Shown in pieces: positions 1 to 64,000 of a DNA stretch of 64,000 bases; the stretch's first letter is position 1, and every line of letters starts with the position of its first letter. The translations under genes were made by a program, and so were the position numbers. Origin of the DNA: Histomonas meleagridis 2922-C6/04-290x. Lineage: Eukaryota > Protista > Parabasalia. The stretch is from the NCBI GenBank assembly GCA_020184695.1, contig JAANOX010000245.1, positions 248,001-312,000 on the forward strand, in the 5' to 3' direction. The notes beneath the pieces are model-generated. The model was not told the origin of the DNA. It worked only from the letters and a program-made list of their open reading frames with translations, and did not search any database.

Positions 1-580
1 CTCTTGGAATGTCTTTAAGGACAATTAGAAGAAGAACTCATCAAATTATGGAGAATAATTTTAATTGTCCACCAATTTTAAATAAAGGTCCTCATCATAT
101 AATCATTCCTCCTGAGATGTATGAATCTATATGTAAAAGAAAACAGCGCATCAACACTTCTCGAAATCAAAAATGCTTTATTAGAACACTTTGAAATACC
201 AAATGATCAAATATCTATATCTACAATTTACTGTCATTTGGATGGAAATTTTGTTTCTTATAAAAAGCTTCGTTATGTTTCTGTAAATGCAAATACATCA
301 GAAATAATTAAAACAGCTATTAAATTATATAAATCAAGCGACAAATTTATCAGAAAGTATTCAACAAATTTACATTGATGAATCAAATTTTACAATCTTG
401 ACAAGAAGAAATATGGGAAGATCTAATATAGGAAGAAGAGCAGTTCAATCATCATTAATTGGTAAATGTAGAATAATCAAAATTTTAGCAGTTGTTATAT
501 ATTATCATTGGGAGATACATTGCATCAGCAAAGCCTGATAAAAAGTAAATCTAAGATTAATAAAATTCCAGTGACATTTT
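1..580 (+). mobile_element. Degenerate IS630/Tc1-mariner-type transposase remnant (frameshifted, 5' partial)
   Basis: Overlapping ORFs 9-194 and 121-378 give an HTH-like LGMSLRTIRR and a winged-helix-like STLLEIK...ISISTIYCHL...SYKK. Another frame from about 372 reads IDESNFTILTRRNMGRSNIGRRA, which resembles the first catalytic Asp motif of DDE_3 transposases. There are several frameshifts and no TIR was seen. Confidence 0.6.
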
Positions 581-1040
581 GATATTTGTAATTACTAGTT
601 TTCGTATATGCTATGACAAGTACATTTATCTTTTCATATTTTTGGCAAAATATCTTTTCTTTTTAAGATGTTATAGCTATGTTGTTGGTCTGACTCACTT
701 TTTCATTTTATATATTTGAAATAAAACATAAATATATTTATATAAAGATGGAATTACAGAAAAATTTTAATGTAAAAAGAAAAAAAAATTATTATTCTTT
801 ATAAATTTAGAGCATAAATAAATTTTATCAGGAAATGCCGAGTCTTATACGTTTTCTCTGCATTAACAAACACCGTGTGCTCTTGCCCCTTACCCTAAAA
901 AGTTTTCGGTTTACTTGTATATATAAAAATTGAAAGTGTTAATGTACATTAAATAGATAAGGTTAACAAATGCTCATTAGAATAAAAAACCATTATATTG
1001 TTAATGTTAACTTTTATGAATAATTAATGGTTTCAATATT

Positions 1041-3060
1041 TTATAAAATATCTTTAGCATTAATATCAATTCCTTCTTGTTCAAGAAGTAATTTAACTAT
1101 TTCTGTATGACCATCTCTAGATGCTAAAATAAGTGCTGTATTAAATAATTTAAATAAATTCCAAATATTATTTTGAAATATCAAATTATTAAAATAAATA
1201 TCAAATAAAACAAATAAATATCTTTAGCATTAATATTAATTCCTTCTTGTTCAAGAAGTAATTGAACTATTTCTGTATTATCATTCCAAGATGCATTAAT
1301 AAGTGCTGTTCCAAATAATTTAAATAATTTTCAAATATTACTTTGAAATAACAAACTATTAAAATAAATTATAAATAAAACAAATAAATATCTTTAGCAT
1401 TAATATCAATTCCTTCTTGTTCAAGAAGTAATTTAACTATTTCTGTATGACCTTTTGAAGATGCTATCATAAATGCTGTTTTAAATAATATAAATAATTT
1501 CCAAATATTATTTTGAATTTCCAAATTATTAAAATAAATATCAAATAAAACAAATAAATATCTTTAGCATTAATATTAATTCCTTCTTGTTCAAGAAGTA
1601 ATTGAACTATTTCTGTATTATCATTCCAAGATGCATTAATAAGTGCTGTTCCAAATAATTTAAATAATTTTCAAATATTACTTTGAAATAACAAACTATT
1701 AAAATAAATTATAAATAAAACAAATAAATATCTTTAGCATTAATATCAATTCCTTCTTGTTCAAGAAGTAATTTAACTATTTCTGTATGACCTTTTGAAG
1801 ATGCTAACATAAGTGCTGTATAAAATATTTTAAATAATTTCCAAATATTATTTTGAAATATTAAATTATTAAAATAAATATCAAATATAACAAATAAATA
1901 TCTTTAACATTAATATCAATTCCTTCTTGTTTTAAATCGTATTCAACAAGTTCAATATTTCTTGATCCTGCTGAAAATACCAATATATCATGCGGAATTG
2001 AATGCTCTTTAAGAAAATATTCAACTAAAAAAATATTTCCAATCATTGCTGCTTCATTAATAATATCATTATTGATTTCCATTCCTTCTTTAAGTAAAAA
2101 TGAGAATATTTCGGAGTTATGATATAAAATACAAAGATTTCCTAATTTTTCTAAATTATTAATTTCTTTTAATTTATTATCATAAAAATATTTAAAAATA
2201 TCATTACGATGAAATTCAATTGCAGTTTCATATGCATTATCAAATGATGAATGATTTTGTTCACATAAATGAATGATTTCAAGGTTTCCGCCTGCAATTG
2301 CATATTTACCTGTATTTTTTAAATTTGCACCATTCATAAGTAAATATTTAAAACATTTAACTGAAGAAAAAAATGCTGCATAATCAATTAATGAAACATA
2401 ATCTTCATCAATGAATGAACATATTTCATAGAGTGATGGTTTAATTTTTTGATTAAAATCAAAATTTGTTTGCGATGATATTTCTTGAAGTTTTTCTATT
2501 TCATCATTTCGAATTATTTTTGATATTTCATTTGGATTATGTCCTTCTCTAATTAATTTCTTATGTAATTCCCAATCATTCTTTGAAAGTTCTTCATAAT
2601 TTACAAAATCATGTTCCCTTAAATAGATTGTTAATTTATCTTTAGACATATAATGTACAAAATAAGCACTCTGATTGTTTTTTACAATATTTGGTTCAAG
2701 AAAATTATGTTCAATCATAGCTTCAAGAAGATAAGATGATTCATCTGTATTTTTATTATTAAGAAATTGCCCAAATATATCAAATATATTGGATTTGATT
2801 TTATTACTCTCTTCAAATGCTCTTATTTCTTTTGTAATATTCAAAAATATATTTGCATTATTATTTTTAATTACAAAGGAATAATATATCATTTGAAGAA
2901 TAATTAAATCATAAGATAAAGGATGGATTTCATCAAAATTATTGATTATTAAACCTAAAGTTTTAGTGAAATTTTCATCATTCAAACCAAAAATTGCTTG
3001 ATTTATTGATAGAAGTGTTTCCCAGTTACAATTTTTTGGATTCATATTTAACAAATTCAT
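1041..3060 (-). CDS. DUF3447/ankyrin-repeat protein (gene A), interrupted by 20 non-canonical 17-nt segments; about 559 aa after removal
   Basis: The ORF to 1900 has the trichomonad DUF3447-type block (LIDYAAFFSSVKCFKYLL...AIAGGNLEIIHLC...AIEFHRNDIF). Five 90-nt ankyrin exons start at 1819, 1649, 1479, 1309 and 1139. The 80-nt junctions parse as 4x(17+3) and give linkers D-DNGY, D-IVEG, D-DGGK, D-IVEG and D-DDGN before TAL/TAF. The gene ends D-I-L-TAA at 1041. The start is placed at ATG 3060 by length comparison with the paralogues; the ORF-track start at 3273 is probably an upstream extension. Confidence 0.75.
1050..1902 (-). repeat. 170-nt tandem ankyrin units with a 340-nt higher-order duplication
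   Basis: ACAGCA unit starts are exactly 170 nt apart. The units at 1649 and 1309, with their preceding junctions, appear identical. Confidence 0.95.
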
Positions 3061-3985
3061 TAGAGACCGTTTTTCCATGATCGGTTGTTCCCTCTCAATC
3101 GTCGGAGGACGCTTACTGCTTGCCAACAACAAGAACGATACAGTAAACTTTTCTAATTGCTTGTCAACTAATGAATAAGTAAAGTTTCGATTTCCATATC
3201 CTGTCCGTATGACTGGATTTAGTGTACAACTACCATATCTTTCATTCCTTTGCATGGAAAGTAAAAACATCATATGATGAAGGCTGTGATCCCACCACGA
3301 AATATTTCGAACAAAGAATGATCAATCACTTAATAGCGAAGATAAGAAACTTGATGTTACCTTGATAAAGTCGTTGCTACGAATAAAGTCAAGATAAAAA
3401 AATGTTATAATTTGTCCAAAACTAAATTTGTTCGTATTCAGATCTTTGAACTATTTTCGAACCAACCAATGTTTATTGGAGGCGCTTTCGTAAAATGGTT
3501 CAAAAAGCAAATGATGATCCACATCGAGCTGATGTTTACAATACTTCATCCAATTTCGATAAACGTCGCTTTCATAATCTATCTCCCACACATTCTCTTT
3601 GTACACTGTGTTGACTCATTGTGGTTCCAACGCGAACTCACAAAAGGAAAAGCTGCTGTCCAAGGCTACAGGTTACAATTTCTCATCATATTTCCTATAA
3701 TATAATTATGGAATGCTTTCCTTTTTAATCGATAAAGATAATAAAAATATAGAGGAACTTATTTCATCTATTAAGACGGGGAATGTGTTTTTGTTTAAAT
3801 ATTTTATAAAAAATAATACAGATTAAATGTTTTAAGTTTGATTTTAAATTCAAGAAATAAAGAACTTTTTAAATATATTTATATTGATTATAAGTAATGA
3901 TGATAATTCATTAATTTATATTTAGTTTTATATCAATAATTTGTTGCTGTTTTATTTAATTATTTTATTTCCAAATTATAAATAA

Positions 3986-4440
3986 TTGGATAGACTGAAC
4001 TATACCCGGAAAAAATACACGAGCAAACATTCGCTGTACATGGACGAGAGCTATCAGTATCACGAACTGCAGCTATTGCAATATATATTGTTCCGCAAAG
4101 AGGACGTCTTCCATGAATTTGCACAGTGGCAATATGGACAACCCATGTATATTGACAATCCCTTATATGGGATTTAAAAATATTACATCATATGTACTTG
4201 AAATTACATGGAAATTTTGTATGCCTTTCACGCTTCTCAAACAGGAAAATATAGATATCATATTACATATACATGTACATTTAGTGGTCAAAATAAAGCA
4301 ACAAAGCGTCAATCACCCAAATGTGAAAAACGTTTTTAGCTAAAGAATCTTGTTTTTTACATTCTCCTAACATCGATCCGAACTATGTACACACACATAT
4401 ATATTCTTCTCCATAAAATGATGGGGTGTCACCTTCGCGA
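3986..4440 (+). pseudogene. Degraded coding fragment, possibly transposase-derived
   Basis: Island of higher GC with short ORFs in several frames (YMDES; TYTCTFSGQNKATKRQSPKC). The family cannot be assigned from the sequence alone. Confidence 0.2.
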
Positions 4441-4715
4441 AGCCAAATTATTTATTTATTTATTTAAAATTTATATGTTTATATTTATTATTTATAAAGG
4501 ACTATATTAATAACCCCGCACTAATATGCCTTATATATAAACATTTTTTTATTCATTTATTTAAATAAATAATTTTTAACGATTAATATATATAAACAAT
4601 TATTTAATAAATTATAAATCCTATATAATATTATAATATGACGTAAAATCATATAAAAGGGCTATTCGAAAAACGCTGTCCTTAAACGTCCTTGAAAACG
4701 TTAGAAATTTATGGG

Positions 4716-7700
4716 ATGAAAGTATTAGAACAATTAAAGAAAAAAACATCCCGAGAAAATACTAAATTAAATATAACATATTTACAAAATGCATCAAAAG
4801 AAATTATACCTAATTCAGCAAAAATAGAAATAGAAAAAAGATCTGAAGAATTATTAGTTATTTATTCAAAAAGAAAAATAACACCAGAAGCCCTTATAGA
4901 TATTAGCTCAGTATCATTTTTTATTCCTAAAGAAAAAGATATTTCAGAAACAATTTTTAATTTTTTAAATAATATAAAATCAATCATAAATAATCAAAGT
5001 GATGACTTTGAAACAATTGAACAAGGAGAAACGTATGATTTGTTTAAAAATTTTTCAATAAATATTCCATTTTGTAATAAAATGATGCAAACAAATTTTT
5101 TTGACATTTATAATTTTTCCATTTTCCACAAAGGAAAACCAATATCCAATTCATTGTTTCGAATGCTTCGTAGGTGTATTAAATATTCACAAATTCCAAT
5201 CAATAATGTATTAGCCAAAGGAATATTTGATAAAATTGATAAGATTGGTTCTAATGAACACTTGCACCTTGTCACTACTTTAATGCGAAAAACCACAGAG
5301 AAACCTGATTTCAAGAAATTCAATACAATAATTCGCATTACTAATAATTGTAATATTTACATCAAACTATTTTCATTAAACAAAGTTGAAGCCATAAATT
5401 CATTTCGTGACTTATGTGACAAATATATTTCGAGTGAAATGTTAAAATTTACGATTTCGAATCCAAATCTTATTGAAGAAAACACAATTCCAATAACCCT
5501 TTTAGAGAAATATATAAATACTTTTACTGATAAAGAGCAAAAAGTTTTATTATCCAAAATAAAATATAAAGATTTATATCATTTAAAGCATAAAATTAAC
5601 AAAATCGAATATAATGATTCCAACAAAACGAACAATAATTACTTAAAAGAATTAAACATAAATATAATTTTAGGCTTTAAAGAATGTTTTAAACAAATTA
5701 TTGTTAACATATTAAATAATTATTGTGTTGATTCTCTTTCATATATAGCTAATGGTGGACCATATAAAGAACTTGATGAAATAATTTTAAAGAACTTTAC
5801 GAATTCTTTATTATATAAAAAATATAATGATGATGAACAACTAATAAAAATTATGTTTGGGATACCACAAAACCATATGTTTAATGATTATAATTATGAT
5901 ATTAAAATTCCATCAATTTTTTGTTTTTTAAAAGATTATAACATATTAAATTTTGGTGTACAATATAAAATATCGAAATATCTTTTTGATAATAAATTAA
6001 TTGATTATAACTCCGATATTTTTAATGTTCTAGGAAGATTTTATATGAATAGAAAATCTGCATTTAATATAATTAATATTCCGGAAATTTTATATAATTT
6101 GATTAATGAAAAATATCCGAATTTTGATTTTTTTCAATTTCATTTTAATCAAAATCAATCATATGTTGTAATAAATGAAAAACAATTTAATTTTTTATTT
6201 TATTATGATGAATGTAAACAAAACGAAAAAACAAATTTAGTTTGTATTGATGATAAATTGTTTATTAATCTTGAAGAAAACAAAATCATCATTGATTATA
6301 TATATAATCAAACATTACCACCAAAAGTTTATCAATGTACTCCTAAAAAATGGCATAAAATTTCAATAAATATTAACAACGAAAATGTAATCATTAAATT
6401 TGATTATGAAAATGATCATGTTATTAAAATAGGGAAAACAAATTCAGTAATTATTGGATCAAAAAGTCAAAATCCAAGAACTTCTTATCTTATAAAGTTT
6501 AATGATTTAATAAAATATAATTTAGGTAATGGAATTACAAAAATCGAATATAAAGGAATTTTATATCATTTGAAATATATTAATGGTATTCCAAATATAT
6601 TAAAAAATGTTTTGGATACACAAAGTAAAATTGATTTTTATCATTATTTTGTCTTTATTATTAATGGAATATGTAATTATCACCCGAATTATATCGATAA
6701 ATTGTTGCCTTATTTAAGAATATTATTAATACAAAAAATCGAATTTGTAAATGAAAATGTTTTAAATTTGATTTTTTCGTTAATTGAAAAAAATGGTTTT
6801 AATTGGAAATCATTTAAAATCATTTTTATTAATTATGAATTATGGCAAATGTTAAACGAAAATCTTCAAAACATTATATTTCAATATATTTTTTATAATT
6901 TGAATAATTTTAATACTGAAATATTAATATCAACTTCATTAATACATTTTCTATTTGATCTAAAAACAAATTTTAATATAAATAATCCAATTCTATTCCA
7001 AATATTGGAAAATTTATTCCAAAATAATAACGAGTTAATAAAGAAATCATTTTTAATTCATATTTTTGATACAAACAAAAAATCAGAAGAAATAATACAA
7101 CACTTAATTGAAAACAATGAAAATTTTTTAGAAGTAATTCCATTAAATTTGTTAATGTTTTTATCCCAAAAATATTCAACAAAATATTTACAAATTTATT
7201 CGACTAATTTCGTAAATGGTAAATGTTATATCAATTTTAAAACTCTTAAAGAAAACATTCCATATTTTACTAAGTATTTAATTAATGATATAAATTTATG
7301 GAAATTTTTGTTTTCGATTTTAACAAATGATAATTCGATTGATTTATATCAAACAAATTTCCAAATATATAAAATTCGTAATCCTGAAACTTTACATACG
7401 ATATTTCCTTTAATTTGTTATCTTTATCAAAACAAAAACTCTAAAAACACATTAAAACTAAGAATATTAAATTTAACTTATTATTTAATTGAGAATTCTA
7501 AAATTAGTTTAGAACAATTCCAAGATGATATAATATTTTTATCATATTTTGGAATTCCGAATAATATTTATGAACAAAAAAATAAAATCGAATTAAAACT
7601 TTTCGGTGATGAATTAATATTTAATACATTTCAAACAAATGATTTGTTTTTTGGTTATTCTACAAATAAATATTTAACAATATATCAATCTGAAATATCA

Positions 7701-10700
7701 AACATTAATAACATTAATAATAATAATGAAAATAATGACTTAATAAACCATAAAATTGATCCGATTTTACATGAATTTGTTATTAAAATCGTAAATTTGT
7801 ATTTATGTCAAGTTGATTCTAATAAAATTTCAGAAACATTAAAAAAGTTTTTAGTTTGGAATTTAGATACAAACGATGAAATATTTTCTATTGTAAACAG
7901 AAATATAATTTTAAACTTTATTAAAGTTAAAACACCAATCATTGAAACACTTGGATTTATTCGAATTACTTGTAAAACAAATATTTGGGATGGAAATCAT
8001 TATCTTTTATTTAATCAATTATGTTTATCATTAAAAGATTTTGATTTAGAGTCAAATTCATATGCAGTTACATATATTCGTTCGATATTTAAACGAATTC
8101 TTACATATACAAATGATTTTAACTCAATGAACATTATAACATTTTCGAATTTAGTGTTTAATCCAATTTTTTTAATCAATTGGAGTTATTTTATACATTT
8201 ATGTAATGCTTTTTTAAGAGATAATTTCAAAAAACTTTCATATGATTGTCGTCAAAGTATATGGATCTCATTATTTATGAACATGAATGAGAAAATTGTA
8301 AATTCATTAAATAAAAACATCAAAAAGAATTTATATAAAAACCCTGTTCAAGAATTTATTGATATTGCTTATGTTTCATTATTTTATTCAGATATACCAC
8401 AGAACAAAAATCGATTTTTTAAATGGTTTAAAGATATAATTGATAAGAAAATTAAAATGAACTTAAATAAACAAAAAGATTGTACACAAATATTTTTACA
8501 AGGACGAAATTCCACAATAAAACAAATAAATTATCAAATTAATAACTTAAATTATATGAATGAATTAATACATAAATTAAATATGTTTTGGTTTAAAGAA
8601 AGATATAACTTAATACAATTAAATAATGAAAAAGATTCATATGAATTGGCAATGTTAATACCTTTTAATGTATCAAAGAATTATGAATTTGTTTCTTCTG
8701 TTCATCCGATTTCAATTCCTTCAATTCAAGTTCCTTATTATAATGTATTAAATAACTTACAAACAAAAAATATTTATTATAAAGTAAATGATACGAAAAT
8801 TCCACAAAATTTACCGAATTTTATTTCGAAATATTTTTATGTATTAAAAGAGAAAAATAAATTTTTAGAATTTAAATTACTTTGTAAAAGTAATATCGAA
8901 AAATTATTAAACATTTCATTAATATATGGAAACATTCAAATTAATTCTGTTTTAATTATAACTAAAGATAATTATTATATATTAACTGAATCAAAATCTC
9001 TTGAAGAAACTTTAATATTAACTGAAAAATCAAGTAATTTATTAATTAAAGATTTCATGAATCAATGTACATCAAAATATTATGGAAATGTTACAATGTT
9101 TTTCGGTCATTTAGTTTTAATTTTTAACAAATTCGATGTTTTATTCTCATTAAAAAGATTATATTATGATAAACCTGCTTTAGAGCTATGGTTTATTCAA
9201 GGCTATTCATTATTCTTTTATTATAATAATAATGAAACTATTGAAATTAAACCTTTTTCAAAAACATTTCCAAAAATCGAATCGAATTTTTCTTTATCTT
9301 TTTCGAATAAGTTTTGTAATGTTTTAAATATTAATGAGTTTAAAAATTTGTGGATTAATAATGAGATTTCTTCGTTTTTATATATTTTGATTTGTAATAT
9401 TTCCTCTGATCGAAGTTTTTCTAATTTAATACAATATCCGATAATGCCATGGGTTGATTTTGATAGAAAAATTAATAAACATATTGGAGAACAATTCTCT
9501 TCAAAACGTAAAAGAAAAAACATTTATGGAAACAAATTTTATTCAACGTTTTATATTGTTTCACGTTATTTATATCGAATTCATCCATTCGATTTATTTT
9601 ATAATATCATTAATGAAAATAATAATAAAGATATATTTAACTCATTTGAAACCGATTGGGATATGTTAAAAGATAAAAATAATATAAATTCACTTGAAGA
9701 ATTAATACCAGAAATGTATTTAATTCCTGAAATTTATGTAAATGTTAATAAACAAAAATTAAATAATTCGAAAATTAAATTAATAGAAAACGTTAAAATT
9801 CCAGCCAATTTCACATCACATTTCCAACTAACTTTTTATTTAAGAGATAAACTTGAAAAAACATTTTTATTAAATCAATGGATAGATTTAATATTTGGGT
9901 GTAAATCAGGAAATAAAAAAGATCCAAATAATGTTTATAATTCATTTCATCCATGTTGTTATGGATTTGATTTTAATGGGATAAATAATAAATTTGAATA
10001 TGCAAAAATAAATGGAATAATTCCAACTCAATTATTTACTGAAGAACATCCCACATTAAATAAAACTAATAATTATTTAATAAATACAAACAATAATAAT
10101 ATTTCATATCAATTATTAATGTCATTTCATTCTAAATCAAATGATACAACATTTATATCTGATAATTATATTTATGGGTTAAAAGATAATTTTGAAATTT
10201 TTAAGAGTTTTAATACTGATATAATTAAAGCGAAAATTGGTAATTTTATTTATGAATTTAATTCATTTGATAAATGTTGTTTTTCGAATGATAAATTATT
10301 ATTTGCTGGTGCATTACAATGTGGAATTATTATAATATATTCGGTAATATTTAATGAAACATTACAAATTAAATCATTTAATTATTTAAATACTTGTTTT
10401 ATGCCTTATGAATTTTATTCATTTACATTTCTGACTTTAAATAAATGTATAATTTCAAGTCATTTAAACATTGTTGGAATCGCTTATGATAAATATTTAT
10501 TCATTTTTCATGTTTCAAGTTCGAATTTTATTCGGAAAATCAATTTTTATAATAAATGTAATAATATTATAATTAATGATTCATATAATTTAATCGTTGG
10601 AGTTGGTTTAAAGTTTATTCATATGTTTACTATTAATGGAACAGAAATTTTATTACAAAAATTTCAAAACGAAATTATTTCTGTTGATATATCCGAAAAT

Positions 10701-11084
10701 GATAAAATGTTTTATTTAGTTTTCGGTGATTTAAATGGTAATGTTTCATTTTGGAATTACGATTTTGAAGCAAATGAATTTATATATGTGAAAGAAATTA
10801 ATTTGTTTAAACATGTATCAATAATAGCTGTGAAGTTATTAAATATGGGAAAAAGTTTATATGCATTAAATAGTAAAAACGTTGCCGTGTTTTGTAATAT
10901 TGACGGAAATGGTGAATCAATCGCTACAAAAATGAGTTCTTATGCTTGCGCTATATGCGGAATTAAAACTCCAAAATATGTATGTAAATGTTGTGGACTT
11001 TGCGTATGCAAAAATTGTTGCAATGCAAAGGATAATACAAAAATTAGATGTGTTAAATGTTTAAAAGAGAAAAACAAAAAATAA
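4716..11084 (+). CDS. Beige/BEACH-domain protein with WD40-like region and C-terminal Cys-rich (FYVE-like) zinc finger
   Basis: BEACH motifs RSFSNLIQYPIMPWV, ELIPEMY, QWIDLIFG and GIIPTQLFTEEHP are present. The C-terminus reads CAIC...CKCCGLCVCKNCC...CVKC. The first ATG is at 4716 (the ORF track starts at TTG 4692). Confidence 0.85.
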   Translation: MKVLEQLKKKTSRENTKLNITYLQNASKEIIPNSAKIEIEKRSEELLVIYSKRKITPEALIDISSVSFFIPKEKDISETIFNFLNNIKSIINNQSDDFETIEQGETYDLFKNFSINIPFCNKMMQTNFFDIYNFSIFHKGKPISNSLFRMLRRCIKYSQIPINNVLAKGIFDKIDKIGSNEHLHLVTTLMRKTTEKPDFKKFNTIIRITNNCNIYIKLFSLNKVEAINSFRDLCDKYISSEMLKFTISNPNLIEENTIPITLLEKYINTFTDKEQKVLLSKIKYKDLYHLKHKINKIEYNDSNKTNNNYLKELNINIILGFKECFKQIIVNILNNYCVDSLSYIANGGPYKELDEIILKNFTNSLLYKKYNDDEQLIKIMFGIPQNHMFNDYNYDIKIPSIFCFLKDYNILNFGVQYKISKYLFDNKLIDYNSDIFNVLGRFYMNRKSAFNIINIPEILYNLINEKYPNFDFFQFHFNQNQSYVVINEKQFNFLFYYDECKQNEKTNLVCIDDKLFINLEENKIIIDYIYNQTLPPKVYQCTPKKWHKISININNENVIIKFDYENDHVIKIGKTNSVIIGSKSQNPRTSYLIKFNDLIKYNLGNGITKIEYKGILYHLKYINGIPNILKNVLDTQSKIDFYHYFVFIINGICNYHPNYIDKLLPYLRILLIQKIEFVNENVLNLIFSLIEKNGFNWKSFKIIFINYELWQMLNENLQNIIFQYIFYNLNNFNTEILISTSLIHFLFDLKTNFNINNPILFQILENLFQNNNELIKKSFLIHIFDTNKKSEEIIQHLIENNENFLEVIPLNLLMFLSQKYSTKYLQIYSTNFVNGKCYINFKTLKENIPYFTKYLINDINLWKFLFSILTNDNSIDLYQTNFQIYKIRNPETLHTIFPLICYLYQNKNSKNTLKLRILNLTYYLIENSKISLEQFQDDIIFLSYFGIPNNIYEQKNKIELKLFGDELIFNTFQTNDLFFGYSTNKYLTIYQSEISNINNINNNNENNDLINHKIDPILHEFVIKIVNLYLCQVDSNKISETLKKFLVWNLDTNDEIFSIVNRNIILNFIKVKTPIIETLGFIRITCKTNIWDGNHYLLFNQLCLSLKDFDLESNSYAVTYIRSIFKRILTYTNDFNSMNIITFSNLVFNPIFLINWSYFIHLCNAFLRDNFKKLSYDCRQSIWISLFMNMNEKIVNSLNKNIKKNLYKNPVQEFIDIAYVSLFYSDIPQNKNRFFKWFKDIIDKKIKMNLNKQKDCTQIFLQGRNSTIKQINYQINNLNYMNELIHKLNMFWFKERYNLIQLNNEKDSYELAMLIPFNVSKNYEFVSSVHPISIPSIQVPYYNVLNNLQTKNIYYKVNDTKIPQNLPNFISKYFYVLKEKNKFLEFKLLCKSNIEKLLNISLIYGNIQINSVLIITKDNYYILTESKSLEETLILTEKSSNLLIKDFMNQCTSKYYGNVTMFFGHLVLIFNKFDVLFSLKRLYYDKPALELWFIQGYSLFFYYNNNETIEIKPFSKTFPKIESNFSLSFSNKFCNVLNINEFKNLWINNEISSFLYILICNISSDRSFSNLIQYPIMPWVDFDRKINKHIGEQFSSKRKRKNIYGNKFYSTFYIVSRYLYRIHPFDLFYNIINENNNKDIFNSFETDWDMLKDKNNINSLEELIPEMYLIPEIYVNVNKQKLNNSKIKLIENVKIPANFTSHFQLTFYLRDKLEKTFLLNQWIDLIFGCKSGNKKDPNNVYNSFHPCCYGFDFNGINNKFEYAKINGIIPTQLFTEEHPTLNKTNNYLINTNNNNISYQLLMSFHSKSNDTTFISDNYIYGLKDNFEIFKSFNTDIIKAKIGNFIYEFNSFDKCCFSNDKLLFAGALQCGIIIIYSVIFNETLQIKSFNYLNTCFMPYEFYSFTFLTLNKCIISSHLNIVGIAYDKYLFIFHVSSSNFIRKINFYNKCNNIIINDSYNLIVGVGLKFIHMFTINGTEILLQKFQNEIISVDISENDKMFYLVFGDLNGNVSFWNYDFEANEFIYVKEINLFKHVSIIAVKLLNMGKSLYALNSKNVAVFCNIDGNGESIATKMSSYACAICGIKTPKYVCKCCGLCVCKNCCNAKDNTKIRCVKCLKEKNKK

Positions 11085-11543
11085 ACATTTGTATATAATA
11101 AAATTTTATTGCGAAATTGTTTTTGAATAAAATTTATAAGAATTTGTTAGTAATTTAAATTTCTACAATAGTATTTGCAAATATGGAGCGATATTTCCAC
11201 ATTTTTAATAAACTCATCAAATTATTTTGCAAAAATGTGCCGAATCAATATTAATGCCAACACAAGCAAAATCATTTTTAAGATAAAATAAATAATAATT
11301 TTTTAACTTTTCATTTAATAGATGAATCTTAAATTTTAAAAAAGGTTAAATCTTGCTTTTTTATTTTCAAAAGCTGACCAAACTTCCAAATCCTCTCAAT
11401 TTGGTGAAAAATACGATTAAAATGGATTCTAAAAGTGAAATGTCATAACGGATGGAAACTTCGGTACAATTGAATTTTTTGACCGAAACACCTTTTGAAT
11501 ACCTTCCGATCACATATTTGAATGCAACCGCTTTGATCACACT

Positions 11544-11548
11544 TCACT
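11544..11548 (+). promoter_or_regulatory. Putative initiator (Inr) element TCACT
   Basis: TCACT lies 8 nt upstream of ATG 11556 and matches the trichomonad TCA(Y)W initiator consensus. Confidence 0.45.
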
Positions 11549-11555
11549 TTTGTCA

Positions 11556-12383
11556 ATGGAAACAGAAGCACAAGAACAACTTCTTTCGATTGAAGAAGCC
11601 TTAAAGGCACGTCACAGTGTTAGAAATTATACTGGTGTTTGGTCTGAAGATAAGCAAAAAATTGTTCAACAAATTGTTGATGAAGTAAATCAAATTCAAG
11701 CACCTTATGGTACTGATGCTTCAGTTGGACTTCATGGTCCTGGTATTGGACGTCTTGGCTTTATTTCCAATGAAAGTGGTTGGCTTTTAATTAAAATACC
11801 AAAAGATAAAGTTAATACGCCAGATTACAACAAATATTTAATTGATGCTTCCTTTAGAGCACACATTGCCGTTATGAAGCTTACTCAACATAAAATTGGT
11901 ACAGTATGGATTGGAGGAACATTTAATGAAGGACTTGCTGAGCAATCAAATCCTGACTTCCAAATTCCAGTTGTTGTTGCCTATGGTATTGAAGCTGGAG
12001 AAAAGAGATATCGAGATTATTTTATTGGTTTTTTGTCCGGACCAAAGAGGAAACCATTTGATACCTTCTTTTATGATGTAAAAGCAGGTAAAATGATGAA
12101 AGAAGAAGAAGCAGGAAATCAACATGATTTCTTAATGTATCTTCGTCAATGTCCAACATCCATGAATAATCAACCGATGAGGTTAAATGTCAAAGAAAAT
12201 TATGAGTATGAATTATTTGATGCTTCAGGAAAATCCTATGTTGATATGGGAATTTATTTAGCATGTGCATATTTCTTTTCTGAAGGCAAAATCAAAATAT
12301 TTACAGAACCAAGTGATGCAACATTTTCAACTGGAGGAAAATATGTCTGCAAGTTTACATTAGAACCTTCAGTTTTTCATTAA
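11556..12383 (+). CDS. Nitroreductase-family protein (TM1586-like)
   Basis: N-terminal ALKARHSVRNY FMN-binding motif, mid LTQHKIGTVWIGGTF, and second half CPTSMNNQP...YVDMGI. The first ATG is at 11556. Confidence 0.8.
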   Translation: METEAQEQLLSIEEALKARHSVRNYTGVWSEDKQKIVQQIVDEVNQIQAPYGTDASVGLHGPGIGRLGFISNESGWLLIKIPKDKVNTPDYNKYLIDASFRAHIAVMKLTQHKIGTVWIGGTFNEGLAEQSNPDFQIPVVVAYGIEAGEKRYRDYFIGFLSGPKRKPFDTFFYDVKAGKMMKEEEAGNQHDFLMYLRQCPTSMNNQPMRLNVKENYEYELFDASGKSYVDMGIYLACAYFFSEGKIKIFTEPSDATFSTGGKYVCKFTLEPSVFH

Positions 12384-12658
12384 AAAATTCGAATTTCAAA
12401 ACGTTTTGTCCACAAAATGTTGTAACGAATAAAATAAATTGTTTCATTGAAAAACTTCTATCGTCAAACTGAAAGCACAATAAATCTTTCAATTTTGTAA
12501 GGTTGTTTTGAGGTCAAAAACTTTAAACCAAAAAAATCGAGCCCAAGTTTTTGATAATTTTACGGCGTAAAGTATACAAATATACCGGCTAAGTGCAAAA
12601 CGAACAAAAAACAGTTTTCACAATACCCGCGCTCGAGCGTCACTTTTATCAACCTCAA

Positions 12659-15600
12659 ATGTCTCAAGAAGATGAAAGGAAGCCTCTAATAGGACTTAAG
12701 GCTTCGTTAACATTTTTTGAAAGTTCCTCAACAGACGAAGATGTATTTGGAGACGATGATGCATCAGGAAGTCAAACATGTACATTATCACTTCGACCTT
12801 GTTTAATTGAAACTCCAAAAACATTATCACCAAAGCAAAGTAAACAAAATCCTAATGAAATTACATCATTTGACGAAGCTTTACCAAAAATAACTACTTT
12901 ATTATCAAATCTTCAAGATTATACTATACCAAAACCTTTTACTGGAGAGATGGATTTTGTTCCTGAACATGTAACATCTAAATCATTAGCAAGAAAACTA
13001 CTTTCATTTATTAAGAAAACTAAGCCAGACATTAATTTTCGAAGTGAAAATCCTAATATTATAGCACAAATAAATATAGTTCGTTATTCACAAGGTGATA
13101 AAATTGATTTAAAAGAATTTGTTAATGAAAATTTAGATTCAAGAGTATTATCATTAATTTATTTCATACTTTCAAAAACAGATAATCAAAACAGATCATT
13201 ATATTATTCCATTGAGAGTGCCACAGAGTTTATTAAATCTCCAGATGTAGCACCAATATCTACATTATTTCCAGATTTTAATTTCATTACAATTATCCAT
13301 AAAATTGCAGTAAATCTTATAGGTTTATTTCCACATAATCCTATATTAGAATCCGTCATCAATAAGTTATCTAAATATGATTCTAGTGCTCGAGATTTAT
13401 TTAATTTAATATCAGATTCAGATGATGACGATGATTTTGATTTTGATTCATCATCCTTTTTTGAATCCATTCAAGAAATGCAACAACGTCCACCGCCATT
13501 ATTATTCCAATTAATTGGCGAAAATATTACGAATCCATTAGAAATAGGTCAACAATCAGTTTCAACATTATTTACTGTAACAGTCACAGAGCCACCATAT
13601 ACTATTTCATATTTACTTAGTGATGGTTCATATCAGATGACACCAAATCAATTTTTAGATTGGATATCGCAATTATATGACACATCAAAGAACGATAAAG
13701 CGTCAAAACACCGATCGACCAAAATTGACAGAGGTCTGTTCAGAAACATCGTTCATAGTTTATCATTTATTCAAGGGACAGAAACTGATGAACCATCATC
13801 TAGTTCATTAGCAGAAGTAACATCTGAGACGTTAATTTCATTATTTCGATATTCTCAAGAAGCTAATCAAATCATCTCATTATTACCACAATCATTACCA
13901 AGTGAATTATTTCCGATATATTATCCATTATTTCAAATTGTTAATCTTACCACATTAAAGCCGTATAAGAAAGGTTTTTTATATCCACAAATCATTGAAA
14001 ATGAATTTGAAGCACATCATTCATTAAAGAATTCTGATTCAAATCGATTACAAAAATGTATTAATAAAATGCTTGAAAACATTAATATCAACAAAATCAA
14101 GACCAAAGAAATTATACCTTTAACAAAGAAACGGATTTTTTCATCTGATGAAAAATGGGACCAAAATATTATTGAAGCATTAACATTATCAGACATCTTA
14201 ATTATAAATTATGGTCGCTCCCCATTAACATATGAAGTGTTTAACACCCAAATAATCATAAAATTACCATTTAATATTCAAACGTTAAAAGAAACAATTT
14301 ATTATCTCTATACGAAACATATTTATCCACCATATATATTATTTCGATTATCATTTTCATTAGCGTTAAGTTTACTTGAATTTAATCCACGACTTTCATG
14401 TGGTTTTTTATTTGAAGGATTATATATCTTAAATCAATATATCCCTGAGATATGTCAAGGCGAATTTTGTCGAAGTTCATTTTTATTATTTGCGGAGACA
14501 TTAGAGAAGATTGATTGTTATTATTATTCATCATTATTATTTGATATTTATTTCATTAGTAATCCAGATGACATAAAATTTAGTAATTCGATCGCACAAA
14601 TATGTCAAAGACATCGTGACATGACACGCGCAGTATTTCATTATACGCAATCGATGAAATCATTTGTATATAATGATAAATATGATGAAGCATTATATAT
14701 TTCACATTTGATTACAAACATTTATGATGAATATTCATTGTTCTTAAGTTCAATTAGTTTATTATCATTTTTATTACAACGTTCATATAAAATACCAATT
14801 TCAAGAAAGATCGAAATGAATAATGATAATAAATTACAAAATAGAACTTTACCGGTAATTAAGAATGATATTAAAGTTTGTAATTTTGAACCTCAATCTT
14901 CATCGATTAATACAATGTTAACAGCAATTTATTTAGTCGATTTATTTATTAAGAAACATTACTTTAAATTAGCAAATTCTTTATTAAAGAACTTAAAGTT
15001 ATCGACAAATAATTTAACATTTATTAAAATCATTGAATATTCAATATCGAAACGTTATTATTATAAAAATAAAATTAATAAATTTTTCATGTCATTACCA
15101 TTAATCGAAATTAAACAAAGGAAAAATATAATAAATTCGAAAGTGTCAATGTTAACAGCTTCAAATTTTGATACTTCAATTGCTACAATTAAATTATTAA
15201 TTAATATCTTTAATTCATATGAAGCATTTCGACATTCGTTATATTTCTCGGAATATTTAATACAATGCATTTCCAAAATCCATTTAAAAGATATTGGGTA
15301 TGCATTGTTATATCGAAGTAAGTCATTAGAAATTGGATACAATCGAATTTACTCAATAACATTTCCATTTTCATGGCATATTAAAAGTATTCCATTTATG
15401 AATTTTATACCGAATTATAAGAACAAAATTATATTTAATACATCAAATGATTACATATCAGAACTTTTATCAACATTAAAAATTACAATTGATACATTTG
15501 ATAAAGTCGGATATTTACATAAAACTATTGAAGCGACATTAATGTATTTGAATGTGTTAATGCATTATTTCATTGATCCTTTATATTTAATTGATGAAAA

Positions 15601-17536
15601 AATAAATGTCGAAGATATCGAAATAAAAAATATAAATTTATCAGTGATTATAAATGGAATTGACTTCCAAAACATTGATAATTATCAAACTTTAACATTA
15701 ACAAAGAATAACTTTGAAGATCATCTTACTTCGATTATTAAAAACTTGGAAATTTTGGTGTCAAAGTTAATGATACCGATACAGATTATATTCATTCAAA
15801 TTCTATCGGCGAAGTTATATTTGTATCAAAACAAAATCGAAAATTTTAAAACAAAATTTGAATTCTCATTCAATAACCTACAGAAATATTTCATTTGTAC
15901 GAATTACTTCGTTTCGCGTAATCTATCGTTGAACATTCTAAAATTATTTCAAAAAATTTTAGAAAATATGTGTCAAACATTATTATTTTATAATGATAAT
16001 AAATTCATTAATTCTTATTTAATAATATTTGATTGGTTTAATGATATCCAAGTCATGATAAATAATAAAATTCGGGTCACTGAAAACGAGTCACAAACTA
16101 TGATTAATTCTTCTTTAGATGTATCAAATTATGCTTTAACGAATTTGTCATCATTAAAATTTCCAAATTTCTTTACGACGTTAACAAAAAGTGGACTGAA
16201 GCTATCGACAACCGAAAATGTCGAAGAAAATTCAATACTCACAAACCTTAAGAAAATTAAATCGAACGTACGATTATTTGAGACTCAAAAAATCAAAGAG
16301 GATGAAGTGTTAGATATTAATCGAGAGTTATGTAAATCGATTGAAAACATCGCAGAGAGTCGACGACAAAAGTCAGAAATTAAATTACCGAACAAGTTTA
16401 CATTTGAAGATATCATAAATTCAAATAAGCGAAATGAGAATTTAATATTAATATATCGAATCTTTGACTCATTATACATATATATACCTAATTTAGGGTA
16501 TAAGAAACGAATTATCTTGAAACCTAATTCGAACAAATACACATTTAACATCAAAGATAAAACATATAAAACGTCATCGAATATATTTCCAGGCCAATTC
16601 ATTGAAGTTATCTCATTATTAATCCAAAACAATAAGAAATCCAAAACGATAATTAATGAAAATCATAAAATTATCTTTGAAGCTATTGGTAATGTATTAT
16701 TTGATGATATTATTAATACGCACTTTAACCAATGGAAAATGATCAAAGATAACAATGAGAAAATCTTTGGCAAATCGAACAAAGGAAATTTAATCTCATT
16801 AAATATCGAAGAAAAGCCATTACTCTTCAACACGAGTATTGATATCATTGGTCTTCCATTCGAACTAATGTTTCCACGTCATTGTATCTTTCGCTGTTAC
16901 AAATATTCGAATTTATTATTACATACTGAACCACATAACAAAACACCGAAGTTAACAATCTTTAAAGTCAAAGGCGAAATTGAAGAATTAAAGCAAAGTT
17001 CAACGCAACGAAGTTATGATTCCATTAATACCTTCATTAAATCATTAGGTGGTTCAATGACGTCGATCATATTAAGTATCAAAAACAATCAACGAAAGTA
17101 TTGCGATATATTTCCATTATTTCTCACGAAGAAGAAACATGAAAACGCGTTTTACTTAAACAAATATTCGTTCTGTGACATAATCGATACACAAAATAAA
17201 GTGAAAATCAAAATGAAGAAAATGTCAATTTACTTGTTCACGTACGGAGATATGTGCGAAATGCCACAAATGATCGACGAGTTAATGCGATTGTGCCACG
17301 CGTCGTTGTTCTTGTTCGTGCCGTCGATGTACATGAAGACGGCGTTGAAGAAAATGAAGGAAATGTTCGAAAGAAATAAAGTAAGAGGAGAATACATAAG
17401 GAATAATAAGGAGAGGAAGGAAATAGAGATACATATGGAAATGTTTAAGTCGCCGGTTGTGTTCTATGGGCTCATTAAGGAAACACTCGTCAGAGAGCTA
17501 AATTGCCCAATTCCGTTCTTCGTAACGATGCATTAA
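12659..17536 (+). CDS. Large hypothetical protein (about 1625 aa)
   Basis: Uninterrupted 4.9 kb ORF with a helical/TPR-like middle. No family was recognised. The first ATG is at 12659. Confidence 0.8.
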   Translation: MSQEDERKPLIGLKASLTFFESSSTDEDVFGDDDASGSQTCTLSLRPCLIETPKTLSPKQSKQNPNEITSFDEALPKITTLLSNLQDYTIPKPFTGEMDFVPEHVTSKSLARKLLSFIKKTKPDINFRSENPNIIAQINIVRYSQGDKIDLKEFVNENLDSRVLSLIYFILSKTDNQNRSLYYSIESATEFIKSPDVAPISTLFPDFNFITIIHKIAVNLIGLFPHNPILESVINKLSKYDSSARDLFNLISDSDDDDDFDFDSSSFFESIQEMQQRPPPLLFQLIGENITNPLEIGQQSVSTLFTVTVTEPPYTISYLLSDGSYQMTPNQFLDWISQLYDTSKNDKASKHRSTKIDRGLFRNIVHSLSFIQGTETDEPSSSSLAEVTSETLISLFRYSQEANQIISLLPQSLPSELFPIYYPLFQIVNLTTLKPYKKGFLYPQIIENEFEAHHSLKNSDSNRLQKCINKMLENININKIKTKEIIPLTKKRIFSSDEKWDQNIIEALTLSDILIINYGRSPLTYEVFNTQIIIKLPFNIQTLKETIYYLYTKHIYPPYILFRLSFSLALSLLEFNPRLSCGFLFEGLYILNQYIPEICQGEFCRSSFLLFAETLEKIDCYYYSSLLFDIYFISNPDDIKFSNSIAQICQRHRDMTRAVFHYTQSMKSFVYNDKYDEALYISHLITNIYDEYSLFLSSISLLSFLLQRSYKIPISRKIEMNNDNKLQNRTLPVIKNDIKVCNFEPQSSSINTMLTAIYLVDLFIKKHYFKLANSLLKNLKLSTNNLTFIKIIEYSISKRYYYKNKINKFFMSLPLIEIKQRKNIINSKVSMLTASNFDTSIATIKLLINIFNSYEAFRHSLYFSEYLIQCISKIHLKDIGYALLYRSKSLEIGYNRIYSITFPFSWHIKSIPFMNFIPNYKNKIIFNTSNDYISELLSTLKITIDTFDKVGYLHKTIEATLMYLNVLMHYFIDPLYLIDEKINVEDIEIKNINLSVIINGIDFQNIDNYQTLTLTKNNFEDHLTSIIKNLEILVSKLMIPIQIIFIQILSAKLYLYQNKIENFKTKFEFSFNNLQKYFICTNYFVSRNLSLNILKLFQKILENMCQTLLFYNDNKFINSYLIIFDWFNDIQVMINNKIRVTENESQTMINSSLDVSNYALTNLSSLKFPNFFTTLTKSGLKLSTTENVEENSILTNLKKIKSNVRLFETQKIKEDEVLDINRELCKSIENIAESRRQKSEIKLPNKFTFEDIINSNKRNENLILIYRIFDSLYIYIPNLGYKKRIILKPNSNKYTFNIKDKTYKTSSNIFPGQFIEVISLLIQNNKKSKTIINENHKIIFEAIGNVLFDDIINTHFNQWKMIKDNNEKIFGKSNKGNLISLNIEEKPLLFNTSIDIIGLPFELMFPRHCIFRCYKYSNLLLHTEPHNKTPKLTIFKVKGEIEELKQSSTQRSYDSINTFIKSLGGSMTSIILSIKNNQRKYCDIFPLFLTKKKHENAFYLNKYSFCDIIDTQNKVKIKMKKMSIYLFTYGDMCEMPQMIDELMRLCHASLFLFVPSMYMKTALKKMKEMFERNKVRGEYIRNNKERKEIEIHMEMFKSPVVFYGLIKETLVRELNCPIPFFVTMH

Positions 17537-17609
17537 ATTTGTGTTTTATAGATAAAATATATGTAAAAACGAAATTTTAAAGAAGAAAAATGTATAAATG
17601 TAATGGAAT

Positions 17610-17819
17610 TTGTATTATGAAATAATAATTAAATATGAAATAGTGATTATGTATTATGAAATAGTGGTTATGTATTATGAAATAGTGATTATGTATTATG
17701 AAATAGTGATTATGTATTATGAAATAGTGGTTATGTATTATGAAATAGTGGTTATGTATTATGAAATAGTGATTATGTATTATGAAATAGTGATTATGTA
17801 TTATGAAATAGTGATTATG
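17610..17819. repeat. 21-nt minisatellite (ATGTATTATGAAATAGTG(A/G)TT), 8 full copies plus about 2 degenerate copies
   Basis: Full units start at 17649, 17670, ... 17796. The array is intergenic between two + strand genes. Confidence 0.95.
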
Positions 17820-18132
17820 CAAATATTGAAAATACTTGAGATAAGGCTAATAAGAGAAACTATTTTCACATCTAGAATTTATGTTTTATATTTTAAAAAT
17901 TAAATTTATATATATATAAGATATGATAAGAAACGAAAATATTAAAAATTCACTTGGTACTCTCTGCGTTAATTTACTATAAGAGCTCCTTCATATCAAA
18001 GAAATGAAAATATTAAATTTTTATCAGTTAGTTAGTTTTCAAAAGAAATTCATTCTACCGATAGAACGATACATTCAGAAATGCATTTGAAAAAGTTCTT
18101 AACGTAAACCAAAAGTGACTCGGGTGCACCCA

Positions 18133-19584
18133 ATGAACTGTAGCTACAAAGGAAACAAAAAAAGCAAAAAACAAAAATTCTCTGAGTTATTACAAAAAGG
18201 TGATGAATCTGAAAATTGTAATAACTTACTACTTGAAAAAATTTCAGACATATTCAATCAAGTCCAAATATCAATACAAAATCAAGATGAAGAAAGTTAT
18301 GTAAATTTATGTCATGACTTGCACAACTCTCTCAAATACCAAGACGAAAAAATATTTCAGTATATTATCAGAAATAACTTTCACGAAATTATCCTCTCAC
18401 AACTATTTGAAAATAAATCTATAAATGTGTTAATTGGCTCGGCTGAAGCACTAGCCAGCCTTCTATCATCTCCGTCTCCTATATTCACTCAATTATTACT
18501 TCAAAATCAAGCTTTTCTTCAATTAATGAATGAGATTCTTCCTGATCCAGAAATTGTTCCCAACTTGAAGTCAATGCTTTTGGTTATATTTGGTTTGATG
18601 ATATCTGATTTAACAAAATTAGGAATTAAATTTTCTAATGTTTTCCCTTCTGTTAGTATTGACTGTTTAGATGCTATCTATAACATTTATGGAGGTAAGT
18701 GCGCTCAATCTTTAGTATTTGCATGTCAATCTATATATAAAAATTTGGATTATGACCAAAAACACATAATTATTTTTTTCCTAATGGACATTTATTCACG
18801 ACCTGAATCATTTTATCTTGTTCCTTCTTACTTATTGAATTTACTTATTGACATTGTTGATAATTATTCAGATCATGCATATCAAATTTTAACAAAAAAC
18901 AAGTTTCTTTTTAACACTGTGTTTCAAAAGTATCTAACCATTACCCTTCAAGCAGAACCCGAAAGAGTCGACAAGAAAAACGAAAAAACATTAAAACTTT
19001 CAATGCGACTTATTAATAAATGCTACAAGAAGATACCTCGAATTCGTGAAGCAATTTGCATGAATTTACCTGTTGATAATCTTGTAAATATTTTGTTCAA
19101 TTCAAGACAAGAAAAAAACCAAATTTTGGCAATAAAATTGATAGAAATTAAAAATGACAGCATCCTCCCAGAAAAGTGGCTAATACACTACCTCGACGAT
19201 AAGAAAATTGTAATTGTTTTGATCCACGTTTTCCAAGAAGGTTCTTATCGGATCAAAGTTGCTTCATTAGGTATTTTGAAGACGATCCTTTCACACTTAG
19301 ATCCTACGCCAATTCCTCTTTTAGAAAATGATTTCATTTCATCTCTTTGTGATTTAATTGGTGATGATCAACCAAAATTGACAAAACATATCATCGAATT
19401 TCTTTCAATTGCAGCAAACAAAGTTGCGATAGAAATGGTTCCAGAGCTTATGGAACTGTTTAATGAAGATTATCTACATGATAAAATTGAAATGTATGCG
19501 CAATCGACTGAAAATGACGAAATTGCTAGCCTTGCAAATGAACTTCTCACAGATATACGAAGTTTGCAAGAATGTTTGGAATAA
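18133..19584 (+). CDS. Hypothetical ARM/HEAT-like helical repeat protein
   Basis: Ln-rich helical ORF of about 480 aa with C-terminal EGSYRIKVASLGIL...LCDLIGDD, typical of ARM-like trichomonad proteins. Confidence 0.65.
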   Translation: MNCSYKGNKKSKKQKFSELLQKGDESENCNNLLLEKISDIFNQVQISIQNQDEESYVNLCHDLHNSLKYQDEKIFQYIIRNNFHEIILSQLFENKSINVLIGSAEALASLLSSPSPIFTQLLLQNQAFLQLMNEILPDPEIVPNLKSMLLVIFGLMISDLTKLGIKFSNVFPSVSIDCLDAIYNIYGGKCAQSLVFACQSIYKNLDYDQKHIIIFFLMDIYSRPESFYLVPSYLLNLLIDIVDNYSDHAYQILTKNKFLFNTVFQKYLTITLQAEPERVDKKNEKTLKLSMRLINKCYKKIPRIREAICMNLPVDNLVNILFNSRQEKNQILAIKLIEIKNDSILPEKWLIHYLDDKKIVIVLIHVFQEGSYRIKVASLGILKTILSHLDPTPIPLLENDFISSLCDLIGDDQPKLTKHIIEFLSIAANKVAIEMVPELMELFNEDYLHDKIEMYAQSTENDEIASLANELLTDIRSLQECLE

Positions 19585-19772
19585 TGTATTTTTTGAACTT
19601 AATAAAATAAATCTATTCTAAAAGAAATTGTTTATCTATTTTTTATTTTATAAAATGTTATTCAAACAATTATTTCCCAATATCAAAACTTTAATAAATA
19701 ATTTAAATTATATAACCTGTTTCAAGAAAATGATAATGCTTTTTGAAATTACACAAAATTAAAATAGTTTTA

Positions 19773-20702
19773 TTAATCAGAAACATCATCATTTAATGTA
19801 TCTTTCTCATAGTGTAACCCATCAATCGCAGGCTTCAAAGGCACAAAAGGGATTAACCAAAACAAAATATATTTCCTCGGTCCGAATATTTCTTCCCAAT
19901 TATTCAAACAGCCTCTATTATAAAATCCCAATTTTCTATGTTTTATCTTATCTAGCGTGAGATCGTTTTTGGAGATTTGCATTACTTGTGATACAAGTTG
20001 ATTCAAAAACAAAAAGCAAAAGAAGCCAGAGGAGCCGAGATAAAAAATCTCTTCCAAAACTCTATAGCGATGAATTTTAAGAAGAGTCACAGAACAAACA
20101 GAAAGAAAAACTAAAAGAAGATAAACACCAAGATATAGTATGGAATTAAAGAAGTAACGGTGAGTATAAAGACCTATAAATTGGTCAATATAACAACAAT
20201 AATGATCACCACGAATAACAAAATATCCAACTCGTTGCGAAAAACAAACACGTGGATGTCTGGGAAGCGATCGGGCAAAGGAAATTTGTTCTTCATCAAG
20301 TGCTATACCACTTCGTAATTCATCAGTTGAAAATGAAACTTTGTTAGTAACTGGATAATAAAATGGTAAGTACCCAGGATTTGTGATAACTGTTTTAAAG
20401 AGACTAAAAAGACCTAAAATAAATGTGATTAAAACAGGATATAAATACCAATGATAATTTGGAGAAAAATAAATAAAAGCATGTTGATACCAGAGATAAT
20501 ACGAAAAAGTTAACAAAAAATAAAGTGGGAATGTTGGAAAAATGGTAAGAACAATATGTTTAAAACGTGGTATACGATCGTAATCTGCATGCCATATGTT
20601 TTTAGAAATACTCTTCCATTTTGTAAGGTGAGGAACACCTTTTTCTTGAAGATTATTTGCAAGAAATGGCTCTGTTTCTTGGTGGTCTGTTTGTTCCTCC
20701 AT
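19773..20702 (-). CDS. DHHC-family palmitoyltransferase (DHYC variant)
   Basis: Four TM segments, TNPGYLP, RGDHYCCYIDQFIG and the C-terminal FYNRGCLNNWEEIFG motif. The probable start is MEEQ at 20702. Confidence 0.85.
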   Translation of the reverse strand: MEEQTDHQETEPFLANNLQEKGVPHLTKWKSISKNIWHADYDRIPRFKHIVLTIFPTFPLYFLLTFSYYLWYQHAFIYFSPNYHWYLYPVLITFILGLFSLFKTVITNPGYLPFYYPVTNKVSFSTDELRSGIALDEEQISFARSLPRHPRVCFSQRVGYFVIRGDHYCCYIDQFIGLYTHRYFFNSILYLGVYLLLVFLSVCSVTLLKIHRYRVLEEIFYLGSSGFFCFLFLNQLVSQVMQISKNDLTLDKIKHRKLGFYNRGCLNNWEEIFGPRKYILFWLIPFVPLKPAIDGLHYEKDTLNDDVSD

Positions 20703-20879
20703 TTGGAAGAAACGATATATGTAAACGTATGAAAATCGCAAAGCTTCAAAATTAGAAAAACAGACATGATAGCTTACTGAATAATGATTAAGCCCATCAA
20801 GAATTGGAAATATTAAAAAGAAATATTTTCAATGCTAAAATTGATTTGTCAAGATATTAAAAATAAATACTTATTTATT

Positions 20880-21317
20880 TCAGTTGTCTTGGTTACTGCG
20901 ATTTTGATAATGATTTCCATTTTTGTTATATCCACCACGGCCTCTTCTTTGTTCATTATATCCACCACGACCTCTCATTTGATGACCACCGCCTCTCGCT
21001 TGATAACCACCACCGCGACCTCGATGCCCGTAATCAGAAGAACGTTCTTTGTCAGGTTTAGGTGTTCTTCTTCTTTCTTTAACATATTGGGTAACATCAT
21101 TTGGCATCAATAGATACTTTACGTTCTGACCTTTGATCATTGCCTTTGACAACGTGATTTCTTTTTGGTCAATTATTTGAAGTTTAGATACAGATGAAAG
21201 ATAAAGATTCATATGGTTATCACAATTTATGAGAACTCCTGTATAAAGATCCCCGTTCTTTGTTCCCACTTGGACGAGATTATTTAGAGAAGCCTTTAAG
21301 TAATCTATTGGAAACAT
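20880..21317 (-). CDS. LSM4: U6 snRNA-associated Sm-like protein LSm4
   Basis: Sm1 (TKNGDLYTGVLINCDNHMNLYL) and Sm2 (IKGQNVKYLLMP) motifs, followed by the RGG-rich tail typical of LSm4. Confidence 0.75.
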   Translation of the reverse strand: MFPIDYLKASLNNLVQVGTKNGDLYTGVLINCDNHMNLYLSSVSKLQIIDQKEITLSKAMIKGQNVKYLLMPNDVTQYVKERRRTPKPDKERSSDYGHRGRGGGYQARGGGHQMRGRGGYNEQRRGRGGYNKNGNHYQNRSNQDN

Positions 21318-21464
21318 TTAAATTTAAATTTGCGCCATTCGAACAAACATAGCCAAATCAAACGGTCGTGAAATACTTAACGGTCTCCTTTCAATTCAAA
21401 CTCAAAAAAAAACGTTAATTTAAAAAACATTCTTTCTGAATAAAACGCAAATATTTATTGCTAT

Positions 21465-22034
21465 TTATGCATTAAATTCGTTTGATGGGTACATTTCAAA
21501 TGGATATTTCCCATCAGAATTTTTTTGTGATTTTGTGGAACAATCTGTATTAGTTTCAAGCCAATTAACAAGATCTTTTCGGTTTTCATAACATGCCAAG
21601 TGGATCGGTAGATTTCCTTCATTATCCGTATAATCAAAAGGTGCATCATTTTCCTTTAACATTTGTAATAATTCAATTGAACATTTTGGATTGCATATAG
21701 CTCTATGAATTGGTGTTGATCCAACAATATCTTTTTTCCAACTTACTATTCCATTTTGAAGAAACAAATCAATGACTTGAGTGTGACATTTTGATACAGC
21801 ATAAAAAAATGCATTCCGTTTTTCCTTTGTTTCTAAATTAGCCTTTGCCCCAGCTTGAAGAAGAGCATCTGCAATTTGAGCAAAACCAGCTGAAGCAGCT
21901 GTGATCAAAGGAGTCCAACCATTTTCATCTGCTTGATTCACATCATCACCCATCGCAATTCGTTCATTTACTTCTTTGAGATCTCCTTTCATTACAGCCC
22001 AATGTAAAGGTGTTCTTTCGTCTGTTTCTCCCAT
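21465..22034 (-). CDS. Ankyrin-repeat protein, gankyrin/Nas6-like; uninterrupted
   Basis: TPLHWA, DENGWTPLITAA, DIVGSTPIHRA and DNEGNLPIHLA are all in one contiguous ORF with no 17-nt inserts. Confidence 0.8.
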   Translation of the reverse strand: MGETDERTPLHWAVMKGDLKEVNERIAMGDDVNQADENGWTPLITAASAGFAQIADALLQAGAKANLETKEKRNAFFYAVSKCHTQVIDLFLQNGIVSWKKDIVGSTPIHRAICNPKCSIELLQMLKENDAPFDYTDNEGNLPIHLACYENRKDLVNWLETNTDCSTKSQKNSDGKYPFEMYPSNEFNA

Positions 22035-22131
22035 TTTTAAAATATTAATTTAAAATTGGTCGGAGAAATGTGATGTGAAATTATGATGAAATGTGTAAAA
22101 AAAAAATTCATTTTTATCGATATAATGAAAG

Positions 22132-22680
22132 TTAAATTTCTTCTCTTGGATCTGGTGCTTTGCCCTCTCTTAGTACGTTTGGATCAAGCCCTTCTGCTTC
22201 CATGTTCTTGGCAAGTGACATTATTGGAACACCAATGTCCTTAAGCCTGAACCAACGTGCATAAAGTGGATCATTCCTTGGTGAATAAGGAGCATTTTCT
22301 TCTGCATTAGGTGTGGATTCTGTTTGTGTTTCTTCACCTTGTGGAGCTTCGCCTTCTGTTTGAGGTGGTGGAGGTGCAGGTGGAGGTGGTGTTCCACTTT
22401 CAGCTTGAGGTTCTTCTTGTGGAACAGGAGGTGCAGCTGGTTCAATTCTTTGTCCTGGTGTGAAATTGAGGTCTTCTACGGATTGGAGTTTCTTTTCTAA
22501 AATAGCTGTGAGGATTTCTACGTTGTTAATTCTTTCTGAAACTTCTAAAAGTTTCAAATCACAAATATTGGAAAACCTATTTAAAAAATCAACCGTCCTT
22601 TCGGCAAACTGATTGACACTTGCTATTATACGAGCATGCCCAATGGAATCAGCGTTTGAATAGTCAATTGGATCGTCCAT
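22132..22680 (-). CDS. WASHC3: WASH complex subunit 3 (CCDC53)-like
   Basis: N-terminal VNQFAERTVDFLNRFSNICDLKL...ILEKKLQSV coiled coil, a Pro-rich linker, and C-terminal DPLYARWFRLKDIGVP...EGLDPNVL. Confidence 0.8.
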   Translation of the reverse strand: MDDPIDYSNADSIGHARIIASVNQFAERTVDFLNRFSNICDLKLLEVSERINNVEILTAILEKKLQSVEDLNFTPGQRIEPAAPPVPQEEPQAESGTPPPPAPPPPQTEGEAPQGEETQTESTPNAEENAPYSPRNDPLYARWFRLKDIGVPIMSLAKNMEAEGLDPNVLREGKAPDPREEI

Positions 22681-22810
22681 TTTGCCTAGAATAATAAAAC
22701 CGCTTTCTTAACCAATGAAATAACCGTCGCATTGTTTCGAAGACCGTTTATTAAAAAAAAAATCGAATTCTAATTTAAAACATTCTATTTATTAACAGTA
22801 ACATATGTTT

Positions 22811-24950
22811 TTACTTCTTATTTAACTTTTGCTTTAATAAATCCACTATTTGTTGATTATCTGTAATTTCAAAATTTTCATCAATTTCAATTTCTTTTTG
22901 TTCAATAAGTAATTTAACAATATCTATGTATTTACCTTTACAGGCCTTATATAATGCTGAATGAATTTTTTTGAAGAAATCCCTTTAATTATTTTAAAAC
23001 TTCAAATAAAACATGTGAATACATAACAATATCAAAAAACATTTTTAGCGTTTATATCTATTCCTTCTTTTTGAAGAAGTAATTGAACAACTTCTTTTTT
23101 ACCATTTCGTGCTGCGAGTATTAAAGCAGTATTAAATTAATTAAATAAATTCCAAAAAGTTATCAAAATAAACTTGAATATAAATTAACAAATGTTTTTT
23201 GCATTTATATCGATTTTTTCTTGATTAAGAAGAATTTTTACTATATCAACATGACCATATTGTGCTGCGACCATCAAAGGAGAATGAATTTGACTTAACA
23301 AACACCAAATTAAAAATCAAAATATGAAATATAAAAAATAATCATTATGAATAATAATATTAATATTTGAAAGATTAATATCAGTTCCTGGCTTTTGAAC
23401 AAGTGATAAAACAATATCTAAATTCCTATTTTTACATGAATGCATTAATGGAGTCCAAAATAATTTAAATAAATTCCAAATGATATATATTAACCCAAAA
23501 TAATTTTAAAATACATTATATAAAACATAAAAAACATCTCTTACGTTTACATCAATGTTATCTTGTTCAAGAAGAAATTTGACAAGTTCTGTGTGACTTT
23601 TTTCACATGCAAACATAAGTGCTGTTTGAAACTATTTAAAGAAATTCTTAAAAATGAGAATTTGACGCAAAAATACTTATAAAAAAATATCTTTTGAATT
23701 TATTTCAATGCAATTTTCTAAAAGGAATTTAACAATTTCTACTTTACCATATTTTGATGCAGCTACGAATATTTTCCAAACATAAAAAAATCTAAAAAAA
23801 TATTTTCAAAATCTAAATCATTTTCTTCTTTCTTTAGAATTGGCTCAATAATTTTTACGTTTTCCATCCTTTCATACCCTAAAAAATGCTTTATAAGGAA
23901 AATATTTCCAACCATTGCTGATTTTTCAAGAATGAAATCATTTATTTCTATTCCTTCTTCTTCTAAAAACAAGAAAATGGAAAAATCACAATATTCGATA
24001 CAACTCATTAATAAATCTGTATAATCTTCAATTTTAATGATTTTGTTTTCATAAATATAATGAAAGATATCATTTCGATGATATTCAATAGAGACTTCAT
24101 ATGCTTTTTCAAATGCTGCCTGATTTTGTATACATAAATGAAATATTTCGAGATTGCCGCCTGCAATTGCAAATTTTCCTGTGTTTTTGATGTTTGAGCC
24201 GTTCATTAACAAAAACTTAAAACATTTAACTGCAGAAAAAAATGCTGCATAATCAATTAACGAAACATTGTTTTTGTTAACAAATGTATATCTTTCATAA
24301 AGTGATGGTGCAATTGTTTGGTTAAAATTAAAATTTGTTTGTGCAGATATTTTTTGAAGTTTCTCGATTTCATCATTTCGAATTATTTTCGCAAGTTCAT
24401 TTGGATTAACTCCTTCTTTAATTAATTTCTTATGAAGTTCCCAATCATTCTTTGATAGCTCTTCAAAATTAGAATTAAAATCTTTACTAAATTTAATGAG
24501 TTTTAAATTTTCAATTTGTTTTTTGGGATTTAAATGAGAAAAATATAATGTTCTTTTAGTTTTAATGAAACTTGTATCAATTAATTCTTTCTCAAGCATT
24601 TTTTCAAGTAAATAATTTGATTCATCTGAATTTAAGTTATGAATATATTTGCAAAAATTTCCAAATAATTTTGTATTACTTTTTAGAACTTCTTCTTCTT
24701 TCATATCAATAGCTATTAAAAAATTAAAATATATATTCGGATCTCCCATTCGAGAAACAAAAGAAGAATATATCATCCTAATTAATAACAAATTAAATGA
24801 TAATGGAAAATTTATATCAAAAAAATCCATTGTTGCTTGAACTGATGCTGTAATTGTATTCAGATTTAAATTGATTATTATTTCCTCTAATTTTTGTAAG
24901 ATATGGAGATAAGGCTTAGGACGTAGAAAAAAATTTTCCAAAGCAGACAT
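22811..24950 (-). CDS. DUF3447/ankyrin-repeat protein (gene B), interrupted by 19 non-canonical 17/18-nt segments
   Basis: The DUF3447 ORF joins the ankyrin frame if the single 17-mer 23785-23801 is removed. Junctions 23688-23626, 23535-23455, 23364-23284, 23193-23131 and 23040-22961 give D-FLRQ-TAL (layout ambiguous), D-NWGW-TPL, N-NHGH-SPL, N-QFGN-TAL and N-CEGH-SAL. The last exon is open to TAA at 22811. The first ATG is at 24950. Confidence 0.75.
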
Positions 24951-25342
24951 TTCTTCAAAAGCGGTATCAAAAACTGACAAAATTAATTTTATTTAGCTTT
25001 TAAAGCAAAAAAACTTATAATTTGAACTTACTGAACCATAACATAAGTTTATAAATTTCTAATTGTTATGTAAAAAAACATTTTTATAATTTAATTAGTA
25101 TTTGCATTTTGCATTATATAAGGAATAATAAACTATGAAAATATGAGGGGAAAAAATATAATATTAATGAGGTTATTTTATAAATATGAAAGACACAAAA
25201 TTTTTGTATTGATTATCATTAAAATTTCTTTTTTATTCGAATATATCAAAAATATTGATGGAAAAAAGAAAAAAAGTCAGAAAAATTTATTTAAGCAACA
25301 AAATATTGAATAATAGATATTAATAATTTATTATCTTTATTA

Positions 25343-25822
25343 TTATTGTTCTGTTTCTTTCTCTAAATAATATTTTGCAACAACACTTGGTGTTTCCATA
25401 AGTTTTTGCAAATCAATTTTAGTAATCATACCTTTCTGATAACAAACATATGCGCAACCTTCATTAATATCAATATGATCTACGTAAAGCGGACAATATC
25501 CAGGAGGAGTGATTGATCCGTCGTCGCTTGTCTGTAGAAGTGATGGAAATTGTCGAAATGATTTTGTCCAAATATCGATAAGATTTGGATTAAACTGAAA
25601 ATCAAATGTGAAAGATGGATCTGTTTGTGATGAAGAATCAACAAGTTGTGTTTCTCCATTTGTCCAATAACTCATAATTTGATTTGAATTTTCTGGTATA
25701 TCAAGTAAAGAGCCTTTAACCCAAACACATTTTTTATTTGACATTTGAACTCTATATAAAATTTCATCATCCTCCTCTATAATTCGATGAGATAAAATAT
25801 GGAAAACATGTTCATCTTCCAT
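25343..25822 (-). CDS. Hypothetical protein with chromo-like N-terminus
   Basis: 159-aa ORF. HILSHRII...ILYRVQ...CVWV weakly resembles a chromodomain. Confidence 0.55.
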   Translation of the reverse strand: MEDEHVFHILSHRIIEEDDEILYRVQMSNKKCVWVKGSLLDIPENSNQIMSYWTNGETQLVDSSSQTDPSFTFDFQFNPNLIDIWTKSFRQFPSLLQTSDDGSITPPGYCPLYVDHIDINEGCAYVCYQKGMITKIDLQKLMETPSVVAKYYLEKETEQ

Positions 25823-25912
25823 TTTTTAAAAAGATAATGCAAACAAAGATAGTCAAATATATTTTGAAGTGACATAAATTATTGAAAGGAATTAATTGAC
25901 ATAACACAAAAA

Positions 25913-27142
25913 ATGGCTGAAGAAGCAGTTTCTTATGTAATTGAGAAACTCTTAAGACCTATTGGAATTGATCTTTCGCCAAAAGTTTTTTATGAAGCTT
26001 CTCTAAATAATGATGAATATGTTAATGAAATGAAGACTTCATTATACACTTTTCTTGCACATTTATTCATTGCTAATCGACAAGATGCAAAAAACTGGAT
26101 AAGGAAATGTACAATCCCTCAAGCCGAAGAAGTTTTAAGACTTTATGGGTTTGATCCATTTTTATTTGATCTTGAAAATTCATCACAACATTTATTAGTT
26201 ACAATTTGTTGGCTTATATGGCGTTCAGATCTCTTTCAAAAATTATATGATCCATTAATTCCACAAAATGATGTATATCTTCCACCATATGGAATTTTCT
26301 GTAATGATGGTGAAGAAATTCAACAAAAACCTTTACGTTCTCCACCCAGTAATCCAGATGAATTAACACTTGGAATTCAACGTTTAATTGGGAAAATATC
26401 ATATCAATTACAAGTTCTTAGTGATTTAGAAATGACTCGTGAAACACTTCATTGGAAGATCCGCTCTATTGATCCCGACACTTCACTTTATGCTCTTAGT
26501 CTCAAAGCTAAACCAAGTATATTAAATGCTCATACTGAAGCCTTACGAAAAGCCATTCAAAACTCTGACAAAATCAAAGAGATTGCACGTATTGAACAAC
26601 TTTTTTGGCGTTGGGCCTTTTCTGTTGTTGATAATTTAATTGTTGAAAGTGATCGATTTGATGAAACTCGATCAATTCCAATTGATTGGTATCCTCCATT
26701 TACTACTTCTCCATATACTCGCCATAACAAAGGAGTAGATGATCTACAATTCGCGATGAACGAAATGAAACAGAAGCTGCAAAAGTGCCGCGTCAAATTT
26801 GGAAACAAAAAAATTAACGAAAAACAAAGCGGACTCAATGGAAGACAAATCGATCTAATTAAAAGAGAAATTGATGACCTGATGGAGAAGCTTGAGAGAA
26901 CAGAAGAAGTAAAGGAAGAAGTTCAAGAAGAAAAATCCATAAATTTAATTCCGGAACTTCCTTTCAAAGAATTTAGTGATACAAAGCTACAAAGAATTAT
27001 TGCAAAGTCACAACAAAAGAGTGCTGATATTGCAAAAAAAGCATGTCCCGAAATAGCATCTATTGTCAATGAGATATGTACAGAACTTAACTTGCAACCA
27101 CACGGATGGAAATGCGACAACAGTCCAAAAGTCAAAGAATGA
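25913..27142 (+). CDS. Hypothetical coiled-coil protein, possibly TEDC1 (tubulin epsilon/delta complex)-like
   Basis: 409-aa ORF. LRLYGF...SSQHLLVTICWLI resembles the TEDC1 N-terminal signature from memory; not confirmed. Confidence 0.5.
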   Translation: MAEEAVSYVIEKLLRPIGIDLSPKVFYEASLNNDEYVNEMKTSLYTFLAHLFIANRQDAKNWIRKCTIPQAEEVLRLYGFDPFLFDLENSSQHLLVTICWLIWRSDLFQKLYDPLIPQNDVYLPPYGIFCNDGEEIQQKPLRSPPSNPDELTLGIQRLIGKISYQLQVLSDLEMTRETLHWKIRSIDPDTSLYALSLKAKPSILNAHTEALRKAIQNSDKIKEIARIEQLFWRWAFSVVDNLIVESDRFDETRSIPIDWYPPFTTSPYTRHNKGVDDLQFAMNEMKQKLQKCRVKFGNKKINEKQSGLNGRQIDLIKREIDDLMEKLERTEEVKEEVQEEKSINLIPELPFKEFSDTKLQRIIAKSQQKSADIAKKACPEIASIVNEICTELNLQPHGWKCDNSPKVKE

Positions 27143-27349
27143 AAAACATTTCATCGAAATTTGTGTGTAAAAACTTTCTAATTATTTTCAAATATATTTA
27201 CAATACGAATTTATGGGAAAAATAACATTTAAGCAGCAATAACAAATCTTATGAAATCAAATACTAAAAGAGACATCCTCAAAATAATATAAGAAAAATA
27301 ATATTTTTCGATAATCTGTAAGCATAATAAATATAATGAAAATAGATAT

Positions 27350-29084
27350 GTAAAGTGATACACAAATTCAGTACAATAACACATATGTAAAGTGATACAC
27401 AAATTCAGTACACAAACACATATGTAAAGTGATGCACAAATTCAGTACACAAACACATATGTAAAGTGATACACAAATTCAGTACAATAACACATATGTA
27501 AAGTGATACACAAATTCAGTACAATAACACATATGTAAAGTGATACACAAATTCAGTACAATAACACATATATGTAAAGTGATACACAAATTCAGTACAA
27601 TAACACATATGTAAAGTGATGCACAAATTCAGTACAATAACACATATGTAAAGTGATACACAAATTCAGTACAATAACACATATGTAAAGTGATGCACAA
27701 ATTCAGTACACAAACACATATGTAAAGTGATGCACAAATTCAGTACAATAACACATATGTAAAGTGATACACAAATTCAGTACACAAACACATATGTAAA
27801 GTGATACACAAATTCAGTACAATAACACATATGTAAAGTGATACACAAATTCAGTACAATAACACATATGTAAAGTGATACACAAATTCAGTACAATAAC
27901 ACATATGTAAAGTGATGCACAAATTCAGTACAATAACACATATGTAAAGTGATACACAAATTCAGTACAATAACACATATGTAAAGTGATACACAAATTC
28001 AGTACAATAACACATATGTAAAGTGATACACAAATTCAGTACAATAACACATATGTAAAGTGATGCACAAATTCAGTACAATAACACATATGTAAAGTGA
28101 TGCACAAATTCAGTACACAAACACATATGTAAAGTGATACACAAATTCAGTACAATAACACATATGTAAAGTGATACACAAATTCAGTACAATAACACAT
28201 ATGTAAAGTGATACACAAATTCAGTACAATAACACATATGTAAAGTGATACACAAATTCAGTACACAAACACATATGTAAAGTGATACACAAATTCAGTA
28301 CACAAACACATATGTAAAGTGATACACAAATTCAGTACACAAACACATATGTAAAGTGATACACAAATTCAGTACAATAACACATATAAAGTGATACACA
28401 AATTCAGTACAATAACACATATGTAAAGTGATACACAAATTCAGTACAATAACACATATGTAAAGTGATACACAAATTCAGTACACAAACACATATGTAA
28501 AGTGATACACAAATTCAGTACAATAACACATATGTAAAGTGATACACAAATTCAGTACACAAACACATATGTAAAGTGATGCACAAATTCAGTACAATAA
28601 CACATATGTAAAGTGATACACAAATTCAGTACAATAACACATATGTAAAGTGATACACAAATTCAGTACAATAACACATATGTAAAGTGATACACAAATT
28701 CAGTACAATAACACATATGTAAAGTGATGCACAAATTCAGTACAATAACACATATGTAAAGTGATACACAAATTCAGTACAATAACACATATGTAAAGTG
28801 ATACACAAATTCAGTACAATAACACATATGTAAAGTGATGCACAAATTCAGTACACAAACACATATGTAAAGTGATACACAAATTCAGTACAATAACACA
28901 TATGTAAAGTGATACACAAATTCAGTACAATAACACATATGTAAAGTGATGCACAAATTCAGTACACAAACACATATGTAAAGTGATGCACAAATTCAGT
29001 ACAATAACACATATGTAAAGTGATACACAAATTCAGTACAATAACACATATGTAAAGTGATGCACAAATTCAGTACACAAACAC
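27350..29084. repeat. 37-nt tandem satellite (GTAAAGTGAT(A/G)CACAAATTCAGTACA(AT/CA)AACACATAT), about 47 copies
   Basis: Head-to-tail units with no spacers and two biallelic positions. One unit has 2 extra nt (near 27570) and one lacks 2 nt (near 28387). Stop codons interrupt reading on both strands. Confidence 0.97.
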
Positions 29085-29186
29085 GTAAATATTTAAATGG
29101 TCGCTCATAGCCAGATTTTCAAAGGAAAACGATTAACAAGCAAAGTATTTTTCCAAGAGTTTATTTCATATGTTAGTCATACCTTT

Positions 29187-31856
29187 TTATAAAGAAAGAG
29201 CTTCATCATCAAGTGTAAACTCTTGTTTTTGTGTAGCTCCGCCTTTGTTTTCAGCTTGCATTTCAAGTGCCTTCTTTCTGTTTCTAAAGAATGTAATTAA
29301 TATAACAGCTACGCATGCAACTACAACAACTACAGTCACAACAATAATAACAATCTCAGTAGTACCAAGACCGCTGCTTTCTGGTGGATGCCATTCAGAA
29401 TCATCGTATGTGGGTGCAAATGAATATTCATATAATGTTACTGTGGCGTAGTATTCGTGAATTGTGTAATTATAGACTGTAACGTAATTAGAATTAGAAA
29501 TTGTCTCTGTAATAAATGATCCAACGATTTCAGATGAATATACTAATGATACTGTGGTATATGGCACAACTGTCAATGTCCAATTTATAGGTTGTGATGC
29601 TGTGAAATTGTTTGTAGGTTCGAATGTGTTTGATACTGTGAATGAATCTGTTGCTGGTATGCACTCGGACATAGAGCCTCTGTGAACTGGCATGCCATAA
29701 AATGTTTCGCCTTGGTAATCACCCAAGCATTGAACGGTGGTTGTTATTAAATTCGTAAATGCTTGTGTACCAAAAGAAGGTTCTGTTGTACCATAATAAA
29801 ACAGACATCTAACTGCTGTGCACATATAAAATGCATAATCGCTAATAGTTTTGACATTGGATCCGATGTAAAGAACACTCATGTAAGCGCAACTATCAAA
29901 TGCATGTTGACCAATGGTTTCGACTGCATTAGGAATTGTTATATTGATGAATTGTGCAGAATGAAACGCATATTCTTCAATAGTTTTTAGTGCGACACCA
30001 CCAGTAAATTGTGTTACATTAATGTTTCCTTCGAATGCATAATGTTTAATTGTTGTAACAGTCTCTGGAATAAAACATTCGCCAGCTTTAGATCCTGGAT
30101 ATGAAATAATTTCTGTTCGACCACTGTTATAAAGAACACCATCGTTTTTATAATTACAATAACCAGCACATCCTGAATCAACAGTAATTGACTGTAATTT
30201 TGGTGTGTTTGCAAATGCACAATCGCCAATTGTTGTTGTTGTGTTCGAGATATGAATGGATGTTAAAGAAGTGCAGCCTTGAAATGCTTTATCGCCGATT
30301 GATGTGAGTTTGTTTCCAATTGTACATGTTGTTAAATTTGAACAGAGATAAAATGCATTTTCGGAAATTATTTGAACATTTGTAAGATCAATCGATTGTA
30401 ATTCCGTACAACTATTAAAAGCATATTTTCCAACTGATTGAACGTTTTGTCCAATATTTAGTGTTTTAAGTGCTGAACACGAAGCAAATGCACTGTTACC
30501 AATGGATTGAAGTTGAGGGAATGAAAGTTCTGTAAGTGAACTGCAGCTACCAAATGCATAGTCTTGAATTTCAGTTATTGAATCATCTATCTTAAGTTGA
30601 GATAACGAAGAACATCCATTGAAATAGCTCATGGGAATTGAGGTGATAGTACTTGGGAAATTAGCTGTTCTTAATTGTGTACATCCTTCAAATACACTAT
30701 CTTCAACTGAATCAACAGATGATGGAAAAATAATTTCGGTTATTGCTGAATATGCGAATGCATAACTACCAACAGTTGTTAATGCATTCCCATTAATTGT
30801 GAATTGAGTAAGCCTCTCACAATAACTGAATGAATAGGTTAAAATTGATTGTACACTTGAAGGAATTGAAATTGATGTGATTGCAGTGTATTCAAATGCA
30901 TGACCTCTAATCCTTTCAATTCCTGATCCTAGCGTAACTGAAGACAATGATGTACAATGGCTAAAAGCGAATTGGTCAATTAAATTAACTGAATCAGGAA
31001 TTGTAATACTTTGCAATGAGATACAATATTGAAATGTGTATTCTAGAATTTGAACTAATACTTGATTCATTGTAATAGTTTGTAATCTTTCACAATGTTC
31101 AAATGCATTGGTTCCTAAATATGTTATCTCAGAAGGCATTGTAAATGAAGATATAGAAGTGTATGAAAATGCTTGAAGTTGAATCTCATCCACTTGATCA
31201 GGTAACGTTATGCTTTGTAGGCTTGTGCACGAGTAAAATGCTTGGCTGCCAACTAATGTAATTGTTGAAGGAATATTTATTGTTGTGAGATTGGAACAAT
31301 AAGTGAAACAACTTGTTGGAATTGATGAAATGGTGATGCCATCGCCAAATTTAACAGTTTTTAAATTGGTACATGTACCAAAAGCAGTTGATCCTATTGA
31401 AATAGTATTCTTTGGAATAGTCACATCTGTCAATGAGGAACACTGGTCAAATGCATTCGAGTCAAGTACAAGTTCTGTATCAGTTGGTAAGGTGATGGAT
31501 TGAAGTGAATTGCATGATTGAAACCCACAAATTGCGATTGTAGTTAATCCAGTACCGAATTCCACATTTTTTAATTTGTAGCAATTTCGAAAAGCATTAC
31601 CTTCAATTGTTTCAACTGTGTTAGATAATTTCACGGATTCAATTAATTGTGCTCCATCAAATTGACCGTTTGGAATAGAGGTAACACTATCTCCAGTGAC
31701 CTCGAGGACAATTACTTGATGTTTAATAGATGATATGTATTCGAAATCTTCTTGAAGTTTTATAGTAAGTTTTCCTGTTTCATTCTCCCATTGCTCTTCC
31801 CAATCAAACCCAAACGAGTTCTGAAAGAGTGCGAAGACAAAAGCCAAAAAGACCAT
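29187..31856 (-). CDS. BspA-like LRR_5 surface protein with C-terminal TM and cytosolic tail
   Basis: Signal-like MVFLAFVFALF, many IGxxAFxxCxSLxxITIP repeats, an S/T-rich stalk, and TM EIVIIVVTVVVVVACVAVILITFF. Confidence 0.92.
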   Translation of the reverse strand: MVFLAFVFALFQNSFGFDWEEQWENETGKLTIKLQEDFEYISSIKHQVIVLEVTGDSVTSIPNGQFDGAQLIESVKLSNTVETIEGNAFRNCYKLKNVEFGTGLTTIAICGFQSCNSLQSITLPTDTELVLDSNAFDQCSSLTDVTIPKNTISIGSTAFGTCTNLKTVKFGDGITISSIPTSCFTYCSNLTTINIPSTITLVGSQAFYSCTSLQSITLPDQVDEIQLQAFSYTSISSFTMPSEITYLGTNAFEHCERLQTITMNQVLVQILEYTFQYCISLQSITIPDSVNLIDQFAFSHCTSLSSVTLGSGIERIRGHAFEYTAITSISIPSSVQSILTYSFSYCERLTQFTINGNALTTVGSYAFAYSAITEIIFPSSVDSVEDSVFEGCTQLRTANFPSTITSIPMSYFNGCSSLSQLKIDDSITEIQDYAFGSCSSLTELSFPQLQSIGNSAFASCSALKTLNIGQNVQSVGKYAFNSCTELQSIDLTNVQIISENAFYLCSNLTTCTIGNKLTSIGDKAFQGCTSLTSIHISNTTTTIGDCAFANTPKLQSITVDSGCAGYCNYKNDGVLYNSGRTEIISYPGSKAGECFIPETVTTIKHYAFEGNINVTQFTGGVALKTIEEYAFHSAQFINITIPNAVETIGQHAFDSCAYMSVLYIGSNVKTISDYAFYMCTAVRCLFYYGTTEPSFGTQAFTNLITTTVQCLGDYQGETFYGMPVHRGSMSECIPATDSFTVSNTFEPTNNFTASQPINWTLTVVPYTTVSLVYSSEIVGSFITETISNSNYVTVYNYTIHEYYATVTLYEYSFAPTYDDSEWHPPESSGLGTTEIVIIVVTVVVVVACVAVILITFFRNRKKALEMQAENKGGATQKQEFTLDDEALSL

Positions 31857-33019
31857 CCTTAACGAAAATATGTATGTGATCTCAATTCTCAAATTTTTCA
31901 CAATTTTTCAAGTAAAGTTGTCAAAAGCAATATTTATTCTGAAAAACTTGTGGTTCTAAGTGAACATCGGTAAGGCCGCTTAGAAGTCTGATGTAAATCA
32001 TTTAATTTTATGATTATTTCATTCAATTTTAACCATAGTATATTTAAATCAAAGTTTTTGATCCAGCACGGTCCTTCAGCTGTTTTTTTTTTTCGGTTAT
32101 TTATCCGGAACATTATAATATTATTTTGACACCGTGCTAGTAACGCGAATCAATGTATGTTATTCTTTATCGATTTGTCAAAGTCAAATTTTGAATAATT
32201 TCAAAATTATTTTTTGATTGGCTATTTAACATTAAACTTTCATTTGCCTCCCCAAAGGCGAGAGAAAAATCTACACCAAACTTTTTTTTTTTCATAAAGA
32301 TTGATTACACAAGCGCGACTGTAAAACTGTAAATGTTGTGAATTGCCGATAAGTATTCAAATATTACGGTTATTATCGGGACCCTGTACTCATCTATTCT
32401 AATTAGGCGGTGAATCATAATGATAGAAATACATCTAAAAAACATATCTTTTTCCATGTACGAGAGAATACATTAATATAATATGAGGGATTCAACAGAA
32501 AAAATAAATCGAATTTGATATCGAATTATAATTCATTAATTTAATTCAATTTAGAAATTTGTTTACTTCCTCGTTTGATTGTCAGCATATTTTTATACAT
32601 AAAAAATATTTTCGCTAGTATGATCTTATATAAATATACACACAAAGCATATTTTGTTCTAATGAAAGTATGCATTCACATGTGTTTCGGTAAGCATTCA
32701 TTTGTGTTGGTGTTATAGCATTTGTTAAATAATTATAAATAATTAATTTTGTTATATATAATCATGTGATTTTATTAATTCATTTTACAAATGTGTGATT
32801 GCTTTAGATCTTATATTATAATGATAAATTTATTTTATGCTTGCATTTACACTTAATTGGGACATAAAATTAATGTTAAGAAAAGACCTACAGTTTTTAA
32901 TAAAATACTCCAAAAATCCAATTGTTATTTTTATGATCTATGAATTTTTGAGAAATTTGATTGTTTCCCAACGTTGTGAAATACAAAATTGTGAAAACAT
33001 TGGAAACCATTTATTCTTT

Positions 33020-33565
33020 ATGACTGAAATTTGTTCAACACTCCGTAAGAGATTTTCCAAACAAGAAGACAAGATCTTGAAACATGCTGTTGATGAGCAA
33101 GGCCTACAAAATTGGGATGAAATTGCACAATTTTTACCAGGAAGAACTGGAAGACAATGTAGAGATCGTTATAATAACTATCTTTTTAAGGAAATCAGTG
33201 GAAAGCCATGGTCTCCTGAAGAAGATGAAATCATACGCCAAAAATATCAAATATATGGTTCACACTGGGTGAAGATATCACAATTTTTAGATGGAAGATC
33301 GGGAAATAATGTAAAAAATAGATGGTATAAATATTTATCAAAACATGATCCAAATAATGTAAAAAGTTCAAATGAGCGTAGGTTTCAGAACATTACCAAA
33401 GAGAAAGAACAACACCAAATCCCAAATTCAAAGCAAACGAATGCTTCTGGAATGCAATGGGATAGAACATTGAATGAGGAAGATTTACTCTTTGACCTTA
33501 TTCAGGATACATGTGATTGGAATAAAGAGAAACAAAATTGTTTTCAAGAAAATTGGTTTTATTGA
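33020..33565 (+). CDS. R2R3 Myb-like DNA-binding protein
   Basis: FSKQED...NWDEIAQFLPGRTGRQCRDRYNNYL and WSPEED...HWVKISQFLDGRSGNNVKNRW. The probable start is MTEIC at 33020; the ORF is open from 32837. Confidence 0.9.
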   Translation: MTEICSTLRKRFSKQEDKILKHAVDEQGLQNWDEIAQFLPGRTGRQCRDRYNNYLFKEISGKPWSPEEDEIIRQKYQIYGSHWVKISQFLDGRSGNNVKNRWYKYLSKHDPNNVKSSNERRFQNITKEKEQHQIPNSKQTNASGMQWDRTLNEEDLLFDLIQDTCDWNKEKQNCFQENWFY

Positions 33566-34264
33566 TTTTAATAAAATATGATAGTTTGCATGGCCAATTG
33601 TTTGTTTAATAAAGAAGTAAAATTTTTAATGAAACGCATTTGTCTAAACAACATAAGAAAAATATATTTATATATAATTTCAAATCTAATCCTAAAGTTT
33701 TCAGATTATATAATAAATTTGAGTGAAAAACACATAACTAAAAAACTGATGATTTCATTTCATGCAATGTTTTTATAAATTATGTTATTTAATGGATTAA
33801 TTGTAAAATGTTTTTTATGAATGATAATTGTAAAAATGTGTTCCCACATTTGTTCTATTTATAGTAAATTGATAAACCTTTGGCTTTAATACTTTGATAA
33901 TTATTACACTAGGAAAAAAAATGGAAAAGCTATATTATATAAAAAGAATAATTATATAAATATTTTTTTATAATTAAATAATATTATAAAAACAACAGTT
34001 TAACAACGCATTTTAATAATGTTAGATATATCTTAAAATTTTCAAACAAATCATATTTAATATTAAATCTTTTAACCAAATGCAAATTGGTGTTGAAAAT
34101 AAATTAGCTAACCCCGTGAACAATAGTAAATTTTTTATTATTTACAAAGCAAAAATTAAACAAATTGTCGCACTCGAATCTTGTTTCTGGTAAAAATTAA
34201 TTCAGAACATTAAAAAAATACATTTAATTTTATGAGAAAACATCGTAATTTAAACATCAGAAAT

Positions 34265-34920
34265 TGTACCCTCCTGCGGCCAGTACGACGTGTAGCAAAT
34301 AAACCAACTTTCTGACCTGGATGAGCTTTACGTGAAGCAGTTGATTGCTTGCCGATATGTTGATGTAGGCCACCACCATATGGGTGATCAACAACTGGCA
34401 ATGCCTTCCTATTTGCAGCATACCTGTTTTGAGGAGTGGCTTTTCAAGATAGCAACCACTAGATACAAGGCATGCGCTGCAATTACTGGAAACAACGACT
34501 TTACGTCCTGAAAGAAGTTGAACACGTGCGTAGCCATCGTCATTGCGTGTGACAACACGTCACCAATCGCCAGAACATCGACTTACGACCACCATCATCT
34601 GGATGATTCTCAACATTGCAAACCTCAAAACCTTCTGGGATCTGTCCGAGTGGGAAAATATTAGCAACGTGGAGGGGGGCTGTGGAACCAACACGGATTA
34701 ATTGACCAGAATGAATTCCTTGTGGCGCAATCAACAAGATGCTTTTCAAGACCTGCCTTTCTGGATATTTGAAATAATAATTGTGCTAATGGAGCTCCTC
34801 TACCAGGATGATGAATAATGTCTTTAACAATACCAACAATTTGAAATGATCTTTGGAGCATATGTAAGTGGTATCAACTTTGGAGCGCCTTTCTTGTGGT
34901 GTGTATGGGGGCGCTTGTTT
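34265..34920 (-). pseudogene. RPL8: 60S ribosomal protein L8 (uL2) pseudogene
   Basis: Segments [45 protein letters not shown] and [15 protein letters not shown]...[12 protein letters not shown] lie in different frames. The N-terminus and the AYHKYKAKRNCWPRVRG region are missing. Confidence 0.9.
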
Positions 34921-35105
34921 CGTAGCTAATTTCCAAATTAGTGTTTCTTCCTTGAAACTCAAATTAAATAAACCATTTGACAAGAAAGTTATAACTCTCA
35001 AGAATAAATTTATTGTTGCGTAAATGATTATGATTTCTATTTTTTGTGTTGTACATAATAAAATATTTCATAAAAAAATATCTATCGAATCAACAATACA
35101 TGACT

Positions 35106-35693
35106 TTATTGAAATGAAGAAAATAGGTCAGTAAATTGTTTCAACGTCAGGAAGTCGAGTTCAGTTCCATAAAATGCATATATGGCATCAATGAATTCAC
35201 CAACATCAAATGGAAGATTCGTTTCCTGATAAACTCTGCAAAGAGCAGAAAGTCTAAGATTTGTATTAGGGCAATTTGGTGGATTTCTTGAGAGCATAGA
35301 ATTCCACCTTTGTGTTATTGTATTTCCAAACTTTTTTGATAAAATCGCAATAAACTTTGAAAGAAGGAATTCTTGACGTTCGGTAAGTTTGTTAACTTTT
35401 GGAGGATTTTCATAGCATGGAAAATCATCATTAATGAATTTTTTCCATTGAATCCTATTAATAACAATATCATCTTTAACTCCATATGGGGCCAATATGT
35501 TTTCCAAAGAAGCTGCAGGAATTAATTCTTTTTCACAAAATCTTTCAAGATCGTCAATTGTTATATATTCGTCATCATATTCTTTATCTTTGCATATTAT
35601 GTTAAATATTGCATCTGGTTGAAGTCCAGGAAATTCGTGGCAAATTACATTTCTTAATTTTTTGCGGAGGTTTATTGTTGCTGGAGTAAACAT
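35106..35693 (-). CDS. Hypothetical protein, weak EF-hand-like pairs
   Basis: 195-aa ORF. YITIDDLERF, INRIQWKKF and LTLKQFTDLF resemble degenerate EF-hand exits. Confidence 0.6.
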   Translation of the reverse strand: MFTPATINLRKKLRNVICHEFPGLQPDAIFNIICKDKEYDDEYITIDDLERFCEKELIPAASLENILAPYGVKDDIVINRIQWKKFINDDFPCYENPPKVNKLTERQEFLLSKFIAILSKKFGNTITQRWNSMLSRNPPNCPNTNLRLSALCRVYQETNLPFDVGEFIDAIYAFYGTELDFLTLKQFTDLFSSFQ

Positions 35694-36091
35694 TTGATGA
35701 AATTTTAACGTCTTTTAAACGTTCGCTATAAAAAAATTTCTGAAACAGAATGCACGAAATTTCTCTAATTATTAATCGTAAATAATAAAAGCAGAGAGAA
35801 TAGTAGCGACAATACATTGGTTTACCAAGTTTTAATTATTTTTAGAATGATGATACAAATTTACCAATTGACAATTGTCTTAGATTAAAATTACCAAGAC
35901 ATAATACTCAAGGCTTCTTTTAGATCAAAATAAGAATTGAAGTCTTTTTGTGGAGATCTTTTAGTATTCTATTTTTGAATTACAGATTTGCAATGTGAAT
36001 ATAAAAATATTTTCCACAATTACTTAATGATTTTAAAGCTTTATTATACATATGAAAATAAAACTTAATTTAGGAATTAAATTCAGTAACC

Positions 36092-37492
36092 TTATTTTCG
36101 TGAGAAACCAGGAGGTGTCTTTGGCGCTGGATTACTTTGTTGTGAGTTCGCTGCTGCAGCTCTTAAATGTGGTGGTACATATGCAGACGGAGGAGCTTTT
36201 GGTTTTGTCGGAGCTGCAATCTTTGGAAGAGGCAATGGATTCTTTAACCCAACCCATTCACACTGAGTCAGTTCGTTCATCTTTAAAGAGAAAACAATTT
36301 GACTCATGTGATTGAAAATTCGAATCTCATTAGATACCATCATCTTTGGATACAAAACTGCAGACAAAATCAGCCTTCCACAAGGGCTCCAATCCCATTC
36401 ACTTGTACATTGTGCCCTACCGTCAGAAATCTTTTGACGAGTTTGTGTATCGAACACTTGAAATTCACCAGTGAAGTTACCAAACCCACCAATGGCTATC
36501 AGGCTATTCGTAGGTGAAAATCGAATCGAATTATACGAGAATTGCCCGATTTCAAGTTGTGACCCAATCTTGTCGAAATTAACCGTAACCGCCGGGGGAA
36601 CATCACCGGCTATCGTCACGAATCGGTCGCCTGTCTGAGAGTATTGGACTGCGTGGACAGGTCCGGATTTTTTGAGGTTGAGCCTTTGTTGTCCTTGAAC
36701 GTTCAGATAATATGCAAAGGTTTCACCAAAATATGAATCGTTGCTTATATTCTTAGTTCCAATTGCAATGGCTGAACTGCCATTGGGGCTGATGGTGATT
36801 GTAAATGTTTCTCCAACCATTACTGGACGGTATGAAAGATGGCGATTAAAATTAGGGTATTCAAAAATTTTCATCTTTTTGGCTTCGCCTGATTTATCAT
36901 CATAAACAACAGCAAACCTTGTAACTCCTCTATTACAACTGAAGCTTGCTGCCAATAGGTTTGGTAATTCAATGTTTTGGGTTTCTTCGTTTCCATCTGG
37001 AAGAGTTTTGATGAATCTAATGCCACCTGAGTATGTGGAAGCAAACAAAAGTTCATCATCAGACCAATATAATTCTGGTATCTTAGAATGAGAATAGTTG
37101 AAAGATCTGACGAGTTCACCACCTGTTTTATAAATTTGAATTAAAGGAATCTTTTGCTCATCTGTTAAAGAATTCTTCCTTAAAATCAAAGCGAAGTATG
37201 TTCCCTTAGGGCTAAATTTAACTTGAACGATATTTGGAACTTGTATGTTTTGTATTTGACTCATATTTCCTGTATTTGGGTCAAATGCAAAAACGTTGAT
37301 CACCTTGTCAGAAAATTCTTTTGACCTGACATTGCTTCTTGTATAAAAAGCGACAAAATTGAAATTTGGTGCAAATGTAAAATTACGGCAATTTGGAAGC
37401 ACCTTAATTGGATCCCCAACCTTTAGTATTGCCTGGCCGTAGCTTACTTTTCTCAATTCAATTCCATCAGCTGATCCAGAACAAACAAACAT
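36092..37492 (-). CDS. EIF2A: Eukaryotic translation initiation factor 2A (WD40)
   Basis: SYFGET, GPVHAVQYS, NSIRFSP...IGGFGNFTGE, WDWSPCGRLILSAVLYPKM and AYVPPHLR motifs. Confidence 0.85.
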   Translation of the reverse strand: MFVCSGSADGIELRKVSYGQAILKVGDPIKVLPNCRNFTFAPNFNFVAFYTRSNVRSKEFSDKVINVFAFDPNTGNMSQIQNIQVPNIVQVKFSPKGTYFALILRKNSLTDEQKIPLIQIYKTGGELVRSFNYSHSKIPELYWSDDELLFASTYSGGIRFIKTLPDGNEETQNIELPNLLAASFSCNRGVTRFAVVYDDKSGEAKKMKIFEYPNFNRHLSYRPVMVGETFTITISPNGSSAIAIGTKNISNDSYFGETFAYYLNVQGQQRLNLKKSGPVHAVQYSQTGDRFVTIAGDVPPAVTVNFDKIGSQLEIGQFSYNSIRFSPTNSLIAIGGFGNFTGEFQVFDTQTRQKISDGRAQCTSEWDWSPCGRLILSAVLYPKMMVSNEIRIFNHMSQIVFSLKMNELTQCEWVGLKNPLPLPKIAAPTKPKAPPSAYVPPHLRAAAANSQQSNPAPKTPPGFSRK

Positions 37493-38406
37493 GGGGGCAA
37501 AGTAAACGATAGAATTGAAATTTTTTTGGCCAAAGTTAACTAAACGGTCTCCAATTTCACAAGGCCTTGTTTACAAACAACCCTCTGAACTTAAAACTTT
37601 CGAATAATTGTGTAGCAAATTATTTCTAAAGAGAATATGAAAAATTTAATATATGTAAAAATTTCAAAAGAGAAAAGTAGATGTTGTTGAAAGATTTATC
37701 AAAATTTATCAAGATACTTTTTCAAACAAAAATACCAAAAAATAATTTATATATTTTGCTTTAATAGCTGTTAAATGAATAACACTATTTTAAATATTAA
37801 TTATTTAATTTAAATATTTGATGCTTCTGTGCTGAAGATCTCAGCAGATATTCTTCACATATGGATAATTCTTCACAAACGTAACAAACAAAAGAGCATT
37901 ATTGATTATGATATATTCGACATAAAACTGGGAAAAAATTGATCTTTTTAACCATGAATAATATGTTTTAGAATCAATGGATCAACTGACTTTTATAAAG
38001 TTGTTTAAGCTTATTAAAATAAAATGAAAAAAGGTACATTTTATTTGCTTATTCATTTTGTTTATACGTTGAAAAAGTAAAATAAGATAGTTATATGCTG
38101 ACCACTAATTATTTTACATTTTACAAATTTTAAATATTTATATATAAATTATTCAGAAAAATATTCCTGCATATGAAAAATTAATCTTTATGTCCATAAT
38201 GCTTTATAATTGTTTCTGCAGAAAAATTTAGCAATTATTTGCCGCTGATCGTTAAAAAATACGTTACAGGGGGTTACCGTTGACCAATCTACTTTGAAAT
38301 TTTGAATCGAATTCCGTTAACCTTCCAATTTTAAATTGAATAATCACTTCAAAACTCGTTAAACTTTTGAGTGGGAATACAAAGCCAAATACAACCAAAT
38401 TTTTTT

Positions 38407-39336
38407 ATGAAATCATCAAGCAAAGTGTTGAATAAATATCAAGAAATAATAGGCCTTGATAACAGCCAGTTTGTTGACTTCGGAAAAAAGATTGCAATTC
38501 CAGAGTTTTCAAAAAATCGAATCATAAATGTGTGTAAAGAAGCACTCTCTGTTCTTAAATCACAAGAAACCCTTTTAAGAATTGATGAAAATTTGACAAT
38601 TGTTGGAAATCTGAATGGGAATCTTTTTGATCTAATAAGATTATTAAAAATATCTGGAAATCAGAAAATTCTCTTTCTAGGAAACTTTGTTTCTGATGGA
38701 GGTTATCCTTTGGAGACAGCAACTCTCATTCTCTCATTACTTGCTCTTGGAAAATGTTATGTTATACGTGGACCAAATGAATTCCAAGAAACAAATAAGG
38801 GCTTCAGCTTCTATAAGGACATCTTGGGAATGTATGGCACCAAGAATTTATGGGAAAAATTCAATTCTGTATTCTCATATTTACCACTTGCTGCAATTGT
38901 CAACAATTCAGTATTTTGCGTTTGCGGTGGCCTTTCACCATCAGTCAAATCCATTCCACAAATATCAAATATTAAAAGGACTGTTCATTCATGTAAAGGA
39001 AATACACTAATTCATGATTTATTATTCTCCAAACCCACAACATCTTTTTTCCAAATGAATCAGAAAGGAAACGAAGAGTCAGTAATGTTCAGTAAGGATG
39101 ATGTTGAAACATTTCTTCGAGAAAATGACATCAAAGCAATTGTAAGAAGTAGTCAGCCGTCCAAATACGGAGTCACAAAACAGTTCTGTGGAAGCCTGTT
39201 TAGTGTGTCTTCGAGTTGCACTGAAAAAGATGGGATCACAACAAGATGTGGAGTTGTGAAAGTCGACAATTCAATCAACGGCTTTTCGCTTCCTCTGTTC
39301 ATTGGGCCAAAACGGACTGCTGCTAAATTGGCCTAA
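38407..39336 (+). CDS. PPP-family Ser/Thr phosphatase-like protein with degenerate active site
   Basis: The PP1-like fold is present, but the motifs read GNLNG (vs GDxHG), FLGNFVSDG (vs GDYVDRG), RGPNE (vs RGNHE) and VCGGLSP (vs HGGLSP). The first ATG is at 38407. Confidence 0.8.
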   Translation: MKSSSKVLNKYQEIIGLDNSQFVDFGKKIAIPEFSKNRIINVCKEALSVLKSQETLLRIDENLTIVGNLNGNLFDLIRLLKISGNQKILFLGNFVSDGGYPLETATLILSLLALGKCYVIRGPNEFQETNKGFSFYKDILGMYGTKNLWEKFNSVFSYLPLAAIVNNSVFCVCGGLSPSVKSIPQISNIKRTVHSCKGNTLIHDLLFSKPTTSFFQMNQKGNEESVMFSKDDVETFLRENDIKAIVRSSQPSKYGVTKQFCGSLFSVSSSCTEKDGITTRCGVVKVDNSINGFSLPLFIGPKRTAAKLA

Positions 39337-39725
39337 TTTTCAATCCCAAAAAATAGAATAAATTAGAATACATTTAAGTCACTTTTTTCTATCCTTTTCA
39401 TGGCCAACAAATAGAGTTATTCACCTAAACTACAATTATTGATTTATGCGATGATTTTCTTGGTTCTGGTGATGGAATATAACAAGTTTGAATTTACTTA
39501 TTTTTATCCATCAAAATGTTAATTGGATTTAAAATTTGCCTAATTAAGCATATCTTTTACGGGCTACCATGAATATATTCTATCTACCATCTTTTGCTGT
39601 ACGTATGTGCTAAATCTTATTTTGTGAAATAAGTAAAAGCATATAGTTAAGTTACCTTGAACAGCTGTCAGAAACAACAAAAAAATTGTTTCATCCATCA
39701 TTAAAAAATGAACATATACATATAT

Positions 39726-40760
39726 TTATTCATTAAAGTATTTGTATCCCATCTCAGCAATGTCTGCTTCAATCTTTTCAACAGGGTCTATCGGCTCCTT
39801 TTCTGTACTCAATTTTGAGAGCGCTTTCCCAGCAACCGCCGTCAGATGCGACAGGTAAAGTAACTGGAAATTGATCTCATCCTTAAGAGATGCAATTGAT
39901 TCATCGCCACTACCATAATTTGCGAGCTGTTGAGCAATCATTTCTTTTTCGGAGTTCAGGGAGTTTACTAATGCTTCGTATTTTTGATGATCTGATTGTC
40001 TAACATTTTCATTCAGTTCTTTCAGAAGCATTTTTAGTGGCTTCTCTTGGATAGAATTGGTGGCTTTGTGGTATGAATCAAGAAAACGACCAAAAGAATC
40101 GGAAACAATTGCTTGTGTTGAAAATGAATTATGATAATCAGATCTGCTAAGATAATTCTTTACGGCCTCTGAAAGTTCTGCGCTAAGTTTTTGGTTTGTA
40201 GCTTGTGATTTATGAAGTTCTTCTTTTACTCTTCTTATTCGTGAATCTAAATCAATTATTGGTTTGAAAGGAGATTGTGGCTTAACGCCATGCTGAAGAG
40301 CAATTATAGCTTCAAGTTGTTTCTCTAACATTGTTTTTTCGATTATTCGTTCTGGAACAACATGAGATTTCTGTGTTGGTTTGATTGATAAAATGTTGGC
40401 AACCGTAGGCGATAACATTTGTATAGATTCTTCTTGGTATTTATGCTGCTGCTCTAAAAGTTTTGAATGTGCAATTTCAATTCTTTGAGATAATGTTTGA
40501 TGAGCATTTTTTAATCTTTGATTTTTCTTTTCGGACAATAAATATTCTCTCCTAGCATAAAAATATTGTTCAACCAAGTTTTGATCTGGAGTTTTATATT
40601 GATTTGGAGGAAGAGGTTTGACTTCTTCAAAATAAGAATTTGCTTTAAGAAACTCATTTCTTCGAGAAAGTTCTTCAATAACATTTTGAAGGGATGCAGA
40701 TTTATTTTGAAGATTACGAATGGTTTGTAACTTGATATTTACTTTGGCCTCAAGCTCCAT
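39726..40760 (-). CDS. Hypothetical coiled-coil protein
   Basis: Long E/K/Q/L-rich ORF. The probable start is MELEAK at 40760. Confidence 0.7.
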   Translation of the reverse strand: MELEAKVNIKLQTIRNLQNKSASLQNVIEELSRRNEFLKANSYFEEVKPLPPNQYKTPDQNLVEQYFYARREYLLSEKKNQRLKNAHQTLSQRIEIAHSKLLEQQHKYQEESIQMLSPTVANILSIKPTQKSHVVPERIIEKTMLEKQLEAIIALQHGVKPQSPFKPIIDLDSRIRRVKEELHKSQATNQKLSAELSEAVKNYLSRSDYHNSFSTQAIVSDSFGRFLDSYHKATNSIQEKPLKMLLKELNENVRQSDHQKYEALVNSLNSEKEMIAQQLANYGSGDESIASLKDEINFQLLYLSHLTAVAGKALSKLSTEKEPIDPVEKIEADIAEMGYKYFNE

Positions 40761-40881
40761 TTTATATAAAAAATTCAGTTGTTTATGTAAAAGTAAAAAC
40801 TTCCCCAAATTAAAAAAATAATTAAAATGTTATCTCAGCATAAAAAAACATATCATGTTAAAGATCGTAGAACACTCATTT

Positions 40882-41523
40882 TTATTGCTCCATTGAAAGA
40901 GTTTTCCAGACAAGTAAATCTGATTTTAATTGTTCAATTACAGATGTTTCAACTTTATCTTGTGGCTTGTATTGTGCAAATTTATCTCTCCATTTATCTG
41001 TCAAGTCTTTAACTTCTTGTTTCGTTTGTAATATTCCAATACGCATAAGTCTTCCCTGGATTTTTGTGATAATATTTATGTATTGGGTAGCATCCTGAAT
41101 TCCAAGATGACAAAGGTCAGAAAGAGTAGCAAAGTCCGTTCCTAAATCGAATGCATCTTGGAAATTAGCGTTTGACTTTCCACTGTCTCCTGAACCCTTG
41201 AAATCAGAAAACAAAGCAGCAATTGCATATGGGACATTAGTTTGACAAGCTTTGCAAAATGATTCAACATCATTTTTACCAAGATTAAGAGTTGCGAGCA
41301 AACGTGAAAATTGTGAATTTAAATCATCAAAAAATTGGCTGTGTTCTTCGGAGCTTATGTTACCTTCACAGTATTCATTCTCAATTTGTTCGACAGCTAT
41401 CAGAATACTAAAAAGATTTGCGTAAAGTTTTTCTTGTTCAATAGGAATTGGGTACTTCGAAAAGAACTTTTCTTGATGGAAGGTAGTAAAGTTATCTACT
41501 TGAGCATAGGGAGAAGGATACAT
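40882..41523 (-). CDS. VPS28: ESCRT-I subunit Vps28-like
   Basis: EKLYANLFSILIAVEQIENEY...EEHSQFFDDLNSQF matches the Vps28 N-terminal pattern; length 213 aa. Confidence 0.65.
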   Translation of the reverse strand: MYPSPYAQVDNFTTFHQEKFFSKYPIPIEQEKLYANLFSILIAVEQIENEYCEGNISSEEHSQFFDDLNSQFSRLLATLNLGKNDVESFCKACQTNVPYAIAALFSDFKGSGDSGKSNANFQDAFDLGTDFATLSDLCHLGIQDATQYINIITKIQGRLMRIGILQTKQEVKDLTDKWRDKFAQYKPQDKVETSVIEQLKSDLLVWKTLSMEQ

Positions 41524-41665
41524 AATTTTATTGGAGCTATTAGTTCAACGGTTATATTTTCAATCCAATGACGATAAATACAAACACAAAAAGTTTAATC
41601 AGTCAAGTTTTTGACACTTTTTTACATGTGGAAAAAGGAATTTAAATAAATTTTAATTAATATAT

Positions 41666-43027
41666 TTATATTGTTTGGTCATAATACATTTCTAAAAAAC
41701 TCGAAATAGCACTAATTGCATCTTGATCGAAAATTATACATAGAAGCGATTGAAGAGCTTCAAATCCATCAAATGATTCAAACATATCTTTGGCGCCTTG
41801 CACGGTGAACAATTTAGTAAGCTGGCCTAGTGTCTTTAGAACCATTTCAATATCTTCTATTTCAATGATATCTACCAAAGCTTGAATGATTTTATCTAAA
41901 GGGATCTGAGTTAACGTGTTCATTTCTGCAACCGTCACTACCGATAAAAAACAATTCAAAATATCCTTTTTGACACTAAACGGGCTCTCGCAATTCTGTA
42001 AAGAAAACTTTGCGATTGAAAATTGTAATTCAGGTGGAAATGAAAGTGGTGTAAGAAGAAGTAATCTAGAAATAACTTTAGATGCTCCTTGTGTTATTTT
42101 TTTTGATGCTGATTCAAAAAGGAATTGTATAAAATAATTAATGTAATTAGAAATATTTTCGTATTCATCATCAATAATATTAAGTGTTGTACCAATAACA
42201 TATTCAATGATAGCATTGTTTGTAGATGTAATAAGTGAATAAAAAATTTCAAATTCATTGAATTGGTTCATCATCTCTACAAAATTCGGGTGGCCAGAGA
42301 GTAAAAATACACTTTGAGCAATTGCTTTGGATTGAGATTCGGATCGAATAAATTCATCCATGACAGGATGCAAAATAGAAAAAATATATTCGAATTGCTC
42401 ATCATCGAATATGTCAAACATTAGTCGATTTACAAATTTCATAATGATTGAAATGTTCCCTTCTGTTGTTTCTTTACGTTGGAGGTGGAATAGTATTAAA
42501 TCGGGTGATACCAATGTGAATAGATTATCTCTCATGGATACAGAAAGAGTGGCAAGATTAGATAAGCAGAAAAAGCAATAATATATAGGCTCTTCTTGAT
42601 CGTGATATTTTTGGAGTACGAAGTTAATTTGTGCAAATAACCCATATTCAATCAAATCATCAGCATAATCAGTAATCTCCGAATTGGAAACAAGATTACA
42701 TGCAATCTGCCACATAAGGACTTGAACGTCTGTGTTATTTGATGTTAAGTTTTGAACCAAGAGATTACAAAGCCCAGAATTTCGAAATTCCCGAAAATAT
42801 ATATATCGCAAATAAAATCCAGAAATATCACGAAATTCTTCGAGGTGCTTAATATCTATTTGTTCATTATTTTCAATCTCTTCGACTAAAAAATTAAATA
42901 ATTCTGGATTCATTTCATAATCTTCTTCTTCTTTATTTGAATAATCTCCTTGGAAATAGTATCTATCTTCATCTGTAATATCTTTTAGTATATCTGTATT
43001 ATATTTGATTTGCTTGAATCCAGACAT
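41666..43027 (-). CDS. ARM-repeat (importin-alpha-like) hypothetical protein
   Basis: QVLMWQIACNLVS and YCFFCLSNLA ARM-type motifs. The probable start is MSGFK at 43027. Confidence 0.65.
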   Translation of the reverse strand: MSGFKQIKYNTDILKDITDEDRYYFQGDYSNKEEEDYEMNPELFNFLVEEIENNEQIDIKHLEEFRDISGFYLRYIYFREFRNSGLCNLLVQNLTSNNTDVQVLMWQIACNLVSNSEITDYADDLIEYGLFAQINFVLQKYHDQEEPIYYCFFCLSNLATLSVSMRDNLFTLVSPDLILFHLQRKETTEGNISIIMKFVNRLMFDIFDDEQFEYIFSILHPVMDEFIRSESQSKAIAQSVFLLSGHPNFVEMMNQFNEFEIFYSLITSTNNAIIEYVIGTTLNIIDDEYENISNYINYFIQFLFESASKKITQGASKVISRLLLLTPLSFPPELQFSIAKFSLQNCESPFSVKKDILNCFLSVVTVAEMNTLTQIPLDKIIQALVDIIEIEDIEMVLKTLGQLTKLFTVQGAKDMFESFDGFEALQSLLCIIFDQDAISAISSFLEMYYDQTI

Positions 43028-43208
43028 TTCTTTTAACGTACGTCTAAAATTGGAATTTAAAATTTGCACAAACTTATTAAACCAAATGTGAAACAATAAG
43101 TCTTTCATCCATATTTTAAAATTTCTCGTTTTTAATTGGAAAAGAGATTGGAGAAGCATATAAGTTAAAAAGAGAGATGTTTTAGTTAAAACATTAATTA
43201 TATATAAT

Positions 43209-44606
43209 TTAATCTTTTCTTGTTCTTCTAAACATACCTATTAATTTCTTTAGGAGCTCCTTTTCAAAGACGATTATTATTCCAGCAACAATTGGAATTG
43301 TGATAATCATCACAATTGCTCCTAACATATTTCCGAAAATAGAGAGCAGCAACAAAACAGCTAAAACAATAGCGGATGGGAATATTGTCTTCACCGCTTG
43401 ACCACATTCCAAATATATTACATGAATTGCCATACAACTTCTTATTGACATTGCAACACCGTTTGCGTAGACAGCTCCATGAGGTCCAAATATCTTTCCA
43501 AGCCAATACATCATTGTCAAGTAAATAACATTGACGATCAATAATTTTCTGTTATACACTTCTAGCTTATTTCTTGGTAGCCTAGCATTTGGAAATGCTT
43601 CTGTTACACCATTTAATGCCATAAATGGCATTATTCTACAAAATGCTGAAAGAACAGATTTCACATCATCACCAGACCATTTAGGTCCATAAACCTTACG
43701 GAGGACAACAGGCCCTAATACAGGTCCATATGAAGATGCAAGAAGTCCAATATAAATAACAAATCGACAACAAATTTGAAGCACCTCTATCGGCGGATTT
43801 TGGCTCTTCGCAAAAAGTGAAAAAGCCGATGACTCTATTGGAGCAAAAATGATGCGCGCAACAAGAGAGCAAAGATCGCTAACCATTCCGTAGACACCAA
43901 TTTGGTCATCGTTGTATGAAGAAGTTAGAAGAAGCCGCTCTCCTTGTGAAAAAAGCCATTGTATAATCGTTTGAACCACAAATGGTCGCAACGAAAGAAA
44001 TTCGACTTTAGTAGGTAATGAAATAAGTGGCTTCCCACACCTAAAAAGAAAACCTACAACAATACATAAGCTAAATAGGAGATTACAAAATCCAAAAATT
44101 ATCATTAATGTGACTGTTGAATTGTAGAAAAATTTTGTCAGTAGAACAGCTACTAAGCTGCGAAGTAAATAAGCTGGAGCAGTTACTTTTGCAACAATTC
44201 CACCTTGAAGTTGAGATAATTGAGGAACACACCAGAATTCTCCAACTAGTTCTATAAGAGCTGCAACACATGTGAGTGTAGATGCATACATATACCCTTC
44301 AATGTTTGGAGCAGATCTAAATGAAATGTATAATATTATTGGTGTAATTATAATTCCAATAAAAAATGGAATTATTGCATACCTTTTATGTGATTCTTGG
44401 TCTTCACTTTTAGCTGCAGCTTTTCTTACCCCATCTCTTGCCCAAAAAACAATTGTTTCTGAAATCAAAGATAATCTGATACTCCAAACACCAAAAAGAG
44501 CTCTATCAAGAAGCCTTACTAGAAACTGGTTTGATATGAAGCTTAATAATCGAGAAAATAAGTTAATAATAAAATTTGATGACCAAAAAGATAAAAAAGA
44601 TTCCAT
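43209..44606 (-). CDS. RFT1: Rft1 (Man5GlcNAc2-PP-dolichol translocation) protein
   Basis: Multi-TM protein with LISETIVFWARDGVRKA, QWLFSQGERLLL, GVYGMVSDLCSLVARIIFAPIESSA and MALNGVTEAF. Confidence 0.85.
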   Translation of the reverse strand: MESFLSFWSSNFIINLFSRLLSFISNQFLVRLLDRALFGVWSIRLSLISETIVFWARDGVRKAAAKSEDQESHKRYAIIPFFIGIIITPIILYISFRSAPNIEGYMYASTLTCVAALIELVGEFWCVPQLSQLQGGIVAKVTAPAYLLRSLVAVLLTKFFYNSTVTLMIIFGFCNLLFSLCIVVGFLFRCGKPLISLPTKVEFLSLRPFVVQTIIQWLFSQGERLLLTSSYNDDQIGVYGMVSDLCSLVARIIFAPIESSAFSLFAKSQNPPIEVLQICCRFVIYIGLLASSYGPVLGPVVLRKVYGPKWSGDDVKSVLSAFCRIMPFMALNGVTEAFPNARLPRNKLEVYNRKLLIVNVIYLTMMYWLGKIFGPHGAVYANGVAMSIRSCMAIHVIYLECGQAVKTIFPSAIVLAVLLLLSIFGNMLGAIVMIITIPIVAGIIIVFEKELLKKLIGMFRRTRKD

Positions 44607-44647
44607 TCTTTCACGACATGTTATATGAAATCAATTTTTATTTTTGA

Positions 44648-47423
44648 AGTGGTACCGCGGCAGAAAACGGTTATTGACATTTTGGCCTCATGGCTAGTTA
44701 ACATAATATGATAAATTATATAAGCTTTATTTGGTAAAAACGTGCTTTTTCCCGAAATTCGTCCTGACAATTTTGTGATATTTTTATTTTTATACTTGAA
44801 ACGATACAATAGAAAATTGAACGCATTTTTCGGTTATAAAATTTGAAACTCTAGTAATGTCAAATTACTAAGGAAGCCCTAATTATCAAAAAAACAAGTA
44901 AAATATTAAAAATATTATGTTTTATACTATTGACTAAATGCTATTAATTGGATAATATTTGATTACCAGATAAAATTCCAGGAATATTAATAGTTTTACT
45001 GGGATCTTTTAATATTATTTGTGATATAATGCTTATAATCCATTTTAATCCAAATTTTAATTCATTATTTTTTTTAAATTCATCAAAACTATGAACCTTT
45101 GCAAAATTTTCAAGACTGTTTGCAATATCCCATGATGATACTTGTGAATCATCAGTTATTTCTTCAATATCATAATCGTTAATTGTTGTTCCAGCGATAT
45201 TCATTCTTGTTTTGATTGATGTATTTAAATTTAAATCATTCATGAATGTTACTGATATCGAACTTTTTGCGATATGGAATTTTATTTTGTTATGATCATC
45301 ATCATTTTCACACACCCTCCTAACATTTCCAAAAAAGTTTTCTAATGGATGTGATGAATGCCTTTCTGTTGCAAGATGATCTAAGCCTTGTTCAAGTAAC
45401 CAGCGAAAAGAAACTAAGGTATTTAATAATTTCATCAAATAATATTTTTCACCAAATGTTGAAATATGTTGACTACCTCTTTGAAAAACATTGGGAGGAT
45501 GTTTTTTGTCTTCCATATCTGATAATCTATTTCGGAATAAAAAAATAGCTATTTCTGACAATTTTAATTTTATTATAAAGAAAAGTCACTATTACGAAAT
45601 ATTTCTATAAATATAAAAAACACCAAAACATAAAATGAACCACTGTATTGTTCATCCATCAATAATTGACAAAAATTTTGACAAGTAAATAACCTAAGTG
45701 GATATGCATCTTTCATCATACCTATAGGAGAAGAATCTGTTAAAACTTTTCCCAAATTTGAATATTTTATAAATTTATTTATAGAAACAGTATCGACAAT
45801 ATTATTTGGATCTTTTGCGACAAAACGTTTTAATAATATCGCTTTTGACTGCATGAAGCATATCAAGAACCCAAAAATCTTTTATATGATTAGAAATTGC
45901 ATCCAATATATCACTTATTGATTCACAATTATTCCAAATCTTATAAGTTATTGAATGATATGAATTATATTTCAGTTCTCCATCAGCATTAAGAAATTTT
46001 ATTTGGATTCCATTATTTTCACATTGAAATATTATATATTGTAGTGTTTTTATGATTTCATCAGTAGGATGCCCATCTTCTGAAGGACATATATGTAAAA
46101 CCTTAGTTTTATAATATTTTTTGTAGGGATTTAACATTATTGCAAAGAAATTTGTAAATGATTTTGAATCATATTCTTCTTCTATTGGAATCTTCTCGTT
46201 GTTTTTTATACACTCTTCATATAATGCTTCAAAATTTTTAAATATTTCTTGGATATTTTTGTTATTTTCTTTAATATATGGTGTCAAAATCATTGAATGA
46301 AAAAGCTTTACAGCAGCATCAATACTTATACTTGAAATAATAAATAGATCTTATTTTTTTATTCCATTTTGATAAAAAAATTCCATTTATTTTATTATCA
46401 ATTTTATTCTTATCAACAAGATCATCAATTTCATTCTCAAGCATACCTTTAAAATGTTCTCTTAATGATGTTTGAGACGGAAGAGGAACAACTTGTCTCA
46501 TGTGATTATAAGCATTTGGCGATAAGGAATTTAAAATATATGCAAATTTATATATGTCAATGTCATAACTTTGTTTAGAAATATTTTTATATAGATTTGA
46601 ATGACAGATGGAGAGAAAATGTTGAGAAAATTCAAAATTTTTAACATTTGGTTTTGTTGGAATAGTTTTTGTAAATTGGTCTAAGTCGTTTTGTATCTTT
46701 TCTATATATGCACCTAATAATTCATATTTGGACTTTCATCAGTTATTTTCTTGCTCAAGATATAATTGCTTTTTTAAAATTGTATTTATATGTCTTTCAA
46801 TTCCTATAATTTGTTCCAGTTTCGATATTTCTCTTTGGTGTTGCGCCTTTAATGATCCAATTAATAAATTTAAGTTGTTTTTTTCTCCGAATTCAAAAAA
46901 AAATGGCTCAAAAAACCGTTTAAAAGCATATTAATACAAACAGACACTGTGAAAAAAATGCTTGAATTTGCATATAAAGAAATCAAAATTTTGGAAAATT
47001 GTCAGGATCATTTTTCGCGAAACCAAAATAAATCAAAATAATTGCTATTTTGGTCTATGATGTTAGATTCTTGAATTCTGCAGTCAATTTTTACGGCAGA
47101 AATACATGATGCAATATGTATGTCAAAAAAATAATTCTGATAAATTATCTCACTCAATAATTAATTTTTTCCATTTTACTTAGCACAGTGATAGATTCCA
47201 ATTATAGCATGGTTTATTTCATTAAAAAAAATTCACTTTTAATGAGATTTCAAAAAAATGATCAAAATCATTATTTCTTTAAAATTTCATCAAAATTTAA
47301 ATTTATGGTATACATATATATTATAATTATTTTATTTAAGATAAGTTTATTTTATAATTTATATCTTGAGATATTTATATTTTAAAATAATTTACGGTTT
47401 TGACATTCTGCCGCGGTACCTCT
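44648..47423 (-). mobile_element. P-element/THAP9-like DNA transposon (2776 bp) with TIRs and 8-bp TSD
   Basis: The left end AGTGGTACCGCGGCAGAA (44648-44665) and the right end (47406-47423, reverse complement AGAGGTACCGCGGCAGAA) match at 17 of 18 nt. The direct repeat ATTTTTGA flanks both ends (44640-44647 and 47424-47431). An internal 13-bp inverted pair lies at 44762-44774 and 46995-47007. Confidence 0.88.
44944..46900 (-). pseudogene. Fragmented P-type transposase
   Basis: LSPNAYNHMRQVVPLPSQTSLR, SIDA, FLNADG, DMLHAVK and SSHPLENFFGNVR lie in at least four frames or ORFs. They match the order of THAP9/P transposase motifs. The start is not determined. Confidence 0.8.
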
Positions 47424-47766
47424 ATTTTTGATGAAATTTCGAAATTCAGCAGAGAGATCTTCATGAGAACTTTTATTTTAATCTTAAAATGAACATTTTT
47501 GCGAAAAACTCTATTTGTACTCAGTAATAAAATAGATTTATTTTACATAATTTATAATCAATGAATTTATTATGGAAAATTGTTCAATTCCTTTAATGAT
47601 GAACCTTATTATGAAGCAAAGAGAACTTATGCTTAATTTTATTTTTTCAACAATAAATTTGGTGAATTTCATCAATTTAAAACATTTTGATTGATTTATA
47701 CAAAAGGTGACACCTGATTGTCTTTTAAAATTAATCAAAAAAATTACCTTCTGGTATAATTCAATT

Positions 47767-48846
47767 TTATTGGCACTCGGCTAGAAATGCATTTGCGCGT
47801 TCTTTTATTGTTGGAGCTGATGTTTCGACAAGGTTTTCAAGGATTGGTTTTAATTCGTATTGTCTCCTGAATGGGTGAATTGACTCGTGGTGCTTTTGGA
47901 GGAGCTCTATAGCCAATAGTACGACGTTATGTACAGGATCTCTCAACATACGGATCATTGGTTGGAATACATAATTTGATTGATACTGAACTGGGAAGAA
48001 TGACACCAATGCGGATATAGCGTAGAGGTAGGTCTCACGATGTAAAAAGTTTTGGGATTGTGCCAATTCTTGTAAACTTGATATCAATTTTGTCTTTAAC
48101 CATTCGTCACCAAAATGTGAAGCAAGGGTTGGAAGGGATGAAAGCGCAAACTCTCTGACCTTGTTGCAAGGGTCTTTGAGGAATTGCATCAAAAATTGGA
48201 AAAGATTCTGATCGAAAAATTCCGGAGTACAAACAATAGAAAGGCCTAAAATCAAATCAACAGCATTATTTCGAACTCTCCATTGAGTGTCAGTGAGCAT
48301 GTGATGAAGAGAGTTATATAATTTTTCAAATACGAAATCATATCCAAATTGATTAGTTAATTCCCTGATGTTAAGAGATGCAGCTACTCTGACGTCATCA
48401 TGGCGATCAGAAAGAAGCTTATCAATGAGTGGCACGATTTTTTCAAGAACAATTTCTTTGGCTGTTTCACCTTTCTCTTCTTTGGAATGGAGATGAAGAA
48501 CGTGAGCAAGAGCACAACGAACCTCAGCAACAGAATCGTTAGCGAGGGTATCGAGTGACTTTAGAAATATGTCTTGATCAGGAAGAGATTTGCGAATTTC
48601 TACAGAATTGTTAATAATGGCTATACGAACTTGAGGGTCAGGATCCGAAAGGAACTTCTGGTAATATGATGGGCAATAACATATAAGCTTAGCAGCGGCT
48701 TCACGAACTTCATGATTAAAATCTTCTGAAATTTTGCTAAAAATAGCTTCACGCTCACTTGCATCAACTGTTGGGATTTTCGAAACCGCGTCAATGCGAA
48801 CTAAAACATCTTCGTTTGATAGTGCCTCAAGGATTTGCGCTGACAT
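47767..48846 (-). CDS. HEAT-repeat protein, PP2A scaffold (A) subunit-like, short (359 aa)
   Basis: DDVRVAA, QWRVRNNAV, DPCNKVREFA, NFLHRETYL and DPVHNV HEAT motifs like the PP2A-A C-terminal half. Confidence 0.7.
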   Translation of the reverse strand: MSAQILEALSNEDVLVRIDAVSKIPTVDASEREAIFSKISEDFNHEVREAAAKLICYCPSYYQKFLSDPDPQVRIAIINNSVEIRKSLPDQDIFLKSLDTLANDSVAEVRCALAHVLHLHSKEEKGETAKEIVLEKIVPLIDKLLSDRHDDVRVAASLNIRELTNQFGYDFVFEKLYNSLHHMLTDTQWRVRNNAVDLILGLSIVCTPEFFDQNLFQFLMQFLKDPCNKVREFALSSLPTLASHFGDEWLKTKLISSLQELAQSQNFLHRETYLYAISALVSFFPVQYQSNYVFQPMIRMLRDPVHNVVLLAIELLQKHHESIHPFRRQYELKPILENLVETSAPTIKERANAFLAECQ

Positions 48847-49211
48847 TATTTGTACAAATATTTAAAAGTTTATTTTTTCATGTCACATTTCATATATCGG
48901 TTATTTCGTGCGTTTATCGTTCTTATTTTTTAATTTTGGCAGTTGGAGAAATGTATAACAAATATTTCTTTGTTTGCTGAATCAACAAAAGTGCCTGACA
49001 GATGCACATCCCATTTGTTCTCTTGAATGAGATACAATAAAATATAATTTTGATTCAATGTTAATTTATAAAAAAAGTTATATAAAAAGTCCAAAAGTAA
49101 AAATAATTTAGAAATGATTTTCTTATTCCAAAATAAGAACTTTTTATATATTCATATCAATATTATTTAAAAAACAGTTTATTGTTTCTTTAGAAGAGGA
49201 GTTTTAATTTT

Positions 49212-49500
49212 TCATTCGTCCAATAGCCCCATTTCAAGTGATGTACTTTTCGCGTTTTTCTTATTTTTATTTTTCTTAGAGCGAACAACCAAAATCGCCA
49301 TAATAGTAACTATCAAAGCGTCAGCAGCAGACACACTAACGATTATTAAAAGATTTTTTTTGTTGTTTTTATCATAATAAATTTTCTGTTGCAATTGTAA
49401 GTATTAGAGAATGTTATACTTTTTTGTAGGGATTCCAATTGATGGATCAATTGAAGACAAAATTCCTTCAAAGCATTAAGACTTGGAAGTATACTTGATT
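49212..49500 (-). pseudogene. Remnant TM plus basic tail of a surface-protein gene
   Basis: LLIIVSVSAADALIVTIMAILVV-RSKKNKNKK is preceded by an in-frame stop, and no ectodomain is present. Confidence 0.35.
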
Positions 49501-49740
49501 TGGAAAATGGTTTCCTTAACTGCTCATTTTAGATCATGTACACAAAAAACGACTGAGTGAGGTTTAAAATTTCGGAGTCGGTCTCTATGATTTGTAAGTT
49601 TTTGGGTTTGTTTCAAAAAAATAAAAAACTTTTTCGCCACTTTTTATTTTTTCAATGCCTATACAATAATTCACATCTTTATCTAAAAGTAACGAATACT
49701 ATTGGCGAGAACGTTATGAAATCAACCGTCAAATTACATA

Positions 49741-52700
49741 ATGCTTCTTCTTGTTTTGATTGGAATCAGAGCTGAATATGATTATTGCATTATCCCAGAT
49801 GACTTTGAGGGTCAGTGCCCAACTGGTTCTAAAAAAATCAATTCAATATCTTTAATTAATGAATCAGAAATTCAAAGCGAAACAATTTCATTATATATAA
49901 TCAATAATGAATCAACATCCTATGAAATAAACTTCCGTTTATTTGAAAAAACTTCATTTGATATCAAAGGAATTGGAAGTTCATTTCTCAAAATTTTAGA
50001 TATCAAAGAAAACATGACCTTAAATTTCGAAGAAATTATACTTGAATCAAGTGTTACAAATTGGGATCTTAGGTATCTTACATTTCGTCAAGTTCATCTT
50101 CCCTCTCATGATATTTCTTTAAAATGCGATACTTTAGATAGTGACTTCAGTTCTATATCCAATCTTAGCTCCATTCTTATATCCGACAGTATTTTTTATT
50201 TAACAAATGAATCATTTTATCCAACTTCCGATATCCATATCAATTTAACCAACACCACCAAAACCTATTATATTTATGGGTTTGCACATGACACCAATCT
50301 TTGTTTTGGTCCTATATCAGACACATTAACATTTCCAAATATCCCATACACGATTACAATATTCAAGACGCCAACTCGCGATAACAGAGTTGGTTTATTC
50401 CTCACTAATCCAGTTGGCCATGTTAATGTCAGTGATCCCAGCACGTATTTCATCAGCCTAATTCCATATTTGACCGTTTACATGTATGAAAACAGTGAAT
50501 TCACAATCCCTAATTACATTACACCAATCACTCGTGAAATGTTTTATTTTATTATCGAAGGCAATAGTACGCTTAATGTTAATGAGAATGGTCAATATAG
50601 TACAATCGAAGTTAGTGAAGCAACATTAAACATAAATTTAGTTTCGTTAAATTCACGAATTCGAACATTTTCATCCATCTTTAATAGTTATATTTATGTT
50701 TACACGACATTACAAACAACTTCGAAGTTATCATTATCAATTGACACTTCATTTATCTCTGCTGCAAAGCCACGTTTCGAAATGGAATGCCAAAACGAAA
50801 ACATTTCAATCACATTTACTGAAATTGGATTTGATGCTGATGAAGAAAACACCGAAATATTATTCTCAGGCAAAGCTAATTATATAATCACTAACACAAT
50901 CGAATTATATTCTGGTTTCGTACATTTTCATAATTTACATTTCGGAAGAATGTTCCAATTAGATTTCGTATTTACACTTGATATTATGGGATCAATTCGT
51001 GTCGACAAAACAAGTTTCATATCACAATACCCAAAAATTGAAATAATCACAAGTTACTTCGATGACTACATTCCAAGTGATGAACTTGTGGAACCGTTTT
51101 TGACGAAGCCGTTTAACATACTTGACTTAAACGGTTACAAGGGTAATATTGAATTCAATATACATTACCCTCAGTTTGCGAACGTTTACGGGTTTTGTAT
51201 CGACTTATCGTTGATGAATACAACGTACGATAAGGAAAGTGGCATAGTTTCATTCAAAATGATTGATTACCCATCTATAGTAGAGACGAAAATTCTGTAT
51301 GGTGATTATCATACAAAAGATGGTTATAAGTTATTTAATGAGAATAATTTCACAAATTGGAAAAATAGATTTAGAGATTTCACAAAGAAATTATTTGTTC
51401 ATTTGGACAAATCAATGAATAATAATTTGTTCTTTGATTTAAACGAGAAGAAAGGTGATGACTTTGTTGTCGTAGCTAGTAGTTATAATAATTATCAATT
51501 AAATATTGATGCTGAGGATTTGGGCAACAAGAATTCTTTGTTTGACATCGAATTAAATAATGTTGTGCTTCAAATCAAAAACGAAAAAGTTGGAATCAAA
51601 CCAAATATCAAAAAAGTGGCACTATACAACAACTCAATAATACACAAAAGTGTCGCAGAAAAAGTCGATTTCAGTAATGTGAATATTGAATTGGATATTG
51701 ACTCCCTTCAGAATTTTGAACTCGCGAATTCAATGAACACCGATTTGATTTTAATAGATTTACATAGCAATACAACAAAAATTGAATTCAATTCAAATAA
51801 TTGGGTGGTTTATGATGATGGTGTTAAAAAGGCTCAAATCTCAAATATAAATAATTATAATTTACAAAAAGCTTCAGCACTGGAAATACTATGCCATGGA
51901 AATACTTATAATAATGTTGATATTGATGCTTTAGGTTCATATTTTAATTTGAAAATTTCTGGTGACTGGAGTAAATATGATAAACAAGCAGTAACAATGG
52001 AAAACAAAAACATGAAGACATTTGATATTGACTTATATGGTAATATTGTTCCAATTTCATTAAATAATAATTACAAAGGTCTTAACATTAATTTAAGGCA
52101 ACAAAAAGAAGGTATCACTGAGGTCTATTTCCCAAGTAACTTAAGCTTCTTTGATGGCAGTACTTCATTTTATATATCGAATACAAGCTATCCAATTACA
52201 AATGTTTATTTTGACAACATTTCCATCAACGCCACCAAAAGTGATGTTGGCCATGATGAGTTCAATTTCATGGGCTCGAACTATTCTGTCAAAAGAATTG
52301 AAATTGATTCTGGATCAACAGCATTAATCACCAACATCAATGTCACTGAAAGCGTTGTGTTGAAATCTAACTCTTTTGGTGTCTTTTTGTTTTCAGATTT
52401 TCATAATACTTCTGTAACAATATATTTCAGCCAAGAAGGAGTTGGAAGTATGTATTTCGAAAATGAATCCTCATTACCTCAATCCTTTGACATTTATGGT
52501 GAGTCATATAAAACTAGTTCTGATTTGCCGTTTGTTTTTGGCTTCAGCAAAGCAACTTGCAGTGAAATTCTAAAAGTGTCAACTCTGCACAACGATAGAG
52601 TACTTGTTGACAACGTTACGAAAAGTGTCAAGCTTGAATGTAGCACAGGAAGTCTCTATTTGGTTGTTATAGATGACAAAAAGAAAGAAGGGATATCAAA

Positions 52701-52863
52701 CGTAACACTTATTTTGATCATTGTTTTTTCTTTAATTGCAGTGATGTTAATAGCTATTGCAATATCATATAGATTTGCAAAGAAGAAAAGATTTTTAAGA
52801 GAATTTTCGGATCGCGAAATGAAATCAGCTTCTCTACTGGAAGCAACATCATTCACTAATTGA
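49741..52863 (+). CDS. Single-pass membrane (putative surface/adhesin-like) protein, 1040 aa
   Basis: Short signal-like MLLLVLIG, a beta-rich ectodomain, and TM VTLILIIVFSLIAVMLIAIAI followed by a basic tail. Confidence 0.8.
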   Translation: MLLLVLIGIRAEYDYCIIPDDFEGQCPTGSKKINSISLINESEIQSETISLYIINNESTSYEINFRLFEKTSFDIKGIGSSFLKILDIKENMTLNFEEIILESSVTNWDLRYLTFRQVHLPSHDISLKCDTLDSDFSSISNLSSILISDSIFYLTNESFYPTSDIHINLTNTTKTYYIYGFAHDTNLCFGPISDTLTFPNIPYTITIFKTPTRDNRVGLFLTNPVGHVNVSDPSTYFISLIPYLTVYMYENSEFTIPNYITPITREMFYFIIEGNSTLNVNENGQYSTIEVSEATLNINLVSLNSRIRTFSSIFNSYIYVYTTLQTTSKLSLSIDTSFISAAKPRFEMECQNENISITFTEIGFDADEENTEILFSGKANYIITNTIELYSGFVHFHNLHFGRMFQLDFVFTLDIMGSIRVDKTSFISQYPKIEIITSYFDDYIPSDELVEPFLTKPFNILDLNGYKGNIEFNIHYPQFANVYGFCIDLSLMNTTYDKESGIVSFKMIDYPSIVETKILYGDYHTKDGYKLFNENNFTNWKNRFRDFTKKLFVHLDKSMNNNLFFDLNEKKGDDFVVVASSYNNYQLNIDAEDLGNKNSLFDIELNNVVLQIKNEKVGIKPNIKKVALYNNSIIHKSVAEKVDFSNVNIELDIDSLQNFELANSMNTDLILIDLHSNTTKIEFNSNNWVVYDDGVKKAQISNINNYNLQKASALEILCHGNTYNNVDIDALGSYFNLKISGDWSKYDKQAVTMENKNMKTFDIDLYGNIVPISLNNNYKGLNINLRQQKEGITEVYFPSNLSFFDGSTSFYISNTSYPITNVYFDNISINATKSDVGHDEFNFMGSNYSVKRIEIDSGSTALITNINVTESVVLKSNSFGVFLFSDFHNTSVTIYFSQEGVGSMYFENESSLPQSFDIYGESYKTSSDLPFVFGFSKATCSEILKVSTLHNDRVLVDNVTKSVKLECSTGSLYLVVIDDKKKEGISNVTLILIIVFSLIAVMLIAIAISYRFAKKKRFLREFSDREMKSASLLEATSFTN

Positions 52864-53091
52864 AGTATTAGTAAACAAATTTGTAAGATTTCAAATGCAT
52901 TTTGTGATTTTAATTTTTTTAAGTGCTTTTTTGTTATCGGGTTAAATCAATATAACAATTTTTGAAAAAATTGTTTTGCAATATGTAATAATATTATAAT
53001 AGAATCGTTATAAAAAAGAAAATCCAACAAATTCCTAAAAAAAAACACCAAATACTTTTTCATTATTGGTATGAGAAACAAGATAATACTG

Positions 53092-53116
53092 ATATATATA
53101 TATATATATATATATA
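53092..53116. repeat. (TA)n microsatellite
   Basis: About 12 TA units. Confidence 0.9.
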
Positions 53117-53178
53117 ATTTGAATATTCATGCATTAAGTGTGGAAATTTTGAATTATTTTCTTTTTTGGAATAAAAAA

Positions 53179-53387
53179 ATGAACATTGATTTATTATATT
53201 TAAAATTTGTTTTATAGATATTTAATTACAAAATAATATTTAATAATTATTTAAATTACTCAAAACAGCATTAATGTTTGCATCTGAATATAGTGTTCCG
53301 GAAATTATTAAATTACTTCTTGAGCAAAAAAAAATTATAGTTAATGTTAAAAAAAATAGCTGTCAACCAAATAAACGGTCGTTTTAA
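53179..53387 (+). pseudogene. Orphan single ankyrin unit that carries the same 4x(17+3) junction
   Basis: AAC|53185-201|AAA|53205-221|TTA|53225-241|AAT|53245-261|AAA|ACAGCATTA gives N-K-L-N-K-TALMFASEY...KLLLEQKK. No DUF3447 ORF lies upstream. Confidence 0.6.
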
Positions 53388-54138
53388 AACAAAAAATTAA
53401 TTTTTTTCATTTTCATCTGAATTAAATTTAAAGAAATTAAGAAAAGAAAATTATATATATCAAAATCAATAAAATTAATTTGATCAAATTTTGCCACATT
53501 ATTTTTTTATGATCAATATCGAAAATTTCAAAATGCTTTTTTGGACTTTCGAATTAAGAACAAAAGTTCAAATTCAAAATATAAATAGAACTAATAATAG
53601 TCAATATAAATTTTTTTCAATTTTTTTTAATCTTCATTTTGTTTTTAAGTTATACAAGATTTTCTCTATCTAATGACCAGAGCAAAAATTCAAAAATCTG
53701 TTTTGCAAATTTTCATAATTTATTTGTTATGTAAATAGGATAATTCTTGAAGCAATTTATTCATTATTGGATGCTCTGGACAAAGAAGAATGAATAACTT
53801 TTTGAATACATTGCGGTTACAAATCCATCAAGATTTGAATGAGTAGTCAAATTTAAATACTTTACAAAGAAAATTTGAGAGCAAAATGTCTATATTGAAG
53901 AAGATAGTAGAAATATATATTATTATATTGACGAAGATATTAGAAATCTATCATTACGATGTAAAAAATTAAATAGTTAGTGCTATATAATTTAATCAAG
54001 GAGATTATATGACATTATATGCTCCAATTGCAATAGTACATATCTGATAAGAGTGAGATTTCTATCGTTTAATTTTGGGGTGGCCGAACCGTCTCTCATA
54101 AACATTTTTTCACTTATCCGGTTACAATAATAAGATAA

Positions 54139-57100
54139 ATGGGAAATAGTCAAACGCAAATCAAAGAAGAAAATATAGATCCGATAGGAATGTTACAACA
54201 AATAGAAAATTATATCTTTAAAATGAACGAAAATAATATTCCAGAAACAGTTGAATCAACATTATTTATTAAAACTCGCCAATATCCATATTCATTTAAG
54301 CTTATAATTTGTCAATTACTTTATTCGTATTTTTTAATGGGAAATGAAAATATTCAATTAATTTTCGAATATATAAAATTATTTAAAATGAAAGAAGAAG
54401 AATTATATAATCAAAAAAAAGATACAAATAATGAAACGAAAGAAGATAATATCATTAATATTTTTACAGATTTTCTTTTTAATAATAAAACACAAGAATC
54501 GAATTATATTCTCGAAAGATTAACTGAAAATAAAATAATTGAAGAAAATAAGATCAGATATATAAACTCATTGTTATTTATTCATTATAAAAGAAAAAAC
54601 GAAATTAATGATATAAAGTCTGATTTTCTAAAATCAATTTTAGATAATTACAAAGAGCTTTCGAGGAATGATTTTGAACTTCATAAGCAATATGTTAAAG
54701 AAGGACATAATCCAAATGAAATAGCAAAAATAATTCGAAATGATGAAGTAGAAAAACTTCAAGAAATATCATCACAAACAAATTTTGATTTTAATCAAAA
54801 AATTAAACCATCACTTTATGAAATATGTTCATTTATAAATGAAGAAAATGTTTCATTAATTGATTATGCAGCATTTTTTGGATCAGTTAAATGTTTTAAA
54901 TATTTACTTATGAATGGTGCAAATGTAGAAAACGCAGGTAAATATGCAGTTGCAAGTGAGAATGAAGAAATTATTCATTTATGTGAACAAAATCATTCTT
55001 CATTTGAAGATGCATATGAAACAGCAATTATGTTTCATCGAAATGATATCTTTAAATACATTTATGAAAATAAATCAGAAAATATTATGCATACTGATTT
55101 ATTAATTGAATGTGTTTTTTATTCTAATTATGAAATACTTTCATTACTAATCGATAAAGAAAATAAAAATTTTTATGAACTTATCAAAACTTCGATTAAA
55201 ACTGGAAATATATTTTTATTTAAATATTTTGTAAATAATAATATAGATAAAATCCCTAAAAATGTTTTAAGTTTTATTTTAATTTCAAGAAATAAAGAAC
55301 TTTTTAAAGATATTCTTAAAAATAAATTTATATTGATTAAAAGTAATGATGATATTTAATTAATTTATATATAGTTTTATATTAATAATTTAATGTATCA
55401 AAAATTTAATTAACGTTTTATTTAATTATTTTATTTACAAATTATAAATAATTTTAATTTTAGTTCTACAGAAATGTATAAGTTCTTATTTAAGCAAAAT
55501 ACAATCGAAATTAATGCTAAAGATATTTCTAAATTTTATATAATATTGATATTAATAATTTTATATTTCAAAATAATATTTGGAAATTATTTAAATTATT
55601 TTATACAGCACTTATGGTAGCATCTTCAAAAGGTTATACTAAGATAGTTAAATTACTTCTTGAACAAGAAGGAATTGATATTAATGCTAAAGGTATTTAT
55701 TTGTTTTATTTGATATTTATTTTAATATTTTTATATTTCAATATAATATTTGGAAATTATTTAAAATATTTAATACAGCACTTATATTTGCATCTGCAAA
55801 TGGTAATACAGAAATAGTTAAATTACTTCTTGAAAAAGAAGGAATTGATATTAATGCTAAAAATATTTATTTGTTTTATTTGATATTTATTTTAATATTT
55901 TTATATTTCAATATAATATTTGGAAATTATTTAAAATATTTAATACAGCACTTATGAAAGCATCTTTTAATGGTCATATAGAAATAGTTCAATTACTTCT
56001 TGAAAAAGAAGGAATTGATATTAATGCTAAAAATATTTATTTGTTTTATTTGATATTTATTTTAATAATTTGATATAATAAAATAATATTTGGAAATTAT
56101 TTAAATTATTTAATACGGCACTTATATTTGCATCTGAATATGACTATACAGAAATAGTTAAATTACTTCTTGAACAAGAAGGAATTAATATTAATGCTAA
56201 AGATATTTATTTGTTTTATTTAATATTTATTTTAATAATTTTCTATTTCAAAATAATATTTGGAAATTATTTAAATTATTTTATACAGCACTTATGGTAG
56301 CATCTTCAAAAGGTTATACTAAGATAGTTAAATTACTTCTTGAACAAGAAGGAATTGATATTAATGCTAAAAATATTTATTTGTTTTATTTGATATTTAT
56401 TTTAATATTTTTATATTTCAATATAATATTTGGAAATTATTTAAATTATTTAATACAGCTCTTATGAAAGCATCTGAAAAAGGTTATATAGATATAGTAA
56501 AATTACTTTTTGAACAAGAAGGAATTGATATTAATGCTAAAAATCCTTGTTTATGTTATTTATTTTTTATTTAAATAATTAGGAATTTCAAAATAATATT
56601 TGGAAATTATATTAAATAATTAGAACAGCACTTATATATGCTTCTACATACCATAAAACAGAAATAGTTAAATTACTACTTGAACAAGAAGGAATTGATC
56701 TTAATGCTAAATGTATTTATTCTTTTTGTTTAGAATTTATAATGACATTTTGATATTTCAAAGCAATATTTGGAAATTATTTAAATTATATACAGCACTT
56801 GTAATAGCATCTTATTATGATTATACTGACATAGTTAAATTACTACTTAAACAAGAAGGAATTGATATTAATATTAGAGATATATATTTGTTTTATTTAA
56901 TCTTTATTTTAATAATTTTTTATTTCAAAATAATGTTTGGAATTTATTAAAAATATTTAAAACAGCACTTATGTATGCAACTATAAATGGTTATATAGAA
57001 ACATTTAAATTACTTCTTGAACAAGAAGGAATTGATATTAATATTAAAAATATCCAATTACTAAATAAATTATTTCTTATATAATTTTGATATAGTTTCA

Positions 57101-57880
57101 TTAAATTTGGAATTAAATTTCAATAATTGAAACATCACTTACATTGGCTTCAAAAAATGGACATATAGAAATAGTTAAATTACTTCTTGAACAAAATGGA
57201 ATTGATATTAATCCTCAAGATATTAAATTGAATAATAACGAATATCAAAAAATATTTTTATGATTTTATTAAATATTATATGAATAAATTATATAATCAA
57301 AACACCACTTATATGGGCATCAGAGAGAGGTTTTATAGAAATAGTTAAAGTTTTACTTAAACAAAAAAGAATTAATATTAACATGAAAGATATTTCAATA
57401 CATCAAGTAATGACTTAATTAATCATTTTGTAATTGAAAATAATATTTGGAGATTATTTATATTTTATAATACAGCACTAATTTGGGCATCTATTAATGG
57501 AAATGTAAAAATAGTTAAAATATTACTTAAACAAAAAAACATTGATATTAATGCTAAAAATTTATATATTTTTCAAATAATATTTATATAAATTATTTTG
57601 GATTTCGCTATAATATTTGGAATTTATTTATATTTACTAAAACAGCACTTATAAAAGCCATTGAAAATGCAAGAATAAAAGTTATTAAATTACTATTAAA
57701 AAAAGATAATCTTGATATAAATATAAGTGATATTAAAATATTTCATTTTTATTTGCTCTTAAATAATTAAAATCATATAATTTAATTTGGAATTTATTAC
57801 GCTTAAATGAAACAATTTTCACACATGCATTAAAAAAGGGTAATAATGAAATCATAAATTTACTAGAAAAATATAAATAA
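54139..57880 (+). CDS. DUF3447/ankyrin-repeat protein (gene C), interrupted by 60 non-canonical 17/18-nt segments; about 906 aa after removal
   Basis: The DUF3447 ORF runs to 55353. Fourteen stop-free 90-nt exons start at 55435, 55605, ... 57642 (period 170 nt, once 167). A final 22-codon exon starts at 57812 and ends at TAA 57878-57880. All 15 junctions parse as 4x(17+3), with one 18-mer and one missing codon. Confidence 0.8.
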
Positions 57881-58095
57881 AAAATTTATATAATCTGTTT
57901 TTCCTAAAATTCAAAATATTAATCATCTTTGTACATAAACATGCAATAATTGAAATAGATATGAAACACATGATTTAGCTAATAGCTAACATATACAAGA
58001 TAAGGTTGATTATCCAAATTTATCGTTTATTAAACACGACATGATGAATACTATCACAAAGTGAATAATTGATTTAGTTTAGTTAACTATTTTTT

Positions 58096-58171
58096 GTTTC
58101 AATATTCTGTTTATTGGAAATTCCTTGGAAAATTTGATACAGCACTTATGATTGTAATTAAAATAACATGA
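58096..58171 (+). pseudogene. Degenerate ankyrin-junction remnant
   Basis: GGA|17 nt 58119-58135|GAT ACA GCA CTT ATG (G-D-TALM), then a stop at 58169. Confidence 0.4.
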
Positions 58172-58626
58172 TATTTTAATGCATTTAATTCTCTGGCAAA
58201 GGTAAATGATTAAATAAACAACTAATTAAATATAAACGCAAAATGAATTTGAAAATTTTAAAAAGAAATAAAGAATTTAAAATCGATTTCCAAACTCTCC
58301 TTAAGATTTTTCCATTCTTTTACGCTTTGCGATTCTAACAAATGAGAAAAAAATGTATCAAAACAATTTATTTTTATTTATTAACAAAGCCAATCCTTAT
58401 AACTTCTATAACTTATCTCCTCTTAACTTCCGGCTCCAACAAATTTATCACATTTTTCACTAAAAAGTTTCGCTGATTCACATTTCACTTCGATGAAGTT
58501 TCACATATCTTAACATCAATTTTATCTTTTGAAGTATTATTTCACAAATATATTAAAATGAAAAAACATTATAAGTTTTTCCCCTTCCTTCCTTTTAACA
58601 AAACGATTATTCGCATTTTTCGAACT

Positions 58627-60182
58627 TTATAAATTATTAATATGATTAAAGTCTTTAGCGAATGGATCTTCTTCAATGCATGAAATGTTATTACACATTT
58701 CGAGTTTGTTCGATACTCCGATTTCGTCATTACTATTTATACTTTCGCTGTTTTCTTTCGTTTTCGTTTATGATATAATATCATAACAATTATTAATGCA
58801 ATGACAACGACAACAATCACTACAACACAAACAATTACAATAAGTATAACATTATTATCATTCTGTTCATTTGGATTAAAATATATATAAAATCTAGCTT
58901 AAAATTCATAAAGCGAATAATATCGAATAACGGTATATTCATAATATACAAATTCGTATACGAAATAACATAAGTTGAATGATATATTGAGTATATCAAT
59001 GTATTCGATATAAACGAATTATTTATAATAATAGTTTCCGTAATTTTAAAATATGTCAAAACTAAAGAATATGTTAATGAAATACTTTCTGTAACATATT
59101 GCGCTATTGCGAGTGTATTTGACTTAGTAAATGAATTCGATTCAGTAAATGTATTCGAATGAGAAAATGTATTTTATTCAGTAAATGAATTCGAATGAGA
59201 AAATGTATTTGATAATGAAAATGTTAATATCGGTACGCATTCTGCCATTGTTTCGTGTCGAGCAGTTAGGCCACAAAATGTTTCTTTTTGATAATCCCCT
59301 AAACAATTAACAGATGAAGCTAATGCACTTGCAAAACAATTTGATCCGAAAGTTGGTTCTTCTTCACCAGAATAAAATAAACACATAAGAGATGAGCATT
59401 GATAAAATGCGTAATAGCCAATATTTGTTATGTTTGGTCCTAAGTAAATTGTATTCATATAAACGCATCTTTCGAATGAATGTGTTCCAATGGTTTCAAT
59501 TGATTCGCGAAGTTTCATGATTGTAATTCCTGATGAACTAAATGTGTAATCATCAATTGCTTTAAGATTTGTAGGTAATGTTATTTCTTTAAGGGAAGTG
59601 CAACCAGAAAATGCATACGCTCCAATTGTAGTTAAATTACTTCCCATTATTGTAAATGTTTTAAGTTTTTCACAATCACTAAATGCATATGTTTCAATTG
59701 TTTGTGTACTTGAAGGAAGTAAAATTTATGTTATTCCACTGTACTGAAATGCGTTACTTCGAATTGTTGTAATTCCAATACCAAATGTAATTGTTGATAA
59801 CGATGAACAATAGTTAAAAGCATTTTCACCAATTGATTTAACTGTGTCAGGGATTGTAATACTTAGTAATAATTTACAATTTGAAAATAAATTACTTGAA
59901 ATTGAAATCAATTTTTGATTCATGTCAACACTTTGTAAAGATGCGCAAGAATCAAACACTAATGGACTTATGAAATATGTCTCTTTGGTCACTTGGGATA
60001 TAAGTGACATTATTGCCAGTAAATACGAGTTCAACGATCTGATTTTGAATGAGCTTTATATTTTCAAAATCGAGTTGATTTTCGATAAAATAAGTTTTCC
60101 TGATTCTTTGATCCATTGCTTTTCCCAATCAAATTCAAGTGAAATCTGAAAGAATAAGATGATAAAATGTAGATAGAACAAC
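58627..60182 (-). pseudogene. BspA-like surface protein pseudogene
   Basis: The N-terminus FDWEKQWIKESGKL is paralogous to FDWEEQWENETGKL of 29187-31856. It has frameshifts, an apparent internal deletion, in-frame TAA at 59726 and 59174, a broken TM region and the tail EEDPFAKDF. Confidence 0.85.
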
Positions 60183-60632
60183 TGGATTTTAAACGGTCAA
60201 AAATCTGCAAAGCACGTTATTTATCACTTTGCATGTCATCAAATAAACGGCCTCTTAACGTGCAATTTTCTTGTGTGTTTTTGGTTGAACTCCATCAAAT
60301 TAAAAGTTATGATGGATTCTAGAAAATTTCAACATCGTCCATCCCATGCCGATATAAGTGTTATAACAAAATGTTTGAAAAGGATTTAAATAATGATCTA
60401 AAATCTAATATTAAATCAAACAGAACTGCATAAGAAATTGGTTAGGAAAAATCTGGGACACAACAAAATGAAGTATGTTAAGCGAAGAATTAAAATGTGG
60501 AAATCAGGAAAACCTGTAAGAGGGAAATTTCTCACGTTGGTGTTTCCACCATAAATTGTTATACCAGCCAAACAATAATGAAAAATGACATCAAAAATTT
60601 AGCAATGAAATATATTGTTATAAGAAATCAAT

Positions 60633-61358
60633 TTATTCAGTTTTAGTTTTTTTGGTTTGCTTTGCTTTATTTTCCGTTTTTGGAGAAAAAATGGATTGTA
60701 TACATTTGAAAATCAGATAAAGTGTGATCTGAAATCCAAATATAATCAATGCAAAATATATAAATTGTTTGTTCTTTTGGATGAAAGCAATGGCTTTGAT
60801 TATTGCATTGTCTAGCATGTCTTCTGGTGATTGATTATTCTTTTGTGGGTTATTAATTATTTTCTCGAATTTTGGATCAAGTTTTGCAACTTCAATTTCT
60901 TCTATTAAAAATGCAACGTACTGATCTACGTCATTTCCAACTCTGTCTGTGATTAAAATTTCAATGACTTTTTGAGATATAAAAATTATGTTATAATTGT
61001 AATTGTTATATAAAAATTGCGTGGAATAATGGGAGAAATCATCTTCGGTAAATGTGAACTTAGTTGGTTTCTCATCTGTTTTAGATTTGAATGTTCCTGA
61101 ATTTTCAGATTCGTATATAATTTCAAACTGTGCAACACGTGGGTTAACCTTTTCTTTGATTCCAATATTTGGTTTCTCGTTACTTCTCCATATTGTTATA
61201 ATTGTATTAGATGATGTCTTGTTTAAATGAAACTCAAAAGAATATAGAATTTCATCTTGATATTCAACAGACGATCCTTTGTGTACATCCCACTCTTTTA
61301 CAAGAGCATCTTTTGCAACAATACAAATAGTTGCATGAATCAAACCAATAAACAGCAT
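60633..61358 (-). CDS. Hypothetical single-pass membrane protein
   Basis: Signal-like MLFIGLIHATIC, C-terminal TM FIYFALIIFGFQITLYLIF and a basic tail. Confidence 0.7.
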   Translation of the reverse strand: MLFIGLIHATICIVAKDALVKEWDVHKGSSVEYQDEILYSFEFHLNKTSSNTIITIWRSNEKPNIGIKEKVNPRVAQFEIIYESENSGTFKSKTDEKPTKFTFTEDDFSHYSTQFLYNNYNYNIIFISQKVIEILITDRVGNDVDQYVAFLIEEIEVAKLDPKFEKIINNPQKNNQSPEDMLDNAIIKAIAFIQKNKQFIYFALIIFGFQITLYLIFKCIQSIFSPKTENKAKQTKKTKTE

Positions 61359-61617
61359 TGGAAACCGAAAAGTGACACTCTTCTGTTTTAGCTAAAATCT
61401 AAATTCCAAGAAACCACATATCTAAAAATAAAATCAATTCAATATTTAGTATTAAAATAACCACTATTTGGAATTTAAGTGAAATATAAATTTTTAATTT
61501 TCACAATTTAATTATCTTATTAATTTTAATTTTTTTTGCCAAAGAATTCTACAAGTAAAATGAGCTGTTTTAATGCTTTCAAAACAAATTTATCATAAAA
61601 AAAGAATGCTCAATTGT

Positions 61618-62337
61618 TTAGATCATACGAAGAACGAGCTGGTCAATGAGGTTTTCACGGTTGCCGTAGTCTCCTCCTTCGACGTAGTGACGACGTGGTT
61701 GGCGGAATCCGCCCTTTGGTGTGTTAAGTTGGAATGGCCAGAGGAACCTGTTGGCAACGGTGAAGTTTGGACCGCATGTGTAGATTTCATGTGCAACATC
61801 TTCAACTGATTCAATTCCAAACTTTCCTAATGTTGCATATACGATATCATTTGTTGTGAGAGGAAGGCGTTGACCATTAACAGCTGCATAGCCACGCTTG
61901 AAAATGAGTTGGCGAACAACTTCTGGTGATGGATAGCCATAAGCAACATATGATTCTACACGCTTAAGCATTTCGAGAGTTGCTTTGTTGATGCGGATGA
62001 AAACAGCGTTGAGTCTTTGACGAAGGCGGAAGAGTTGGAGGATCTTACGAGTTCTTGGATCAATTCCATTGAGACCACGGATACGGATGACAAGGGCAAC
62101 CTTAGCTTCAGCTGGAACATAGAAAGCACCTTCGGCAGCAGCCTTGTTTTTGGCTTCGATTATTTCCTTTTCCTTTGCAACAAGTTCTTGTGCATATTGC
62201 TTTGAACGTGCTAATATGCGTTCAGCACGAGCTTGGGCTTCTTGTGCAAGAGCATCGCGTTTCTTTGTGTATTCAGCTGATTCCTTTTGTTTGCGTTCTT
62301 GGATCTTGCGAAGTGTTTCTGGGAGTGGTTTGGACAT
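61618..62337 (-). CDS. RPL7: 60S ribosomal protein L7 (uL30)
   Basis: FYVPAEAKVALVIRIRGLNG...KILQLFRLRQ...YGYPS...KRGY...NRFLWPFQL...HYVEGGDYGNRE. The true start is MSKPLPETL at 62337; the ORF-track start at 62490 is an upstream extension. Confidence 0.95.
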   Translation of the reverse strand: MSKPLPETLRKIQERKQKESAEYTKKRDALAQEAQARAERILARSKQYAQELVAKEKEIIEAKNKAAAEGAFYVPAEAKVALVIRIRGLNGIDPRTRKILQLFRLRQRLNAVFIRINKATLEMLKRVESYVAYGYPSPEVVRQLIFKRGYAAVNGQRLPLTTNDIVYATLGKFGIESVEDVAHEIYTCGPNFTVANRFLWPFQLNTPKGGFRQPRRHYVEGGDYGNRENLIDQLVLRMI

Positions 62338-62343
62338 CCAATA

Positions 62344-62348
62344 AAAGG
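62344..62348 (-). promoter_or_regulatory. CCTTT (trichomonad M5-type) core promoter motif
   Basis: CCTTT lies 6 nt upstream of the RPL7 ATG. M5 (CCTTT) is reported as an Inr alternative enriched at T. vaginalis ribosomal protein genes. Confidence 0.45.
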
Positions 62349-63283
62349 AGCGACCAAACCGCCGACTTGAAACAAAATAAAAAAGTGACTGCATGGGAAT
62401 CGAACCAATTCCCCTTAAAATTGTGAACAATTTTCTCATAAGATTTTGCCTAAGACTTAACTTAAGTTTTCTTATTTTTAACTGATGCAAAAAATGAAAG
62501 AGGAAAAGGGATAAGGAAGAAGTAGGAAATCATGATACAAATAGAATATATCATGAAATTTCAGAATTGAAACCAGATTCTGATCTCCAAAATGTTTCTG
62601 ATATTTTGATAAAATTAATTACACACATTATAAAAGCGTCATCGATATCGGCTTGTCATTATGTAGTCCAACGACACTTAAATTGATTCATAATAATATA
62701 GGATCGAAAAATAAAGAAGAAAAGTACATAAAAATTTGTTTCTCTCAATGCTTCACGCTGTGCAAATATATGGAAAGTGATAACATGATATTTTTATTCA
62801 AGAATTAAAACATTGTTATGAAACCCATAAAATTTATTGAGTTACATCTATCTAATGAGCAGATTAAAACATTTGTAATGTTCATTTAATGCTTTAGAAT
62901 TTTTTTTATTCGTAGCAACATATTAAATCAGATAAAGAAAATATTTTCATTGAACTTTAAATACAAAACAATCTTTGCTTGATTGAACCTTTTCGACTGT
63001 AGAAAAGATTCAAAACAAAAAAACGTTTTGTGAAATGCGATTAGTGAAATCTGAAATTTTATTATTTGGAAGCAAATATTAAATAAGTTATAAAGTATAG
63101 TCAAATGATAAAATATTTGTTGGAATATATTCAAACAATAACTTATTCAAATAAATTTCGTTCAAGTTCATTTAGAAAGGAATTCATAATGTTCATAAAA
63201 TTTTAGTTGTCATTACCAAGTTTAAAATCAAATTTCATGAATAGAAACCGAATAAATAATAAATGTATTTGAATACTAAAAAT

Positions 63284-64000
63284 TCAAACCCATTGATCAA
63301 TATCTTTTTTAACAAGACTTTTGATTTCGTTGTCGACATGCTCTGTTTGTTCTGCTTCGTAATTTATTGACATATGAGTTGATGCATCTGATGATGAATT
63401 GGTTTTCGCTTTGTTATTTTTTTTAATTAAAAATATTATAATTCCGATAATTATCAAAACAATTGCAACTGAACAACAGACAATACTAATGAGAGCACTT
63501 GTTGAAATTTGATTTTGTTCATCATTACCATTTTGATTATTTAATATTGTAAAGAAATTACTATAAATTTGGGAATAAGTAGAATAAATGATATTACCGT
63601 GTTCATAATGAACGAATTTCGTATTAATATATGTAAATGAAGAATTGATATAAGAAATTGTTAATGAATTTGTCATATATGAATTATAAATCGAAACTGT
63701 TATAGTAATTGACAAAATATTTGATAAAATGAATGAATGCGTTAAAGATGAATAATGTGAACTCTCATCTGTTAAAGAAAAGTCATTCAAATCAGTAAAT
63801 GAATTTGATTTAGTAAATGTATTTGATTTAGTAAATGTATTTGATTCAGTAAAAGTATTTGATTTAGTAAATGTATTTGATTCAGTAAAAGTATTTGATT
63901 TAGTAAATATTTTTGATTTAGTAAAAGTATTTGATTTAGTAAATATTTTTGATTTAGTAAAAGTATTTGATTTAGTAAATATTTTTGATTTAGTAAAGGT
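63284..64000 (-). CDS. 3' part of a surface protein (S/T-rich stalk, TM, cytosolic tail); 5' end outside the window
   Basis: The frame is open from 64000 (TFTKSKIFTKSNTFT...). TM ALISIVCCSVAIVLIIIGIIIFLI and tail ending KKDIDQWV*. Confidence 0.85.
   Translation of the reverse strand, partial: TFTKSKIFTKSNTFTKSKIFTKSNTFTKSKIFTKSNTFTESNTFTKSNTFTESNTFTKSNTFTKSNSFTDLNDFSLTDESSHYSSLTHSFILSNILSITITVSIYNSYMTNSLTISYINSSFTYINTKFVHYEHGNIIYSTYSQIYSNFFTILNNQNGNDEQNQISTSALISIVCCSVAIVLIIIGIIIFLIKKNNKAKTNSSSDASTHMSINYEAEQTEHVDNEIKSLVKKDIDQWV
63795..64000 (-). repeat. 18-nt coding tandem repeat (S-N/K-T/I-F-T-K/E hexapeptide)
   Basis: GATTTAGTAAATGTATTT-type units on the + strand, in frame with the stalk. 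Confidence 0.9.

Follow-up and report, generated by a model that had tools for sequence, protein, structure and literature searches.

The window analysed here is a 64,000-nt stretch of the Histomonas meleagridis genome, in which two ankyrin genes, gene A on the forward strand and gene B on the reverse strand, are interrupted by groups of very short inserts separated by single triplets. In the first junction of gene A, checked by coordinate, positions 55351-55431 read GAT, a 17-mer, ATA, an 18-mer, AAT, a 17-mer, AAC and a 17-mer. The segments and the GT starts of three of the four inserts, at 55374, 55395 and 55415, lie where the initial annotation had placed them. Its spacings of 21 and 20 nt also follow, but only once the second insert is read as an 18-mer and not as a 17-mer. 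The gene B junction with three GT starts out of four, which had been given as 23535-23455, is found at 23535-23458, where an 18-mer is followed by three 17-mers. The features are as follows.

54139-55353, forward strand: first exon of gene A, the DUF3447/ankyrin N-terminal part (open frame with Pfam DUF3447 and Ank matches), ending in the loop codon GAT at 55351-55353
55354-55370, forward strand: insert 1 of the first gene A junction, 17 nt, ATTT start and AT end, of equal length in five paralogues
55371-55373, forward strand: ATA (Ile) as a single-codon exon; two aligned paralogues have TTA
55374-55391, forward strand: insert 2, the 18-nt variant, GTTT start and TTT end; one 18-mer is required here by the frame in all six paralogues
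55392-55394, forward strand: AAT (Asn) as a single-codon exon; two aligned paralogues have AGT
55395-55411, forward strand: insert 3, 17 nt, GT start, absent from paralogue L006 by alignment
55412-55414, forward strand: AAC (Asn) as a single-codon exon; two aligned paralogues have GCC
55415-55431, forward strand: insert 4, 17 nt, GTTT start (ATTT in L006) and ATTT end, by paralogue alignment
55432-55524, forward strand: next exon of gene A, a degenerate ankyrin repeat body together with the opening loop codon of the junction that follows
55525-57808, forward strand: fourteen more junctions of gene A, followed by the stop codon at 57878-57880
55522, 55692, 55862, 56032, 56202, 56372 and 56542, forward strand: starts of gene A junction blocks 1-7 of thirteen
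56709/56712, 56879, 57049, 57219, 57389 and 57559, forward strand: starts of gene A junction blocks 8-13 of thirteen
57729-57808, forward strand: last junction of gene A
22814-24950, reverse strand: gene B, a 395-aa N-terminal exon, then six ankyrin repeat bodies split by like junctions
23458-23535, reverse strand: gene B junction reading an 18-mer, AAT, a 17-mer, TGG, a 17-mer, GGA and a 17-mer, three of the four inserts starting with GT

By automatic parse, 11 of the 13 gene A blocks repeat a codon plus 17 nt four times with a period of 170 nt. The blocks at 56709/56712 and 57219 are off the fixed register. The former makes one period of 167 nt; the parser set its fourth insert over a Gly codon, and this block was read by hand.

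For the whole family, we used 1,412 inserts from 353 distinct 80-nt junctions in the window and 71 family loci. In 95% of these inserts the first base is a purine (A 78%, G 17%), and the consensus has T at positions 2-4 and ATTT at positions 14-17. The opening dinucleotides are AT, AA, GT and TT in 59%, 18%, 14% and 4%, respectively. Nearly all AA starts fall in slot 4, and slot 4 starts mostly with AA. The closing dinucleotides are TT, AT, TC and TA in 80%, 8%, 4% and 2%, respectively. The purine-T(T) 5' end and T-rich 3' end first noted at this locus are thus borne out family-wide. That the inserts never end in AG is right in substance, since essentially no AG ends exist, but not to the letter: 3 of the 1,412 (0.2%) do so, and the preference for T at positions 16 and 17 is by itself enough to predict about 3. 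The four slots are interrelated and have spread by duplication; because of this, few independent origins stand behind the shared end motifs.

A parser free to choose 16, 17 or 18 nt gave spurious 16+18 pairs, and lengths were taken from junction totals instead. Among 500 junctions, 384 are 80 nt long, 38 are 63 nt, 22 are 83 nt, 14 are 81 nt and none is 79 nt, so that fourteen junctions carry one extra base and none lacks one. The element measures 17 nt in about 99% and 18 nt in about 1% of cases and never clearly 16 nt. The proposed length of 17, rarely 18, is therefore near-invariant across the family. Sliding of the boundaries by 1 nt, which had been suspected, is real: only 32% of the inserts can be placed uniquely, and 68% have a 1-nt ambiguity. 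The base preceding the element is T in 56% and the last base of the element is T in 90%; in slot 4, the base before the element is A instead of T. When any equivalent register is allowed, only 17 of the 1,412 inserts can be written with the termini of a known intron type (GT, GC or AT at the start, AG or AC at the end). The initial annotation had also held that length is far better conserved than sequence, and this was not supported, as worded, by a comparison of repeats within the same gene. Inserts there differ by 0.097 at positions 1-4, 0.153 in the interior and 0.113 at positions 14-17, as against 0.207 at exon third positions. Because the inserts diverge less than exon third positions, both their ends and their interior are under constraint, and the sequence of the element matters in addition to its length.

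The triplets between the inserts behave as codons. One stop codon was seen in the inter-insert triplets of 1,412 slots, compared to 35 expected from the column frequencies, and 7% of the triplets inside elements are stops. Three of the four triplets are usually NAT. They are the most variable part of the unit (differences of 0.41, 0.29 and 0.21 at codon positions 1, 2 and 3, respectively), whereas conservation is highest in the flanking elements (0.07-0.20). In our parse, removal of the elements yields loops of the form D/N-x-x-G followed by x-T-A-L, i.e. the ankyrin hairpin. Junction lengths change in steps of 3, 17 or 20 nt, with 80, 63, 83, 60, 66, 77, 100 and 120 nt all seen and 79 nt never. 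Slot 1, 2 or 3 is absent from some junctions with both adjoining codons retained. The close paralogue L006 lacks exactly 55395-55411, within sliding, and has the two flanking codons adjacent. Up to six elements follow one another with 3-nt exons between them. The avoidance of stops, the 3/17/20-nt steps and the loss of a single element in L006 show that the triplets undergo translation and that every insert is a unit of its own. Together, these observations establish the anatomy of the junctions, the rules for ends and length, the triplets as codons, and the precise gain and loss of single elements.

The GT-starting inserts had been taken as a hint of a donor-like signal. This hint proved weak, as G is the minority allele of the purine position and swaps with A among close paralogues. 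G-starts cluster, junctions with three of them numbering 21 compared to 5 expected, and G-start copies are diverged (interior score 2.4 vs. 6.2, p=8e-27). Among the 1,412 inserts, no AG or branch motif was found to accompany the G-starts. The loose 5' motif of Trichomonas type-B introns, GTWYWD, fits 118 of the 1,412, and RTWYWD fits 599. We rejected the idea that the G-starts form a GT-AG subclass; they mark diverged copies.

An 18-base junction word occurs in 2,062 copies genome-wide compared to 0 for its reversed control; this count and the quantised junction lengths put the pattern well outside what chance would give. By extrapolation, the genome would hold about 13,000-15,000 junctions, and roughly 50,000 copies of the element would lie in one 43-Mb genome. 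DNA of a related species carries the same 80-nt layout, which metagenome proteins read through, giving identical translated words; none of these proteins exceeds 60% identity to any copy in the H. meleagridis genome. A scan of metagenome contigs with exact 20-mers gave 53 single matches, none with family exons, which we attribute to chance. When the window was scanned for lone 17-nt gaps joining two long open frames outside ankyrin genes, only threshold-level chance matches came out. No RNA-derived H. meleagridis protein was found by word searches that took as queries the N-terminal exon of either gene and a single repeat-body open frame, nor by a full HMMER search. In both kinds of search, every family match that reaches a junction reads into the elements and is genomic-type sequence. 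The public annotation ends these genes at the first element (P0016, P0018), and searches of the protein collection found no entry for either gene A or gene B.

We then compared the elements with the known intron classes. The U2-type motifs used were GYAYGY or GTWYWD at the 5' end and RCTAACACAYAG or TCTAAC..AACAG for the branch/3' motif. GT and AG are both present in 2 of the 1,412 elements, so U2-type termini are essentially lacking, and the parabasalid 5' motif GYAYGY occurs in none. The branch words CTAA and ACTAAC occur in 25 and 1 of the 1,412, respectively, and the elements do not carry the parabasalid branch/3' motif; genome-wide, the parabasalid 3' motif is weakly enriched (35 vs. 20 in the control). 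The U12 (AT-AC) class fits no better, with [AG]TATCC in 0 and AC ends in 9 of the 1,412. The narrow window and hard lower limit of ultra-short introns were found, as given by the junction totals above, and the same 18-mer is retained in six paralogues. A bulge-helix-bulge substrate was disfavoured, a junction with its flanks folding at -13.1 kcal/mol compared to a shuffle mean of -11.5 (z-score -0.57). Our literature search found neither a published account of these elements nor a described intron type that matches them, and no precedent for 3-nt exons between 17-nt introns.

We propose that the elements are probably tiny non-canonical introns taken out of the transcript singly, and we favour a highly derived spliceosomal reaction as the agent. 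Each 17-nt element (18 nt in about 1%) would be a separate intervening sequence, defined by purine-TTT at its 5' end, ATTT at its 3' end and a length of no less than 17 nt. Excision would take place at the RNA level, one element per event, and would join the single codons and the 30-codon repeat bodies into ordinary ankyrin repeats of 33-34 residues. The derived spliceosome would work at its lower size limit, as it does for the 15-17-nt introns of Stentor and Mikrocytos. A spliceosome is encoded: the genome has one Prp8 gene, with a PROCN domain of 687 bits in an open frame of 2,333 aa, and a full-length U6 candidate at 188532-188639 of contig 14, which at 43.7 bits is just under the Rfam cut-off of 44. 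The fit of the 5' end to the loose Trichomonas type-B motif also speaks for a spliceosome. U1, however, was not detected in the genome with Rfam, and the near lack of AG ends, the absence of GYAYGY, the scarcity of CTAA and ACTAAC, the mostly AA-starting slot 4 and the missing precedent for 3-nt exons between 17-nt introns also speak against a spliceosome.

An alternative is removal from RNA by other means, in which a dedicated endonuclease would read the U-rich ends or measure distance and cut both ends of the element, and an RNA ligase such as RtcB would join the exons, as in tRNA or HAC1/XBP1 splicing. The element ends fit no spliceosomal class, the boundaries usually follow T, the length is near-fixed and the genome has two RtcB genes. 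On the other hand, RtcB is found in most eukaryotes regardless, no endonuclease emerged as a candidate, neither a bulge-helix-bulge nor any other stable fold was seen in the junction RNA, and slot 4 follows A. We regard this route as rather unlikely, and such an endonuclease with its ligase ranks close behind the derived spliceosome. It is very improbable that the elements stay in the mRNA and are hopped over by the ribosome, as in phage T4 gene 60 and the mitochondrial byps of Magnusiomyces. Fixed length and lack of splice signals would suit hopping, but a take-off codon identical to the element's final triplet is seen in no more than 20 of 1,733 cases, stable structure is absent, and translation of a gene such as gene A would require about 60 hops in a row. 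Ribosome skipping, an option in the initial annotation, is disfavoured by this codon count.

The triplets might also be no exons at all, the whole 77-80-nt junction being one intron and the "single codons" part of an internal 20-nt tandem repeat. The junction does resemble four related 20-nt units, whole units are gained or lost (lengths of 60, 100 and 120 nt), and the frequent NAT triplets agree with a repeat. Yet the triplets avoid stops and spell the ankyrin D-x-x-G loop that is missing from the 30-residue bodies. Moreover, the length of a single intron would be free, whereas changes of 1 or 2 nt are rare, loss of 1 nt is absent and steps of 17 and 3 nt are common; its outer ends would also not be GT...AG. 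We give this reading hardly any weight. Excision from DNA in expressing cells, like that of ciliate internal eliminated sequences, was another early suggestion and would suit short AT-rich elements of fixed size, but only 199 of the 1,412 (14%) can be written with TA...TA bounds, which disfavours the TA-bounded form, and the cultured-cell assembly carries elements at all of the extrapolated junctions. Decaying pseudogenes with no removal would agree with the annotation that stops at the first element and with the missing proteins of genes A and B. Against decay, the exon frames are open, position 2 changes less than position 3 (0.125 vs. 0.207), the loop triplets avoid stops and the insert length is held at 17. 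DNA excision or decay is, on this evidence, highly unlikely.

If the elements are indeed introns removed singly from RNA, they could constitute a new class of nuclear intervening sequence of about 17 nt, specified by purine-UUU and AUUU ends and a length limit instead of GU...AG and a branch site, a suggestion we make tentatively. GU...AG or AU...AC ends, a branch site and a minimum exon size would then not be universal in eukaryotic nuclei. The class may hold hypervariable residues of the ankyrin binding loop as single-codon exons between conserved handles. This arrangement could permit in-frame codon skipping, in which the start of one element is paired with the end of a different one, or codon-by-codon exchange among thousands of repeats; by either route, the parasite would gain diversity across a huge family of binding proteins. 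The annotated canonical introns of H. meleagridis number a few hundred (PMC8529796), and tens of thousands of such elements would far outnumber them. The public annotation shortens or misses maybe hundreds of ankyrin genes, and because of this, studies of the proteome, surfaceome and antigens of this poultry pathogen used databases that lack them. Gene finders, RNA-seq aligners and reporters can use the following parameters: purine at +1, T at +2 to +4, ATTT at -4 to -1, a length of 17 or 18 and never 16, and the 1-nt ambiguity in 68%.

Several known systems share single features with the Histomonas elements. Translational bypassing (T4 gene 60, Magnusiomyces byps) passes short non-coding gaps in an open frame that have no splice signals, but it requires matched take-off and landing codons and usually structure, and the Histomonas elements have neither. 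The 3-nt microexons of animals and plants are likewise single codons used as exons. These microexons are flanked by long canonical introns and require exon-definition factors, whereas the Histomonas codons are packed between 17-nt elements. In euglenids and diplonemids, the non-canonical introns are longer and vary in length, and pairing between their ends has been proposed; the Histomonas elements differ in their fixed length, and no end pairing was seen. According to PMC12621601, those introns are nuclear, not GT...AG, and abundant in one lineage.

The type-B introns of Trichomonas vaginalis and T. stableri are 23-28 nt long, always GT/AG, and number tens per genome; their branch/3' motif is fused, TCTAAC...AACAG, and their 5' motif is the loose GTWYWD (PMC12316389). 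They belong to the same phylum as the Histomonas elements and are likewise short with a T-rich interior, and GTWYWD is matched by G-start elements. Unlike them, the Histomonas elements have no fused branch/3' motif and exist in tens of thousands of copies. The ultra-short introns of Mikrocytos, Stentor and Bigelowiella carry GT...AG ends and a branch adenosine. The Histomonas elements differ in their rare AG ends (0.2%), in a first base that is mostly A and in that no branch motif was seen. Introns of Mikrocytos mackini are 16 nt, rarely 17 (PMC10245619), and those of Stentor coeruleus and the Bigelowiella nucleomorph are 15-16 and 18-21 nt, respectively, as cited in PMC12316389. All three are described as spliceosomal with normal exons between them, whereas Histomonas has 3-nt exons and up to six elements in succession. 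They are nevertheless similar to the Histomonas elements in being very short, conserved in sequence, AT-rich and present in many copies, and in having a narrow length window with a hard lower limit of the form "n, rarely n+1".

The long ORF that opens gene A (54139-55356, 406 codons, with matches to DUF3447 and ankyrin) reaches its stop within the first of four short inserts, which are separated by single codons. The insert positions and the three GT starts at 55374, 55395 and 55415 reported in the initial annotation were borne out when we re-read the sequence. The odd 21-nt spacing in this first junction reflects the length of the second insert, an 18-mer. The same pattern is present in the gene B junction at 23535-23458 on the minus strand.

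Features of the window
55354-55370, + strand: insert 1 (17 nt), directly after GAT, the last codon of the gene A long ORF
55371-55373, + strand: single codon ATA, between inserts 1 and 2
55374-55391, + strand: insert 2 (18 nt), followed by codon AAT
55395-55411, + strand: insert 3 (17 nt), followed by codon AAC
55415-55431, + strand: insert 4 (17 nt), followed by the next exon
1041-3273, - strand: third family gene, an N-terminal ORF of 470 aa that matches DUF3447 and ankyrin, then further junctions of this kind (counted in the pooled statistics)
21468-22049, - strand: conventional ankyrin gene without inserts, a 194-aa open frame of uninterrupted repeats
27375-29051, + strand: tandem repeat, about 46 copies of a 37-nt period, giving regularly spaced near-matches in the motif scan

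The window covers 248001-312000 of contig 245, and its closest named protein matches come from H. meleagridis. G+C content is 18-35% across the window, and ORFs for ordinary eukaryotic proteins (including BEACH, Rft1, eIF2A and BspA-type LRR) are long and uninterrupted. The tandem repeat overlaps high AT skew at 26-30 kb. Because the conventional ankyrin gene is uninterrupted, the 17-nt inserts are specific to the DUF3447-ankyrin family and not to ankyrin repeats generally. We searched the 43,133,364-bp assembly (281 contigs) and obtained about 10,000 first-look candidates for the family N-terminal domain; at least 100 copies were scored near 50% identity. In the public H. meleagridis annotation this very large family is sparsely represented (P0015, P0016, P0018, P0035). 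Among those seen, P0016 and P0018 end within the first insert and the others before a junction. No entry for gene A or gene B was found in the protein collection.

Downstream, gene A has a period of 170 nt (167 in one case), made of a 90-nt repeat body and an 80-nt junction. When read as codon plus 17 nt, four times, 11 of its 13 blocks yield loops (D-N-Y-G, for example) flanked by ...I-N-A-K and x-T-A-L. Two blocks, 56709/56712 and 57219, depart from this fixed register; block 56712 was read by hand, since the parser placed its fourth insert wrongly. Compared with the 33-residue consensus of the Pfam ankyrin family, the 30-residue body is short of precisely the four hairpin residues (D-x-x-G). 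We then measured junctions on the ankyrin side of 60 family copies, with repeat bodies located by a profile built from gene A.

Lengths of the 500 well-anchored junctions, with their parse
80 nt: 384
63 nt: 38, and 66 nt: 5; one insert gone, both adjoining codons retained
83 nt: 22, and 77 nt: 4; one codon more or fewer, respectively
81 nt: 14; four codons with one 18-mer
60 nt: 8, and 100 nt: 4; a whole codon+insert unit lost or gained (as for 120 nt)
82 nt: 3
79 nt: 0; the length that four codons with one 16-mer would give
9-15 nt (insert-free): 0

Lengths of 20, 23 and 46 nt parse as one or two remaining inserts. The 18-mers make up about 1% of inserts, their additional base being internal. 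The length rule looks like a lower limit, not an exact ruler. The 100- and 120-nt junctions of two family loci, L072 (135-1000, + strand) and L058 (464-1600, + strand), contain five or six near-identical 20-nt units of a codon and a 17-mer, a tandem amplification by which the loop grows to five or six residues. An 18-base word spanning insert 3, GGA and insert 4 is found at 2,062 places in the genome (0 for the reversed control) and in 13-16% of sampled junctions. Extrapolation from this similarity-chosen sample gives some 13,000-15,000 junctions and roughly 50,000 inserts genome-wide.

The triplets between inserts behave as codons. Across 1,412 triplet slots only one stop was found, where column frequencies predict 35 (1 vs 23.5 for slot 3 by itself), and stops form 7% of triplets within inserts. 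In 490 within-gene repeat pairs, differences per site at codon positions 1, 2 and 3 were 0.19, 0.13 and 0.21 in exons and 0.41, 0.29 and 0.21 in loop codons. Insert positions 1-4, 5-13 and 14-17 gave 0.097, 0.153 and 0.113. Thus, across all 80-nt junctions (window and L002-L072), loop codons are the fastest-changing sites of the repeat unit, chiefly at non-synonymous positions, and the adjoining inserts are its most conserved part. Because the flanking inserts vary less than exon third positions, their sequence is constrained, most at both ends, which corrects the earlier view that length is far better conserved than sequence. Variable loop codons beside conserved inserts could suit loop diversification.

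The 353 distinct 80-nt junctions supplied 1,412 inserts for end statistics. Position 1 is a purine in 95% (A 78%, G 17%), position 2 is T in 78% (92-96% in slots 1-3; A 67% in slot 4), positions 3 and 4 are T in 89% and 86%, and position 5 is A in 61%. At the other end, A occupies position 14 in 83%, and T positions 15, 16 and 17 in 91%, 88% and 90%. The preceding base is T (56%) or A (37%), and the following base G (42%) or A (36%). Inserts open with AT (59%), AA (18%), GT (14%) or TT (4%) and close with TT (80%), AT (8%), TC (4%) or TA (2%). Three end in AG, so "never AG" becomes almost never. About three are expected from the T preference at positions 16-17, so AG is not specifically avoided; rather, TT is required. 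None of the 1,412 starts with GYAYGY or [AG]TATCC, while 25 contain CTAA and 1 contains ACTAAC. The suspected 1-nt ambiguity of the boundaries is correct, as 68% of inserts tolerate a shift of at least one base with the product unchanged, yet sliding does not rescue GT...AG: with all equivalent registers counted, 17 of 1,412 reach a known terminal pair. The 32% that are uniquely placed keep the same ends (start AT 51%, AA 29%, GT 11%; end TT 79%).

GT starts had been taken as a hint of a donor-like signal. G at position 1 is found in 17%, 20%, 22% and 8% of inserts in slots 1 to 4. G-starts are clustered (21 junctions with three, 5 expected) and accompany interiors that depart strongly from the family consensus (mean score 2.4 vs 6.2, p=8e-27), so G is a marker of diverged copies, which are probably older. 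First and last bases show no co-variation (T is last in 91% of A-starts, 80% of G-starts). G-starts do not form a GT...AG subclass. Both GT-rich examples of the initial annotation are 81-nt junctions of the diverged kind.

The first junction of gene A has five paralogues in the genome, four of which retain the 81-nt junction with its 18-mer. The paralogue L006, otherwise nearly identical apart from A for G at the start of insert 4, lacks exactly the 17 nt of insert 3, leaving AAT and AAC adjacent. This copy is in frame only if each remaining insert is still removed singly. Because a 7-nt direct repeat flanks the missing insert, replication slippage could explain its loss. Two other paralogues carry non-synonymous changes in single codons with all lengths kept.

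From these sequence patterns, the inserts are best read as micro-introns of a non-GT-AG kind, each excised independently, bounded by purine-TTT and ATTT and subject to a lower size limit of 17 nt. In the form committed to here, in which the enzyme would be a derived spliceosome, this reading is somewhat favored. An endonuclease and a ligase performing the removal would be rather unlikely; taken together, the two make removal at the RNA level, by whatever enzyme, probable. The genome contains one Prp8 gene, two RtcB genes and a full-length U6 snRNA candidate (contig 14, 188532-188639, + strand; 43.7 bits vs the Rfam cut-off of 44); U1 was not detected in the genome with Rfam. This gene content does not discriminate between mechanisms. 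A single intron of 77-80 nt is contradicted by the stop avoidance, the D-x-x-G loop and the length steps of 3 and 17, not 1 and 2.

Ribosome skipping and DNA-level excision had both been raised initially. Ribosome hopping is disfavored: the take-off codon equals the landing codon in 20 of 1,733 cases. DNA excision in its TA-bounded form is also disfavored, fitting 14% of inserts. Folding of the junction RNA is no more stable than that of shuffled sequences (z-score -0.57), which disfavors a structured substrate. The initial observation stood with small corrections, and its interpretation in part.

A relative with the same family and junction layout is represented by proteins from ENA metagenome assemblies (P0001-P0014, P0123, P0204-P0208), whose identity to any Histomonas genome copy does not exceed 60%. 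They either stop just past ...INAK-D or read through the junction with translated words shared with Histomonas; as deduced from the protein sequences, junction lengths of 80 nt and of 66 nt (three inserts and five codons) are implied by one protein each. No RNA-derived family protein was retrieved from the protein collection. In Tritrichomonas, the annotation gives homologues ankyrin arrays without interruption, which, with the conventional ankyrin gene of the window, places the insert system in one gene family of the Histomonas lineage.

In H. meleagridis, 573-638 introns have been predicted, with a maximum of one per gene (PMC8529796). The canonical parabasalid 3' motif is weakly enriched genome-wide (35 vs 20 in the control), and ordinary introns are therefore few. 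Literature on Histomonas or Dientamoeba introns, 17-nt introns, parabasalid ankyrin introns and single-codon exons yielded no description of this system. Mikrocytos introns, with a length of "16, rarely 17" (PMC10245619), follow the same pattern as the Histomonas inserts at 17, rarely 18.
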